Positions 1 through 64,000 of a stretch of 64,000 nucleotides of DNA are shown here, one piece after another. Position 1 is the stretch's first letter. The number at the start of each line of letters is the position of its first letter. Origin of the DNA: Bdellovibrionales bacterium (GTDB taxonomy: Bacteria > Bdellovibrionota > Bdellovibrionia > Bdellovibrionales > UBA1609); NCBI GenBank assembly GCA_041690295.1, contig JAWLHR010000006.1:32001-96000 (forward strand), in the 5' to 3' direction. The position numbers and the translations under genes are program-made. The notes under the pieces were generated by a model. It made no database searches, had not been told where the DNA came from, and saw only the letters and a program-made list of their open reading frames with translations.

Positions 1-3000
1 GTAGGACTTAACATTAACCATTCGCCGTCCTGATAACCTTCGAAATGGGCGGTGGTGGTGTTGTAGCGGATCATACCGTTCGTGCCGCTGGGGCGATTCG
101 CTGTCGTGTCGCGCGGAACCAGCATGGCGCTCTGGGATCCGGTGCCATTGATATCCAAAATGGCGCCGGAGTTGGGGTTGTTGGTACCAATGCCCACGCG
201 ACCTTCTTGGGTGATGCGCATGCGCTCTTGCTCTTCCGTGGGACCGACGCCGGCACCGTCTTTACCGGTTCCGAAAATTAAATGGGCGCTACCGCTACCG
301 TTAACTTTGCGTTCGGCGCCGATATATGCGGAAACCCCGTCCTGTGTGGTATCGGAGAATGTCGCGAAGCGGATGCGAGCCGAGCTTCCGTTCGCGGTTG
401 AATTACTTTGAACCGTGATCGGATAAAAAACGTTGTTATAGGTGGCGGTGGGCTGTCTAACATGCAGTGGATCCCACGGAGTCACATTGATACCGACTCG
501 CCCGTTATCGTCGATCTTAATTCCCTCATTGCCGCCGTCATTACTGAGCCAGTTACCATTCAACTGAATGTTCGTTGTGGCTTTATGATCACCTAGGTTA
601 TCTCCACCGCTGCTGACCATGTCGACCCAAGCGCTGTTTTGATAGACTTCGAATTTATTTGAATCCGTATTGTAACGGATCATACCATTCACACCACTCG
701 GGCGGTTGGCTTGCGTGTCGCGGGGAACAATTATCGCGCTAGCATCGCCTGTACCAACGATATCAAGGCGGGCGGCCGGAGTGGTCGTTCCGATACCGAC
801 ATTTCCACTCACGTCGATCCGCATTTGTTCCACGTCATCAGCCGTGACAAAAGCTAATTGCCCCTGGCCGCTCGTACTGGTGGTTCCCACCTTTAAAACT
901 CTCGGAAAGTCTGGGTGGCTCGAGCCGTGCATTCTCAATACTCCGCGGTTCGTGAGCGCTTCCGCAATGACTTCCACAGCCGCCGAGTTACTGGTTGATG
1001 TCAGACGCTGGTTGATGGATCCCGACCCCACAATATGAAGCCGATTGGATCCTGTCATCGAAGTCGTTCCAATACCTACCCTCCCTTCGTCGTCGACTCG
1101 TAAGCGTTCCGTACCCGCGGTTGAAAAGGCGAGTACATTCGATGCAGGCAGATAAACTCCCGTCGTCTGATCGTTGGCAAATGTAATACTAGGCGAAGCA
1201 GCGCTGCCATCGATGGCTTTGAATGTGCCCGTCATAGCCACGGAACCATCCTTAAAGAAGTCGCCATCACCCGAGCTAACCATGTTCGTCCATTGGCCGT
1301 CTTCGTAAACTTCAAACTTCGCCAAAGACGTGTTGTAACGGATCATACCGTCAACCGCATTGGTTGGGCGGCTTGAGGTGTCCGCGCGGGGAACGAGAAG
1401 TGAACTGGTGTCCGATGTCGTGCCCCAAAGGTCAAGTAACGCACCCGGAGTCACACTTGATGTCCCCAAAGCGAGGGTTCCGTTAGCACCAAGTTGAGGA
1501 ATCTTATTCGCGGTGATACCGACATCAACGGAAATTGTCTTTTCACTTCCCGCACCGGCGATAACGATTCCCGTACCGGCGACAAGGTCGAGAGACGCAT
1601 CATCAGCCGGTAACCAGGCGCTGCCATTCCACTTGAGCACTTGTTGATTAGTCGCACCGGTTTGAGTAAGCGCTGTTGTCGGAATCGCAATCGTCTCTTC
1701 ACTGGCCGCGGTTAAGCGACCTTGAGCGTCGACCGTGAACTTCGCAACAGCCGTGGCGGAGCCGTACGACTGCGCGGTCACACCTGTGTCGTCTAGATCA
1801 ATTGTGACAGCACCGGAAGTGCCGCCACCGGTAAGACCTGTACCGGCCGCGACTTCCGTAATCGTGCCACCGCCATTGTCATCATCCGCGCAAAGCCAGG
1901 CGGAGCCATTCCACTTTAAGATTTGTTGATTGCTACAAGCCACGTTGTTCGGAGCATAAGTGAAATACTTGCCAGCGGCTGAGCCAATATCACTTACATC
2001 CAAAGTCACAGCACCCGTTCGGCCAGCGACTGAAGTCACCGGAGCTGAAGGAACCGGGCGAGGTTCCCAAGCGTTTGCTGATTGATTCCACATTAAAACT
2101 TCGGTGTCGTTCGGAGCTGTTGAGGCAATGTCACGACCTTGAAGTTTGGTCGCATCAGTCGAGTCATTATCATCACCGGGCAACCAAGAACTGCCATTCC
2201 ATTTGAGCACTTGCCCGTTTGAAGCACTCGTTTGAGTGAGGGCCGTCGTGGGAATGGCAATCGTCTCGTTGCTGGCCGCGGTTAAGCGACCTTGAGCGTC
2301 GACCGTGAACTTCGCAACTGAAGTGGCAGAGCCGTAGGACTGAGCGGTCACACCTGTTGTATCGAGGTGCAATGTGACAACACCTGAAGTTCCACCACCG
2401 GTAAGACCTGTTCCGGCCACCACTTCTTCAATGTCGCCAGAGTTACCAGGCGGCAAGGGCCGGGGTTCCCATTGGCTTGTCGTTCCATTCCACGTCAAAA
2501 CGTCCGAAGAATTCGGAGCCGTGGACGCGATATCGCGGGATTGGAGTTTGGTCGCATCAGTTGAATCATTGTCATCGGCTGGCAACCAACCACTACCATT
2601 CCATTTCAACACTTGCCCATTGTTAGCACCGGTTTGAGTGATCGCTGTCGAGGGAATGGCAATCGTTTCTTCACTGGCCGCGGTTAAGCGACCTTGAGCG
2701 TCGACCGTGAATTTAGCGACAGCCGTGGCGGAGCCGTACGACTGCGCGGTCACACCTGTATTGTCCAGATCAATTGTGACAGCACCTGATGTTCCGCCAC
2801 CGGTAAGTCCTGTGCCGGCTGCGACTTCAGTGATCGTGCCACCGCCATCATCGTCGTCCGCGCAAAGCCATGCGGAGCCATTCCACTTCAATATTTGTTG
2901 ATTGCCGCAGGCCACATTGTTCGGAGCATAAGTGAAGTATTTGCCAGCGGCTGAGTTAATATCACCCACGTCCAAAGTCACCGCACCGGTTCGGCCTGCA

Positions 3001-6000
3001 ACGGATGTCACCGGAGCTGAAGGCACTGGTCTGGGTTCCCAAGCATTCGCTGATTGATTCCACATCAAGACTTCGGTGTCGTTCGGAGCTGTTGAGGCAA
3101 TGTCACGACCTTGAAGTTTGGTCGCGTCGGTTGAGTCATTATCATCACCGGGCAACCAGGCACTGCCATTCCATTTGAGCACTTGTTGATTAGTCGCACC
3201 GGTTTGAGTGATCGCTGTCGAGGGAATGGAGATCGCCACCGACTCGGCATCAATCAATCGGCCTTGAGCATCGACTTCAAATGTGGCCACTTCGGATGAA
3301 GAACCATAGGTGCCAGCCGTCACAGTTGTATCGTCCAGATCAATCGTGACAGCACCGGATGTGCCGCCACCGGTAAGGCCGGTACCGGCTGCCACTTCAG
3401 TGATCGTGCCACCGCCATCATCGTCGTCCGCGCAAAGCCATGCGGAGCCATTCCACTTTAAGATTTGTTGATTGCCGCAAATCACGTTATTAGGTGCATA
3501 AGTGAAGTACTTACCGGCGGCTGAGCCAATATCACTTACATCCAAAGTCACAGCACCCGTTCGGCCCGCAACGGATGTCACCGGAGCTGAAGGCACTGGT
3601 CTGGGTTCCCAAGCGTTCGCTGATTGATTCCACATTAAAACTTCGGTGTCGTTCGGAGCTGTGGCGGCAATGTCACGACCTTGAAGCTTGGTCGCATCGG
3701 TTGAGTCATTGTCGTCGGCCGGCAACCAGGCACTGCCATTCCACTTGAGCACTTGTTGATTAGTCGCACCGGTTTGAGTGAGTGCTGTTGTCGGAATCGC
3801 AATCGTCTCTTCACTGGCCGCGGTTAAACGACCTTGGGCATCCACCGTGAATTTAGCGACAGCCGTGGCTGAACCATACGACTGCGCGGTCACACCTGTT
3901 GTATCGAGGTGCAATGTGACAACACCAGATGCTCCACCACCGGTAAGTCCTGTTCCGGCCACAACTTCTTCAATGTCGCCAGAGTTACCAGGCGGCAAGG
4001 GCCGGGGTTCCCATTTGCTTGTCGTTCCATTCCACGTCAAAACGTCCGAAGAATTCGGAGCCGTGGACGCGATATCACGGGATTGGAGTTTGGTCGCGTC
4101 GGTCGAGTCATTATCATCAGCCGGCAACCAGGCACTGCCATTCCATTTGAGCACTTGTTGATTAGTCGCACCGGTTTGAGTGATCGCTGTCGAGGGAATG
4201 GAGATCGCCACCGACTCGGCATCAATCAATCGGCCTTGAGCATCGACTTCAAATGTGGCCACTTCGGATGAAGAACCATAGGTGCCAGCCGTCACAGTTG
4301 TATCGTCCAGATCAATCGTGACAGCACCGGATGTGCCGCCACCGGTAAGACCTGTGCCAGCCGCCACTTCTGTAATGTCGCCGCCAGCATTCTCATCGGC
4401 AGCGCAGTGCCAGCCAGATCCGTTCCACTTCAAAATCTCCTGGTTACCGCACGCCACGTTGTTCGGAGCATAAGTAAAGTACTTGCCTGCGGCGGAGCCA
4501 ATATCACCCACATCCAAGGTCACAGCACCAGTTTTACCTGCAACTGAAGACACCGGCGCTGAAGGCACCGGTTGCGGCTCCCAAGCGTTCGCTGATTGAT
4601 TCCACATTAAGACTTCGGTGTCGTTCGGAGCTGTTGAGGCAATGTCACGACCTTGAAGTTTTGTCGCATCCGTCGAATCATTATCGTCAGCCGGCAACCA
4701 AGCACTGCCATTCCACTTGAGCACTTGTTGATTAGTCGCACCGGTTTGAGTGAGGGCCGTCGTCGGAATCGCAATCGTTTCTTCACTGGCCGCGGTTAAA
4801 CGACCTTGAGCATCAACGGTGAATTTTGCCACAGCTGTGGAGGAACCATAGGTGCCAGCCGTCACGGTTGTATCGTCCAAATTAATTGTGACAGCACCGG
4901 ATGTTCCGCCACCAGAAAGTCCTGTTCCGGCGACCACTTCGGTGATCGTACCACCGCCGTTATCGTCAGCGGCGCAGTGCCAGCCAGATCCGTTCCACTT
5001 GAGCACTTCCTGATTACCGCAGGCCACGTTGTTCGGAGCATAAGTGAAATACTTGCCAGCGGCTGAACCAATATCACCCACATCCAAAGTCACCGCACCG
5101 GTTTTACCGGCCACTGATGTAACAGGAAAATTGATCGCCACGTCTTGAGCAAAGGTCACAACCCCTTGGGCATCCACACCGAACTGACCCACACTTGTGG
5201 TGCTTCCGTAAACTCCGGCGGTGACGCCAGATGCGCCCATCGCCGTGGGAACTGTCACACATTCCCAACCATCCGCGCCCCAACGAAGAATCTCGTTCAA
5301 GGCGCAGGTCTTAAATTTCAAAGTCTCACCCGTCGAACTGTCGCTGATGACCAGACGATTTTTGCCCATACCAGCTTGGTCCACGGTGCGGGCACTGATC
5401 GCATTGTCCGCGATCTTTGGCTCAGTGACCGCTTCATCATCAATCTTTGCCGTGGTCACGGCCTCATTGGCGATCGTGGGATTGGGATAAGTACCGGTTA
5501 AATCACCACCTGCGGCCCCACCGGCATCAAAGCCCACGTAAGCCGTACCGTTCCACAAACGAACTGTATTCAAATCCGTATTATAGAAAATCGATCCCGC
5601 ATGAGCTGCGCCCAAGCCACCTTCTTGAGCCGTCGTGAATCGACCAAGCGTCAAGTAGCGCTGATTATCCATGGTGATATGGCCAGCTAACTCGATGTTG
5701 TTTCCGCCCATGGTGATCGGACCCTGCATCGTACCGCCGGCGAGAGGCAGCTTGGTGTTATCGACAGCTGAAGGCACTCCAGTGGTCCATCGGTCATTGG
5801 CCGCATCCCAGATGAGCGTGTGGCCATCGTTCGTACCGGCGCCCACACCGGATAAATCGGCCGACTTATCACCCACATGGGAGTCCACCCAACCTCGGTT
5901 CACTGCATCAGTCGCCGAAGTGGGGCTTCCCACATTCGAGATCACTTGGCCGTTAAACGAATAAGGCGCGTTGAAGGTGTTATTCAGTAAGTTTTGTAAC

Positions 6001-6611
6001 TTGGGATAATTGGTCGCCGAGAATACGTCTTCCACATTGGCTTGGTTCAATTCCGTTCCGGCATCATCTTTGACCTGGATAAAATCCGCCGCCTCTTTGC
6101 CTTGCAATCGATCCGCATAAAGCGCGTATGCCGCTGATGTAATCGGCACATTGGGTGTCAATGCGGTCATGCCGGAACCTAAGTCGTAGGACACGCGAAT
6201 CTTACGTAACGATCCGCTGGCCAGAGTCACACCAGCCGGGCAACCGGTAAAACCACCTGTGGCCACTCCGGAGTTTTCGAAAATCTTCCAGCTCAGATCA
6301 TTCGGGCTGCCGGCATCGAGATGATTCTGGCGCGAGTTGCCCTCACCAATGACCAAGGAGAATCCGCCCTTTGAGCCGGACAAATCCGCCGTGTGCATCT
6401 CGCTATAGAGAACGCATGTCTCATCCGCATCCAAAATTTCGATTTTAAAGTCCACGGAACTCTGGACGATGGCCGCACCAGAGGCGTTATAAAGAACGCC
6501 ACTCACGTTTAATTTTACAGGAGCACCTTGGGCATGGGCGATCGCCGGTAGGGCCAATAGGCCGCACCAGAGAAGTCGAACAAGATGCAATTTAAAATGG
6601 CTGTGTTCCAT
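1..6611 (-). CDS. Giant secreted fibre/adhesin (Bdellovibrio MAT / phage tail-fibre-like), 3' end outside window, >=2203 codons
   Basis: Absent from the ORF track because it has no stop in the window. ATG at 6611 after an AGAGGA RBS; signal peptide MEHSHFKLHLVRLLWCGLLALPAIAHAQ; same frame at the window edge (NGMIRYNTTTAHFEGYQDGEW). Fibre motifs (VLKWNGSAW, VDAQGRLTAA, GIGT) and strong similarity to 48952..54531. Confidence 0.9.
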   Translation of the reverse strand, partial: MEHSHFKLHLVRLLWCGLLALPAIAHAQGAPVKLNVSGVLYNASGAAIVQSSVDFKIEILDADETCVLYSEMHTADLSGSKGGFSLVIGEGNSRQNHLDAGSPNDLSWKIFENSGVATGGFTGCPAGVTLASGSLRKIRVSYDLGSGMTALTPNVPITSAAYALYADRLQGKEAADFIQVKDDAGTELNQANVEDVFSATNYPKLQNLLNNTFNAPYSFNGQVISNVGSPTSATDAVNRGWVDSHVGDKSADLSGVGAGTNDGHTLIWDAANDRWTTGVPSAVDNTKLPLAGGTMQGPITMGGNNIELAGHITMDNQRYLTLGRFTTAQEGGLGAAHAGSIFYNTDLNTVRLWNGTAYVGFDAGGAAGGDLTGTYPNPTIANEAVTTAKIDDEAVTEPKIADNAISARTVDQAGMGKNRLVISDSSTGETLKFKTCALNEILRWGADGWECVTVPTAMGASGVTAGVYGSTTSVGQFGVDAQGVVTFAQDVAINFPVTSVAGKTGAVTLDVGDIGSAAGKYFTYAPNNVACGNQEVLKWNGSGWHCAADDNGGGTITEVVAGTGLSGGGTSGAVTINLDDTTVTAGTYGSSTAVAKFTVDAQGRLTAASEETIAIPTTALTQTGATNQQVLKWNGSAWLPADDNDSTDATKLQGRDIASTAPNDTEVLMWNQSANAWEPQPVPSAPVSSVAGKTGAVTLDVGDIGSAAGKYFTYAPNNVACGNQEILKWNGSGWHCAADENAGGDITEVAAGTGLTGGGTSGAVTIDLDDTTVTAGTYGSSSEVATFEVDAQGRLIDAESVAISIPSTAITQTGATNQQVLKWNGSAWLPADDNDSTDATKLQSRDIASTAPNSSDVLTWNGTTSKWEPRPLPPGNSGDIEEVVAGTGLTGGGASGVVTLHLDTTGVTAQSYGSATAVAKFTVDAQGRLTAASEETIAIPTTALTQTGATNQQVLKWNGSAWLPADDNDSTDATKLQGRDIAATAPNDTEVLMWNQSANAWEPRPVPSAPVTSVAGRTGAVTLDVSDIGSAAGKYFTYAPNNVICGNQQILKWNGSAWLCADDDDGGGTITEVAAGTGLTGGGTSGAVTIDLDDTTVTAGTYGSSSEVATFEVDAQGRLIDAESVAISIPSTAITQTGATNQQVLKWNGSAWLPGDDNDSTDATKLQGRDIASTAPNDTEVLMWNQSANAWEPRPVPSAPVTSVAGRTGAVTLDVGDINSAAGKYFTYAPNNVACGNQQILKWNGSAWLCADDDDGGGTITEVAAGTGLTGGGTSGAVTIDLDNTGVTAQSYGSATAVAKFTVDAQGRLTAASEETIAIPSTAITQTGANNGQVLKWNGSGWLPADDNDSTDATKLQSRDIASTAPNSSDVLTWNGTTSQWEPRPLPPGNSGDIEEVVAGTGLTGGGTSGVVTLHLDTTGVTAQSYGSATSVAKFTVDAQGRLTAASNETIAIPTTALTQTSASNGQVLKWNGSSWLPGDDNDSTDATKLQGRDIASTAPNDTEVLMWNQSANAWEPRPVPSAPVTSVAGRTGAVTLDVSDIGSAAGKYFTYAPNNVACSNQQILKWNGSAWLCADDDNGGGTITEVAAGTGLTGGGTSGAVTIDLDDTGVTAQSYGSATAVAKFTVDAQGRLTAASEETIAIPTTALTQTGATNQQVLKWNGSAWLPADDASLDLVAGTGIVIAGAGSEKTISVDVGITANKIPQLGANGTLALGTSSVTPGALLDLWGTTSDTSSLLVPRADTSSRPTNAVDGMIRYNTSLAKFEVYEDGQWTNMVSSGDGDFFKDGSVAMTGTFKAIDGSAASPSITFANDQTTGVYLPASNVLAFSTAGTERLRVDDEGRVGIGTTSMTGSNRLHIVGSGSINQRLTSTSNSAAVEVIAEALTNRGVLRMHGSSHPDFPRVLKVGTTSTSGQGQLAFVTADDVEQMRIDVSGNVGIGTTTPAARLDIVGTGDASAIIVPRDTQANRPSGVNGMIRYNTDSNKFEVYQNSAWVDMVSSGGDNLGDHKATTNIQLNGNWLSNDGGNEGIKIDDNGRVGINVTPWDPLHVRQPTATYNNVFYPITVQSNSTANGSSARIRFATFSDTTQDGVSAYIGAERKVNGSGSAHLIFGTGKDGAGVGPTEEQERMRITQEGRVGIGTNNPNSGAILDINGTGSQSAMLVPRDTTANRPSGTNGMIRYNTTTAHFEGYQDGEWLMLSP
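1600..5130 (-). repeat. Intragenic tandem repeat array of 570-bp (190 aa) and 402-bp (134 aa) modules
   Basis: Anchor CT(G/A)CCATTCC at 1621, 2191, 2593, 3163, 3733, 4135, 4705 (spacings 570, 402, 570, 570, 402, 570). Confidence 0.92.
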
Positions 6612-6650
6612 TTACGTTCCTCTTTACAGCCAGACGCCTGACCAGAACTT

Positions 6651-6677
6651 TTATCGGCAGAGTTTAACGGTTGCTAA
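6651..6677 (-). promoter_or_regulatory. sigma28 (FliA)-like promoter of the fibre gene
   Basis: Minus strand TTAG-N15-GCCGATAA, 40 nt upstream of the ATG; perfect -10 box and canonical spacing. Confidence 0.6.
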
Positions 6678-6916
6678 ACAGGTAACTTGGGGAAACTGGG
6701 CACTAATTTTAGATAATTCACGTGGGAAATATCTCGTAGGTAGATGTGTGTTTCAGATTGAGAAGAGTCACAAAAGTCTTCTCAGATTGAAATGTTCAAC
6801 TTTTATCGAAGAGTCAGGGTTATCTACGTCAATAAATGCTCAGTTCGATTCTATTCGCGATCCGTTAATTGGCATCCTTTGCAATGTTAAAGAACGGACA
6901 TTCGGGGGAGTCTACT

Positions 6917-7582
6917 ATGAGCATAAACAAACTTAGCATTTCATTGGCGACGGTTGTGGCCGTTGTGATTTGCTTTCAGAATTGCCAAAACGCCAAAATG
7001 GCGACCAACGGCGCCTCTTTAACTTTGGTTGATGATGCCGGTATCCAGAATCCCCTTGATAACAATAATCCACCGACAACACCCAATCCAACACCGGCGC
7101 CGACGCCCGCTCCCTCGCCTGATCCATCTCCCACTCCAAGTCCGACGCCGGCACCCACTCCAGCGCCCACTCCCACTCCAACTCCGTATCCTCACCCTGA
7201 GGATGACGGTGACCAAGATGACAATCACCATGGTGACGATTGTCGCGATCCGAAAGGTCATGAGAGAGAGGATCGCGAATACGTTTGCCAAATCAGCGGT
7301 CCTGGAAAATCCACTTACGTGGGCCTTGATAAGCACGGTGATGATCTTGAACGCCGTCACGAGGGGAAAAAGATGCTTTGCATGACCCGTATGGCTTGCG
7401 AAGTGATCGCGGCTCAAGCCTTTCCTGGGGCGCGCGCCGAAAAGCGGGGCTTCTGTACAAACCACGGCAATAAGAATGTTCAACACATCAGCGAGAAGCG
7501 CATGCAGGACCTCGTGGAGGAGTACATAAGCGAGAATCCGAACGGATCTCCATCAGGTCACAATTTCGGTAATCCAAATTAA
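6917..7582 (+). CDS. Putative lipoprotein (FQNC motif) with a Pro/Thr-rich linker and a Cys-containing C-terminal domain
   Basis: GGGGAG RBS before ATG 6917; hydrophobic stretch ending in FQNC; (PT/PA/PS)n tract; four Cys in the C-terminal domain. Confidence 0.75.
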   Translation: MSINKLSISLATVVAVVICFQNCQNAKMATNGASLTLVDDAGIQNPLDNNNPPTTPNPTPAPTPAPSPDPSPTPSPTPAPTPAPTPTPTPYPHPEDDGDQDDNHHGDDCRDPKGHEREDREYVCQISGPGKSTYVGLDKHGDDLERRHEGKKMLCMTRMACEVIAAQAFPGARAEKRGFCTNHGNKNVQHISEKRMQDLVEEYISENPNGSPSGHNFGNPN

Positions 7583-7666
7583 GTGAAACCGGTTTTCAAG
7601 ACGTATTGATGGCGTCTGACCGGGCTTGCGCGTGACAATCATTCGTCATTCATTCAGAATGCCCTC

Positions 7667-9172
7667 ATGAGCGACTTTCAAAAGGGGAATCGCGTCCATC
7701 GCATTTTAAATCCGTGCGATGGGCTGCAGGCGAGACTGGAGTTGCGGAAGGCGGAACAATCCGGTGCCCGGCAAGTCTTAATGTCCCAAGAAATCTGGCA
7801 AGGGTTTTCTTGGCCAAGCCTGGGACGGTTTGAATGGTTGGTGGAAGTGCCCTGGGATCGGCGCCACCTCACTCATATTAAGTCGCCTCCAAGCCGTATT
7901 GTCCTGGTGATTCAGGGGCACGAAATATCGTTGCGGGAAACCGGTGATTTACAAAAGTGGCCGCCCCAAAGGTTCGACATCCTCGTTCGACCCGATCGCA
8001 GGGTTAATTTTCGCCGTTTGCTTGATCTTCTGCCGTCGTTGATTGAGCGACCGATTTATTTCGAATTTCTTCCGTGGTCGCAAAGCCGGCCGGAACGGAT
8101 GACCGTTGGCGAAGTCCGAAGCTTTCTAGCCTTGGCGGCGCGCCATCGTCCCGATTTAAGAATTCAGCCTTTTCCGGGATTAGAGGTCACTGATGACCGT
8201 ATTGACCCGTCTTTGGATTTAGAACCGATTGTTGATCCTGTAATTGAAACGCGGCCATCGGGTGGATCACCTTTGATTTCCGTCATCATTCCTTCTTTCA
8301 ATAATCGTCCGTTTTTGACGAATGTGATGAGGCACCTTATTCGGCAGGAGTTTTCGAGAACGGATTACGAAATCATCGTCGTGGATGACGGCAGCACGGA
8401 TGGCACCGAAGACGCCATGAGAAGATTTTTCGTCGACCAGTCTAATTTCGCCTACATCAGCCTGCCGCGGCCGCGGGCTCGTGAGCGCGGCGATGATCAG
8501 TTTCGAGCCGGTATCGCCCGCAATGTGGGAGCCGCTCACGCCCGTGGATCTCATCTTCTTTTTCTTGATTCCGATATCATCGTTGGCTCGACTTTTCTTT
8601 CCCGTATGGCTCGTGCCTTGAACGACGGCGATGTCGTACAATGTGAACGGCATCACATTCCGGCGGAGCTTTCCAATGAAAACACGGACTACGACAAAAT
8701 TCGCATAGGTCCTGAGACTTATATTGAAAATCCCAGCTATCGCCGCCCATTTTACCGCACTGACGATTGGCACTTACTGCCTTATTTCTGGAAGTACACC
8801 TGTACCTACTGTCTCATGGTTTCAAAAGCGGATTTTTACTCGGTCGGCCGGTTCAAACGTTGTTTCACGACTTATGGATTTGAAGATGTCGACTTGGGTT
8901 ATGAACTCGCGAAGCGGGGGAAAAAGTTCAAGCTCTTACACGAGAAAGTTCTTCATTTGACCCCAACCCAAGAAAAGTCCGAATACCGCCATTCCGCGCT
9001 GATCCGCGATCGACTTCTGTCAAAAACCGCGAAAACGTTTTTTCTGCAGCATCTGGATCCGGAGATCTACGATCATTTTGAAGTTTATATGCGAGAAAGC
9101 GGCTGGAGCCGGAATGCTCTACGGATTCAGAGAGGGCTTCGGCACTTCCTTGAAGCGGTTCAACTCTCTTGA
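7667..9172 (+). CDS. GT2 glycosyltransferase with ~200-aa unknown N-terminal extension
   Basis: ISVIIPSFN, IIVVDDGSTDGT, ARNVG, FLDSD, GFEDVDLG motifs. Confidence 0.88.
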   Translation: MSDFQKGNRVHRILNPCDGLQARLELRKAEQSGARQVLMSQEIWQGFSWPSLGRFEWLVEVPWDRRHLTHIKSPPSRIVLVIQGHEISLRETGDLQKWPPQRFDILVRPDRRVNFRRLLDLLPSLIERPIYFEFLPWSQSRPERMTVGEVRSFLALAARHRPDLRIQPFPGLEVTDDRIDPSLDLEPIVDPVIETRPSGGSPLISVIIPSFNNRPFLTNVMRHLIRQEFSRTDYEIIVVDDGSTDGTEDAMRRFFVDQSNFAYISLPRPRARERGDDQFRAGIARNVGAAHARGSHLLFLDSDIIVGSTFLSRMARALNDGDVVQCERHHIPAELSNENTDYDKIRIGPETYIENPSYRRPFYRTDDWHLLPYFWKYTCTYCLMVSKADFYSVGRFKRCFTTYGFEDVDLGYELAKRGKKFKLLHEKVLHLTPTQEKSEYRHSALIRDRLLSKTAKTFFLQHLDPEIYDHFEVYMRESGWSRNALRIQRGLRHFLEAVQLS

Positions 9173-10228
9173 AATATAATCGAGCTCTTCCGTCATCAGG
9201 CCTGGAAAGAGCGGCAAAGAAAGGGCGGATAAAGAAATTCGTCGCGCGTTCGGGAATTCGCCCGTTTGGTATTTGTTCACTAAGTCCGGAAGCAAGTAAT
9301 CATAGTGGCGCTGAGTTTCGATTCCAGCGTCTTTCAGTTGGGACTCAAGCCGGTCTCGATCGTCAGATAGAATGACGAATTTGCTCCAAGTTGAATGTTT
9401 CTCTTCCAATTCGGGCAGGACGTACATGAGGCCGATCCGATCGCAAATGTTTCGATACCGGCTGACGATATTCGCGCGCGAGGATTGAAGTTCACCATGA
9501 CGGTTGAGATTTTTCATGAGCCCCAAGGCCAAAATCTCATTGGGCTTGGAGTTTAGGCCGCGTCCGAGAAAATGATGGCCTTTAACCCGGCCCTGCGAAC
9601 GAATGGCGCGAATTCTTTCGTGCAAGGCTCGGTCCGCGGTCGCGGTGGCTCCACAAGTTCCGAAGGTATAGATGGTTTTTGTGGGATCAAAACTGTAACA
9701 GCGAATCGAATTGATTTCCGGCGGAGCGCTGGGTGAACACCACTGGGCGCAATCCTCGATGAGGGTCAAACCATAGGTCTTCGCCAGTTGAGCCATCGTT
9801 TTGAGACAAAAAGGATGACCGTAAAGGTGAACACCGATCACAACGCGCGCGTCGGAATGGGTCCGCAAAATCTGTTCTAGGTGAGCCCAATTAAATCCGC
9901 TTCCGTTTTCGCCGGTGTCCGCGAAGACGGGGATCGCGCCGATCGTTGTAACCGCGTTCAAGGTGGCGGCGAATGAGAGCGCCGGAAGGACAACGCGATC
10001 GCCAGGTCGAACGCCAACGGCTAATAGGGCGATCTTCAAGGCGTCCGTGCATGAATTGGTCAATGCGACATAGGGGAGCTTTAAGAAATCCGCCAGCATT
10101 TCCTCGGCCGCTACCACATTCGATCCGAGAATGTATCGGCCGCTTTTTAAGATGAAATTGATCTCGTCACCGCCGACTTGCAGTGGAACTCTCGTGAGAT
10201 CAAGAAAAGGTACTTTTATGCCATTCAT
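9119..10228 (-). CDS. DegT/DnrJ/EryC1/StrS PLP-dependent sugar aminotransferase
   Basis: SCTDAL, VHLYG, IEDCAQ, SFDPTK (PLP Lys), LSLPLFP. Confidence 0.9.
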   Translation of the reverse strand: MNGIKVPFLDLTRVPLQVGGDEINFILKSGRYILGSNVVAAEEMLADFLKLPYVALTNSCTDALKIALLAVGVRPGDRVVLPALSFAATLNAVTTIGAIPVFADTGENGSGFNWAHLEQILRTHSDARVVIGVHLYGHPFCLKTMAQLAKTYGLTLIEDCAQWCSPSAPPEINSIRCYSFDPTKTIYTFGTCGATATADRALHERIRAIRSQGRVKGHHFLGRGLNSKPNEILALGLMKNLNRHGELQSSRANIVSRYRNICDRIGLMYVLPELEEKHSTWSKFVILSDDRDRLESQLKDAGIETQRHYDYLLPDLVNKYQTGEFPNARRISLSALSLPLFPGLMTEELDYISRELNRFKEVPKPSLNP

Positions 10229-11189
10229 AATACGAATCCAGTCCGGCCAAAAGCGACATTGCGGGCTTATAACCGATCAAGGAGCCAGCCTTGCGAATAT
10301 CAAGGCGCGTGCGATGGGGTTCATATCTTGTGCTCGGTGAAGATGAAATCTTTAAATCGGGAAAATACCGTTTTTTAACAAAAGCGATCAATTCACGTAA
10401 AGTCGGACCGTCTTCCGAGGCGATATTGAAGATCTGATTGTTACCCTCGGGTCGCGTGGTGGCCAAAAACACGCCTTCCACCACGTCATCGACGTAAGTC
10501 AGGTTCAATACGGAAGATTCATTTCGCAAAGGAAATTCCGCACCCGATTGCCCCGCTAAAAACAATCGGCTGATGACACGACCATTTCCATCCAGCGGCC
10601 CATAGACCGCGATGGGACGCACGATTGTATAGGGAATACGTTGTTTACCACAAATCTCGATCACTTTGTTTTCGCAGGCTGATTTCCAAAAGCCATATCG
10701 GTTGATCGGCTTTAACGGCGTTTCTTCATGCACGCTCCGGCTTGTGAAGTGTCCATACACCATGCTGGAGGAGAGATAAACAAATCGATCGGGTCGCGCG
10801 ACTTGAAGCTCATTCAAGACTCCCAGGGTGACATCGTAGATGCCGCGTTTGGCTTGATCCTCATCCTGTTCCGCGATCGACGCGATGGAAAGATTGGCCG
10901 CGTGGATAATTATACGAGGGGATAGACTTTCAAGCAGCCGGCGGGTCTGGTCGCGATCGCACAAGTCGACTTTGTGAAATGTAGCGGGCCTTAGAATCTC
11001 TCGTCGTTGTTTGGTGATGCGCTCGAAAATTGATGGCGGAAGTTGGTGCAAATTAATTTCGTTATCCGCGACGTGCACATCAAACCCAGCTTGCCACATG
11101 CGTCGCGCCAGTGATGTGCCGATAAATCCCGCTCCGCCACAGATCAAAACTCGCATGAACATCTTCCGTTGAAACCTTGAAGATATCAT
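10200..11189 (-). CDS. NAD-dependent nucleotide-sugar epimerase/dehydratase
   Basis: GGAGFIG Rossmann motif, SSSMVYG, YGFWK, VYGP, YVDDV. Start may be 11162 or 11156. Confidence 0.9.
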   Translation of the reverse strand: MISSRFQRKMFMRVLICGGAGFIGTSLARRMWQAGFDVHVADNEINLHQLPPSIFERITKQRREILRPATFHKVDLCDRDQTRRLLESLSPRIIIHAANLSIASIAEQDEDQAKRGIYDVTLGVLNELQVARPDRFVYLSSSMVYGHFTSRSVHEETPLKPINRYGFWKSACENKVIEICGKQRIPYTIVRPIAVYGPLDGNGRVISRLFLAGQSGAEFPLRNESSVLNLTYVDDVVEGVFLATTRPEGNNQIFNIASEDGPTLRELIAFVKKRYFPDLKISSSPSTRYEPHRTRLDIRKAGSLIGYKPAMSLLAGLDSYYEWHKSTFS

Positions 11190-11230
11190 AATACGCAGAA
11201 AGGACGGATATTCAAAAAGGAACTTGCTCC

Positions 11231-12076
11231 ATGAACACGCCGACCATCTCGCGGTTCTTTCTCATGACGAATTGGGTCAGGCTCAACTCTCTCCTGCTGG
11301 AGCTCGATTTGGATCCTCCGCTCAAGGATATCGACCAAGAGAGCGGAATGGCGATGCTTGAAGAAATCTGGCGCCAAGATCCGAGGACCGAAGTGACGTT
11401 GGCCAATGTGGCTTTGGATTGTTGGGATTTGGTGAAATTGGCGTGTTTCAAGGGAAAGCCCTTGCGCCTTCAACTCGAATGGCGCGATTTAGCCACGGAT
11501 GAAGAGCAATTGCGCCGGTGGATTGGAGACGGTTTTGGCTTGGACATTTGGGGCTATGGGGATCATGAGTGGGCTCAGTCTTCATTTTATGATTTTCTTT
11601 CGTCCCCTCAGGTTCGCGTTGTTCGAATTTGCAATGAGAGCTTGTGGTTTGGCGTGGATCGAATGGATCCGGAAATTCGTTTATGGTTCCCGCCGGAAGC
11701 CAATCGAAGCGACTATTTCACGGCTCGTGATTTCTGGCTCTGGCGTCAAAGATATCCCAGGGTGGATTCACGACTGATTTTTTACCAGCGGATTGATGGC
11801 GGCCCGTTAAGAAAAGATGTCAGCCCATATTACTACGATGGCGTCACGGATCCATTGGATCGGGCCTGTGTCGGACCTTTTGAATGGACGATGACCAGCT
11901 GGTTATTGCGATCCTGTCAGCGGGGTTCAGTCTTTGTATTTTGGCTGATTTTTTACTTTCTCGATTTTTGGTGTTCGTCACCCCGTCGCCGTTGGCAAAA
12001 ACTCTGGGCGTTTCCCGTTGAGTCCCTGCGAATCTCGCTGAAATTGCTGCGATTCACTTTGGGGGTGCGAACGTGA
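11231..12076 (+). CDS. Hypothetical protein in glycosylation cluster
   Basis: 281-aa ORF whose stop overlaps the GTG of the next GT2 gene (GTGA coupling). Confidence 0.65.
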   Translation: MNTPTISRFFLMTNWVRLNSLLLELDLDPPLKDIDQESGMAMLEEIWRQDPRTEVTLANVALDCWDLVKLACFKGKPLRLQLEWRDLATDEEQLRRWIGDGFGLDIWGYGDHEWAQSSFYDFLSSPQVRVVRICNESLWFGVDRMDPEIRLWFPPEANRSDYFTARDFWLWRQRYPRVDSRLIFYQRIDGGPLRKDVSPYYYDGVTDPLDRACVGPFEWTMTSWLLRSCQRGSVFVFWLIFYFLDFWCSSPRRRWQKLWAFPVESLRISLKLLRFTLGVRT

Positions 12077-13080
12077 AAAGTCTCGACTTGTCGATTGTGA
12101 TTCCGGCTCGAAGTGATACGAAAGTTTTGGCGGGTTTGCTTAAGACTTTGCTGCATCAGCGTGGCGCCAGCTTTGAAGTGATTGTGGTTAGCAACCCCAC
12201 ACCGATGAAGGCCATCCGCAGAGATCCGAGAGTCCGCTATATTCACTCCGCGCCCGAGGGGGTGAATCGCGCGCGAAACGCGGGAGTGCGAGCGAGTCGG
12301 GGAGAGTGGATTTATTTTTTAGATGACGACTGCCGGTTGGTATCGCGGGATCATCTTGAGAAACTGACGCGAAAACTAAGAAGTCTCGGACCCGAAACGG
12401 TTCTGGGGGGACCTTACATTCACGCCGGTTCGGGGCGATGGTCCGAGGCCTACCACCTGCTTCAGCTTCGATATTTAGCGGAAGGGATGAATTCGCCCGT
12501 GGGGGCGAAACATTTATTGGGGGGAAATCTCGCCCTTCATCACAAGGTTTTCGAAAAATTTCTTTTTAACGAAGACATCGAGTTTGGTGGCGCCGAGGTT
12601 GAATTTCTTTACCGTTTGTGGCGCGCTGGATTCAGAGGCGAATTCGCCGAGGATTTACCCGTTCGTCATGAACATGAGTTGACCGCCCATGAGTTCGTGA
12701 AGAAGGCGGTCCTTCAGGGATTTCATGTGGAAGAGCTGATTGGAAAATACCCGGATCTGATTCCGTTTCCCCGCCACTACCTTCCAACCGAGCGAATACG
12801 TAAATTTAAAACCGAAATTGAAGTGTACGGTTGGGTTTTCGATAATGGTCGCGCCCAGCGCCGATTGGGGCTTCGTCCCCAAGTTCCAAAAATCATTGCA
12901 CCACTCCTGGAGACCAGCTCCAAATCCGCGGAGATGGAACAACTCTGTCCCGCGGACCGCCAAGTGAAACCCTACACGGTGATGGATCGGATTAAAGAGT
13001 GGTGGACTCATCCAAGCGCCCGACAAAAATCACTTGGCCGCTTTCTTCTGTATGTGCTTGAGCTCAAGAATTCGAAGTGA
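12073..13080 (+). CDS. GT2 glycosyltransferase
   Basis: LSIVIPA, ARNAG, FLDDD, GGNL motifs. Confidence 0.85.
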   Translation: MKSLDLSIVIPARSDTKVLAGLLKTLLHQRGASFEVIVVSNPTPMKAIRRDPRVRYIHSAPEGVNRARNAGVRASRGEWIYFLDDDCRLVSRDHLEKLTRKLRSLGPETVLGGPYIHAGSGRWSEAYHLLQLRYLAEGMNSPVGAKHLLGGNLALHHKVFEKFLFNEDIEFGGAEVEFLYRLWRAGFRGEFAEDLPVRHEHELTAHEFVKKAVLQGFHVEELIGKYPDLIPFPRHYLPTERIRKFKTEIEVYGWVFDNGRAQRRLGLRPQVPKIIAPLLETSSKSAEMEQLCPADRQVKPYTVMDRIKEWWTHPSARQKSLGRFLLYVLELKNSK

Positions 13081-13089
13081 GAAAAAGGC

Positions 13090-13122
13090 AAAAAAAAACC
13101 CGCGTCGTCCCTGAAACGCGGG
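13090..13122 (-). terminator. Intrinsic terminator closing the riboswitch RNA
   Basis: Minus strand CCCGCGT-loop-ACGCGGG followed by T9. Confidence 0.85.
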
Positions 13123-13158
13123 CCCGTTGTACCTTCCAACATTCTGCTTTAGGCCCAG

Positions 13159-13253
13159 TTCCTCTGGTAACCCGGCCGGCATAATCTCCTTGAAATGTTA
13201 GCCCCGTGGTTTTGCGTCCCACCCTTTCAGGTGGTTTGCCCTTAGCAAAGGAA
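13159..13253 (-). ncRNA. c-di-GMP-I (GEMM) riboswitch aptamer
   Basis: Minus strand reads GGGCAAACCACCUGAAAGGGUGGGACGCAAAACCACGGGGCUAA...GCCGGCCGGGUUACC: GNRA-capped P2, GACGCAAA junction, P1 UUCCUUUG/CAGAGGAA. G20 and C92 equivalents retained, so c-di-GMP rather than cGAMP type. Confidence 0.93.
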
Positions 13254-13487
13254 GAACAACTGTTTGATCACTCCCTCAACTCCGTGAGGGAAGTTGCTCT
13301 GCGACTTCCCCGCCACATCACTTCGGTGGTGGATCAAGCCGCCTATCCTTAGGCAGAATCGCCATCGGACCCTCCTCCTACGAAGCCGTTCGTGGCTCCT
13401 TAAACTATGATAATGCAAAGCGTCATCAAAGGCGATGAGGAATTGCCAAGGGTTTCAACTCGATATGTGGAATTTAAGGAATCGAAA

Positions 13488-14273
13488 TCACTTAGATAAT
13501 CGTGTCACGATTTGAGACGCCAGATTTTCGAAGGGTGTGTTCAGTCGCGGCTCGGACGCACTCTCCAAAAACGGAACACCGGCTTCAGCGCTCACACCGA
13601 TTTCAGGGAAAAACGGAATCTCAGCCAGCTTCGCGAGGCCCTTGGCGTCCAAGTAGGCGGTCAAATCACCTTTGGGAAAAAGTTGAACGCGCTCACCGTT
13701 TTCATTTTCTAAATAAGCCATGTTTTCCACCACACCGAGCACGGGAACGTTGGTGCGATCAAACATGTCGATGGCTTTTTTGGCGTCCGCAAGAGCGAGA
13801 TTTTGAGGTGTGACCACCACAACCGCGCCCGAAACGGGAACTTTTTGCGCCATGGTGAGAGCCACATCGCCCGTGCCGGGCGGCAGATCGATGACCAGAT
13901 AATCCAACTCACCCCAAAGCACGTCGCGGAAGAACTGATCCATGGCTTTGAACAAGATTGGACCCCGCCAGACAGCGGCTTGGTTTTCATCCACGATGTA
14001 ACCCAAGCTCATCGTCTTCAAACCGTGGCGGATGACAGGAAGCAGTTTCTTGTTCTCATCCATTTCCGGTCGGGATTGCACCGCACCCAGAAGTCGGGGC
14101 ACGCTTGGCCCGTAAAGATCAGCGTCGAGCAAACCGGTCTTAAAACCGGCTTTGTTCAAGGCTATGGCTAGATTAACGGCGATTGTACTTTTACCGACCC
14201 CGCCTTTCCCCGAGCCCACGGCGATGATGTGTTTGACTCCGGGGATGGGTGCCTGCTGAAGAAATGGATTCAT
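13488..14273 (-). CDS. mrp: Mrp/NBP35 (ApbC) Fe-S cluster carrier ATPase
   Basis: GKGGVGKST, DADLYGPS, WRGP, DLPPGTGD, VVENM. Confidence 0.92.
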   Translation of the reverse strand: MNPFLQQAPIPGVKHIIAVGSGKGGVGKSTIAVNLAIALNKAGFKTGLLDADLYGPSVPRLLGAVQSRPEMDENKKLLPVIRHGLKTMSLGYIVDENQAAVWRGPILFKAMDQFFRDVLWGELDYLVIDLPPGTGDVALTMAQKVPVSGAVVVVTPQNLALADAKKAIDMFDRTNVPVLGVVENMAYLENENGERVQLFPKGDLTAYLDAKGLAKLAEIPFFPEIGVSAEAGVPFLESASEPRLNTPFENLASQIVTRLSK

Positions 14274-14344
14274 GGCACCTTCTTAGACCTTTGCCGGGCT
14301 AGGCTCAAGATGAATTCATTGTTAACATTCATAGAGGAGATCCC

Positions 14345-14743
14345 GTGGTGCCTCCAATTGAGCCTACAACGTTCTGGCTGTACTACGCCGGTGGTTTTTT
14401 GCTGCTGGTGTGGCTCTTATTTTTTCGGCGCCGCCGCCGGGGCATGAGGCTGCACCTGGGTGGAGCAAAAGCTCGAAAGGCGCTAACCGTGGACAACGGA
14501 GCCGCAGAGCCCGTCACGACCGCCGCCACGGGTGGTGAACGGTCGATCAACGTGGTTTTCAATTACAATGGGCACTCCTGGGACGCCTACGAAGTCCTCG
14601 GGCTTCCCGCGGGATGCTCGCTCGCGCAAGTCGAAGCCGCTTATCAAAAAGGCCTTGCCGAAGTGGACAGCTCATCCCGGCCATTCATCGAAGCGGCCTA
14701 TTCCGCGATCAAGGGAAGTCAATCCCGCGCCTCCGGACAATAA
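14345..14743 (+). CDS. Membrane-anchored protein with C-terminal J-domain-like segment
   Basis: N-terminal TM helix followed by an Arg run; DAYEVLGL...AAY...AY pattern without HPD. Confidence 0.7.
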   Translation: MVPPIEPTTFWLYYAGGFLLLVWLLFFRRRRRGMRLHLGGAKARKALTVDNGAAEPVTTAATGGERSINVVFNYNGHSWDAYEVLGLPAGCSLAQVEAAYQKGLAEVDSSSRPFIEAAYSAIKGSQSRASGQ

Positions 14744-14869
14744 TTACACGCCCCGCCAAGAATGGCTATGAACGTTGAAAACGTCAGGGTCCTTTCTTAG
14801 ATTGAGAGCCCAAAGCTGCGGGTGCCCATTCGTGGATTCTGCGGCATCTTGACGAGGGAGTACCCGTCC

Positions 14870-16210
14870 ATGCAAGTCAATTATCTCAAGGATTTAGCGA
14901 CTCTTGTTTCGCTGTCGAAGCGCCGTGGTTTTGTCTTTCAAAGCTCGGAAATCTATGGCGGTCTGAATTCCTGCTGGGACTATGGTCCCCTGGGCGCGAA
15001 TCTGAAACTCAAAGTGAAGCTTTCATGGTGGAAGGCAATGACCCGCCGACCCGATGTGGTGGGGCTCGATGCCGCGATTCTGATGCACCCGATGGTGTGG
15101 AAAGCCAGCGGCCACGTGGATGGGTTTTCCGACCCGCTGGTGGATTGCAAGAAGTGTAAATTCCGTTTTCGTCAGGACACCGCCATCGTCGACGGCAAAG
15201 TGACCTGCCCGAATTGCGGTTCAACCGAAGTCACCGAACCCCGCCAATTCAACCTGATGTTCAAGACGCACATGGGCCCAGTGGAGAACGAGGGTTCGAT
15301 CGTCTATTTGCGGCCCGAAACCGCGCAGGGAATTTTCGTCAATTTTGAAAACGTGGCCACCTCGTCGCGAAAGAAGATTCCGTTCGGTATCGCCCAAATC
15401 GGAAAATCGTTCCGTAACGAAATCACGCCCGGAAATTTCATTTTCCGTACCCGCGAATTCGAACAGATGGAAATGCAGTATTTCGTCAAACCGGGCACCG
15501 ACATGGAGTGGTTTGAAACCTGGAAGCAGACCCGCATGGACTATTACAAGACGATCGGTCTACGCGAGAGCAAGTTGAAGTTCAAAGAGCACGGACCCAA
15601 TGAGTTGGCCCATTACGCCAAAGCCGCCTTCGATGTTTACTTCGAGTTTCCCCATGGCTGGAGCGAGCTTGAAGGCATTCATAACCGAAGCGACTTCGAC
15701 CTCAGTCAACATCAGAAATTTTCCGGCAAAAAGCTCGAGTACTTCGATGAAGCCACAAAAGAAAAATACATTCCTTACGTGATCGAAACCGCCGTGGGCT
15801 GTGACCGGTTGGTGCTCGCGGTGATGTGTGATGCGTATCGGGAAGAAATCGTCGAGTCGGGTGAAGGCGCCGGTGAACCCCGTGTGGTCATGGGATTCCA
15901 TCCCTCGCTCGCGCCGATTGAAGTGGCGTTCTTGCCGCTCAGTAAAAAACCGGCGCTACAGGAACTGGCTTTCAAATTACGCAACGACTTCGCGCAAGAT
16001 CGCGACGTGGAATATGACGAGACGGGGAGCATCGGCAAACGCTATCGCCGTCAAGATGAAGTCGGTACCCCGCTTTGCGTGACCGTGGATTTCGAAAGTT
16101 TGGAGGATCACAAGGTGACTGTGCGCCATCGCGACAAGATGACGCAGGACCGGGTGGCCCTTGATCAACTCAAGCAATACATCAATAACAAACTGGTGGA
16201 TTTCACATGA
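14870..16210 (+). CDS. glyQS: Glycine--tRNA ligase, homodimeric (alpha2) type
   Basis: [58 protein letters not shown]. Confidence 0.97.
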
Positions 16211-18921
16211 AAGAGATGGCCGTGGACACACAGAAAACAACACTGAGAATTCCGGAAAAGTTCGTTTATTTCTTTTCGGCGGGCGCGACCGAAGGCCACG
16301 CCGGGATGAAAAACATCCTGGGTGGAAAGGGAGCCAACCTGGCGGAAATGACCTCTCTGGGATTGCCCGTGCCCCCCGGGTTCACCATTTCCACGGAAAT
16401 GTGTCAGGTGTTTTATGATAACGGCGAACGCCTGCCCGAAATTTTAAAAACCAAGGCCATGGAAGCCATGGGCCGCGTGGAATCCTTGATCGGCAAAAAA
16501 TTCGGTGACCCGTCCAATCCGTTGTTGGTGAGCGTTCGCTCCGGCGCGCGCGCCAGTATGCCGGGCATGATGGACACCATCTTGAATCTCGGTTTGAACG
16601 ACAAAACCGTTGAAGGTTTGGCCACGAAGACCGGAAACCCGCGATTCGCGTGGGACTCCTATCGCCGCTTTTTGACCATGTACTCCAACGTGGTCATGAA
16701 CATGAACACGTCGTTACTCGAAGTGGTGCTTGAAGACCTTAAAGAACACAAAGGTTACAAGCTCGACACCGAACTCACCGTGGACGATTTAAAACTCCTG
16801 GTCGACAAATATAAAAAGCAAATTATTGAATCCACCGGCACCGCCTTCCCGACGGATCCCTGGGAGCAGCTCTGGGGCGCGGTTTCGGCGGTCTTTAAAA
16901 GTTGGAATTCACCTCGAGCGATCACTTATCGCGGTCTTCACGGTTATCCGAGCCATTGGGGAACCGCGGTCAATGTGCAATCCATGGTGTTCGGAAACAT
17001 GGGTGACGATTGCGCCACCGGCGTGGCGTTCACCCGTAATCCGTCGACCGGTGAAAAGAAATTTTTCGGTGAGTATCTGATCAACGCTCAAGGTGAGGAC
17101 GTGGTGGCGGGAATTCGTACACCCCATCCCATCACCAAGGATGCGGCCAAGGGCACGGACTCCCGCTCGCTGGAAGAAGCCATGCCCGAAGCCTACAGGG
17201 AATTGGTCGCGATTTATCAAAAACTTGAGTCCCATTATCGTGACATGCAGGACATTGAGTTCACCATTGAAAAGAACAAGCTTTGGATGTTGCAAACCCG
17301 CAATGGCAAGCGCACCGCCAAGGCGGCTTTGCGGATCGCCTGCGACATGATCGACGAAGGGCTCATCACTCCGGACGAGGCTTTGCTTCGCATCTCGCCG
17401 CAAAGTTTGGATCAGTTGCTCCATCCCACGTTGGATTCGAGCGCGGCGAAGACCTTGCTCTGTAAAGGTTTACCCGCCTCTCCGGGCGGCGCCACCGGAC
17501 AAATTGTTTTCTCCAGTGAGAAAGCGGTGGAGTGGGCGGCTCAAGGCAAAAAAGTGATTTTGGTGAGAATTGAAACCAGTCCCGAAGACATCGAAGGAAT
17601 GGTGAGCGCGCAGGGTGTGCTCACCACTCGCGGTGGAATGACTTCGCACGCGGCCGTCGTGGCGCGGGGAATGGGCAAGTGCTGTGTCGCCGGTTGCGGT
17701 GACATCGACGTGGACTATCACCGCGAAGAAATGAGGGTGAAAGGTTATGTCCTTAAAACCGGTGATCAAATCACCCTTGATGGCTCCACCGGTGAGGTTT
17801 TCCTAGGCGAAGTGAAAACCATTGAACCCACGTTGGATGAATATTTCCTGCGTCTCATGAAACTGGCCGATCAAAAGAGAAAACTGGGCGTCAGGGCCAA
17901 CGCGGACACGCCGGTGGATGCGGAAACCGCCCGCCGATTCGGCGCCGAAGGTATTGGCCTCTGTCGGACGGAACATATGTTCTTCGGCGCGGACCGCATC
18001 GATGTCATGCGCCGGATGATCATGGCCGAAACGCGGGAAGAAAGAGTCGAGGCTTTGAACGAACTTTTACCCATGCAACGGTCCGACTTCATTGGTTTGT
18101 TCAAAGCCATGAAAGGATATCCGGTCACCATCCGTTTGCTGGATCCCCCCCTTCATGAGTTCCTGCCCCACACGGAAAAGGAATTGGAAGAGCTGGCCAA
18201 GCGATTGAGCATTAATCCGGATAAGTTACGGGTGAAAGTTCGTAATCTTCATGAAATGAATCCAATGCTCGGTCATCGCGGTTGCCGACTGGCGATCACA
18301 TACCCCGAGATTTATCAAATGCAGGCGCGGGCCATCGCCGAGGCCGCGGTTTCGGCATTAAAAGAAGGCAACACCGAGCTGGTTCCGGAAATCATGATTC
18401 CATTAGTCGGTACCGAAGCGGAATTGCGCAAACTTAAAGAATTGGTTGAAAAGGAAGTGCGCTCGGTTCAGGAGCAAACCAAAACGCGATTTGATTATCT
18501 TGTAGGCACGATGATCGAGCTTCCCCGCGCGGCGCTGATGGCCGACGAGATCGCGCAACATGCTGAATTTTTCAGCTTCGGCACGAATGATCTCACCCAA
18601 ACCACGCTTGGAATTTCCCGTGATGACGCCGGCCGTTTCTTGGCAACTTACGTGAACGACGGCATCTATCCCTCTGATCCGTTTCAATCGATTGACCAAA
18701 AAGGTGTTGGCAAACTGGTTGAAATGGCGGTTGAATTGGGTCTTAAGACCCGGCCGAAACTGAAGCTGGGTGTGTGTGGTGAGCATGGCGGCGACCCAGC
18801 CAGCATTCAGTTTTTCCACAAGGTGGGGCTGAATTACGTGAGCTGTTCGCCTTACCGAGTGCCCATCGCACGTTTAGCCGCGGCCCAAGCCGCGATTAAC
18901 GAGCGGGGAACTGAGCATTGA
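16207..18921 (+). CDS. ppdK: Pyruvate, phosphate dikinase
   Basis: [42 protein letters not shown]. Confidence 0.98.
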
Positions 18922-21900
18922 GGATCAAAAAACTCGAGCTGATTGGTTTTAAATCCTTTAAGGATCGAACCGTCATTCACTTCGATAAAGGGATCACCGG
19001 TATCGTTGGTCCCAACGGATGCGGCAAGTCAAACATCGTGGACGCCCTGATTTGGGTCATGGGTGAAATGTCGGCCAAACACCTGCGTGGATCGTCCATG
19101 TCGGACGTGATCTTTGCCGGAGCCGAAGGTTACGCCCCCATGGGCATGGCCGAAGTCTCTTTAACTTTGGAAAACGACGGCGGACTTTTCCCCGCCAAGT
19201 ATCTGAAATTTTCCGAATTGATGGTCACTCGCCGACTTCATCGCGATGGTGAGTCCGAGTATCTGATCAATAAAGAACCGGCGCGACTCCGTGACATTCA
19301 GGAAATCTTCATGGACACCGGTGCCGGCGCCAAAGGATTTTCGATCATCGAGCAAGGCGCGATCGGCAAAATCGTGACAGCCAAGCCGGAAGATCGCCGC
19401 GTTTTGATTGAAGAAGCCGCGGGGATCACCAAGTTCAAAGTGCGAAAGCGCGAATCCCAGCGAAAATTGGTTTCGACTGAACAGAACCTGACTCGATTGC
19501 AGGACATTCTCGGCGAACAAAAACGCCAGTTGGATTCATTGGAGCGGCAGGCCCAGCGCGCGGACCGCTATCGCGGGCTTAAGCGCGAACTGCAGGAAAA
19601 AGAAGTTCTTCATTCATCGAAGGCCTACTTGCAACTCCATACGGAAGCGGAAGGGCTCCGGCAGGAAGTGGAGTCGATTCGTGAGCAGGAAGCCGGCTGG
19701 GGCGGTAAAGTTTCCACTTTGGAAAGTGACCTTTCGGCCCTGCGACTGCAGGTGGTGGAGCACGAAAAAGCGCTCGAAACCGTCTTGCAGGAACATCAAA
19801 AAGCGCAGAATGAGACGCAAACTCTTGAATTCACCATTCGCGAACTGAATTTTGAAATTGAACAGGCGCGGCGCAACAAGGAAATGACGGGTTCCATGCT
19901 CGAGCAATCCCAGGCACGGAAAGTGGCTTTGGAAAACGAGCTGAAACAAGTCGAGGAGAACTTGGCCACGGCCAAAACGAAGGCCGAACAAGTGGGCGCC
20001 GAATATCAAGCGCGCGCGGCGGAGCTTTCGTCCATTCAGGCGCGAATCACGGAACTGGATCAAAAGCTCACCAACGAACGCCGTGAAATGCTCACGGTTT
20101 CACAGAGTGAAACGCACCTGGATGTTCGGTTCCAAACTTTGACGGAAAAGCTCAAGGAGCAGGATGAGCGGCTCGAACAGCTTCGTTCGGTTGAGCAGGA
20201 GCTGATTTCTCAAAGCTCTGAGTTTGAAAAGCGCAGGAACGCCACCTTCAATAAATTGGAAAGCGAGCGGCAATTGCAGCTCGATATCATGAAGGATGTC
20301 GAGAACTTTGAAGCCAACCATGAAATTTTGGTTCGCCAGGTCAGCGAAAAGCAAGAAGAGGTCAATCGGTTCAAAGACTCGTTGAATGAAGTGGCGAGCC
20401 GTTTGTACGGACTGGAGAATTTGCAGTCCAATTTCGAAGGCTTCGAAGAAGGTGTCAAACAGGTGATGCTGTGGCAAAGGTCGCAGCAACAGGTTCATGC
20501 CGATGGCAGCGTGAGCGAAGGTCCGCTTCACCTGCGCCCGGTGGCGGAATTGGTTGAAGCGCCCGAAGAATATGAATTGGCAATGGAAGCCGCGTTGGGC
20601 AGCAAGTTGCAGTTGCTGGTGTCGGATTCGGGCCAATCGGCCCTCGGCGCGCTTGATTATCTGAAAACCAACACGAAGGGCCGCTCAAGCTTTATCGCCA
20701 GTGACTGGTTGCCACAGACGGGATCCAACGATCCCGGCGCGATCAAAGCGCAAGAGGGTGTGCGCACTCTCCTCAGTGAAGTGGTCAGCATTCCCGACGA
20801 ACAAAAAAATTTGGTTTTGCCGTTCTTTGAAAAAGTCGCGGTGGTGGATTCGATTCGAACCGCATTGCGATTGCGCCCGGAATTCCCGGATTACTTTTTT
20901 GTTACAACCGATGGCGATTGCCTGTCTCCGGATGGTGTGTTGACCGGTGGAACGGCGGAAAGCGCCGACTCGGGATTGCTCAAGCGCCGGCGCGAAATCA
21001 AAGAACTCTCGCAGCAGCGTGAAGAGTGGGCCGGTAAGTTGGCTTTGGCCAAGTTGTCGCTGGAAAAACTTGAAGCGAAGGCCGCGCAAGTCGCGGAAGA
21101 ACTTGAAAACGCCCGTAAGCGCCATGTGGAAAAAGAAGTCTTGATCGTTGAGCTCAAAAAAGATCTCGAGCGGGCGGAAAATGAACTCAAGAACGCCCAG
21201 GTCGCGGTCAGCCGCCAGCAAAACGAAATCAGCAAAGAAGAGGCGTCCCGGCTTAAAATCCAAACCGAACTGGATGAGGTCGGCGCGCGTTTTCATGAAA
21301 TGCGTGAGCGCCGGATGCGTCTCGAACTTTCGGTGAAGAACATCGATGACGAATTCCAGCAAGCGCGCGGCGGTGTGGAAGGACTGCAAAAAAGGGTCAC
21401 TGAACTGCAAGTGGAAGCGGCTTCCAGTCAAAAAGATGTCGAATCCCTGCGCCAGCGTTTTGAATTGCTTGATCGCTCGCTCAAAGAAATTCAAGAGCAA
21501 GTTGAAAAAATGGCCAGCGAGTCCGACCGAAGCCTTGAGACTTTGAATGTGAATCAGGTGATGGTCGAACAGCGCAAGCTGGATTTGGAGCAGGCCATTT
21601 CGCGCACGCAAGAACTCGCGCAGAAGGTCGCGGCCGCGCGGGATCAGTTTGAACAGATTCAGGCCAAGGCCCGGGAGGCGGAAGCCTCTTTGAACGAATT
21701 CCATTCGAGCCGCCATCAGCTGCAGTCGCGTTTGAATGAAGCGTCGTTGAAGCTTGAACAAGCGCGAATGAAGGAGCAATACCTGATCGATCAAATGCGC
21801 GAGCGCTACATGATCGATTTGAGCGTTGTGGCCGGACAGCATGCCTCCACCGAAGTGGATTTACCGGCGCTTGAAAGTGAAGTGGCCGATCTCAAGAACA

Positions 21901-22505
21901 AGCTCAGCAAGATCGGCGAAGTGAATCTGTCCTCCATTGAAGAATACGAAGATTTAAAGCAACGTCACGATTTCCTCGATCAACAGTACAAAGATCTGAT
22001 CGAAGCCAAGGACCAATTAAAGAAGGTGATCGATCGGATCAACCGCATTTGTTCGAAGCGCTTTAAAGACACCTTTGAGCAAGTGAACGAGCGATTCACC
22101 AAGGTCTTTCCGGTGCTCTTCGGCGGCGGTGAGGCCCGCTTGATTCTGGTGGAAGATCCGGAGAACGGCGAAATGGGGATCGATATCGTGGCCCGCCCGC
22201 CCGGCAAAAAAGCGCAAAACATCTCGCTGCTCTCAGGTGGAGAGAAAGCGCTGACCGCGGTGTCGCTGATCTTCTCCATCTTCCTCGTCAAACCTTCTCC
22301 GTTCTGTTTGCTGGACGAGGTGGATGCGCCGCTTGACGATGCCAACGTTTACCGATTCAACGACTTGGTCAAAGAAATGGCCAAGCGTTCACAGATCATC
22401 ATCGTGACCCACAATAAGCACACGATGAAAGTGAACAACGTTCTTTACGGCGTCACTCAAGAAGAAAAAGGCGTCTCCAAAATGGTCTCCGTCAATCTCG
22501 CGTAA
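18918..22505 (+). CDS. smc: Chromosome segregation protein SMC
   Basis: GPNGCGKSN Walker A, coiled coils with hinge, LSGGEK signature, LDEVDAPLD. Confidence 0.97.
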   Translation: MRIKKLELIGFKSFKDRTVIHFDKGITGIVGPNGCGKSNIVDALIWVMGEMSAKHLRGSSMSDVIFAGAEGYAPMGMAEVSLTLENDGGLFPAKYLKFSELMVTRRLHRDGESEYLINKEPARLRDIQEIFMDTGAGAKGFSIIEQGAIGKIVTAKPEDRRVLIEEAAGITKFKVRKRESQRKLVSTEQNLTRLQDILGEQKRQLDSLERQAQRADRYRGLKRELQEKEVLHSSKAYLQLHTEAEGLRQEVESIREQEAGWGGKVSTLESDLSALRLQVVEHEKALETVLQEHQKAQNETQTLEFTIRELNFEIEQARRNKEMTGSMLEQSQARKVALENELKQVEENLATAKTKAEQVGAEYQARAAELSSIQARITELDQKLTNERREMLTVSQSETHLDVRFQTLTEKLKEQDERLEQLRSVEQELISQSSEFEKRRNATFNKLESERQLQLDIMKDVENFEANHEILVRQVSEKQEEVNRFKDSLNEVASRLYGLENLQSNFEGFEEGVKQVMLWQRSQQQVHADGSVSEGPLHLRPVAELVEAPEEYELAMEAALGSKLQLLVSDSGQSALGALDYLKTNTKGRSSFIASDWLPQTGSNDPGAIKAQEGVRTLLSEVVSIPDEQKNLVLPFFEKVAVVDSIRTALRLRPEFPDYFFVTTDGDCLSPDGVLTGGTAESADSGLLKRRREIKELSQQREEWAGKLALAKLSLEKLEAKAAQVAEELENARKRHVEKEVLIVELKKDLERAENELKNAQVAVSRQQNEISKEEASRLKIQTELDEVGARFHEMRERRMRLELSVKNIDDEFQQARGGVEGLQKRVTELQVEAASSQKDVESLRQRFELLDRSLKEIQEQVEKMASESDRSLETLNVNQVMVEQRKLDLEQAISRTQELAQKVAAARDQFEQIQAKAREAEASLNEFHSSRHQLQSRLNEASLKLEQARMKEQYLIDQMRERYMIDLSVVAGQHASTEVDLPALESEVADLKNKLSKIGEVNLSSIEEYEDLKQRHDFLDQQYKDLIEAKDQLKKVIDRINRICSKRFKDTFEQVNERFTKVFPVLFGGGEARLILVEDPENGEMGIDIVARPPGKKAQNISLLSGGEKALTAVSLIFSIFLVKPSPFCLLDEVDAPLDDANVYRFNDLVKEMAKRSQIIIVTHNKHTMKVNNVLYGVTQEEKGVSKMVSVNLA

Positions 22506-22508
22506 AAG

Positions 22509-22532
22509 GTAGGCCGTTCCAAATCAGGATGC
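22509..22532 (+). repeat. REP element (GTAG family)
   Basis: GTAGGCCGTTCCAAATCAGGATGC, identical to the copies flanking the RAYT. Confidence 0.88.
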
Positions 22533-22583
22533 GTAGCGGAATTATTTAGAAGGTGTGGCGGTCCAAATCGCTGCGGAAGAATA

Positions 22584-22614
22584 AAAAACGCCACTCGGAT
22601 GGAGTGGCGTTTTT
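22584..22614. terminator. Bidirectional intrinsic terminator
   Basis: AAAAACGCCACTC-GGATG-GAGTGGCGTTTTT between convergent genes. Confidence 0.85.
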
Positions 22615-22638
22615 GTTTTCAAGCACAACGCGGATCGA

Positions 22639-23298
22639 TTAGCGGGCGACCATCGGCAGGTTCTGTTGTCCTTGATAGGGACGAGTGAGCGGAGCGACCT
22701 GCGGCTGTTGCGGAGCCTGGTAAATCGGAACTTGCGGAGTGGCGGGTCCAGCCACGGCCGGCGGAACTAGCTGCGTCTGACCCGGTCCCGGAACAGGCAT
22801 GATGTGCATTTGGCCCGGACGATGGGGGCGCACAAGCGGTGGCCGGTTGTTGGCGATCGGCGGACGACGATGCCAGCCAGAACGATGGTTGCGAACGTAG
22901 CGGCGATCCACATCAACGATTCGCCATTGGCCGTTGATAAAGCAAGCGTGCTTAGTGGTGACAACGCGACGGCCGCGGCGTGAAACTGCGACTTCATCAA
23001 AAGAGCGGCAAAGCTGTCCGCGGTAAGGTCCCTGATTAATAATCACTTCGTGGCCGGGGCGGAATTCGACGTAGCCGCCGTTGATCGGGTAGCGTTGACC
23101 ACAGCTATAAGAATTAAAACAGAGATTAAAGCCGTGATTGTATTGGTGGCGATCGTTGTCAGTTAATTTGGAAATCAAAATTCCAGTTCCAACTCCGAGA
23201 GCGAATCCTAATACATCGCCGAGATCCAGCGCCTCTGATTTTGCTGGCGTGAACAGCGCGATCTGCGCGGCGACGGCCAGACTCAATAATTGTTTCAT
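22639..23298 (-). CDS. Secreted protein with surface-antigen-like (CR.F...AC...G.W) segment and Pro/Gln-rich tail
   Basis: Signal peptide, glycine-zipper-like LGFALGVGTG, CRSF...ACFINGQWRIV; GAGGAGG RBS. Confidence 0.7.
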   Translation of the reverse strand: MKQLLSLAVAAQIALFTPAKSEALDLGDVLGFALGVGTGILISKLTDNDRHQYNHGFNLCFNSYSCGQRYPINGGYVEFRPGHEVIINQGPYRGQLCRSFDEVAVSRRGRRVVTTKHACFINGQWRIVDVDRRYVRNHRSGWHRRPPIANNRPPLVRPHRPGQMHIMPVPGPGQTQLVPPAVAGPATPQVPIYQAPQQPQVAPLTRPYQGQQNLPMVAR

Positions 23299-23323
23299 AA
23301 AGCCTCCTCAAGACCACTCCAAT

Positions 23324-23339
23324 TGCAAGGTCATGGCCC
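23324..23339 (-). promoter_or_regulatory. Possible sigma54 -24/-12 promoter
   Basis: Minus strand GGGCCA-TGACC-TTGCA (GG-N10-GC) upstream of the RBS. Confidence 0.4.
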
Positions 23340-23508
23340 CTGAAAACTGAAATTATTGAATCTGACGGGGGTGCCAATGTTGAATGATTGGGGGGTGCCA
23401 TAGAGGCGTTTTAAAAAACCTCGTGAAACAAGCGATTTATCCCTGTCCAAGTTTTATTCAGGTGGAGGGCCGTAAATAGAGAGTAAAAATGGGGTTTATA
23501 AGAGCTAG

Positions 23509-24111
23509 TTATTCAACGAGCCGCCGAAGAACCGCTGACACGCGCGCCATGGCCTGAGGAAGGTTTTCGCGAAAGGCCTCCATCGTGGCGGAGTCCGCAC
23601 GATCGGTGACACCGCGGATTTCCAAAAAAGGGATCTGACGATGCTTACAGGCTCGTGCTCCGCCGGCGCCTTCCCAGGCCACGGCCAGGGCGGACGTCTT
23701 CCGCGCGATCTCCTGGGCGCGCTCAGAACCAACCACGTCCTCATCTCCACTCGCCATCGGACCGAAGTGAACCGGAAAATCAAATGGAATCCCTTTGAGG
23801 CGCTCGAGCGCCTGGGGATCGCCGGGGAACTCCGGCGGCGGTTGATCGACCATTCGGATTTTAAAATCATGCTCGATGGTTTTCTCGGCCACCACGACGT
23901 CGTGGGGTTGAACCCGCGGGGAGAGAGCTCCGCAAGCGCCCGCGCAGATCACGAGCTTTGGCGTTCGAGCCATAATCAGTTCCTGCGCTCGCAGCGCGAA
24001 CGCCACTTTACCGTGTCCGCCGGTTTCAAAGCGCACGTGATCGAGTTCCGACGGCCAGTCGGAGGCGAGTAATTTTCGTTCTATCGGTAATGGTGTCACG
24101 ACGAGAATCAT
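23509..24111 (-). CDS. mtnN: 5'-methylthioadenosine/S-adenosylhomocysteine nucleosidase
   Basis: GGHGKV, GACGAL, ASGD, VAWEGAG, IRGVTDRAD. Confidence 0.85.
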   Translation of the reverse strand: MILVVTPLPIERKLLASDWPSELDHVRFETGGHGKVAFALRAQELIMARTPKLVICAGACGALSPRVQPHDVVVAEKTIEHDFKIRMVDQPPPEFPGDPQALERLKGIPFDFPVHFGPMASGDEDVVGSERAQEIARKTSALAVAWEGAGGARACKHRQIPFLEIRGVTDRADSATMEAFRENLPQAMARVSAVLRRLVE

Positions 24112-24175
24112 TACTCTTGTGCCTCTAGCACAGCCGTGCTTGACGTGCCTTACTCGACTCGTTACATCATCAAGC

Positions 24176-25294
24176 ATGGAATTGGATATCATGATTTTGC
24201 TCGGGGGCCTGGCCATCGGGCTCGGCACATTGGCCTCGGCGGGATACTATTTCGCCCGCTATTTCATTAAAACCGATGATGAAAAAGCCGCTGAACTGAT
24301 CAATAAGGCCGGCGCCGAAGCCATCCGGAAAAGTGAGGAGGAACCACACGAAGAACCTCTTCCGCCTCTGCCATCTTTAAAGCGCGCACTGAAATGCACT
24401 CGGGAAAATTTTTGGGGTCAAATTCAGCGTCAGCTGTTGGGCAGCGGCCAGATTCAGGGCGATCAACTCGAAGTTTTGGAAGAAATTCTTTACACCAGCG
24501 ATCTCGGCACGGCCACTGTCACTCGATTGATCGATTCCGTTGAATCCCAACTCTCCCGTCAAGAGAAAAAGTCGCTGGATGTGGTGAAGAGTTCGCTCAA
24601 ATCGGAAGTTGAATCCATTTTGACGTCCGTGCCGAAGATGGGGCGCTCGCCGTTTGAAAACTTCAGTGAGCGTCCCAAACCGCAAGTGTGGATGATCGTG
24701 GGTGTGAACGGCGTGGGAAAGACCACAACCATCGGCAAGCTCGCGTATCTGGCCGCCCAGCAAGGGGCGAAGGTTTTGGTGGCGGCGGGAGATACATTCC
24801 GGGCGGCGGCGCAATCGCAGCTGAAAATCTGGACCGAACGCGCGCAAGTGGAGATTTTTTCGCCCGAAGGTGTGACTGATCCGGGAGCCGTGGCCTTCGA
24901 TGCCGTGCAAATGGCCGCTGCTCGAAAATATGATCTGGTGTTGATCGACACCGCCGGACGTTTGCACACGCAAGACAATTTGATGGACGAGCTAAAAAAG
25001 GTGAAACGGGTGATTCAGAAACTCAATCCCGAAGCACCCCATGAAACCTTGATCGTGCTTGATGCGAACAGCGGTCAAAATGCCCTTGTGCAAGCGCAGA
25101 AATTTCACGAAACCCTGAAACTCTCCGGCGCCGTTTTTACCAAAATGGACGGCACCGCGAAAGGTGGCGTAGTTTTGGGCTTGGCCGCCCAGCTTCAAAT
25201 TCCAACGGTGTTTTTAGGTGTGGGTGAAAGCATGCAATCACTCACTTCGTTCAATCCCGGCGAATACGCTGAGGCCCTCTTCGAAGCTCAGTAG
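24176..25294 (+). CDS. ftsY: SRP receptor FtsY with N-terminal TM helix
   Basis: GVNGVGKTTT, DTFRAAA, DTAGR, TKMDGTAKGG. Confidence 0.96.
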   Translation: MELDIMILLGGLAIGLGTLASAGYYFARYFIKTDDEKAAELINKAGAEAIRKSEEEPHEEPLPPLPSLKRALKCTRENFWGQIQRQLLGSGQIQGDQLEVLEEILYTSDLGTATVTRLIDSVESQLSRQEKKSLDVVKSSLKSEVESILTSVPKMGRSPFENFSERPKPQVWMIVGVNGVGKTTTIGKLAYLAAQQGAKVLVAAGDTFRAAAQSQLKIWTERAQVEIFSPEGVTDPGAVAFDAVQMAAARKYDLVLIDTAGRLHTQDNLMDELKKVKRVIQKLNPEAPHETLIVLDANSGQNALVQAQKFHETLKLSGAVFTKMDGTAKGGVVLGLAAQLQIPTVFLGVGESMQSLTSFNPGEYAEALFEAQ

Positions 25295-25329
25295 CTAAAA
25301 GCTTGCTCCCGGCGGCAAAACCGGGTGCA

Positions 25330-26970
25330 ATGATTAAGATGGCGCATTCAGCTTTGGTTCTTACCTTCGGAGGCGTGGCACTTTTCGAGCTAGGCATGAG
25401 GCTGGCGAGTGAACACCTGCAGGTGATCGCCGCCGACCGGATTCGCGACATCGTTACCACTCTGGCCCGTAAGCCCATCTGGGGCGTTTTTCTAGGGGTT
25501 GGCCTCACACTTATCTTGCAAAGTTCAGCCGCGGCGACCACTCTTCTGGTGGGTTTGGGGGCGGCCGGAGTGATCACACTTCCCCAGGTCATGAGCGTGA
25601 TCTTGGGAACCGCGATCGGCTCCACATTCACCGTTCAGATTCTCAGTTTTAAACTTTCGCAGATCGGCTTGCCGGTCTTCGCGGTGTTTTTCTTTATTAA
25701 CTTTCTTTCTAAAAACAACGTGGTCCGCAATATTTCCGCGGCGGCCATGGGATTCGGCTTGATCTTTTTCGGTTTGGAAATGATCGGGCTTGGTACCGCC
25801 AGTCTCAAAAACGCCGAGGCCTTCAGTGGATTCGTCAAGACGTTGAGCGACACTCCCATGTACGCCATTCTCATCACCGCATTGTTTGCGGCTGTGGTTC
25901 ACTCGAGTGCCGTGACGATTTTGCTCGGGATGACTTTGGCGGGGCATGGCCTGATTTCGCTTCACGATGCGGTTTATTGGATTTTTGGTGCCAACATCGG
26001 AACAACGGCCACAGCGCTTGTCGCCGCGGCGGGAGGCAACTATGTGGGCCGTCAAGTGGGCTGGGCCCATACGTTTTACAAAATCGCCTCAGTGGTGATC
26101 TTCCTTCCCTTCGGCACGTGGACCGCGGACTTTTTGTCGTCGGGCTATGTGGAGCGCGACATCGCCAACTTTAATACGGTTTACAATCTGATCACCGCAT
26201 TGATCTTTTATCCCTTCACCCACTACGGCGCGAGATTGGTGGAAAAGCTTTTTCCGCCAAGCAAAGAGGAGCGCCAGTTTTCGGTTAAGTATCTCAACAA
26301 GAAGGACTGGGAGTCTCCATCGGTGGTTCTGGCCCATGCCGAACGCGAAGCCTTGCGAATGGCGGATATTGTGACCAGCATGATCGAGGATTCGCTCAAA
26401 ATGTTCCGCACCGAAGACCCGGCACTGATCGAAGACATGCGGCGAAGGGATGACCGCGCCGACCTTTTGTTCCGCGAACTGAATCTCTACTTGGCCCGTC
26501 AGATTGAACGCGCGCCCGAGAGCACCCGCGGTCAGATGCTTAAAATCATGTACTTCGTCACCGATCTGGAAGCCGCGGCGGATGTGGTCGAAAATCAGCT
26601 TCTGGAGCTCGCGCAGAAAAAGCACCATTTGAAAGTGGATTTTTCGCCAGAGGGCTGGGCCGAGCTTGAGGAACTCCATGCGGCCGTGACGCAAATCGCC
26701 CAAATGGCCATTGCTTGTTTTCAGACCCAGGACAAAGACCTTGCGGCGAAAGTGGTGTTTCACAAACGCAATGTGCGACGCCTTGAGCATAAAATGCGGG
26801 AATCTCACATGTCGCGCCTCGTCCGAGGCACTCCCGAATCGGTCATAACCTCAAGTATTCACTTGGATGTTCTGGGTGAGTATCGCCGGATCGTGGGACT
26901 TTTATCGAACCACGTCTATTCACTATTGAAGGATGCCGATCCCTATGGAATCCTTCCCCGTCGGGAATAG
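25330..26970 (+). CDS. Na+/Pi cotransporter family protein with PhoU-like C-terminus
   Basis: QSS / HSS repeats, GANIGTT, multiple TM helices, helical C-terminal domain. Confidence 0.9.
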   Translation: MIKMAHSALVLTFGGVALFELGMRLASEHLQVIAADRIRDIVTTLARKPIWGVFLGVGLTLILQSSAAATTLLVGLGAAGVITLPQVMSVILGTAIGSTFTVQILSFKLSQIGLPVFAVFFFINFLSKNNVVRNISAAAMGFGLIFFGLEMIGLGTASLKNAEAFSGFVKTLSDTPMYAILITALFAAVVHSSAVTILLGMTLAGHGLISLHDAVYWIFGANIGTTATALVAAAGGNYVGRQVGWAHTFYKIASVVIFLPFGTWTADFLSSGYVERDIANFNTVYNLITALIFYPFTHYGARLVEKLFPPSKEERQFSVKYLNKKDWESPSVVLAHAEREALRMADIVTSMIEDSLKMFRTEDPALIEDMRRRDDRADLLFRELNLYLARQIERAPESTRGQMLKIMYFVTDLEAAADVVENQLLELAQKKHHLKVDFSPEGWAELEELHAAVTQIAQMAIACFQTQDKDLAAKVVFHKRNVRRLEHKMRESHMSRLVRGTPESVITSSIHLDVLGEYRRIVGLLSNHVYSLLKDADPYGILPRRE

Positions 26971-27094
26971 GGCGATGCAGCATAAGTTTCCAGCTACCTT
27001 TTCCCCTATCAATTCAATATTATAACGAGTGATTGATGAAGAAGGGCCCGGTTAGGGCGTAATCCTTCAGTTTAGAATGTTATTTGAGGACCGT

Positions 27095-27418
27095 ATGCAC
27101 CCTGAAAGCACAGCCAAAGCAGAGACCTACGAGGTGCAAGTGGCAGGTTTGCCGCTCCGGCTCAAATCCACGCACGATGAACAAACAGTGCAAGAATTGA
27201 TTGAACTCATTGATCATAAAGTCAAAGAGGCATTGTCCTCCAGCTCGAACATCTCATTTCAGAAGGCACTCTTGCTGGCGTCACTCCACGTTGCGGAAGA
27301 CCTGGTGTATTTGAAGCGAGCCGTTCGCAGTCGACTGGATCTTATTGAGAAGAAAGCCAAAAACATTCTAACCGAATTGGATTCCGCACCCGTCGCCCGA
27401 CTGACCATCGACCAATAA
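27095..27418 (+). CDS. zapA: Cell division protein ZapA
   Basis: YEVQVAG..LRL, LLASLHVAEDL, C-terminal coiled coil; zapA-ygfA-rny synteny; GAGG RBS. Confidence 0.88.
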   Translation: MHPESTAKAETYEVQVAGLPLRLKSTHDEQTVQELIELIDHKVKEALSSSSNISFQKALLLASLHVAEDLVYLKRAVRSRLDLIEKKAKNILTELDSAPVARLTIDQ

Positions 27419-27421
27419 CTT

Positions 27422-28030
27422 TTGACGATCGGTTTAAGGTTGGAATTGGAAAAGCTCAGTTTAAAAGGTGAGAAGTCGGTTTTTCGCCGGCGCTTCCGCG
27501 AGTTGCGTAAAGAATTCGCCAAGGAGCGCGGCCCCGCGGCGGAAAAGCAGATTCAAAGCCACATCAAGCGCTGGCTCCGGGATTTTATCGTGCCCGACGT
27601 GCAGGTTTGCGCTTATCGCTCCCAGCCGGATGAGGTGAACCCGTGCGTTTGGCCTTTGACCAAGTTGTATTTCCCGCGCATCGAAGAACGCGACCTCGTG
27701 TTCTATCGGCCGCAGTCCACTGAAGCTTTTGTTAAAAACCGATTCGGAATTTTGGAGCCCGATCCCGAGCGGGCGGAGCGCTTGAAGCCCGAGCGCCCCA
27801 CCATCGTGCTTTGCCCCGCGGTGGCGGTCGACAGTTTGGGGCGCAGGATCGGATTGGGCGAAGGTTACTACGATCGTTTCTTAGGCACGATGCCGCAAGC
27901 GATTCGCGTCGGCGTCGTTTTCCACGTTCAGGTTTCCCATGATCCACTCCCCGCAGAAGGTTGGGATCAGTTACTGGACTGGGTGATTACGGAAAAGATG
28001 ATTCTGCGGGTTTCGCAAAGGAGCTTTTAA
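27422..28030 (+). CDS. ygfA: 5-formyltetrahydrofolate cyclo-ligase
   Basis: FGILEP, RIGLGEGYYDRFL, WDQLLDWVITE. Exact start uncertain. Confidence 0.9.
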   Translation: MTIGLRLELEKLSLKGEKSVFRRRFRELRKEFAKERGPAAEKQIQSHIKRWLRDFIVPDVQVCAYRSQPDEVNPCVWPLTKLYFPRIEERDLVFYRPQSTEAFVKNRFGILEPDPERAERLKPERPTIVLCPAVAVDSLGRRIGLGEGYYDRFLGTMPQAIRVGVVFHVQVSHDPLPAEGWDQLLDWVITEKMILRVSQRSF

Positions 28031-28033
28031 GCC

Positions 28034-29605
28034 ATGGAGTTAAATGATCTTCTATTTTTGATGGCTGGCCTGAGCATCGGCGGCTTCGGACTTTACATGA
28101 TTTTAAAATTGTCCGGTCAGAAAACTTTGCTCTCCGCTGAGAAAGAAGCCGAAAAAATCATTCAGCGCGCCCGCGGCCAGGTGGCCAAGATCGAGCGAGA
28201 CGCCACTCAACGGGCCAAAGATTTTGAAGCCCGGGCCCGCAAAAACGTCGAAGTCGAGATTCGCAAAGAGAAACAAAAAATCCAAAACATGGAGAACCAA
28301 CTCCGTGAGCGCGAGAATAAACTTGAGCGCGAAATCAAACGCCGTGAAGAGCAGCTCAATCAAAAAGCGCGCGAACTGGATGAAAGCAGCGAACGCATTC
28401 AGGTGACCGAAAAACGCCTGATGGAGATGGAACAAAAAACCCAACAGCAGATCAGCGAACTTGAGATGAAGTTGCAATCGGTGGCCAGCATGACGCCGGA
28501 GCAGGCGAAGAACGAATTGCTGAAGGCCATGACCGAAGACGCCCGGCGTGAACTCGCGGCGAAGGCGGCGCAAATTGAAGAAGAAGTCATGCAAGACGCC
28601 ACTCGCAAAGCCCGCCGGATATTGGCGACCGCGGTGGCCCGTTACGCTTCGGAAGTGGCCACTGAGCGAACCGTAAGCTCGATCCCGCTTTCGGGTGAGG
28701 AGATGAAAGGAAAAATCATCGGTCGTGAGGGACGTAACATCCGCGCGCTTGAAGCCGCATGCGGCGTGGACTTGATCATCGATGAAACTCCGGAAACCGT
28801 GATCATTTCCAGTTTCGATCCGGTTCGGCGCGAGATCGCCCGCAAGTCCCTTGAGCGGTTGATGGAAGACGGTCGTGTTCACCCGGCACGTATTGAGGAA
28901 GTGGTTGAAAAAGTAAAATCCGAACTCTTCACCTCGATGCGTGAAGAAGGCGAGAAGGTTTGCTTTGAACTTGGCATTCATAACGTGAAGCCCGACATCG
29001 TTCGCGTTCTCGGCGGACTTAAATACCGTCAGGGTGAAGGGCAAAATCTTCTGGCTTACAGCCAAGAGGTGGCTCATCTTTGCGGATTGATCGCCGAGGA
29101 AATCGGTGCGGATCCGAAACTCGCCCGTCGCGCGGGTCTGTTCCACGCCATCGGTCGCGGTCTCGACCACACCTTCGAGGGCAGTTACGCGCAAGCCGGT
29201 GCGGATTTCTTAAAACGCAACGGCGAGCGGGATGATGTGGTGCACGCCGTACGTTCGCACAATGACGAGGTGAAACCGGTTTCAACGCTCGCGCACATCG
29301 TGCAATCGGCCTTCAATCTCACGCGTTCACGCCCTGGGGCCCGCCGGCAGAATCTCGAAGCCTTCATTAAGCGCTTGAGCGATCTTGAGTCCGTGGCGAA
29401 CTCTTTTGACGGCGTGGCTCGCAGTTACGCCATTCAAAGCGGAAAAGAAATTCGTGTGATCGTGGATAGCGGTAAAGTCACCGATGACCAGGCCACCATG
29501 CTTTCGCGTGATATCGCGCGCAAGATCGAGCGCGAGTTGAATTACTCCGGCCAGATCAAGGTCGCGGTTGTGCGTGAAACCCGCATCGTCGAGCATGCGA
29601 GGTAA
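28034..29605 (+). CDS. rny: Ribonuclease Y homolog with degenerate HD domain
   Basis: TM anchor, coiled coil, KH domain ([14 protein letters not shown]), [28 protein letters not shown] motif reads HA. Confidence 0.93.
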
Positions 29606-29607
29606 AG

Positions 29608-30828
29608 ATGTTCCTTGAGCCGGCGGAGCAGCTGAAGCAGCTGAAGAAAGGAACGGTGGAAATCGTCAGTGAGGCGGAGCTGCTGGCGAAACTCAAAAAA
29701 AGCTTTGAGACCGGAGAGCCTTTGCGCATCAAAGCCGGGTTCGATCCGTCACGTCCTGATCTTCACTTGGGACACACGGTTTTGCTGAATAAGATGAGGC
29801 AGTTTCAGCGCCTTGGCCATCATGTGATTTTTCTGATCGGTGATTTCACGGCCATGATCGGCGATCCAACCGGGAAGAATGAAGCCCGCCCTCCGCTTTC
29901 GCCCGAAGAAATCAAGGACAATGCGGAAACTTATGCTCGTCAGGTTTATAAGATTCTCGATAAAGAAAAAACGGAAGTCGCATACAACAGCACGTGGATG
30001 ATGAAGTTCACCGCCGCGGATTTCGTGCGCCTCACCAGCCAATACACGTTGGCGCGCATGCTTGAGCGCGATGATTTTTCAAAGCGGTTCCAGTCGCAAA
30101 CGCCGATTCATTTACACGAACTCTTGTATCCCTTGGTGCAAGGATATGATTCGGTGGCATTGAAGGCGGACGTGGAGCTTGGCGGAACAGATCAGAAGTT
30201 TAATCTTCTCGTGGGACGCGATTTGCAAAAATCCGCGGGGCAAGAGCCGCAAGTGATTCTCACGGTGCCTATTCTTGAAGGTCTCGACGGCGTTCAGAAA
30301 ATGTCGAAGAGCCTCGACAATTATATCGCCGTGGAAGATTCGCCGCGGGACATGTTCGGTAAAACCATGCGGGTATCCGATGAGTTGATGTTCCGTTACT
30401 ACGAGCTTCTCACCGATATTTCGGTGGAAGAACTTGAGCAGTTGAAAGCGGATGTTCAATCCGGCCGCAAGCATCCCCGTGACGTCAAAGTCGAACTTGG
30501 GCGCATTCTCGTGGATCGTTTTCACGGCGAAGGTGCGGGCCAAAAAGCTGTTGAAGAGTTCAACCGCATTTTTGTCGACAAGGGATTGCCGGATGAAATT
30601 CCGGTTTTTGAAACCTCGGCGCAAAAGGAACTTTGGATTTGTAAGTTGATGGTGGAAGCCGGACTTGCGTCATCGAGCAGCGAGGCTCGACGATTGGTTG
30701 AAGGTCGCGCTGTCGAACGAGACGGTCAAAAAATCGAAGATCCCAAAATGAAAGTGGATTTGAAATCGGGCGATAACTTCGTGTTGAAAGCCGGCAAAAA
30801 GAAGTTCGTCCGTGTGCAGGTGAAGTGA
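29608..30828 (+). CDS. tyrS: Tyrosine--tRNA ligase
   Basis: GFDP..DLHLGH, GGTDQ, KMSKS, C-terminal S4 domain. Confidence 0.97.
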
Positions 30829-31265
30829 TGAAGGTTAAATTTCTTCCGCAAAACGTGGAATACGAAATCAAACCGGGCCAGTCGGTGATGGACTTGGCCC
30901 ACGAGCACGAGTTGCCCATTCGATCGACGTGCAACGGACTTCCTTCCTGCGCGGAATGCCGGGTGCGGGTGGTGGATGGCGAATGGAATGTGAATCCTCC
31001 GTCACGCAAAGAGCTGAATTTGATTGGAACGGGTTACTACATCGATCAGCGGCGCTTGTCGTGCCAAATGATTTGCTTTGGAGACGTGACCGTTGACTTA
31101 TCCGAGCAGGTTGAAAAAGCCGCCGAGGGTCCGGTCACCAAGAAATTCCTCACCAAAGTCCACAAATCCTCCGCTGCCGAAAGCCACTCTCTGGGCGGTG
31201 TTTTGATCGAACAAGACGAAAAACTTCTTAAAGAACTTAAGCGCGACCGCCGCCGCAGAAGGTAG
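30828..31265 (+). CDS. 2Fe-2S ferredoxin
   Basis: C-x5-C-x2-C (CNGLPSCAEC) ... RLSCQ. Confidence 0.88.
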   Translation: MKVKFLPQNVEYEIKPGQSVMDLAHEHELPIRSTCNGLPSCAECRVRVVDGEWNVNPPSRKELNLIGTGYYIDQRRLSCQMICFGDVTVDLSEQVEKAAEGPVTKKFLTKVHKSSAAESHSLGGVLIEQDEKLLKELKRDRRRRR

Positions 31266-31285
31266 GCCGTTCCAAATCAGGATGC
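31262..31285 (+). repeat. REP element (left flank of RAYT)
   Basis: GTAGGCCGTTCCAAATCAGGATGC; its TAG is the ferredoxin stop codon. Confidence 0.9.
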
Positions 31286-31302
31286 AGCACGAAAAAACCT
31301 GA

Positions 31303-31944
31303 CTAAAAGACAAAATCTGCGGGACGAACGTACTTGCGAGAGTGATTGGTTTTCTGAAAATGGAATTTTTTCCGTGCCAAAGCTTTTCCGACTTCGATGA
31401 AGTCATCCGAACTGCCCGTATTCAGCCAGGCTAAATGTTCAAGATCTAAATTCGGATTAAATAATAAAGTATCGAACTCCAGAGGAAAACTGAGTGGTCC
31501 GAACCCGAGGAGACGGAAAAGCGTGCTGTAACGATAGGTTTCGACTGAGGTGGCCAGACCGGCTTCAACTGGGTTTCGGTAAAGATACTTGTATGCATTA
31601 AAAAAATAATGATTGGAATCTAATAGGCACGGATAATAGGGCCTTCCCCATGTCTGGTTGATCCGCCCGGAAGCGCGCGAAATGTATCGACTGACTTCTC
31701 TTTGGAAATGATTCATGCCCTCGGGAAGGTTACTGAGCGGAGTTGAGACAATCAGATGGTAGTGGTTCGACATTAATACGAACGCGTGGATGCGGAACGA
31801 AAATCCATGGTGGAGTAGAGAAAGATAGTCGCTACACAACTCCCACATTTCTTCCATGGGCACTCTGAACCAATCGCGGTTAATTGAGCGTGCAGTGACA
31901 AAGTACGGGTAAATGTTTTGATTGACGGATTTTGTTCGAGGCAT
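31303..31944 (-). CDS. REP-associated tyrosine transposase (RAYT/TnpA-REP, Y1 HUH)
   Basis: YFVT.R, VLMSNHYHL (HUH), YLYRNPVEAG, YRYS; flanked by inverted GTAG REPs. Confidence 0.92.
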   Translation of the reverse strand: MPRTKSVNQNIYPYFVTARSINRDWFRVPMEEMWELCSDYLSLLHHGFSFRIHAFVLMSNHYHLIVSTPLSNLPEGMNHFQREVSRYISRASGRINQTWGRPYYPCLLDSNHYFFNAYKYLYRNPVEAGLATSVETYRYSTLFRLLGFGPLSFPLEFDTLLFNPNLDLEHLAWLNTGSSDDFIEVGKALARKKFHFQKTNHSRKYVRPADFVF

Positions 31945-32067
31945 GACTCACACTAAAAAGTGCAAGACTTAATCAACACCTATTCACTTCTTAATTTTTG
32001 AGTCGGACAAACAAACGCCCGAGTGTCGGAACACGGTTCAATGTACCGGACGAAAATTCGACCTTGT

Positions 32068-32091
32068 GCATCCTGATTTGGAACGGCCTAC
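32068..32091 (-). repeat. REP element (right flank of RAYT)
   Basis: Exact reverse complement of 31262..31285. Confidence 0.9.
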
Positions 32092-32092
32092 C

Positions 32093-32419
32093 TTATACGC
32101 CGAAAGATGTGCCGCAGCCGCAGGTTTTGGTGGCGTTGGGATTGGTGAAAATGAAGCCCTTGCCGTTAAGGCCGCCTTCGTAATCGAGTTGAAGACCGAC
32201 AAGGTACAAAAAGCTTTGACCATCCACGACGATTTTCGCGCCGTTGGATTCAAAGACCTTATCGTTTTCTTTCACGACGGTATCGAATTCCATTTTGTAC
32301 GAGAATCCGGAGCAGCCGCCGCGCTTCACTTGCACGCGCAGAAAAGAGTCGGGCGCCGCCTGGTCTTCAATCTTCAGGGCTTGGATTTTTTTAGCTGCGG
32401 ATTCAGACACCGAAATCAT
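32093..32419 (-). CDS. iscA: A-type Fe-S carrier (IscA/HesB family)
   Basis: GGCSGFSY, NPNA..TCGCGTSF. Confidence 0.92.
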   Translation of the reverse strand: MISVSESAAKKIQALKIEDQAAPDSFLRVQVKRGGCSGFSYKMEFDTVVKENDKVFESNGAKIVVDGQSFLYLVGLQLDYEGGLNGKGFIFTNPNATKTCGCGTSFGV

Positions 32420-32465
32420 AGGACCATTATATATCACAGACGCTGAAGAGTCTAAAGCAAGCGGA

Positions 32466-33629
32466 CTAATGATAGAATTTCCCAAGCATTTTCAATAACT
32501 TATCTATGACCACTTCGATCTCGTCCGCGGTCGTGAAGCGGCCCAACCCGAGGCGCAATGTGGACCTGGCCAAGGCATCGCTCACACCCATGGCCCGCAA
32601 AACATGACTGGGCTTGGGATTGGCCGAATTGCACGCGGAACCCGAACTGAAGGCGATTCCGGAAAGCTCCAGCGCCATATCATCGGCATGGATGTCGGGA
32701 AAGGACATGCTGAGATTGTTGCAAAGACGTTTTTCCCGTGAACCGTTGATCTTCACTTTTGGGAACTGATCTTCAACAACATTGAAGATCCGATTGCGCC
32801 AGGAGGTTAATCGCTCACATTCTTCCGTCATCACCTCGCGTGCCACCGCACAGGCTTCACCAAGACCAACAATGCCCGGCACATTCAAGGTGCCGGGTCG
32901 GAGTTTATTCTCCTGATCTCCACCAAATAAAATAGGTTTAAGTTCGAAATCCCGATTCAAAGTGCGGATGATCAAAGCGCCGACGCCTTTGGGGCCATAA
33001 AGTTTATGGCCCGAAACCGACACCATATCGGCGCGGACTTTTTGCAAATCCAAAGGAATTTTTCCCACGGCCTGCGCGGCATCAGCGTGAAAGATCAGTC
33101 CCTTCTCGCGGCAGACTTCGCCGATTTCCTCGAAGGGTTGAATGGTTCCGACTTCATTATTGGCGACCATGATCGAGACCATCACTGTATTCGGGCGAAT
33201 GGCCTTGCGCAGATCCTCGATCCGGATCATGCCATCCGCATCGACCGGAAGAACAGTGACCTCCGCATCCCATTCCTGGGCGGCTTCCGCCACTTCCAAA
33301 ACCGCTTTGTGCTCGGTGCTTTGGGTGATAATATGCGGTTTTTGTTTACACAATCGGCGGACGACGCCAAGAATGGCCAGATTGTTGCTCTCTGTCGCGC
33401 CTGAGGTCCACATCACGTCCGCGGCCCGGCAATTCAAGAGGCCAGCCACCTGTTCCCGCGCTTTTTTAACCGCCGATTGCGCTTTCCACCCGTAGGCGTG
33501 TGAAGCGGACGAAGCGTTGCCGAACTCCTGCTCCAGATAAGGTTGCATTGCGGCTCGGACGCGGGGATCAAGCGGGGTGGTGGCATTGTGGTCCATGTAG
33601 ATCGGCATGGACAGAGGTTTTGGCGTCAT
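32466..33629 (-). CDS. iscS: Cysteine desulfurase (IscS family)
   Basis: YMDHNATTP, TSGATESNN, SGHKLYGPKG, SSGSAC. Start may be 33608. Confidence 0.93.
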   Translation of the reverse strand: MTPKPLSMPIYMDHNATTPLDPRVRAAMQPYLEQEFGNASSASHAYGWKAQSAVKKAREQVAGLLNCRAADVMWTSGATESNNLAILGVVRRLCKQKPHIITQSTEHKAVLEVAEAAQEWDAEVTVLPVDADGMIRIEDLRKAIRPNTVMVSIMVANNEVGTIQPFEEIGEVCREKGLIFHADAAQAVGKIPLDLQKVRADMVSVSGHKLYGPKGVGALIIRTLNRDFELKPILFGGDQENKLRPGTLNVPGIVGLGEACAVAREVMTEECERLTSWRNRIFNVVEDQFPKVKINGSREKRLCNNLSMSFPDIHADDMALELSGIAFSSGSACNSANPKPSHVLRAMGVSDALARSTLRLGLGRFTTADEIEVVIDKLLKMLGKFYH

Positions 33630-33643
33630 GGGACACTAGTTTT

Positions 33644-35764
33644 ATGGCAAAGATGTTGAAATTCAACCGCTATTTCACCCGGCCCGGACACGATGTGTTG
33701 GGTCAGGCCGAGCGCAAAAAAATCGCCATCAAGGGATTTGACGGTCCCATTGAAGCGCCGATGCGCTGGTCGCAGACGGCGGTGGAGGTCGCGGCGCAGA
33801 AGTATTTTCGCAAGCGCGGCGTCGGGCCCCATGCGGGCAGCGAGACAAGCGTCTTCCAACTTCTTCACCGGGTGGTGGAGTCGATCGCGCGCGCCGGAGC
33901 CTGGCAAGGTTACTTCAACGATTCCGCCACGGAACAAGCCTTCAAAGATGAATTGTCCCATATCCTGCTTCATCAAATGGGATCGTTCAACTCTCCGGTT
34001 TACTTCAATGTCGGAATTTTTCCCGAATACCAGATCGCGGGACATGGCGAGAATTATTATTTCGATCGCACGAGCGAAAAGGTGCTCGAATTGAACACAG
34101 CTTATGTCCATCCGCAGGCTTCCGCGTGTTTCATCCAAAGCGTGAAGGATGACCTGGTCAGCATTTTCGATCTTCTGAAAAGCGAAGCCAAACTTTTTAA
34201 GTATGGTTCCGGAACCGGAACGAACTTTTCCAGTTTGCGCGCGAAAGGCGAACCACTTGAAGGTGGCGGAGAGTCCACCGGTTTGATCTCCTACTTGGAG
34301 ATTTTCGATAAAGCCGCGCAAGCCATTAAATCCGGCGGCACCACGAGACGCGCGGCCAAGATGGTGGTGGTCGATGCCGATCATCCTGAAATTCTCGAGT
34401 TCATCCGTTGGAAGATGGATGAGGAGCGAAAGGCCCGCGTACTGATGGCGGCGGGATTTTCAGGTGGAATGGACGGCGAGGCCTTTCGATCCGTTTCAGG
34501 ACAGAATTCCAACAATTCCGTGCGAGTGACCGATGAATTCATGAAGCGAGTGCGGGAGAACGGGGATTGGCAGCTTCGTGCCCGTCGCGGCGGCCATGTC
34601 ACCGCGACGATTCCAGCCGCTCAGCTCTGGCAAGAGATCGCGCGCGCGGCGTGGGAGTGTGCGGATCCAGGACTTCAATTCCATGACACCATTCAAAGGT
34701 GGCATTTCTGCCCGCGTTCCGGGCCGATTCGAGCCAGCAATCCGTGCAGTGAATTCATGTTCCTTGACGACTCCGCTTGTAATCTGGCGTCTATCAATCT
34801 GGTTAAGTTCATGGGGCCGGATGGCTTTGACTGGAAGGCCTTCGCGCAGACGGTCCGAATCCTTTTGATCGCGCAAGATATTTTGGTGGATTATGCGTCC
34901 TATCCGACGGCGGACATCGCCAGGAACTCCCATCACTTTCGGCCGCTCGGACTGGGCTACGCCAATCTTGGCGGGTTGCTCATGCGGCTGGGGATTCCCT
35001 ATGAAAGCGAAGAGGCCATTTTGTGGACACAGAAAATCACCGCTGGCCTGCATGCGTTGGCTTTGGAAGTGTCCCAAGACCTGGCCGAAGCCTTTGGCCC
35101 GTTCGCCGGATGGGACTTGAATCGGGCGGCTGGACTTGAAGTGATCGATCGCCATTTCCAAGCCTGGCGGGAAACGCGACAGAGCGTCCCCTTAATCGAT
35201 GAGACGTTCCAATCCGTCTTGAAGCGAGCGCCCAACACGGGTTTTCGCAACGCCCAAGTCACCTTGATCGCCCCCACGGGAACCATCGGTTTATTCATGG
35301 ATTGCGACACCCTCGGCATAGAACCCGAATTTTCGCTGGTCAAAACCAAAACCTTGGCGGGTGGCGGGGCGCTCCGAATGCAGAATCGGGCTTTGCACGA
35401 AAGCTTGCTGCGCCTTGGATACACGGGAAGTGAGATTGCAGAAATTGAAAGATACGTGTCGGAGAAGGGGACTGTGGCGGGCGCGCCACAGTTTAAGCGC
35501 GAGCACCTGAAGATTTTCGACACAGCCATTGCTCCCAAGGACTGCCCGGAGCGGCGGGTGACGGCCATGGGGCATTTAAAGATTATGGCGGCCGCGCAAC
35601 CTTTTTTGAGCGGCGCGATCTCAAAGACGGTGAATCTGCCCCAATCCACCACGATCGAAGAAATCAAATCCGTCTACGAGCAGGCTTGGCAAATGGGCTT
35701 GAAATCGGTGGCCGTTTATCGCGACGGCAGCAAGTCCGTTCAGCCTTTGTGCGCGGAATGTTGA
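33644..35764 (+). CDS. nrdJ: Adenosylcobalamin-dependent (class II) ribonucleotide reductase
   Basis: FNSPV, SACFI, GGTTRRAAKM, SNPCSE, CNLASIN, IAPTGT, ISKTVN, VYRDGSK. Confidence 0.92.
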   Translation: MAKMLKFNRYFTRPGHDVLGQAERKKIAIKGFDGPIEAPMRWSQTAVEVAAQKYFRKRGVGPHAGSETSVFQLLHRVVESIARAGAWQGYFNDSATEQAFKDELSHILLHQMGSFNSPVYFNVGIFPEYQIAGHGENYYFDRTSEKVLELNTAYVHPQASACFIQSVKDDLVSIFDLLKSEAKLFKYGSGTGTNFSSLRAKGEPLEGGGESTGLISYLEIFDKAAQAIKSGGTTRRAAKMVVVDADHPEILEFIRWKMDEERKARVLMAAGFSGGMDGEAFRSVSGQNSNNSVRVTDEFMKRVRENGDWQLRARRGGHVTATIPAAQLWQEIARAAWECADPGLQFHDTIQRWHFCPRSGPIRASNPCSEFMFLDDSACNLASINLVKFMGPDGFDWKAFAQTVRILLIAQDILVDYASYPTADIARNSHHFRPLGLGYANLGGLLMRLGIPYESEEAILWTQKITAGLHALALEVSQDLAEAFGPFAGWDLNRAAGLEVIDRHFQAWRETRQSVPLIDETFQSVLKRAPNTGFRNAQVTLIAPTGTIGLFMDCDTLGIEPEFSLVKTKTLAGGGALRMQNRALHESLLRLGYTGSEIAEIERYVSEKGTVAGAPQFKREHLKIFDTAIAPKDCPERRVTAMGHLKIMAAAQPFLSGAISKTVNLPQSTTIEEIKSVYEQAWQMGLKSVAVYRDGSKSVQPLCAEC

Positions 35765-35805
35765 GCTTGCTCGCGGGCCTGGCGCTGAGTTAACGTTCTG
35801 AAACT

Positions 35806-37008
35806 ATGTCTGAATGGCGATCCTATGATTTGTGGAACCCGACGGAAGAGCACGCTTTGCTCCGCCAAACCGTGCGCGATTTTGTCAATTCCGAAGTGGA
35901 ACCTCAGGCCGCGGAGTTCGACCGTAAGGAACAGTTCAATCTTCCGTTATTCCGCCGTTTAGGTGAGTTGGGCTTGCTTGGCATCACGGTGGATGAAGCC
36001 TATGGCGGATCGGCCATGGACGCGGTGGCCGCTGTGATCGCCCACGAAGAGATCTCGGCCAGCGATCCGGGATTTTGCCTGGCCTATCTGGCCCATGCCG
36101 TACTGTGCGCCAACAACATCAACGCCAATGCCAGCGACGAACAAAAAAAGCGATGGCTCCCCAAACTCTGTAGCGGTGAATGGGTGGGGGCGATGGCCAT
36201 GTCGGAACCTCATGTGGGGACCGATGTCCTCGGCATGAAAACCACCGCCGTCAAAAAGGGATCCAATTATATTTTGAACGGCCGGAAAATGTGGATCACC
36301 AACGGCACCGTGGATGAAAACGGAACGCCTTGTGATTGTGTTCTGGTTTACGCCAAATCCGGAAATGACGGTAAAGGCTCGATTTCCACTTTCATCGTTG
36401 AAAAAGGCGCCAAGGGATTTTCAGTCGGCCAGAAAATCAAAGACAAACTGGGTATGCGCGGATCCAATACGGCCGAACTCGTATTTCAAGATTGTGAAGT
36501 TCCCGTTGAGAACCTCATCGGCCGCGAGGGTGATTCGCTCTTGCATATGATGCGCAATCTGGAATTTGAACGGTTGACCTTGGCGGCGATGAGTATCGGC
36601 ATGGCCCGGCGCTGTCTGCAGATCATGAGTAAGTATGCCGGCGAAAGGGAAGCCTTCGGCCGACCGATCGCGGACTTCGGTCAGGTGCAAAAAATGATCG
36701 CCGAAAGCTACGCGGAGTTTCGGGCCGCCAAAGCCTATGTTTATGAAACCGCCCGCCGGATGCGACTGGATAAGCAGGGGCAACGGCTGGATTCCGATGG
36801 CGTGAAACTTGTGGCCGCCACCATGGCCAAGAATGTGGCTGATCGGGCCATTCAAGTGCTCGGCGGCTATGGCTACGTTGGCGAGTATGTGGTCGAGCGG
36901 CTGTGGCGGGACGCCAAACTGATTGAAATCGGTGGCGGAACGCTCGAGGCCCATCAAAAAAATATCACCCGCGATTTAGGTCGCGCGGATCTCAATCAAG
37001 TGCTTTGA
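35806..37008 (+). CDS. Acyl-CoA dehydrogenase (isovaleryl-CoA dehydrogenase-like)
   Basis: AMSEP, KMWITNG, KLGMRGSNT, GGYGY, RDAKL.EIGGGT. Confidence 0.9.
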   Translation: MSEWRSYDLWNPTEEHALLRQTVRDFVNSEVEPQAAEFDRKEQFNLPLFRRLGELGLLGITVDEAYGGSAMDAVAAVIAHEEISASDPGFCLAYLAHAVLCANNINANASDEQKKRWLPKLCSGEWVGAMAMSEPHVGTDVLGMKTTAVKKGSNYILNGRKMWITNGTVDENGTPCDCVLVYAKSGNDGKGSISTFIVEKGAKGFSVGQKIKDKLGMRGSNTAELVFQDCEVPVENLIGREGDSLLHMMRNLEFERLTLAAMSIGMARRCLQIMSKYAGEREAFGRPIADFGQVQKMIAESYAEFRAAKAYVYETARRMRLDKQGQRLDSDGVKLVAATMAKNVADRAIQVLGGYGYVGEYVVERLWRDAKLIEIGGGTLEAHQKNITRDLGRADLNQVL

Positions 37009-37823
37009 ACCGGCTCACGGGGAATGAGGTCGCCTAGACGACGGCCATGGCGGGCGAAGCCGCGAGCCAGAATTTCTTCTTTTTTCGCCAACACTTCCCT
37101 GACGTGATCCCGTTCCTTCTCGCTGATGTGGGGGTTGGATAGCTGCTCGCGAAGGCTCAGGCAGCGAAAGTAATCCATGGCCACGAATCGCCGGGAAAGT
37201 TGATCTCCATGCCCACCGTATTTCCGAAGTATCGGAGAAGGAACAAAACCGATTTCATGTCGGCTAGAGATCTTGAGCCATAAATCGTAGTCTTCACAAA
37301 CCGGAAAATCTTCGCGAAAGCCATCGGCCTCGACAAAAATTTCGCGCGATAAAATCACCGCCGACGGTGAGACACAACAAAGGTCCGCGCACCGGGTGAA
37401 AATTCGCCCGCCGCTTTTGGCGTGCTTTTTCATCGGGTTCACACGCACGCCGTTTCGGATCCAGATCTCTTCTCCGTGGACCCATTTGAATTCGGAGAGG
37501 AGCGGCCATTGAGTTGATAATTTATTCGGCAACCACTCATCATCCGAATCCAGAAAAGCCAGCCAATCCCCTTGGGCGATTTGAACGCCGAGATTACGTG
37601 CGGCGCTCACGCCGCGATTCTCTGTCCGGACATATTGATATCGTGATTGAACTCCAGCATCCGCGGCCCATCGGCTCACGCGCTCTCTGGTGTCGTCCGT
37701 TGAGCCATCGTCAACAACCACCATCTCCCAAGCCGAGTGGGATTGGTTGATGACGGACTCCAAGGCTCTTAATAGAGTTTGTGCACGATTATAGGTGGGA
37801 ACGATCACGGAAATCAGAGCCAT
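36996..37823 (-). CDS. GT2 glycosyltransferase
   Basis: ISVIVPTYNR, VVDDGSTD, FLDSDD, EDYDLW. Confidence 0.92.
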   Translation of the reverse strand: MALISVIVPTYNRAQTLLRALESVINQSHSAWEMVVVDDGSTDDTRERVSRWAADAGVQSRYQYVRTENRGVSAARNLGVQIAQGDWLAFLDSDDEWLPNKLSTQWPLLSEFKWVHGEEIWIRNGVRVNPMKKHAKSGGRIFTRCADLCCVSPSAVILSREIFVEADGFREDFPVCEDYDLWLKISSRHEIGFVPSPILRKYGGHGDQLSRRFVAMDYFRCLSLREQLSNPHISEKERDHVREVLAKKEEILARGFARHGRRLGDLIPREPVQST

Positions 37824-37906
37824 TTCGGGCCTTTGTAAGATTTCAAAACCGATCTGTCCACAAGATTGCCGCTTGCATTTAAATCGATGTTTGTTAAGAG
37901 AAAAAT

Positions 37907-38848
37907 ATGTGGTTTGAGGGCACTGAAAAAAAGTTTGAATTGGTGGCAACAGAGGCGCGGTTTCTCTCCCTCGGCGCGGATTTTTGGCGGAAATGCGTGC
38001 GGCTCGCGGGCGCGCAAATTCTGTCGGAGATCCGCAACGAGAAGATGGTCGCCTATTTGCTTTCGGAGTCGAGCTTGTTTGTCTGGGACGACCGGATCAC
38101 CATGATCACCTGTGGCCGCACGAGCTTGGTCAAATCCGCCTGTTTTTTACTCGATCACTTGGGCCCGGAAAATGTCGATTTTCTGACCTTCGAACGGAAG
38201 AACGAATACTATCCCCACCAGCAGAAAACTGATTTTTTAAAAGACGTGGCCATTTTGCAGACCAAGCTCAAAGGCAAGGCCTACCGGTTCGGTTCGCCGG
38301 ATGAGCATCATCTCTTTCTCTACCATGCGGAAAAGCCGGATTTCAGGCCCGACAGCTCCGACTGCACACTTGAGGTCCTGCTTTATAATCTTCAAGGCCC
38401 GGCGCGGGAATTGTTCAGCGGCCCTCAATCACTGGGCCGCACTCGGTCGCTCACTTGCATGGAAAGCATCTTTCCGGGCTTCCAAATCGATGATCATCTT
38501 TTTGAACCATGTGGTTATTCGGCCAATGCCATTCGCGAGCATGAGTACTACACGATTCACGTCACGCCGGAAGAAAACGGATCCTATGTCAGCTTCGAAA
38601 CCAATGTGCGCCTCGGCGACAGGCTCGTGCCCACATTGAGAAGCGTGATTGAACTTTTTCAGCCCGCTTCATTCGACGTGATTTATTTTCATCCGGCCAA
38701 GGAATTGGGCGCGTTCGAATTGAATCCGTTCATCCAACGCCACTACGTACGCCAAAGTTTGAGCTGCGGTTTTGAGGTGGGATTTTCAACTTACTATCTG
38801 AAGTCCAAGGAACCGATGCTTGCGGTTCCGCTTGAGGATGTCCCATGA
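37907..38848 (+). CDS. speD: S-adenosylmethionine decarboxylase proenzyme, eukaryote-like (class 2)
   Basis: FEGTEKK, YLLSESS (autocleavage site), TCG, FEPCGYSAN, TIHVTPE, SFETN; coupled to speE. Confidence 0.9.
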   Translation: MWFEGTEKKFELVATEARFLSLGADFWRKCVRLAGAQILSEIRNEKMVAYLLSESSLFVWDDRITMITCGRTSLVKSACFLLDHLGPENVDFLTFERKNEYYPHQQKTDFLKDVAILQTKLKGKAYRFGSPDEHHLFLYHAEKPDFRPDSSDCTLEVLLYNLQGPARELFSGPQSLGRTRSLTCMESIFPGFQIDDHLFEPCGYSANAIREHEYYTIHVTPEENGSYVSFETNVRLGDRLVPTLRSVIELFQPASFDVIYFHPAKELGAFELNPFIQRHYVRQSLSCGFEVGFSTYYLKSKEPMLAVPLEDVP

Positions 38849-39681
38849 GCCGGTGGATCGAAGAGAATTATAAAGAGGGGCTCAATTTCCGCTTGGGACT
38901 CAAAGAAAAACTTTTTTCCGCCCAATCACCATTTCAGAAAGTGGAAGTGTTCGAGAGTTCCCATCACGGTCGGGTTCTGATGAACGACGGTTGCTTCATG
39001 CTCTCGGAGCGGGATGAGTCCATCTATCACGAAATGATGGCCCATGTGCCGTTACATGTTCATCCGAATCCTCGATCCGTGTTGATCATCGGTGGCGGCG
39101 ATGGCGGTACCGCCCGCGAAGTCTTGCGCCATCCGAGCGTTGAAAAATGCACGCTGGTTGAAATCGACGAAATGGTGGTTGAGGCTTGCCGCAAGTTCAT
39201 CCCGAAAACGGGAAAGATTTTTGATCATCCCAAAATGGAATTGCACATCGACGACGGCGTGAAATTCGTCCAACAAACCGATCAGAAGTTTGATGTGATT
39301 ATGATTGATAGCACGGATCCCGTGGGCGCGGCCCAACCTCTGTTCGGGGCAGAGTTTTATTCGAACGTGGCCGATCATTTAAATCGCGATGGCATCGTGA
39401 TCGCCCAAGGGGAGAGCGTGTTTTATGAAAGTGAAATGCAGGCGAAGCTCCTCTCCATCGTGAATCCGCGATTTGAGTGGACGACTTACTTTAATTTCAC
39501 CAATATGACCTATCCTGGCGGATTGTGGTCCTTCCTTTGGGCGTCAAACGGCCGTCATCCCATGCGGGATCAGCGCGACTGTGAACTGGATTGTTTTTAC
39601 TATAATTCGGAAATACATCGCGCGGCTTTCGCTCTGCCCAGCTTTCAAAAGCAGAATTTGCGCAAATGGATCAAGATATAG
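38845..39681 (+). CDS. speE: Spermidine synthase
   Basis: YHEMMAH, IGGGDGG, VEID, DSTDP, TYPGG.W. Confidence 0.95.
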   Translation: MSRWIEENYKEGLNFRLGLKEKLFSAQSPFQKVEVFESSHHGRVLMNDGCFMLSERDESIYHEMMAHVPLHVHPNPRSVLIIGGGDGGTAREVLRHPSVEKCTLVEIDEMVVEACRKFIPKTGKIFDHPKMELHIDDGVKFVQQTDQKFDVIMIDSTDPVGAAQPLFGAEFYSNVADHLNRDGIVIAQGESVFYESEMQAKLLSIVNPRFEWTTYFNFTNMTYPGGLWSFLWASNGRHPMRDQRDCELDCFYYNSEIHRAAFALPSFQKQNLRKWIKI

Positions 39682-40385
39682 ATTTCAGTCGGCATCGTCT
39701 CAGCTGGACGGATCCGATCCGGGTGGGGAATTCCCAATTTCCGGTGGACCATATTCTGGCGCGGCTTGGGCCCATGCTGACCGAAGAGCGCAAAAAACGG
39801 TTGGACGAGGTTGTGGCGGCCCGCTCATTAAAAGTGCTTCCGGTTTTAGAGAATATCTATGACCGGGGGAACGTGAGTGCGGTTATGCGATCGGCCGAGG
39901 CCTTTGGATTCTTTCGCATGCATCTGATCGACCTGCCGGGCGCCAAATTCAAGGCCGCCAACCGGGTGACCAAGGGGGCCGAGAAGTGGCTTGATATTAG
40001 AGCGCACAGTTCGCCCCGGGAGTCCGTGGAACAACTGCGCGCCGAGGGTTATCGGGTCTGGGCCACCGATCTGAATACGGAGCACTCCATCGACGACTTG
40101 GATTGGACCGGGCCCGTCGCCATTGTCCTTGGCAACGAGCGCGACGGGGTATCAAAAGAAATGTTGGACCTTGTGGACGGCCGCTTCCGCATTCCCATGG
40201 TGGGATTTTCACAAAGTTTTAATATTTCCGTGGCCGCGGCTCTGATCTTTTATCACGCCCATTTGAAACTCAAGGAGCTTCCGGATAAGGGCGTGCTTGA
40301 TCAGGCGCAATTTCGCCAAGTTCTCGCTAATTACTATCTGCGCTGTTTTGATAATCCCGAAAAACTACTAGAACTGCCCCACTAG
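39666..40385 (+). CDS. trmH: SpoU/TrmH family RNA 2'-O-methyltransferase
   Basis: NVSAVMRSAEAFG, LGNE..G, IPM.G..QSFNISVA. Confidence 0.85.
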   Translation: MDQDIDFSRHRLSWTDPIRVGNSQFPVDHILARLGPMLTEERKKRLDEVVAARSLKVLPVLENIYDRGNVSAVMRSAEAFGFFRMHLIDLPGAKFKAANRVTKGAEKWLDIRAHSSPRESVEQLRAEGYRVWATDLNTEHSIDDLDWTGPVAIVLGNERDGVSKEMLDLVDGRFRIPMVGFSQSFNISVAAALIFYHAHLKLKELPDKGVLDQAQFRQVLANYYLRCFDNPEKLLELPH

Positions 40386-41338
40386 CCTGCAGAAAATCCT
40401 GGCGAGAATTTTGCCCTTAACCACAGGGCATGCGACCAAGTTGCCCCTATTGTCATTCATCACAAGAATTGTCCGATCGCCGGATGCGTATTCTAAAAGC
40501 CGGATTCTTCCGCCGAACATCCGACGGAAAAAGAGTGCGAAGATTTTATTGCGTTAGCTGCTCTAGATACTTTTCTTATGCCACCTTTCACCCCTGCTTT
40601 AGGCAAAAAAAGCGTCACCTCAATCATCGTATCAACAAACTATTAGCTTCAAGCGTATCTCAGCGCCGAATCGCAAAATTACTCCATATCTCCCGAACCA
40701 CGGTTGAACGAAAGTTTCTTTTTCTTGGCCAAAAAGCAGTGCATGAACTTGAACATCAAAACAAATCCAGTCCCCTGGCCACTGTTGTTGAATTTGATGA
40801 GCTTGAAACCTTCGAGCACACAAAGTGTAAACCGCTTTCCGTTCCACTAGCCGTTGAATCAAAGACCAGAAGAATATTAAGTTTTCAAGTGGCCCAGATG
40901 CCGGCCAAAGGAAAGCTCGCCCGCATTTCTCGAAAGAAATATGGCCCAAGACCGGATTTCAGGCCGAAAGCATTGAGTGAGCTTTGTGAGAGTTTAAAAC
41001 CACTCACCACACCTGATGTACATTTCAAATCCGATCAAAACCCAATGTATCCAGAAATTCTAAGACGTCACTTTCCTTTAAATTCGCATGAGCGGTTCAA
41101 AGGGCAAAGAGGTTCGATTGTCGGACAGGGGGAATTGAAGAAGATCCGATTTGATCCACTTTTTAGCTTGAATCACACGTGTGCGATGCTTCGAGCCAAT
41201 ATTAATCGCTTGGTGCGGAAGACTTGGTGCACAACGAAAATTCCTAATAGATTGCGCCTTCATCTCGCCATCTATGCGGTTTATCACAACAATATGATTC
41301 GTGCGGGGCCATTAGCTGCAGGCTAGTGGGGCAGTTCT
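40370..41338 (+). mobile_element. IS1-like element or domesticated transposase locus bounded by perfect 23-bp inverted repeats
   Basis: AGAACTGCCCCACTAGCCTGCAG at 40370..40392 and its exact reverse complement at 41316..41338; no target-site duplication seen. Confidence 0.75.
40430..41326 (+). CDS. IS1-like transposase (Zn ribbon, HTH, RNase H-fold core)
   Basis: CPYC...CVSC, HTH (SQRRIAKLLHISRTTV), VEFDE, FKSD...Y, LNHTCAMLR...RL.RKT...K resembling the IS1 InsB C-terminus. Confidence 0.8.
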   Translation: MRPSCPYCHSSQELSDRRMRILKAGFFRRTSDGKRVRRFYCVSCSRYFSYATFHPCFRQKKRHLNHRINKLLASSVSQRRIAKLLHISRTTVERKFLFLGQKAVHELEHQNKSSPLATVVEFDELETFEHTKCKPLSVPLAVESKTRRILSFQVAQMPAKGKLARISRKKYGPRPDFRPKALSELCESLKPLTTPDVHFKSDQNPMYPEILRRHFPLNSHERFKGQRGSIVGQGELKKIRFDPLFSLNHTCAMLRANINRLVRKTWCTTKIPNRLRLHLAIYAVYHNNMIRAGPLAAG

Positions 41339-41339
41339 T

Positions 41340-41870
41340 TTAGTTTGAAACTGTTTTGTTGAGTTCTTTTTGATTCTGTTCGCGTTTGGCGCGAAGTTGC
41401 TTCAGTTCGCGCGCCAGTTGTCCACGCTCGAACTCCTGTGAAGCTTGATCCAGTTTTTCGGTCATGAGGTCGATTTTGGTGTCGAGATTTTTATTTTCGA
41501 TTTCCAATGCGCGGGCCCGTTGCCCTTTGCGGTAACCGCTTAAGAACGCCGGTTCCAGTTGAGAGGGGCAAACATACATGTAGGTGATTCCCATGCGGCC
41601 CAGTTCAAAGCCGTTTTCCGAGGTGCAATACTCGACCAGTCCAGCATTTCGGCCATTGGCGTACATGGATTCCCAGTCGGGGCGCAAGCGGCGGCAATCG
41701 CTGGAATACTTTGAAAGTTGATCGTTGGTTGAACCCTGAGCGCCGTCGTGACGGCCCAGTTCATACCAATCACGTTGATCGCAGCCCGCGCGGTCAACGG
41801 ATTTCGATGCACAAGCCGAAAGGCTTATTGCGATCGCGATTAACGAAAAAACTCTCAATCCCATACCCAT
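41340..41870 (-). CDS. DUF2799-like lipoprotein
   Basis: LSAC lipobox; C..DWYELG..DG..G, G...GL.EYC...NG...G, Y..VCP; coiled-coil tail. Confidence 0.82.
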   Translation of the reverse strand: MGMGLRVFSLIAIAISLSACASKSVDRAGCDQRDWYELGRHDGAQGSTNDQLSKYSSDCRRLRPDWESMYANGRNAGLVEYCTSENGFELGRMGITYMYVCPSQLEPAFLSGYRKGQRARALEIENKNLDTKIDLMTEKLDQASQEFERGQLARELKQLRAKREQNQKELNKTVSN

Positions 41871-41971
41871 ATAATATTTGTAACAAATTCCGCATTGCGG
41901 AACAAGGTTCCGTAATGTAAGTGATTTGATTTGAAATCGTCAATTCTGGAATTTTTCTAAAGGTGTCGAAC

Positions 41972-42367
41972 ATGTCAACAGAACTTTCCGACGGCGAGCT
42001 TTACGGCCAGAAAGCGATTCGCGAAAACAAATTGGAACGTTTCGAAAATCGCACACTGGTCCGTCGTTACACCGTAGAGTTCACGTGCCCCGAATTCACC
42101 TGTCTTTGCCCGCGCTCGGGATTTCCGGACTTTGCCACGATTCGTATCAAATATGTCCCACACAAATGGTGCGTTGAACTAAAAAGTCTCAAACTTTACA
42201 TCAACGGTTTTCGAGACAAAAAAATCTTTCACGAAGATGTGACCAATCAGATTTTGCAGGATCTTGTCGAACTTTTAGACCCCTGGGAAATTGAAGTGGT
42301 CGGCGATTTTAATGTTCGCGGAAACATCAAAACCGTAATCACTTCGAAACACTCCAAAGCACTTTGA
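41972..42367 (+). CDS. queF: preQ0 reductase QueF (unimodular)
   Basis: PEFTCLCP.SG.PDF, VELKSLKLY, HE, F.VRG.I. Confidence 0.93.
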   Translation: MSTELSDGELYGQKAIRENKLERFENRTLVRRYTVEFTCPEFTCLCPRSGFPDFATIRIKYVPHKWCVELKSLKLYINGFRDKKIFHEDVTNQILQDLVELLDPWEIEVVGDFNVRGNIKTVITSKHSKAL

Positions 42368-42377
42368 AGGACAAAAT

Positions 42378-42406
42378 AAAACGGACCAAATACATTGGTC
42401 CGTTTT
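42378..42406. terminator. Symmetric terminator-like hairpin after queF
   Basis: AAAACGGACCAA-ATACA-TTGGTCCGTTTT. Confidence 0.8.
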
Positions 42407-42432
42407 GGCCACAGGAGCCGCCTATGGCGGGC

Positions 42433-42541
42433 TGCAGCTTGTTGGGGATGGCAAGGCCCAGGTACACCCGGTGACTGTTTTAGAGGGGATCACCGGGCTT
42501 CAGTGATGAGGGGTCCACAAACCATGCCGTTTCAGGCTGCA
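42433..42541. ncRNA. Candidate rod-shaped structured RNA, family not recognised
   Basis: Nested pairings TGCAGCTTG/CAGGCTGCA, GGATGGCA/TGCCGTTT, CCCGGTGA/TCACCGGG. Confidence 0.4.
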
Positions 42542-42638
42542 ATTGGTTGAATGAAAGTCGGTCCAACGAGTCAGCTTTGCACCGTTGTCGACAAATCCGA
42601 CGATTATTGCTTAAATCGAATCACAGAAATGGAGTTCA

Positions 42639-43154
42639 ATGGGTCGACAAAATTCAAATCAACAAACTAGAAAAAATCTTCTTTTCCAAAAAGTCGCTAT
42701 TTTCGTGGATGCTGAAAACATCGAAATGTCGAGTTTGAAGCATCACGAAGGCCGCACGGATTACAAAAAGATTCTTGATCGGGTCGGGGACCGCGAAATC
42801 ATCCGTATCTTGTATTACAAACCGGTATTCAAAGAGATTTCCAACGAGTTTGAAACCTTTTGGTCGAGCTTGGGTGGCGAGATCCGCCGACCCTCGAAAA
42901 ACGCCGACACGTTTTTGGTGATCGATGCGGTGACCATGGCTGACAAGATCGACGTCGCCATCATTCTTGGCGGCGATAAAGACTTTTTGCCGCTGATCTG
43001 GTACCTGCGCTCGCGCGGTTGCCGGGTGGAAATCTGGTCATGGCCCGAGACGACCTCTCCGGAAATGAAAGAAGCGGCCGATCTTTACCAACCGCTCACC
43101 GAAGATTTCGTTTTGAAATTGCAATCACCGCGCGGGCGGCGGCGCTCAAATTAA
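42639..43154 (+). CDS. NYN (LabA/DUF88, PIN-like) domain ribonuclease
   Basis: IFVDAEN, KNAD...ID, GDKDF.P, G..V, ..AD motifs; acidic catalytic residues intact. Confidence 0.9.
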   Translation: MGRQNSNQQTRKNLLFQKVAIFVDAENIEMSSLKHHEGRTDYKKILDRVGDREIIRILYYKPVFKEISNEFETFWSSLGGEIRRPSKNADTFLVIDAVTMADKIDVAIILGGDKDFLPLIWYLRSRGCRVEIWSWPETTSPEMKEAADLYQPLTEDFVLKLQSPRGRRRSN

Positions 43155-43555
43155 AATGAGCTTTGGCATTCAGCCGGTTTGGGTTCGCCGTCACTCAATC
43201 CCTGGGTGAAATCAAACAGCACTTCCGAGGATTCCGAAGCTTTAAAGAAAGCGCGGCGGGAGTTGAGATCGAAATAGACATTGGCTTTCTTGATTTTCCC
43301 GTTTTCATCCACGACGACAGTGGACTCCGGATCATTTGGATTCACGTAAACCGGGATTGGGGGAAAGGCGAAGTCGTTGATCGTAAACTGCAGTGACCCT
43401 TCCGGGATGCGGTCATCAAGCTCTTCGGAATCTATGCGAAAGCTGGCCAAAACGTTACGATTGCGGCCATCCGTAAAACGGCAGTGGAGAGCCAGTTCCT
43501 GAGCCTGGGCTACGGCGCCCATGAGTACGAAAAAGAGCAAGGCTGAACGTTTCAC
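43151..43555 (-). CDS. Hypothetical secreted protein
   Basis: Signal peptide (AQA), one Cys near each end. Confidence 0.65.
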   Translation of the reverse strand: MKRSALLFFVLMGAVAQAQELALHCRFTDGRNRNVLASFRIDSEELDDRIPEGSLQFTINDFAFPPIPVYVNPNDPESTVVVDENGKIKKANVYFDLNSRRAFFKASESSEVLFDFTQGLSDGEPKPAECQSSF

Positions 43556-43598
43556 ATGGTGTTTGTACCTGAAAAAATGATGCGGTGCAATAAAAAAT

Positions 43599-45122
43599 TT
43601 ACGGAATCACCCATTCCATGGCGGGCATGGGGCGATGAACGGGGTACGCAAGGGCTCTGGAGTTAAGTTTTCTCATGAAACTATCGACCCAGGCATGAAA
43701 GCTCGATTGGCTGGCCAGGGTACGTTGAGTGAGGGCTTGGCGGCCGGCCCTGGCCACGTCGGCCCCCGTGGAGCCCACCCAGGGAAGGGTGTCGGCGGAA
43801 TAGGCCATTAGACCTTTGATTTTTTCAGCGCCCACCCGGTAGGCATCGGCGAATTCGCCATTATGAAAGAAGGCTTTGGCCAGGACGCCTATGACGGCCG
43901 CATTTCCCGCGTGTTGGGTGACTCGTTCGGCGCGGACGAAAAATTCCCTCCAAGCTAACTTGGCGAGGAGTTCCTTTTCGAAATTCAGATCCGCTGGAAC
44001 TCGTTCGAGGCTTTCGATCTGCCGGGCAAGGGTGTAATAGTGATGGGCTCTGTACATTTCGTAGGCCATGCTGCCCAGCTCATAGCTCACGCCCGCGGCG
44101 ACGGCCATTCCGGTGGGTATCAAAATTTTTCGTTTCAGATAGTGTCCGGCAATGGTTCCCATGGAGCCGGCGACGGCTCCCATTTGCGCCGTGTTTTTAA
44201 TGCTGTCGGCAACTTTTGAGTAGGCCTCCTGCCGAACCAATTCGCAGCGCCAGGGGGTGCCATGCTCCAGACTGCGGAAGTAGGAAATGGGCAGCGTGTT
44301 GGTCATCGGCTCCAAAAAGGCGCCCGCACCACCCGCGCCTAAACCGCCAAGAATAAAGCCCGCGCTGACTTCACCGCCGAGAACCGCCAGACCGGCCTTC
44401 GCCGCGAGTTTTCCACCCCAATACACGGTGGCGGGCCCTCCGAACGTGGTCCCAACCGCCAGCCCGAAGCCGACGATACTGAGGGCCGCTTGTTTGGATA
44501 AGCTTAAGTAAAACCGGCGATTGTCATTGGCTCTGGCCGCATTGTCCGTCTGAACTTCGAGAACCATTCGCGTGAGGGTGGTGACCAGGAGGGATGAGGC
44601 GGGGATATCCGTGACCAGTTTCGTGTGAGCCCGTTCGAGTCGATCAAGATCAACCGGACGTTGATTGTACATCGCCTCGGTCAGCAGGAAATCGTAAGCG
44701 CGATAACTGGGGTGATGCAGGTTCGCCGTGCGAGTGACATGGAAACGGAGTCGCTTTTCCGCGATCACGAACTGCAGGCGGGAGAGGACTTTCATTGAGC
44801 GTTCGCCGATATTCATGGACTTGATCCCGTCCGCCAATGACTTTTCGAACTCCTCTTCGGTGGCCGTGCGGGAGCTGAAATAGGGCATCAAGATTTTGTT
44901 CAGGTGATTGTTGAAGCTCACGACGTAGGATACTTCTTCAAAGGTGAGCGCGCTTTGGGCCAATTTCACGCACTGTCTGTAATCTTGTTCAATTTTCGCG
45001 AGGTCTTGGCCTGTGGCGGTGGCACTTGAAAAAACCACAGCGGCGAGGACGATTTTTGTCATCCATCGACAGACGCCATTCCATTGGCGATCGCTTTTAA
45101 TTGGCTTCCTTGCCATCATCAT
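43599..45122 (-). CDS. Hypothetical secreted/membrane protein with Gly/Ala-rich helices
   Basis: 507-aa ORF, AGGAG RBS, signal-like N-terminus, hydrophobic glycine-rich central region. Confidence 0.7.
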   Translation of the reverse strand: MMMARKPIKSDRQWNGVCRWMTKIVLAAVVFSSATATGQDLAKIEQDYRQCVKLAQSALTFEEVSYVVSFNNHLNKILMPYFSSRTATEEEFEKSLADGIKSMNIGERSMKVLSRLQFVIAEKRLRFHVTRTANLHHPSYRAYDFLLTEAMYNQRPVDLDRLERAHTKLVTDIPASSLLVTTLTRMVLEVQTDNAARANDNRRFYLSLSKQAALSIVGFGLAVGTTFGGPATVYWGGKLAAKAGLAVLGGEVSAGFILGGLGAGGAGAFLEPMTNTLPISYFRSLEHGTPWRCELVRQEAYSKVADSIKNTAQMGAVAGSMGTIAGHYLKRKILIPTGMAVAAGVSYELGSMAYEMYRAHHYYTLARQIESLERVPADLNFEKELLAKLAWREFFVRAERVTQHAGNAAVIGVLAKAFFHNGEFADAYRVGAEKIKGLMAYSADTLPWVGSTGADVARAGRQALTQRTLASQSSFHAWVDSFMRKLNSRALAYPVHRPMPAMEWVIP

Positions 45123-45305
45123 CGCTCCTAGGCGGATCTACTCCAATCCCTATGCCACGGGCCGCCCGCCGGCTAGCGATGTAAAAAACGGATTATGTTT
45201 GTAAAATTGGATGGTTTTTGAGCGCGAATGGGAAATCGATAAATATCGCTACCTAGCAGGAATACTAAGCTTTATCACTGGCGAGACAAGTTGAAAGTGG
45301 AGAGC

Positions 45306-45382
45306 TGGCGCGCCCGGAAGGATTCGAACCTCCGACACCCTGGTTCGAAGCCAGGTACTCTATCCAACTGAGCTACGGGCGC
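45306..45382 (-). tRNA. tRNA-Arg (anticodon UCG)
   Basis: 77-nt cloverleaf GCGCCCG...CCTGG-CTTCGAA-CCAGG...GGTTCGAATCC...CGGGCGC-GCCA with encoded CCA. Confidence 0.97.
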
Positions 45383-45458
45383 CAATTTGAGGATTGGCAA
45401 TCCATAGCATTCCGTAAAGCGGTGAGCAACGATGAATGAGCCGTGGCGTCGCCCAGGC

Positions 45459-46097
45459 CTAATAGGAGCCTAGCGCGATCGGGAAGGAGACGCTGAAAAG
45501 CCAGGTTTTATTGATCAAGTCGGCGCTATGAAAATCGGTGTTCGTCGCGAACGGTCCGATTTGCTCCACCGTTGTGGTTCCGTATTTGATCTCCTGGTAT
45601 TCCACATTCACACTGACCATTTCGATGTGAAATCCCGCGCCCAGCCGCCATCCGTTTCCGTTTTTAAATTTGGCGTTGAAGTTTCCGCTGGCCTTGGGGT
45701 CCAACTCGGCGTTGGGCAGATAACTTCCCCAAACTCTGAGTCCTGCGACCGGCATCTGTGCGCCGACGAAAGGGCCCCAGTTCCAGGATTCGGAATCGGA
45801 TTTATAGTTCACCGAAGAATCCGTGAACTTGGTGAACGCATACCTGAGATCCACGCCGGCGAAAAAGATCTCACTGATGTGGATTCCGCCGCGCAGTCCA
45901 AGTCCGATTCCATCCGAGCTACCGGTGGAATTCTGTAACGGCGAGGGCCAGGTGATTTTCGTGTCGCCGATTTCATAGGAAATGGCCGGCTCGATGAAAA
46001 ATCCTCCCGGCGAAATATCCCTTGATGAAAGTTGCGCATTAGCCAATCCACCGCTCAAAACGAGCGGTAATAAAAACAGCCATGATTTTCGAAGCAT
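45459..46097 (-). CDS. Outer-membrane beta-barrel protein
   Basis: GAGGAGG RBS, signal peptide, alternating amphipathic strands, SVSFP near the C-terminus. Confidence 0.8.
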   Translation of the reverse strand: MLRKSWLFLLPLVLSGGLANAQLSSRDISPGGFFIEPAISYEIGDTKITWPSPLQNSTGSSDGIGLGLRGGIHISEIFFAGVDLRYAFTKFTDSSVNYKSDSESWNWGPFVGAQMPVAGLRVWGSYLPNAELDPKASGNFNAKFKNGNGWRLGAGFHIEMVSVNVEYQEIKYGTTTVEQIGPFATNTDFHSADLINKTWLFSVSFPIALGSY

Positions 46098-46275
46098 CTT
46101 CGGCCTCCTCAGTTCAACCGCAAACGTAGCCAATGATTGCAACGCCGGGACCAGGCCAGGTGGGGCGGAAGCCTCGAATTTCCCTGAAATTCGGGGCATT
46201 TTCGTACCGTATCGTGGCGGAAATTGGGCATGAATTCGTCCGACCATGGAATAAAGATTGCTCGTCACGCAGGTA

Positions 46276-46692
46276 ATGAAGTTGTTCAAATTCCTGCTGA
46301 TCGTGTTTCTTACGAAATGGTTGGCCGACATTGCATTGAGGGCCGCGGACAGTCCGCAGGTGGAATCTTCGGTCGTTCACCTTACAAAATTATTCATCAA
46401 GCGCACGCTCCTCGCGTTTTCCGGAGCGGTCTTCACGGTGACGGGATTCATACTTGCCATTCTCTCGGCCGCGGAAAGTCTGGACGAGGGACGGGAGATA
46501 TTCAGTTATCGGACTTGGTTTTCGCTGGCGATCTTCGCCGTTGGGCTGGTGATCATTCTTTACTCCATGTATCAGCGCACGCGACCCCGACAGGTGCAGC
46601 ACAACTTTTGGCAGGAACTGATTCATGGAGTGAGTTCCTTTTTAGGCCAAGGTCATGCGACTCGACCACGAACGGTCGACGTCGCCCGCTGA
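46276..46692 (+). CDS. Hypothetical membrane protein
   Basis: Two to three hydrophobic helices; AGG RBS before ATG 46276. Confidence 0.6.
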   Translation: MKLFKFLLIVFLTKWLADIALRAADSPQVESSVVHLTKLFIKRTLLAFSGAVFTVTGFILAILSAAESLDEGREIFSYRTWFSLAIFAVGLVIILYSMYQRTRPRQVQHNFWQELIHGVSSFLGQGHATRPRTVDVAR

Positions 46693-46710
46693 AACCCTTA
46701 AAATGATCAT

Positions 46711-47274
46711 GTGAGAATAGCGGCGGTATTTTTGGCGATCTTTTGCGCGTCTGAAGCTCGGGCGGTCAAACCTGTATTTGATCTCAATTTGTTTTATCTT
46801 ACGGACTCGCTCGGCTACGATGGAACCGAAAGCCAATACCAGCGAACTTTTTATGACGTTATGGCGGGCTTCCCGTTGACCAAAAAGCGCCGTTTGATTT
46901 TGGGATGGAATTACGCTTCGCTCACCTATAGCGACAACCCCGGCACTGAAACCAGCCTTAAGATCACCGACATGGGACCCAAGCTGCTTTATTATCTGAA
47001 CAAAGATCGCACGTGGGTCGTCGGCATGATCTACAATCTGATCACCAAAGCCGATTACACCGCGGCCGACACGACCGAATTGCGCGGTTCAAGTATGAGA
47101 TTTGAATTCGGGTACACGCCCATGATGTGGGAGAACGTCTTTATCGGCGCCAAGCTCGTTTACTACAAAGCCAGTTTCGTCGAGGAAATCACCAATCAAA
47201 CCAATCTGGCTCAGGTCACTCACTCGAGGACCACGATTTACCCGTCGTTCACCATGACATTTCGTTGGGAATAG
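46711..47274 (+). CDS. Small outer-membrane beta-barrel-like protein
   Basis: Signal peptide (ARA), aromatic amphipathic strands, terminal FTMTFRWE. Confidence 0.72.
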   Translation: MRIAAVFLAIFCASEARAVKPVFDLNLFYLTDSLGYDGTESQYQRTFYDVMAGFPLTKKRRLILGWNYASLTYSDNPGTETSLKITDMGPKLLYYLNKDRTWVVGMIYNLITKADYTAADTTELRGSSMRFEFGYTPMMWENVFIGAKLVYYKASFVEEITNQTNLAQVTHSRTTIYPSFTMTFRWE

Positions 47275-47276
47275 AG

Positions 47277-47810
47277 TTAAGGCGCGCAACCCGCTGGAGG
47301 CTGTGCGCGAATCTCATTGAGAAGCGATCGAAATGTTTGATCCGCGCCGCCACAAAGATAAACACCATTATGGCAAACCACGGGACGTAACTCGATCGTG
47401 GAAGCGCCCGAGATGAGTTGAATATCCGGAATACCGATGGCCATGCACGCCACCGCCCCAGGGGGCAGCGCAGGCTCACAAATGGCGCTGGTCGCGAGAA
47501 GCGATCTGATTTGCTCCAATCGAGTGGCATCGAGAACGCAGCTTTTCGCGCCGACCTGTAGCGCGCCCGACTTTAATTCAAGCTCCAGGCCGTTTGATGG
47601 CGGTGTCACTTGATTCTGGATATAGAGCAACCGTTCCGTGGCTCCCGCATGCCCGATCACCTTTTCATCAACTGAGGGGGCCTGGTGGCCGCCAGAATCC
47701 GATCCTGGCGCTTTCAGCGTGTTCCCACAATTTTGAAATCCGGCGATCAAGGTCAAGATACCAAGGATAAGTCCCGCGCGGATCATTATGAAACGGGTAA
47801 GGGTTTTCAT
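47277..47810 (-). CDS. Putative lipoprotein (FQNC motif), Cys-rich
   Basis: Hydrophobic stretch ending AGFQNC; six further Cys. Start uncertain. Confidence 0.72.
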   Translation of the reverse strand: MKTLTRFIMIRAGLILGILTLIAGFQNCGNTLKAPGSDSGGHQAPSVDEKVIGHAGATERLLYIQNQVTPPSNGLELELKSGALQVGAKSCVLDATRLEQIRSLLATSAICEPALPPGAVACMAIGIPDIQLISGASTIELRPVVCHNGVYLCGGADQTFRSLLNEIRAQPPAGCAP

Positions 47811-47824
47811 CAAACAGTGAGAGA

Positions 47825-47840
47825 AGCAACACCGGGGCCA
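47825..47840 (-). promoter_or_regulatory. Possible sigma54 -24/-12 promoter
   Basis: Minus strand TGGCCC-CGGTG-TTGCT (GG-N10-GC). Confidence 0.5.
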
Positions 47841-48248
47841 GTGTCTAACAAATTATAGACGATGTGGCTGGCTGCGGTCTGACCACTGTGCAGATAATGA
47901 ACAGTGAGGGCCCGGGCGATCCCGCTTTTCGTGTGTTACTCACGAAAAAACACCGGCAAACTGTTTCATTTTTAAAATTATTCCCAAATTGAAATAGTTT
48001 AGCGAGACTGATGCCATGCGATTGAATGACCAATCTCTTTTCGACTGTATCGGTTTCATCTAGAGGCATGGATCAAAAAGATCTATTGATGATCCGGATT
48101 CAAATTTGTTTGGATTTGAGGCTGGTCCACATCTTGAAGAGATCGAAAGGCAAGCAGGGCACGCGGTCATCCTCGTCACCTCACGTCACGACCTTGAGGC
48201 GCCTTGACAAAACAACTAAACAAAAATGGTCAAATAGGGGAGAAGTGT

Positions 48249-48872
48249 ATGAACGCCTGTTTTAGTACGGTATTTTCTTTTGCCACCGCAATTTTCGTGA
48301 TGAGTGCCATGGCTCCAGCGGCTCACGCGAAGCTGAACCTCAAGGATGCGCTCAATAAAGTCAAAGAAAAGATCGAAGAAAAGAAAGACAAGATCAAAGA
48401 AAAGAAAGAACAGATCAAAGAAAAGAAAGAACAGATCAAAGAAAAGAAGTGTGAAATCATCGGCGATCAACTCGACAAATACGTGAGCGTCGTGTCTAAA
48501 ATCAAACCTCTGGCCGGAAGCAAAATTGTGCAGCACCTGATCAATGAAGCCCAAGACAAGTATGAAGAGATTTGTCCTTCCGAAGAGGGTCCGTGGGACA
48601 ACCATTATTCTGAAGCAACCGTGTACGAGTGCCTTGTGGTGGATCCGTCGGGTAATGTCGCCGTTGGATTGGGCCTTGATCAAAATCTGAATTTCGTCAA
48701 CACACAGGAGCGCTTTAAAACGGCCTGCATGAGACCCGAAGCCTGCTTTAACTTGGTTTCCCAGGCGTTCACCTTCGTGACCTTCTTCGCCTCCGAGCGC
48801 TGCGTGGATCCGAATTCGGAAGAAACGCTTCATCTGACCGATGAAGAGGTTGCCGCACGAATCGGACAGTAA
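48249..48872 (+). CDS. Hypothetical secreted protein with KEKKEQI heptad repeats
   Basis: GGGGAG RBS, signal peptide (AHA), 21-nt tandem repeats at ~48370-48450, six Cys in the mature part. Confidence 0.72.
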   Translation: MNACFSTVFSFATAIFVMSAMAPAAHAKLNLKDALNKVKEKIEEKKDKIKEKKEQIKEKKEQIKEKKCEIIGDQLDKYVSVVSKIKPLAGSKIVQHLINEAQDKYEEICPSEEGPWDNHYSEATVYECLVVDPSGNVAVGLGLDQNLNFVNTQERFKTACMRPEACFNLVSQAFTFVTFFASERCVDPNSEETLHLTDEEVAARIGQ

Positions 48873-48900
48873 CCTTTACCAGCTAAATGACCAAAGCATC

Positions 48901-48929
48901 AAAAGCCCGCGCGAAAAACGCGGGCTTTT
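48901..48929. terminator. Bidirectional terminator
   Basis: AAAAGCCCGCG-CGAAAAA-CGCGGGCTTTT between convergent genes. Confidence 0.85.
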
Positions 48930-48951
48930 CATTTTTGACCGGCCCCTTCAA

Positions 48952-51900
48952 TTAAGGGTCAAAAGAAATGATATACCATCCGGCAGGGCTTCCGCTGTAG
49001 GCGTCGTTGCCGTTCAAATACACCAGCTCGACGTGAAAGCCATTACTTGCGTCCGAAGCAATACTCCCACCGCCGCCGACGAAAGCGGTGTGAATCGGTG
49101 AATTTGGGCTGCATGGAGAGCCGTTAATGAGCGTTGTCGAGGCGGCCATTGACCGCAGGATTTTCAGCGATTGGCCACGGGACCCGGGTTGAATACACTC
49201 GACAGTGATAGATCCGCTCATCGCATTCAAAATGAGCAAAGCGTTTTTATTATGATTGAGCGGATTGCCGCCGTTGAACGTAATACCGCTCGACGTCACG
49301 ATGGTCACTCCGTTGACGTTGGGGGCTGAAATTGGCTCGCTGAATCCAGCCAGTCCAGTGACGTTGATTCGTCCGTCTTCGTTGATCGACATGCGCTCAA
49401 TTCCGTCGGTACTGACAGAAAAGTACTTGGGGTCAGCGGCCGTTGAACCGGTGAGTTTGATTTCCGCGCCACCACCGTAGTTGTTTTCGGGGTCGGCGGA
49501 AATAATCATTTCCTCATTTTGGGTTCGTCCCGAGATGACTCCGTTTTGGGAAATTGTGACCATATTGTGCCACTGGCTGTCGACACCGACTTCGAAAAGG
49601 TGCTCTTGCTTATTGTACCTGAGGGCGGCCATCTCTGCAGAAGGTCGGTTGGCCGTCGAGTCCGCGGGGATGATCATGAGACTATTCGTGCCTGTTCCAT
49701 GAACAGTGAGCGCGGCACTTAATGGCGGACCACCGATACCTATTCGACCGCCGGAGGTCACGACAACTTCAGAGTCACCGTCGCCACCCGCATCGAGTTC
49801 CATCGTTTCATCACTTCTCGTGATCCACTCTGATTTGGCCGATCCCGTGGTTTGCCGGAAAATGGATTTGGATGAACCGCCCTGGGCGATGAGAACCGGG
49901 GCGTTATTAATGGGACGGTGAACATGAAGGGCGGCATCGCCGATTGTTGTCACGTTGATTCCGACTTTTCCGTTCGCCACACGTAAAGTTTCCGCGCCGC
50001 CCGCCGCAACGGCGATTTGGTCCGAGGCGGGGAAAAATAATCCTGTGTTGGTGTCTCCAGCGTTCGAATAGACGGGCGCTGAGGAGGAGCCGGAAGAAGC
50101 AAGAAATTGCCCGTCCGTATGAATAGGTCCAGCCACATGTAATGGGAAATTTGGAGCGGTGGTGCCGATACCCAAGTGGGACAGCGAGTTGTCCCAGAAG
50201 AAGTCTATATTGGAATTCAAATTTCCAAAACCGTCACTGAATTGCACTTCACCGGCGGTTCCGACGCTGGTGGAACCTTGATTGTCGGCGGCGCAGATCC
50301 ACTGAGAGCCATCCCACTTCATGGCATAACCCGCATTGGAACATGTTACTCCCGCCGTCAAAGCTCCTGAACCGTCAGTCACCAAAATCGCGTTGTTGGA
50401 AAATGAATTTCGACCGGTGCCACCGCGATTCACGCCCAAAGTTCCAGAGGCGATCTTGGCGGCGTCCAGATCCGGAATGTCGTCTTCCGCCAAGGCACGG
50501 AAATCCGGCGTTCCCGAACTGCCCGAAGGCGGGCCCGCGAACACAAGGTTCGCGCCTTGATTTTTTAAAGTGATATCGAAAGAACCCGCTGTGGTGACCG
50601 GACCACCGCTCACAGAGAGGAACGAGGGCACCGTCATATCGACGACGGTGACGGTTCCATGAGAGGTGCCGACCGTTTGCCAGCTGGTGCCGTCATGATA
50701 TTTCAACTTGTTTCCATCTCCGGAATCAAACATCAAGTCGCCCGCTCCCGCCGTGCCAGGGAGCGCTGTCGGTGAAATGCGAGCCACACCGTTAACATGT
50801 AAGAGACGGGCGGGTGCTGAGGTGCCGATTCCCACCAGTCCGGAGTTATCGATCCGTAGGCCTTCGTTGCCGCCATCGTTGCTGAGCCAATTTCCATTCA
50901 GTTTGATATTTTCGGTGGCGGTGTGATCGCCCAGATTATCAGCCGTACTGCCGGCCAATGTGCGGCTGAAGATCGTGCCGTCGGATTTCATGGCCTTAAG
51001 CTCGAACTCGTCATTGGTTTCATCCAGCCAAATACTGTACTGACCCGGGGTAAAATCCGCATCCGCCGGTGCCGTGTCCGGGGCTTTGAACCGGACATGA
51101 CCGCCGGCCGAAAGATCGCCGACGATCGCATCTCCGATATTGAGGTAGCTGTCCGAGGAAATCGTGGGCGTGGTTATGTCGGTTCCAATAATAATGTTGC
51201 CAGCGCCGTTTTCTAAATTGCTTCCAGCTCTGTAACCTATGAAAATATTCTGGTCGGCACTTTGGACACTTTGTCCGGCTTGGGCTCCTATAATTACGTT
51301 TTGATTTTGTATGCTGGACATACTTCCAGCGCCTGCATTGGTTCCGATCGCCACGTTTGAGTTTCCAGAAGTGTGCCAGTGGAGTGCCGAAGATCCGATC
51401 GCAGTGTTGTTTCCACCGGTCGAGTTCACGAGAACGTTCGCTCCAATCGCGGTATTGTTCGCACTGTTCGTGTTGGAATTCAACGCGCTAAAGCCAATGG
51501 CCGTATTACCGCTACCCGTGATGGAATTCATTAGGGCACTAATGCCTAACGCGGTATTTGAGGATCCAGTCCCGGACGTTCCTGAGTTTGTTCCGATGTA
51601 AATCGATCCACTCCCAGGCGATCGCGCATCGATGAGTTCATCGACGCTCGTTGCACCCGTGCTGCCGACCATATTGGTCCATGTACCGTTCTCAAAAACT
51701 TCGAACTTCGCCAATGAGATGTTGTAACGAATCATACCGTCGACGGGCGAGGTTGGACGGTTGGCCGTCGAAGCCCGGGGGACGATCAGTGAGCTTGTGC
51801 TTTGTGTTTCGCCCCACAGGTCCAAAATCGCGCCGTTGGTTACGGTGTTCGTACCAAGACCCAAGCGACCGGTGCTGTCGAGTTGAGGAATCTGATTTGC

Positions 51901-54531
51901 TCCGGTCCCCACATCAACATTAAGAGTTTTGGTCACCGTTCCGCCGTTGACTATCATTCCTGTGCCCGCGATCAAATCAACGATGCCAGCGTCCGTAGCG
52001 GGTTCCCATTGCGAACCGGTCCACTTCAACACCTGGTCGTTTTGTGCGCCCGATTGCGTGATCGAAGACGGGGGGATTGAGATAGGAATGCTCGCCGCCG
52101 TGGTTAACCGACCTTGAGCATCGACCGTGAAATGCGCGACTTCCGAATTCGAACCATAGGTTCCCGCGATCACGCTGGTGTCGGTGAGGTCCAGCTGAAC
52201 GGAGCCGGAAGGTCCACCACCGGTCAAACCCGTGCCGGCGACGACTTCGGTGATATCTCCGCCCGGTCCCGCATCATCATCGGCGCAGATCCACTTGGAG
52301 CCATCCCACTTCAAAGTCTGATTATTCGTACAGGCCGTGTTGTTCGGTTTATACGTCAGATATTCGCCCGCCGCCGAACTGATTTGTCCGACGGTCAAGC
52401 CGGTCAATTGTGATCCATCCACAGCCGGCAACTTGGCGGTGCCATCCAACCGAACGATCTTGTTCGCTGTCGTGCCGACGTCCACGGAAAGAGTTTTCGC
52501 GTTTCCGGAGCCGGCGATCAACAAGCCCGTGTTGGTGTCAACATCAACCGTGTGACCGGTCTCATCGGTGGCGGGAGTCCATTGGCTTCCGTCGTACTTT
52601 AACACGTAGCCTGAAGTCGGAGCCGTGGAGTCGATCATCACGCCTTGCAAACTGACGGCATCGCTGCCACTGGCACCGGCGTCGATTCCGCACTGCCAGG
52701 CGGAACCATCCCATTTCAAAACCGCGTTGACGCCGCAAGCGGTGCCGCTGGGCGCGTACCGAAAGTATTTTCCAGCACCCGATGCGATATCTTCGACATC
52801 CAAACTTACCGCACCCGTTTTGCCGGCCACCGAAGTGACGGGCGCCGCGGGCAAGGGAGTCGGTTTCCATTCGCTGTCCACCGAATCCCACATCAAAACG
52901 TCGGAGGGATTTGGCGCGTTACCGCTCACGTCTCGTCCCTGAAGTTGTTCGGCATTCACGCTTGAGGTCGGAAGCAGGAAAGCCGGGATTTTTCCAGTGG
53001 CATCCAGTTCCGGCAGATTGCCCGCGCTCGTGCCGACGTCTCGAAAAGCCGCTGTTCCCAACGAGCCGCCCAGTACAGTGGAAAGATCCACGCAGATCCA
53101 ACCTGTCGTGGGGCCTCCCCACTGGAGAATTTCATTCAAAGCGCAGGACTTAAATTTCAACGTCGCACCCGTGGTGCTATCGCTGATCACCAAGCGGCCG
53201 GCGCCGATACCCGCTTGGTCGACGGTGCGGGCGCTGATCGCATCGTCGGCGATTTTCGGCTCGGTGACCGATTCATCCAAAATTTTTGAACTGGTTACGG
53301 CGTCAGGCGCGATATTGATCGCCTTCACGGCATTGGACGCAATCGTGGGATTGGGATAGGTGCCGGTCAAATCGCCGCCGGCGGAACCACTGGGTTCAAA
53401 ACCGACGTAGGCCGAACCATTCCACAAACGAACCGTATTCAAATCCGTGTTATAAAAAATTGAACCGGCGTGGGTCATGCCCAATCCGCCCTCTTGCGCG
53501 GTTGTGAAACGACCCAAGGTCAAAACCCGTTGATTGTCCATGGTGATATGACCGGTGGTTTCGATGTTGTTCCCGTTCATAACGATGGCGCCGGCCATTG
53601 TTCCGCCGGCCAATGGCAGTTTGGTGTTATCGACGGCTGATGGAGTGCCGGTGGTCCACTTGTTATTGGCCGCATCCCAGATGATTGTGTGTCCGTCGTT
53701 GGTGCCCGCACCGACGCCTGAAAGGTCAGCGGTTTTATCGCCGATGTGAGAATCCACCCATCCGCGGTTCACGGCGTCGGTGGCCGATGTCGGCGATCCC
53801 ACATTGGAGATCACCTGACCGTTGAACGAATAAGATGAGCTGAAACTATTAGTGAGCAGCTGTTGTAGTTTGGCGTAATTCGTGGCGGAGAAAATATTTT
53901 CCAGATTGCTCTGGCTGAGATCGGTGGCGGCATCGTCTTTGACCTGAAGGAACTGGCTCGGCAGTTTGCCTTGCAAGGTTTCAGCGACCAATGAACTCGG
54001 AACGGAAGTGATCAACGTGTTGGGAGAAAGGGGTGTCGTGAAGGATCCGGCGGAGTCGAGTTTCACCCAAATCCGGACTTCGCGATTGCTGCCGGCCGCG
54101 GGCGCGGCGGAACAATCTCCGGCGGTGTCGGCCACGCCATCCCCGTTACTGTCACCTGTGGGCGCGCCTTCGAAAGCCGTCATCAGGTTTCCGAACTCCG
54201 TGGTACCGCCGCCGAGCTTTAACGAAAAACGTCCTTGCAGGTCAGGATCGGTGGAACGCAAGTCGATGGCGTCATGAAATTCACGATAGAAAACGCAAGT
54301 CTTACCCTGTTCCACGATTTCAAGGCGGATGTCGACGATGTCATCGTAAGGAACCGGGGGTGTTGTGCTGTTATCGTAAAGGCGACCCTCAATGGTGAAA
54401 TTCTTCGGCAGCAATTGGGCATGGGCCGTGAGGCTCAATGTGAACAAAAGAGAGACGCATGTAACGTGTCCAAGAGCACGCACGTACCGAACAACAGCAG
54501 CCTGAGTTAAACACAACAATCTACGTCCCAC
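48952..54531 (-). CDS. Large mosaic fibre/adhesin (MAT-like), 1859 aa
   Basis: Signal peptide (AHA), DAVN neck-like motif, LKWDGS.W modules, NTAIG..AL beta-helix repeats, GIGT..P...LHV repeats. Exact start uncertain. Confidence 0.9.
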   Translation of the reverse strand: MGRRLLCLTQAAVVRYVRALGHVTCVSLLFTLSLTAHAQLLPKNFTIEGRLYDNSTTPPVPYDDIVDIRLEIVEQGKTCVFYREFHDAIDLRSTDPDLQGRFSLKLGGGTTEFGNLMTAFEGAPTGDSNGDGVADTAGDCSAAPAAGSNREVRIWVKLDSAGSFTTPLSPNTLITSVPSSLVAETLQGKLPSQFLQVKDDAATDLSQSNLENIFSATNYAKLQQLLTNSFSSSYSFNGQVISNVGSPTSATDAVNRGWVDSHIGDKTADLSGVGAGTNDGHTIIWDAANNKWTTGTPSAVDNTKLPLAGGTMAGAIVMNGNNIETTGHITMDNQRVLTLGRFTTAQEGGLGMTHAGSIFYNTDLNTVRLWNGSAYVGFEPSGSAGGDLTGTYPNPTIASNAVKAINIAPDAVTSSKILDESVTEPKIADDAISARTVDQAGIGAGRLVISDSTTGATLKFKSCALNEILQWGGPTTGWICVDLSTVLGGSLGTAAFRDVGTSAGNLPELDATGKIPAFLLPTSSVNAEQLQGRDVSGNAPNPSDVLMWDSVDSEWKPTPLPAAPVTSVAGKTGAVSLDVEDIASGAGKYFRYAPSGTACGVNAVLKWDGSAWQCGIDAGASGSDAVSLQGVMIDSTAPTSGYVLKYDGSQWTPATDETGHTVDVDTNTGLLIAGSGNAKTLSVDVGTTANKIVRLDGTAKLPAVDGSQLTGLTVGQISSAAGEYLTYKPNNTACTNNQTLKWDGSKWICADDDAGPGGDITEVVAGTGLTGGGPSGSVQLDLTDTSVIAGTYGSNSEVAHFTVDAQGRLTTAASIPISIPPSSITQSGAQNDQVLKWTGSQWEPATDAGIVDLIAGTGMIVNGGTVTKTLNVDVGTGANQIPQLDSTGRLGLGTNTVTNGAILDLWGETQSTSSLIVPRASTANRPTSPVDGMIRYNISLAKFEVFENGTWTNMVGSTGATSVDELIDARSPGSGSIYIGTNSGTSGTGSSNTALGISALMNSITGSGNTAIGFSALNSNTNSANNTAIGANVLVNSTGGNNTAIGSSALHWHTSGNSNVAIGTNAGAGSMSSIQNQNVIIGAQAGQSVQSADQNIFIGYRAGSNLENGAGNIIIGTDITTPTISSDSYLNIGDAIVGDLSAGGHVRFKAPDTAPADADFTPGQYSIWLDETNDEFELKAMKSDGTIFSRTLAGSTADNLGDHTATENIKLNGNWLSNDGGNEGLRIDNSGLVGIGTSAPARLLHVNGVARISPTALPGTAGAGDLMFDSGDGNKLKYHDGTSWQTVGTSHGTVTVVDMTVPSFLSVSGGPVTTAGSFDITLKNQGANLVFAGPPSGSSGTPDFRALAEDDIPDLDAAKIASGTLGVNRGGTGRNSFSNNAILVTDGSGALTAGVTCSNAGYAMKWDGSQWICAADNQGSTSVGTAGEVQFSDGFGNLNSNIDFFWDNSLSHLGIGTTAPNFPLHVAGPIHTDGQFLASSGSSSAPVYSNAGDTNTGLFFPASDQIAVAAGGAETLRVANGKVGINVTTIGDAALHVHRPINNAPVLIAQGGSSKSIFRQTTGSAKSEWITRSDETMELDAGGDGDSEVVVTSGGRIGIGGPPLSAALTVHGTGTNSLMIIPADSTANRPSAEMAALRYNKQEHLFEVGVDSQWHNMVTISQNGVISGRTQNEEMIISADPENNYGGGAEIKLTGSTAADPKYFSVSTDGIERMSINEDGRINVTGLAGFSEPISAPNVNGVTIVTSSGITFNGGNPLNHNKNALLILNAMSGSITVECIQPGSRGQSLKILRSMAASTTLINGSPCSPNSPIHTAFVGGGGSIASDASNGFHVELVYLNGNDAYSGSPAGWYIISFDP

Positions 54532-54540
54532 TGCACATAT

Positions 54541-54567
54541 TTATCGGAAATGAGTCACTTCGACTGA
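54541..54567 (-). promoter_or_regulatory. sigma28 (FliA)-like promoter of second fibre gene
   Basis: Minus strand TCAG-N15-TCCGATAA. Confidence 0.55.
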
Positions 54568-54651
54568 AGTCCATGTCGTCTTTTGATGCATTTTCTCTTT
54601 TTGATACAGGACTTACAGTTATGGTCCGAACTGGCCGAAGATACAGGTGTA

Positions 54652-55278
54652 ATGAAATCCTTCCGCGTTTTTCTCATTTTAGGAATACTGTTGTCGGGTG
54701 TGGCCTGTACCAAAGCCACACCGGAATTCGATTTGTTGGATGAGAACGCGATCCCTCAACCGAAATTTTCCGGCTCCACGGTGAAGTCTATTACGACTTC
54801 CAGTTCAGGGGTTACCTTTTTAATCTCGGGTGAATGTGATCCGAAAATCCGATCCATTTCAGCCATGGCCGTGGGCCAAAGCTCATCGTTCAGTGATCTT
54901 GGATCTCTGATTTCGGGCACAGCCGCGGTCGAATGCTCTTCCAAAGGGACCTTCAGCTTCCAACTGAAAAGTCTCAGCGATATCTTCGCCAATGTGAAGA
55001 TGGGTGAGACTTATGAAATTCAGTTGCGCGGAGTCACCAGCGCGGGTTCCAGTAAGCCCAGCTACATTCGAATCAGTTATCAGAGCCCGACAGGCAACCC
55101 ATACGTTACCATTGCCGCGGGCGGTATTCATGGCGGTGCGGAAGTCGCCAACAAAGCCTCTGGCGCGGGATTTAAGGCGGACATTTTTGTCCGCCACATG
55201 GGTAAGACGTTTCCCGGAGCCGCGCAAAATCCGTCGAACGCGGAATTCTCCGCGCGCATCGGCGTGACCTCCCGTTAA
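54652..55278 (+). CDS. Hypothetical lipoprotein
   Basis: MKSFR + hydrophobic + GVAC lipobox; SGEC...C..G.F Ig-like pattern. Confidence 0.72.
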   Translation: MKSFRVFLILGILLSGVACTKATPEFDLLDENAIPQPKFSGSTVKSITTSSSGVTFLISGECDPKIRSISAMAVGQSSSFSDLGSLISGTAAVECSSKGTFSFQLKSLSDIFANVKMGETYEIQLRGVTSAGSSKPSYIRISYQSPTGNPYVTIAAGGIHGGAEVANKASGAGFKADIFVRHMGKTFPGAAQNPSNAEFSARIGVTSR

Positions 55279-58010
55279 AAGCTGGTTTGAAGAGTGAGCC
55301 GAACCAGGCTTTCTTTTTCTTTTTTGGGATCGCGTGTGTTGTACGCGTTCAGGTATCTGATCACCGCTGGCATCTTGTGAAAAAGAAGAAGTTGCAGATC
55401 GGCGCCATAACCCCACTCGAAAATGTTGGGCGGATGGCGATCACTCTCATCGAGGAAAGTGGCCTGCGCGACGATGACGGGAGCGATGCGATCAATGCCG
55501 ACCGGAAAACGCGCGGAGTAAGCGTGAGCGGGCACCACCTTATGCGCCTCCAAGCGTACGGCGCTCGCGGTTTTAACCAAATACTCCCGATGCCCCGTGA
55601 GAAGGGGAACGGTGATGTCGCGAGCGCTGGGCGTGACCAAGGCTTCGAGATGAATGTCCCTTGTTTCGGCCCAGGCCACCTGACCCGTTGTCGTCAGATA
55701 AAATTCCCTGGGGAATCCATGCTGGTAAAAAAGTTGAGCGCTTGAGGTGTTATGCTTCTTGGTCCACTCGTTGATTTTCGATTGTAAGCGATTGGTGAAA
55801 CCAAAGCTGAATTTTCGCCAGGCAAAAAGCCCAAGGGGCGGATTGATCTGGTGTTGAATGAAAAACTGCGTTCGCGCGCCGTAAGTTTCTTCGGTGTTCC
55901 AGGTGGTTTGCGAGGGGGCCGAGGGGTCATCGTGGGTGTCTCGTTTTTCATAAATCGCGGCCACCCCAAGACCCGCGTCCCAAGTTCGCCATCGGAGCAG
56001 CGGCACGGTGAAGCCAAAGGCGGCCGATTGATCGTAGGCCCTTCGTTCAACGTGGTTTCTCTGGCGCCAGAAATCCTCGTGATACAAATAGGACGCCTGC
56101 CACTTCACGAGATACTTCGTGAATTCGTAATAGACGCTGGCCGATTGATCGCGGAACTGAGTTCCGCCATACCCGAGACTGATTCGTTGATATTCCAGCG
56201 GATCATAAAAGTGCGACAACAAAGACACGGCCATGCCCGAATACGACGAATATCCGGTTGAAAAGTCCATGGCGCTGAATCGAAGTTCACGAAAGGAGTT
56301 GTATTCGCGGTCCTCGTTTTCGACTTGCTCCTGCGGCACGGTTTCTTCCGGCGCGATCGTTTCCGTCGTAAAACCGTAATTGTAGACCGCGGGTCGGGCG
56401 GACAGCACTTCCGACTCGGCCACGAAGACGCGATTCGTGGCCGCGCCCACTTCGACAATCAAAAATTCACGTTCGTTGATTTGCCGGGCATTCATCACCC
56501 GATCCGACGGCAGAACCCGGAAAATCTCATAATTGTTGTAGCGATAGAGGGAAGCTCCAGCTTCGGTGTTGGCGACAAAATAAATGGTCCCGTCGGGCGT
56601 GACCTCCATGGGCTTGGCGTAATAGCCTTCGAATTTGAACACCGGTTCACGATTCTTGTACAGCACACGCTCCGTACCGTTCTGGCGAAAGTAATAAACA
56701 TTTCCGTGATCATCGAGGATCACCGAGGAGTGGGCGACGTCATACGGTTCACCATCGAGAAGAACCCGGGTTTCCAGCCAGGAGTTGGTGGCGGCAAGCG
56801 CCGTGGTCTTGCCGGCTCGCCGGTCGGTGAGAATCTGACCCCGAAACCGGGGGTCGAAACGAAAATTCTCACCGTATAATGAATATTCTATGTTTCGTAG
56901 ATTGTGCTTTACCGAGGCCACCGCAAGCGGAACATCACCCTCAAAGAAAACCTTGCCCATGGGCAAATTGGTCTGTGTTTCCGAAAGGTGGCCGCTTTGC
57001 TTGTCGTAAACATAAAGGATGGGCGGCTCCACACCATCGCTCGCCAAAAACCAAATGCGGTTTTGGTCATGATTCAGTGGCGAGACCATCTTGGCCGTCA
57101 GCAATAATCGTCCTTCGGTGCTCTTTTGCGTCTGGGCCAGCGGTTCCCACGAGCGCACGTATTCGCGAATTTCCTGCGGGTAACTTTCACCAAAATGATC
57201 GCGGAATGTGCGGTTCAAAATCAAAGGCCAGAGGTAATGTTCGCCTTGTTTAACGAAAAAACCATTGGTCTTTTCGATCCCATATTTCTCCGCCAGATGG
57301 GCTTGAAAATAGCCGCCCTGCAGGTACGCCACGGATCCATAGGGAAAGCGGAATTGATCGTTGATCAATCGCGCGGGATCGATTTGGTTTTCTTTGATTT
57401 GCGCCAAAACGAGGGCGCGCGCTCCACCGCTGTGTAAACGACCGCCCAGGTTGATGCGGGACTCATTCAAAACCGCGTTTCCTTCGATCAAAAACGACGG
57501 GGTGAAAACATTCGGATGAATAAAAATGGGCCATATAAAGAAAACGGCCATGGGCGTGTTGCCGAACACCCGGCTCAATGCGGTCGGAAACGGAGATTTG
57601 GCATTGATCTGATAAAGGTGCGCGGTCTCATGCGCGTCCAAAGTGAGTAGCCAGCTCGAAGACGCCGACTCTTCCAAAAACGGAGCGCCCGCGGGAAACC
57701 ACACGGATTTCAAATTGGGTAATATCGTGGCGTAAGCATTGGTGATTTGATGGCGGCTGGACGCGAGGATCAAGTCTTGGCGTTCATCGAGCTTCCATCC
57801 ATAGCTCCGATCGTACATGCGCCGGAAAACACGATGATACGTGGCCAGCTGAGCAACCGCCTCGCGGCCTTCCTTATCGAAGATGTACATCGTATGACCG
57901 TGGTGCCAACGGTAGTAGGGACCATCATTCGGCAGCAAAACGCTACCTATCGCGATGGTTGAATGAAGGAGACCGAAAACAATGAGAATACGTGTGCACA
58001 CACGCGCCAT
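55275..58010 (-). CDS. Large outer-membrane protein: HExxH zincin-like domain, beta-rich middle, C-terminal barrel
   Basis: NAYAT, AHETAH, IEGNAV..E; C-terminal amphipathic strands ending in Phe. Confidence 0.78.
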   Translation of the reverse strand: MARVCTRILIVFGLLHSTIAIGSVLLPNDGPYYRWHHGHTMYIFDKEGREAVAQLATYHRVFRRMYDRSYGWKLDERQDLILASSRHQITNAYATILPNLKSVWFPAGAPFLEESASSSWLLTLDAHETAHLYQINAKSPFPTALSRVFGNTPMAVFFIWPIFIHPNVFTPSFLIEGNAVLNESRINLGGRLHSGGARALVLAQIKENQIDPARLINDQFRFPYGSVAYLQGGYFQAHLAEKYGIEKTNGFFVKQGEHYLWPLILNRTFRDHFGESYPQEIREYVRSWEPLAQTQKSTEGRLLLTAKMVSPLNHDQNRIWFLASDGVEPPILYVYDKQSGHLSETQTNLPMGKVFFEGDVPLAVASVKHNLRNIEYSLYGENFRFDPRFRGQILTDRRAGKTTALAATNSWLETRVLLDGEPYDVAHSSVILDDHGNVYYFRQNGTERVLYKNREPVFKFEGYYAKPMEVTPDGTIYFVANTEAGASLYRYNNYEIFRVLPSDRVMNARQINEREFLIVEVGAATNRVFVAESEVLSARPAVYNYGFTTETIAPEETVPQEQVENEDREYNSFRELRFSAMDFSTGYSSYSGMAVSLLSHFYDPLEYQRISLGYGGTQFRDQSASVYYEFTKYLVKWQASYLYHEDFWRQRNHVERRAYDQSAAFGFTVPLLRWRTWDAGLGVAAIYEKRDTHDDPSAPSQTTWNTEETYGARTQFFIQHQINPPLGLFAWRKFSFGFTNRLQSKINEWTKKHNTSSAQLFYQHGFPREFYLTTTGQVAWAETRDIHLEALVTPSARDITVPLLTGHREYLVKTASAVRLEAHKVVPAHAYSARFPVGIDRIAPVIVAQATFLDESDRHPPNIFEWGYGADLQLLLFHKMPAVIRYLNAYNTRDPKKEKESLVRLTLQTSF

Positions 58011-58333
58011 TCGGACATTTGTGATGGATGGCCTTTCGCTTGTCCATTGATGATTGTCAGAGCCCGAGTGAGCGCTTACTTTAAGGGCAAATTGCGGGGC
58101 CATTCCCCTGTGAGCGAACCGCGCGCGTGGCTCGCCGGTGAGAGTTTTTCAAGAACGTATGGAATAATTTACTCTATAATGCAATGTGTCTCGTTCTGTG
58201 GTATGGGGAATGGAAAATCACATTGATTGGCCGTGCATTGAAGAATTGCGCCGTTTGAAGTATATACATGAGATATATTCATCCATCAGCGTCGCAGCTC
58301 GCGCGGCAAGCTCGCAACAGGTACGGAGGTTTC

Positions 58334-58777
58334 ATGCTTAACAATCTCGATCTCATTCGGAAACCGGCTCAAGAGGTCAAACCCGTTATGCAAAACGCTG
58401 AGGTGGACGACGATCTTGCAACGCTCGATTCGATCGATAACATCCTGGATTTGGAAGAGGATCAGTATCCGCGCTTCACCCTGGCCAAGAACAAGGCCCG
58501 TTTCTTACGCATGTTGAGCTGGTACAAAAACAAGGAAGAATGGTTGGACGTGGCGCCTTTGAGCGGCGTTAACAAACTCTTCAAGCAGCAAACGAAAGAG
58601 TTGGAAGGTATCCGCTCCAGCAAATTGGATTACGAAATGGAACTTGAAACCGGCACGCTCACTCCGTCCCAGCGCTCCTATCGCCGGGATGAGCTGAAAA
58701 TGTGCAAGGTTCAGGAAAAAATGGCGGTTCACCTGATCGCTAAAATGCAGGTGAAGATCAAATCCGGCCGCCGCTAA
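58334..58777 (+). CDS. Hypothetical helical protein
   Basis: GGAGG RBS before ATG 58334; typical codon usage; 147 aa. Confidence 0.72.
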   Translation: MLNNLDLIRKPAQEVKPVMQNAEVDDDLATLDSIDNILDLEEDQYPRFTLAKNKARFLRMLSWYKNKEEWLDVAPLSGVNKLFKQQTKELEGIRSSKLDYEMELETGTLTPSQRSYRRDELKMCKVQEKMAVHLIAKMQVKIKSGRR

Positions 58778-58971
58778 GCCTGAGGCGGCCGGATTTCCGA
58801 GTCTCATTATAAAACACTAGTAAATCCGATAAGTTAAGGACCATGAGCCAAACTGGGCAAAATTTTCCTAATTTTCTCAGTTTAAGTCGCCGATATGTCA
58901 CTAGTGAGGCAGTTGGCTGGCCAAGCGAGAGACGGTCAACGCCTTAAATAGAACCAAATCGGAGGTTTTCA

Positions 58972-59403
58972 ATGGCACGTACTATGGTGGTCCTGGTCGG
59001 AGACGATCGCGATCAATGCGAGAAGCTCAAGACCATGAGCCAGGGAATGGGATGCAATGTCCATGTGTTCGCTCCGTCGGAGTGGGCGAAGGCACTGCAT
59101 GATCCATCGACTCGGCAAAGATTGATGGGCGAGGTTCCGGCTTTGAGTGCGGGAATGAACCCGTTGGCGGAAGGCGCGAAGATTCTACAGTTTCCGCAGC
59201 CGTCCATGGGGGGCGATGAAGGAAGCAAGGTTCGCACTATAAATGAACTTGAAAGTATGGCCATTGAGAATGCGATTCATGAGTTCGGCGGCAATTTGAC
59301 CGAAGCGGCTAAAGCTTTGGGAATCGGTCGCGCCACTCTTTATCGCAAAGTGAAGCAATATAATATTGACCCGTCGAGCGCGCGTAAAAAACGTGCCGCT
59401 TAA
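58972..59403 (+). CDS. Small Fis-type (HTH_8) DNA-binding protein with degenerate receiver-like N-terminus
   Basis: GGAGG RBS; LE..AI..A....GGNLTEAAKALGIGRATLYRK; no AAA+ domain. Confidence 0.88.
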   Translation: MARTMVVLVGDDRDQCEKLKTMSQGMGCNVHVFAPSEWAKALHDPSTRQRLMGEVPALSAGMNPLAEGAKILQFPQPSMGGDEGSKVRTINELESMAIENAIHEFGGNLTEAAKALGIGRATLYRKVKQYNIDPSSARKKRAA

Positions 59404-59449
59404 TACGAGAACACTTCCACAAGGATGGACGGCGGCCTAATATAGACGA

Positions 59450-60661
59450 ATGGGCCGCCTGTCTACGTTAATCTTGTTTATTGCCAGCGTCGCCGCTGGC
59501 ATTTTTATTAATCAATCCGGGCGAAACAGCGAAATCTTCCATGCCATCTGCGCGCTCACCGAGCGCAACTTCTATAAAGACAGCGACGAACTGGAAAATT
59601 GGGCTCGCGAATGCCGTGGTCGCGCGCAAGAGGTTTCGAACTCGTTGACTGTTCCGCAGTTGATCGAGCGCATTCAATCCCACATGAACCGGTTGGGAGT
59701 GTCGCATTTTCAAATCTACAGTCCGGCCGAAGATAAAAAACTCTGGCAGGGCAAAGCCATCGACACGGGAATCCGCGCCCGATACGTGGAAGATTATTTG
59801 ATCGTTTATCGTGTGTTGCCCGAAAGCGGTGGCGAAAAGGCCGGTATCGAGCCGGGCGATGAAATTCTGGCCATCGCCGGCGCGTCTCAAGTCACCCCCT
59901 GGGGCGCGCAAAACCGCTCCGGAGAATTCACCATCAAGCGGGCGAATAAAATTATTCGCACCAATGTGGAAGCCATTGAACTGGAAATCACCGACGGACC
60001 GGAACTCTACACTTTGGATCCTCACACCGCCGTTTTGGAAATTCCGAGCTTTCGTTCCGAATTTTTTGATCCGGACGCGTGGCGGGATTTGACCGCGCGT
60101 TTGAATCGTTTTTCCCATATCATTATTGATTTGCGCGAGAACGCGGGTGGAAATTTCGTGGCCATGCTTCGCGGTTTATCGCCGTTCACCTGCGGCCCCA
60201 AATCCATCGGCCAATTGGTGCAGCCGCGCCGCCAAGGCGAGGACAAGCCGGGGTTCGATGACAACACGGATGACGCCTACCAGATTGAAGAATTGGGCCG
60301 CTATCGCAGCATTGGTCTTGTCACATTCGACGGCTACGGTTGTTACACCGGGCGGGTGACGGTGCTGGTGGGGCCTGACACAACTTCGGTGGCGGAAATC
60401 TTCGCGCACAGCTTTTACTATCGGCCGAAGTCACGCATCTTCGGGCAACCCACCGCCGGCAATGTGGTTTTGGCGGTTTGGTATGATCTTCCCGCATTGG
60501 GCGAAGGTTATAGTATTTCAATTCCCGAGGCGGTTTATCTCACTCCGGAAAATGAGGAGTTGGAAAATCGGGGAGTCGCACCTCAAAAAGAAATTTATTA
60601 CGAGCTTGGTGACGCCCGGGCCGGTCAAGACACATTCCTGAAACGTGCGCGCGAAATGTAG
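59450..60661 (+). CDS. S41 family (tail-specific/CtpA-like) peptidase with PDZ domain
   Basis: AGIEPGDEI, IIDLRENAGG, TTSVAE, GQPTAG, ENRGVAP. Confidence 0.87.
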   Translation: MGRLSTLILFIASVAAGIFINQSGRNSEIFHAICALTERNFYKDSDELENWARECRGRAQEVSNSLTVPQLIERIQSHMNRLGVSHFQIYSPAEDKKLWQGKAIDTGIRARYVEDYLIVYRVLPESGGEKAGIEPGDEILAIAGASQVTPWGAQNRSGEFTIKRANKIIRTNVEAIELEITDGPELYTLDPHTAVLEIPSFRSEFFDPDAWRDLTARLNRFSHIIIDLRENAGGNFVAMLRGLSPFTCGPKSIGQLVQPRRQGEDKPGFDDNTDDAYQIEELGRYRSIGLVTFDGYGCYTGRVTVLVGPDTTSVAEIFAHSFYYRPKSRIFGQPTAGNVVLAVWYDLPALGEGYSISIPEAVYLTPENEELENRGVAPQKEIYYELGDARAGQDTFLKRAREM

Positions 60662-60712
60662 GCCGTTCCTTTTCAGGATGCCGTGCATCCTGAAAAGGAA
60701 CGGCCTACATTT
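60654..60712. repeat. REP doublet (REPIN-like) forming a perfect 28-bp hairpin
   Basis: GTAGGCCGTTCCTTTTCAGGATGC-CGT-GCATCCTGAAAAGGAACGGCCTAC, extended by AAAT/ATTT. Confidence 0.9.
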
Positions 60713-61749
60713 TACCGGCAATTGTGGGCGGCGACGGAATATTTGCTGCCGAGCTCTTTGTTGCCTTTTTGTTTAAGGCGGGAGGCGGCGGTGTGAAATG
60801 TGTCACCGACCGTGGGATCGCCTTTGCAGGCGGCGATGAAGTGATTGAGCGCTTGCGCTTCATTTCCAGATTCATAAAGTGATTGGGCAAGCCCGAAATG
60901 CGAGCGCGCGGAATCCGATTTGGCTTTCACCGCCGCTTTGAAATAACGGCTCGATACGGCGTAATTCTTTTTGCGAAAGAACAAGGTGCCGGCCGCCCAT
61001 TGCACGAATTCGGATTTGGGGAACATCTTCGCCGCTTTGACCGCCAGGCGCTCGGCTTTCACGTCATCTTTTTGATCCTTCTTATCGAGTAAAGACTGGA
61101 TGAGATAAACATAATGATCCGGATAGTTCGGCGAGAGTTCGATGCTTTTCGAGCAGTTCTCAATGGCCTGGACGATGAACCCGTCATTCGAATCGATGCG
61201 GCAGAGTTCGCGGTAAAGTTCGGGGCGCTCACCGAAATGTTTGATTCCCTCAAGAAGCAGTTCGCGGGCTTCATTATGGGTTTTCTGTTGTAAGAAAGTT
61301 TTCAACAAAAGATCGAACGCGGGTTTGTATCTTGGTTGCAGCTTTAAAACTCTTCTCAAGCGTTGAATTCCCGACGTGATCAGGCTTTCGTGTCGTTCAA
61401 GATCGGTGGTTAAGTTGGCCTGCTTCAAGTAAGCGTGGGCGAGAAGCATATGCCACTCATAATTTTCCTCATCACGATTCGCCATCATGGTGAGAACCCG
61501 CACCTCATTGGCGTGATCCTTTAGATTGGAATAAGCGAAGGCCAATGCGCGGATCCCGTCACCCTTCAGCTGATCGGTGTAGGGATTGAGCAGCTCGACC
61601 ACTTCCTTGAACTTATTCTGACTTAATCGGATTTCCGCGAGCCGAAGTCTCGCGTGAACGTTATCCGGATTGCTGGCGATGAGTTTCTCCAGCTGCGCGT
61701 CGGTCTGAGCGAACGCCATGAGAGAGAAAATCAAGTAAACAAAAGCCAT
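60712..61749 (-). CDS. Periplasmic tetratricopeptide repeat protein
   Basis: Short signal peptide, repeated TPR-like helical pairs (A....P motifs). Confidence 0.82.
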   Translation of the reverse strand: MAFVYLIFSLMAFAQTDAQLEKLIASNPDNVHARLRLAEIRLSQNKFKEVVELLNPYTDQLKGDGIRALAFAYSNLKDHANEVRVLTMMANRDEENYEWHMLLAHAYLKQANLTTDLERHESLITSGIQRLRRVLKLQPRYKPAFDLLLKTFLQQKTHNEARELLLEGIKHFGERPELYRELCRIDSNDGFIVQAIENCSKSIELSPNYPDHYVYLIQSLLDKKDQKDDVKAERLAVKAAKMFPKSEFVQWAAGTLFFRKKNYAVSSRYFKAAVKAKSDSARSHFGLAQSLYESGNEAQALNHFIAACKGDPTVGDTFHTAASRLKQKGNKELGSKYSVAAHNCR

Positions 61750-61792
61750 TAGCTCATCCTATGCTGCAACGCGCTCTATGCGCAAGTCCAGG

Positions 61793-62338
61793 TCACTGGC
61801 TGGGTGGAGATTCGCGAACCGACTGACTGTTTTCAGATGTGGAAGTGGGAGCAGCAGGACTTGAAGCGTCAGACGACGTTGTTGAGGACGATGCGGGCAT
61901 TCGCGTCGGCGGAGGCAGAAAAGCATCTTGCCGTTTCGCGGGCGAAAATGAAATCGCGGGATGATTGGAGTTCGCATTGAGATATGATGAAAACGAAATT
62001 TTCTTTCGCGCGGCTTGTTTGGACCGAGCGCGTTTGCCAGTTTCTTTTTCTCCATCGGCAAGAGCCGGCGCCTCTTCGCTCGAGCTCGCGGCCTCGGTGA
62101 CAGGTTCAGTGGATTCACCGCAGATGGGAAGATCAGCGTCATCAAGGGCGAATGAAGCGCCTTTTTTGCGGCATTTTTTCTTCACGACCTTCTTTTTCTT
62201 GGGCTTTTCACCGCAAAGATCCGGGCGAATTTCACAGATTTCATCCGTGGTCACGGCGGAATTCGGTTTTTCCGCCCAACCGACGCTGGCAAGTAAGAAT
62301 GTTGAAGTCACGGCCAACAATTTAAACATAATCATCAC
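61793..62338 (-). CDS. Hypothetical secreted low-complexity protein
   Basis: Signal peptide; start overlaps upstream stop (ATGA). Confidence 0.6.
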   Translation of the reverse strand: MMIMFKLLAVTSTFLLASVGWAEKPNSAVTTDEICEIRPDLCGEKPKKKKVVKKKCRKKGASFALDDADLPICGESTEPVTEAASSSEEAPALADGEKETGKRARSKQAARKKISFSSYLNANSNHPAISFSPAKRQDAFLPPPTRMPASSSTTSSDASSPAAPTSTSENSQSVRESPPSQ

Positions 62339-63108
62339 CGCGAAGCTGCGGCGGGATCATACGAAGTGGAAATCCCACCGGGACCACCGCCGGATACATT
62401 GGATAAACCGGGGGTAATCACATTGTTATTCGAGCCACCCATCGAACTGGAACCACCAGCGCCGCCGGAGGAGCCAAGCAGCGAAATTCCCGTGGAAGTG
62501 CCGGTGTTCGCCGGATTGCGAATCGTGCGATTGGCCGGCGGAGCGATGACGCCGACATTGGCGTTCGCGGCCAGGTATTGATCATAAGAGACCGACGACG
62601 GCGAGGAATTCACGGTCGCGGTGGAAAACCGATTGTTCACGCTGGACGCGATGGACGCGGGCAAAGTCACCGAGGAGCTTCCGTTAGAGCAGGTTAATTC
62701 GGCGCCGTTCGGCACGCATTGCGAAGAACCGAATTTATTCATCAAGGCCAATTTGGCGATATTCAATTTTTGTTGTTTAAAAGCGGCCTCGAATTGGGCG
62801 CGGCTCATTTGCGGATTGGCGCGACGGAAATCGCGGCGGGCTTGCGCCATGATTCTTTTGGTTTCCGCTTTCCCGAAGGTGGCGTTCATGGTTCTGGCCA
62901 GATCCCGAACCGACGTAGTTTTTGTGGAATTTGGTTGAATCACTTGGACCGGCTGGTTGGGCGTGCTTTGTTGAAATTCCTGCTCGGCAACGTTGGAGTT
63001 TTCGGCGCCTTTGTTACACATTGCTTTGAACTCACCGGCCGTCGCGTGAATGGAGCCCACAGCGATTCCCATCAGAGCTAAGGCCTGAATTGAGAATTTG
63101 GCAGCCAT
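62335..63108 (-). CDS. Hypothetical secreted protein with Gly/Ser-rich tail
   Basis: GGAGG RBS, signal peptide; shares a SYL.ANxN-like motif with the downstream ORF. Confidence 0.7.
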   Translation of the reverse strand: MAAKFSIQALALMGIAVGSIHATAGEFKAMCNKGAENSNVAEQEFQQSTPNQPVQVIQPNSTKTTSVRDLARTMNATFGKAETKRIMAQARRDFRRANPQMSRAQFEAAFKQQKLNIAKLALMNKFGSSQCVPNGAELTCSNGSSSVTLPASIASSVNNRFSTATVNSSPSSVSYDQYLAANANVGVIAPPANRTIRNPANTGTSTGISLLGSSGGAGGSSSMGGSNNNVITPGLSNVSGGGPGGISTSYDPAAASR

Positions 63109-63234
63109 GCTTTTCCCCCTCCGTTAACTCTTATCTTCATTATTCCGATGCAAATTAAGAGGCGCAATAGATCAAACAAGGACTGGATGAGTGTCGATAA
63201 TCCGTTCATTTGTTTGATCGCAAGTCAGGCATGA

Positions 63235-63249
63235 GTCTCAAAATGAGAC
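63235..63249. promoter_or_regulatory. Perfect palindromic operator-like site GTCTCA-N3-TGAGAC
   Basis: Located between divergent genes; degenerate copies in other intergenic regions. Confidence 0.55.
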
Positions 63250-63363
63250 AGCGACGGTGACGTTTCGTGCCCGCACCTGTCGAAAATGTCGGCGGCCATG
63301 AGCAAAAGAAACGGGCGCCCCGCTGGCATAAACCTCGCTCTTAGTACGGGAAGGGAGGGATGC

Positions 63364-64000
63364 ATGAGCCAAGACCAGAATCCAAATAACGTGATTCAGT
63401 TTCCGGGTCGCCGTAAAGAATCGCCGGATAAGCCGGTGGCTCCGCAATCCTCCAAGACCGCGGCCAAAGAAGACGCGCGCCCACGTAAGAAACAATCCAA
63501 AAAAACACTTCTCGGAAGCGCGCTGGCCGTGATTCTCGCCACGGGCGCGGTGAATCGCTTTGTGTTCGAAACACCCGTGCATTCAATGGAATTCACCTCA
63601 CAGGTTTCCGAATCCGCGGGCCGCGGCATCGCCAGCGTTGATCGCCGTGTCTGGCACCGGGACGCCCAATGGGAAAAAGAACTTGCCGAAAAACTCGCTT
63701 CACCCAAAGTTCGCGTGATCGCCTCTGAAAGCATCGGCCGCCAGGCCACCATGGCGGAAAAACTCCGCTGGGGCATTCTCGAGGAAAAATACACGATCGT
63801 TTACCGTACCGAATCACCGGGAATTCAATCCATCTTCCTTCAAGACACGAGCAGCGAGCCGTCTTATATCCGTGATCGTGAAAAGTTCCTGCGTGAATTC
63901 GGATCGCTTTTCGAAGTGAATTTCGCCGCCGCCCGACTGAAGTCGGTGGAGACCAACCCGGAAAAAACGGTGGAATCCTACACGCTTTATGACGAGAACG
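63364..64000 (+). CDS. Hypothetical bitopic membrane protein, truncated by window end
   Basis: Not in ORF track. GGGAGG RBS; MSQDQNPNNVIQFPG..., one TM helix, RGIAS motif; open to 64000. Confidence 0.8.
   Translation, partial: MSQDQNPNNVIQFPGRRKESPDKPVAPQSSKTAAKEDARPRKKQSKKTLLGSALAVILATGAVNRFVFETPVHSMEFTSQVSESAGRGIASVDRRVWHRDAQWEKELAEKLASPKVRVIASESIGRQATMAEKLRWGILEEKYTIVYRTESPGIQSIFLQDTSSEPSYIRDREKFLREFGSLFEVNFAAARLKSVETNPEKTVESYTLYDEN

Follow-up and report, generated by a model that had tools for sequence, protein, structure and literature searches.

The c-di-GMP riboswitch RNA on the minus strand at 13090..13401 of the window (the whole 64,000-nucleotide stretch of Bdellovibrionales DNA analysed here) is best explained as a micro-ORF mRNA whose 3' end would be switched by c-di-GMP and to which CsrA would bind as a secondary partner. 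We propose this full mechanism tentatively, from sequence comparison, folding models and analogy. A separate gene of ~310 nt would couple a 15-codon proline-rich ORF to a two-state c-di-GMP switch on its own 3' end. Without ligand, a pyrimidine tract would pair with a GGAAG strand (helix P0), with P1 open and the terminator intact; with ligand, P1 would close, P0 would melt and a helix overlapping the base of the terminator would form. The output in the genus would be the 3' end and the stability of the RNA and, through them, the amount of micro-ORF mRNA, which would set the level of the peptide or of the ribosome paused at the DPPP-K stop. In several sister families the same switch would instead unmask a second micro-ORF. 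CsrA would probably bind at three or four hairpin ANGGA sites, one of them in the ORF, which would make the RNA a target of CsrA that could serve as a sponge only in a secondary way, comparable to the C. jejuni flaA mRNA.

The relative of this RNA in Bdellovibrio, merRNA, ranks with the most abundant transcripts of the hunting predator, and its role has been unsettled since 2013, a passive store being the published idea. With a conserved frame that is probably translated, an anti-P1 helix that co-varies, and genus-specific CsrA-type hairpins, that role can now be addressed by point mutations in a tractable predator. If true, a riboswitch acting on the 3' end of its own micro-ORF mRNA would be new to specialists, as would a first Csr-antagonising RNA in the phylum.

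A stand-alone riboswitch RNA and its relation to merRNA

The Rfam model search bore out the c-di-GMP-I aptamer that an earlier note on this DNA had recognised. RF01051 matched 13250-13163 on the minus strand over the full model (positions 1-87) with 82.1 bits, where the gathering score is 35, and E 1.2e-14; this was the sole match in the 2.9-Mb, 99.9% complete genome. With its 8-bp P1 (13253-13246 / 13166-13159) the aptamer occupies 13159..13253 on the minus strand and carries AAGGA in P3 at 13191-13187. In the Vc2 numbering, as we tentatively map it onto the window RNA, G20 lies at 13240 and C92 at 13167; G20 is found in 78/81 loci. These two residues are described as marks of specificity for c-di-GMP and not of the cGAMP type (PMC6140456). 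G20 rules out cGAMP specificity, and the aptamer is, by its sequence, of the c-di-GMP type.

The whole predicted RNA measures ~310 nt from the promoter element to the U tract. Transcription presumably starts at about 13401-13400, downstream of a promoter-like element with the -10-like hexamer TATCAT at 13407..13412 (minus strand). The hexamer was not called by a generic sigma-70 scan; in the alignment, many of the order's loci have a similar element 5' of the RNA. The strong terminator reported after the aptamer was confirmed at 13122-13090 (minus strand), ~40 nt 3' of the aptamer, as an intrinsic terminator with AGGGA (13112-13108) in its loop. The next gene is indeed convergent, a glycosyltransferase gene at 12073-13080 on the plus strand. 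With this convergent neighbour and no conserved downstream gene, the aptamer does not qualify as a cis regulator of a gene downstream.

The usual upstream neighbour, outside the RNA, is an mrp/apbC-like gene (14273-13488, minus strand; best NCBIfam match ApbC, under the curated cut-off). Within the fetched flanks it was found upstream on the same strand in 52/85 loci, including 13/17 of the own genus and 12/28 of family f10, to which merRNA itself belongs, and a terminator scan between mrp and the RNA called none. These data would fit an mrp 3' UTR with a passenger aptamer, a reading that the earlier note had allowed for and that we consider very improbable. The promoter-like element is conserved, the upstream gene is divergent in three own-genus loci (L008, L025, and L026), other genes are inserted after mrp in L006 and L011, and the merRNA promoter was reported as the strongest native promoter tested (bioRxiv 2025.05.17.654431). 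The downstream side varies as well, the neighbour being convergent in 11, on the same strand in 4 and unclear in 1 of 16 own-genus loci. The promoter-like element, the variable neighbours, and the divergent or inserted upstream genes together argue that the RNA is a gene of its own and not merely the 3' UTR of mrp.

In the surroundings, a cluster of sugar-modifying or glycosyltransferase-like ORFs fills 7667-13080, between the RNA terminator and an ORF at 6869-7582. Since in L012, L019, and L020 a homologue of the latter lies directly next to the RNA in convergent orientation, the cluster looks inserted here. Divergent from mrp lies a small ORF (14345-14743) with a weak DnaJ-like stretch (E 0.047), and similar ORFs are found there in several relatives.

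RF01051 matched in 16/17 same-genus genomes, once per genome, and in 101/151 genomes drawn from the order. We analysed 85 loci, namely all 25 from the search that covered the own genus and 60 chosen by hand from the order search to span families; the locus counts given here include related genomes, and kin are not independent. Two aptamers of the c-di-GMP-I class lie ~0.85-1.05 kb apart in genus g62 (G118:C4 78157-79097 and G137:C7 54058-55210), whose other genomes carry a single one. A pattern scan of named genomes returned, among the 80 of 121 matches listed, Bdellovibrionota records that include B. bacteriovorus L142, L160, and L169. These three share the common layout of SD-led ORF, tract, aptamer, and terminator. 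From promoter to U tract they measure 448-450 nt, as against the ~310 nt of the window RNA, and the published length of merRNA is 445 nt (PMC3627812).

The layout, the promoter-like element of its own, the terminator, and the B. bacteriovorus records support the earlier description of a stand-alone merRNA-like RNA, and we hold with high confidence that the window RNA is a true merRNA orthologue. Both are stand-alone units with a promoter-like element, a single c-di-GMP-I aptamer and a terminator, often downstream of mrp, and both have an SD and a micro-ORF 5' of the aptamer together with the P0 competitor helix. They differ in that the B. bacteriovorus records have a second micro-ORF after the aptamer, ending DWFHSP, whereas the window RNA lacks this frame and has an antiterminator-like helix and ANGGA sites borne in loops. 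We read the 310-nt length as a variant of merRNA and not as exclusion from it; the variant is shorter and has a single micro-ORF, a 3' module that resembles an antiterminator, and CsrA-type hairpins limited to the genus. In the part of the published account drawn on here, merRNA is described as extremely abundant, attack-phase specific and non-coding, an ORF having been sought only 3' of the riboswitch, and no conservation was found beyond Bdellovibrio (PMC3627812). The openly accessible literature, searched on merRNA, Bdellovibrio CsrA, riboswitches as CsrA sponges, riboswitches with small proteins, and Bdellovibrio ribosome profiling, yielded no report of an ORF or of CsrA sites in merRNA, and the portion of PMC9140294 covered has nothing on merRNA.

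The micro-ORF 5' of the aptamer

The region 5' of the aptamer had been described as folding into further hairpins. The RNA region as a whole folds more stably than all 100 shuffles (z -3.4), and the part 5' of the aptamer is not purely non-coding and holds a conserved micro-ORF. This frame, sORF1 (13365-13318, minus strand), encodes the 15-residue peptide MAILPKDRRLDPPPK followed by a stop, and a strong Shine-Dalgarno sequence, AGGAGGAGG, is seen upstream at 13379-13371 on the same strand. A long predicted hairpin (13301..13342, minus strand) covers the 3' half of sORF1 and its stop codon, with energies of -10.8 to -29.9 kcal/mol among the 17 RNAs of the own genus that were folded.

A pattern devised after sight of the sequences, a short ORF 5' of the aptamer with PP or P(K/E) at its end, was present in 67/85 loci. 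On the reverse strand it occurred in 10, and the 20 shuffles gave 3.65 on average (maximum 9). A slightly different pattern found the ORF in 26/37 new loci from an independent scan (among the matches listed). When five positional homologues were added by hand, 72/85 loci in 8 families had an sORF1 homologue; all 72 starts were picked by hand and the five added are without the pattern. The frame is absent from the other 13/85 loci, including all 6 of family f2.

In the own genus the frame runs for 15 codons from the curated start in 17/17 loci and contains DPPPK in 16/17. Over its last 11 codons pN/pS is 0.12, as against 2.5-3.9 in the shifted frames, and the third codon position has an entropy of 1.09 bits compared with 0.11-0.22 at the other positions. 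All three stops are used among the 72 ORFs (TGA 36, TAG 26, TAA 10). An SD-like sequence precedes 66/72; the six ORFs that have none coincide with the six long forms (27-31 aa), and five of these start 6-8 nt after a -10 element and look leaderless. The last five residues include PPP in 34/72 ORFs and PP in 17 more, and four ORFs are without late proline. On these signatures sORF1 is very probably translated. Part of its conservation may be at the RNA level, as hinted by one Lys codon that is AAG and never AAA and by GAT in 17/17. A Pfam search with the six long forms gave no match, an exact search for them in a collection of 15 billion proteins found none present, and the genome contains no second frame ending DPP(P/F)(K/E)-stop.

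Other arrangements of small frames were noted in the relatives. L079 has three SD-led micro-ORFs in tandem and L080 has two (within the 330 nt searched), all of them with PPP and one further residue at the end. Shortened RNAs without sORF1 are found in genus g26 and family f2 (L029, L031, L032, L003, L018, and L083-L086); in genus g9 of f2 the aptamer is preceded by a promoter-like element at a distance of ~30 nt and, in most loci, followed by an SD-led micro-ORF. Two further candidates were rejected. An ORF starting in aptamer P3 with an SD and an AUG (MPAGLPEE...) uses an AUG that belongs to the Rfam consensus and is AAG, ACG, or AGG in several relatives, and its frame is not kept. No conserved second micro-ORF was found after the aptamer in the own genus.

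Helices P0 and P1 and the 3' end of the RNA

A pyrimidine tract (13246..13260, minus strand) is common to P1, the ligand-bound helix, and P0, the ligand-free one. It can pair either with the 3' strand of P1 (8 bp in the window RNA) or with a GGAAG strand ~30 nt later, which forms P0. The P0 strands co-vary: taking one locus per genus (n=33), cognate duplexes averaged -10.5 kcal/mol and swapped ones -9.1 kcal/mol, and 0/5000 permutations were as good. P1 was predicted to be open without ligand in 78/81 loci. The P0 3' strand, 13137-13126, is predicted to be the strand gated by the ligand, although forcing P1 in the folds frees this strand by construction.

What the P0 strand carries differs between families. 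In f10, f5, f4, and most f2 loci it is the SD or the start region of a second micro-ORF; in f10 an ATG that shares its frame with F(H/Y)SP lies beside or on it in 28/28 loci. The last codons of the f10 frame (ME...DWFHSP and a stop, for example in L142) are almost free of synonymous change, and the frame has an ANGGA with variable N in 24/28 loci; its constraint is probably in part at the RNA level.

A second purine element, a perfect SD-like GGAGG, lies 15-75 nt upstream of P1 in 56/78 loci, and a start codon follows in only 11/56. As a partner of the tract it was rejected, with cognate duplexes at -7.61 and swapped ones at -7.55 (p 0.39), that is, no covariation. Its conservation would therefore have another cause, such as CsrA, the 30S subunit (a standby site) or a pseudoknot.

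merRNA has been proposed to be a c-di-GMP store (PMC3627812), and the window RNA could likewise hold c-di-GMP passively until prey contact. The extreme abundance of merRNA and the intact G20-type aptamer, one copy per genome, agree with this proposal. However, a store would need neither a conserved helix that is predicted to hold P1 open nor conserved micro-ORFs, and we find a reservoir rather improbable. Because P0 co-varies and competes with P1 across the order, the RNA is predicted, from sequence and folding models, to be a two-state switch and not a passive store.

In the micro-ORF mRNA that we prefer, the switch would act on the 3' end. An antiterminator-like helix (13156-13151 / 13125-13120; 13120..13156, minus strand) overlaps the 5' arm of the terminator, taking its first three bases, and holds the P0 3' strand in its loop. 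It is 99% paired in 16 RNAs, with one pair changed on both sides, and comparable helices of other pair types are found in the sister genera g24, g26, and g29. When P1 was forced in a local nascent fold of the window RNA, sequestration of the terminator arm rose from 0.00 to 0.99. A shift above 0.5 is predicted for only 9/16 genus RNAs in local folds and for 4/16 when the whole nascent RNA is folded. With P1 forced, the full-length window RNA still keeps its terminator (0.00; genus mean 0.22 to 0.78). Masking of ribosome footprints produced no consistent change of the switch (means 0.57, 0.61, and 0.53), the terminators of L012, L019, L020, and L025 being mis-assigned in these masked folds and correct in the folds without ribosome.

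These data also bear on a tandem attenuator, in which pausing at PPP codons (as a sensor of EF-P or Pro-tRNA) and c-di-GMP would together set read-through into the neighbouring gene or antisense to it. The late prolines, the hairpin over the stop codon and the antiterminator-like helix would suit such a device, and there is a precedent in Salmonella mgtP, where a short ORF with consecutive Pro codons lies in a structured RNA with alternative helices (PMC3641672). We nevertheless give it little credence. The window RNA differs from mgtP in that it has no conserved downstream operon, the neighbours being varied as given above, and the folding with masked footprints did not support coupling to the position of the ribosome; the four ORFs without late proline also speak against it.

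As read-through would reach no conserved gene, the micro-ORF mRNA would most likely have its own 3' end and lifetime as output, by exclusion and by analogy with Vc2 of V. cholerae. There, a 3' c-di-GMP riboswitch was reported to control the stability of the upstream sRNAs (bioRxiv 10.1101/617340), and the window RNA resembles it in being a short RNA that has its c-di-GMP-I aptamer close to the 3' end. The two are not identical, as Vc2 also heads tfoY and its sRNAs are reported not to arise from termination, whereas the window RNA has an intrinsic terminator and a micro-ORF, and no gene is conserved downstream of it.

ANGGA motifs and CsrA

The earlier note had interpreted the RNA as a ligand-gated sRNA that titrates CsrA. 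All six ANGGA motifs on which it drew are present, at 13401, 13350, 13285, 13276, 13191, and 13112 (13397, 13346, 13281, 13272, 13187, and 13108 in its numbering). Its figure of about one expected by chance is true only against the genome average. ANGGA occurs 1.24 times per 321-nt tile genome-wide, and at least six in 0.25% of 17,944 tiles. When the region itself was shuffled with its dinucleotides kept, 2.7 were expected (P for at least six, 0.049). Plain GGA is not enriched in the region (12 versus 10.4 expected, P 0.3). Four of the motifs had been placed in loops. In the global fold this holds for 13285 (open 0.99) and 13112 (open 0.85) and in part for the P3 motif (0.36), whereas 13401, 13350, and 13276 are paired (0.02-0.04). 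A local hairpin test accepted three sites, 13350, 13285, and 13112, which puts the region in the top 0.6% of tiles (111/17,944).

The first of these sites is in a hairpin internal to sORF1 (13339..13356, minus strand) whose AAGGAU hexaloop is a candidate CsrA site; its stem shows 83% pairing, 2 pairs co-vary, 8/16 RNAs have a mismatch at the closing pair, and the motif, 13346-13350, falls in the Lys-Asp codons of sORF1. The second is a hairpin at 13273..13290 (minus strand) with ACGGA, the 13281 motif, in its loop; its stem is 98.6% paired, and it is the positional counterpart of the order-wide GGAGG. Among 16 aligned RNAs of the genus, ANGGA is kept at 13350 (16/16), 13285 (13/16), 13191 (12/16), and 13112 (15/16), but not at 13401 (1/16) or 13276 (2/16). 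The N is A, G, or U at 13350 and any of the four bases at 13285. That N varies at these two sites while A and GGA stay, despite amino-acid changes in the ORF, suggests a protein site at the RNA level.

The number of ANGGA per RNA was 5.25 versus 2.83 in shuffles in the genus and 5.07 versus 2.87 in f10, with no enrichment in f12 (2.73 versus 2.80) and a weak one in the other genera of the own family, f1 (3.0 versus 2.2). Of the six motifs, whose conservation the earlier note had proposed to check, four are kept within the genus. Hairpin sites numbered 2.6 per RNA in the own genus, at most 1.2 in every other group and 0.6 in f10. Open ANGGA came to 2.4 per RNA against 0.9 in shuffles, and in f10 they were no more open than in shuffles.

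The genome does encode CsrA (PF02599, 90.8 bits; L001:1429-1656, minus strand), in a gene adjoining fliW. As csrA was found in 140/151 genomes of the order, including genomes where no aptamer was found, its co-occurrence with the RNA says little. CsrA of B. bacteriovorus was reported to repress a flagellin reporter and was implicated in predation (PMC13443453), so that a physiological link would be plausible. In C. jejuni, CsrA binds AAGGA in loops and is titrated by the flaA mRNA (PMC4894983).

A ligand-gated CsrA sponge as the main role would mean that titration by the RNA relieves flagellin repression in the swimming phase and that c-di-GMP tunes it. In its favour are the csrA gene next to fliW, the four motifs conserved in the genus, the open ANGGA in excess of shuffles with three hairpin sites, and the flagellin leaders, which carry ANGGA, one of the seven with the same AAGGAU hexaloop as the sORF1 hairpin. 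The f10 second micro-ORF with its variable-N ANGGA, the flagellin reporter and the attack-phase specificity of merRNA (PMC3627812) point the same way. Against it, the excess over local chance is about twofold, loop sites outside the genus are few, two of the six motifs lack conservation, and CsrA is of the FliW type, with a protein antagonist of its own. The strand predicted to be gated, 13137-13126, contains none of the six ANGGA motifs, and in most of the RNAs it is no ANGGA. The RNA also departs from a Csr/Rsm sponge in being very probably coding, with a conserved ORF that has a coding signature. We consider the sponge unlikely as the main role: of the earlier interpretation, the presence of csrA and four motifs conserved in the genus stand, while ligand-gated titration of CsrA as the core function is not supported.

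CsrB-type RNAs have many more repeats. The window RNA shares with CsrB, RsmY/Z, and the C. jejuni flaA mRNA the ANGGA in hairpin loops and a site in early codons (PMC4894983), and with C. jejuni a FliW-type CsrA in the genome. It differs from the Csr/Rsm sRNAs in its few sites (3 in hairpin loops), with no GGA enrichment and not kept across the order, and in being likely coding and having an aptamer. A pairing sRNA dependent on Hfq was rejected, there being no Hfq match in the 99.9% complete genome.

For the micro-ORF mRNA, then, we regard CsrA as probably a secondary binder, from the motifs and the folds. A bolder scheme, to which we assign a low probability, would have the merRNA-family RNAs act as c-di-GMP-switched micro-mRNAs while the RNA of this genus also titrates the CsrA of FliW type by way of four hairpin sites that are conserved, one in the micro-ORF, and so licenses hunting-phase flagellin synthesis; c-di-GMP, polyproline-stop translation and CsrA would then converge.

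Elsewhere in the genome, two flagellin leaders (G000:C1 ~104200-104300 and 106400-106500; L087 and L088) carry several ANGGA, one of them in a perfect hairpin, and by sequence they are likely native CsrA targets. Three mostly non-coding stretches have four hairpin ANGGA sites each, more than the window RNA (G000:C1 72586-72829, minus strand; C23 1212-1506, plus strand; C17 6798-7009, plus strand), and are candidates for CsrA targets or for a true Csr sRNA.
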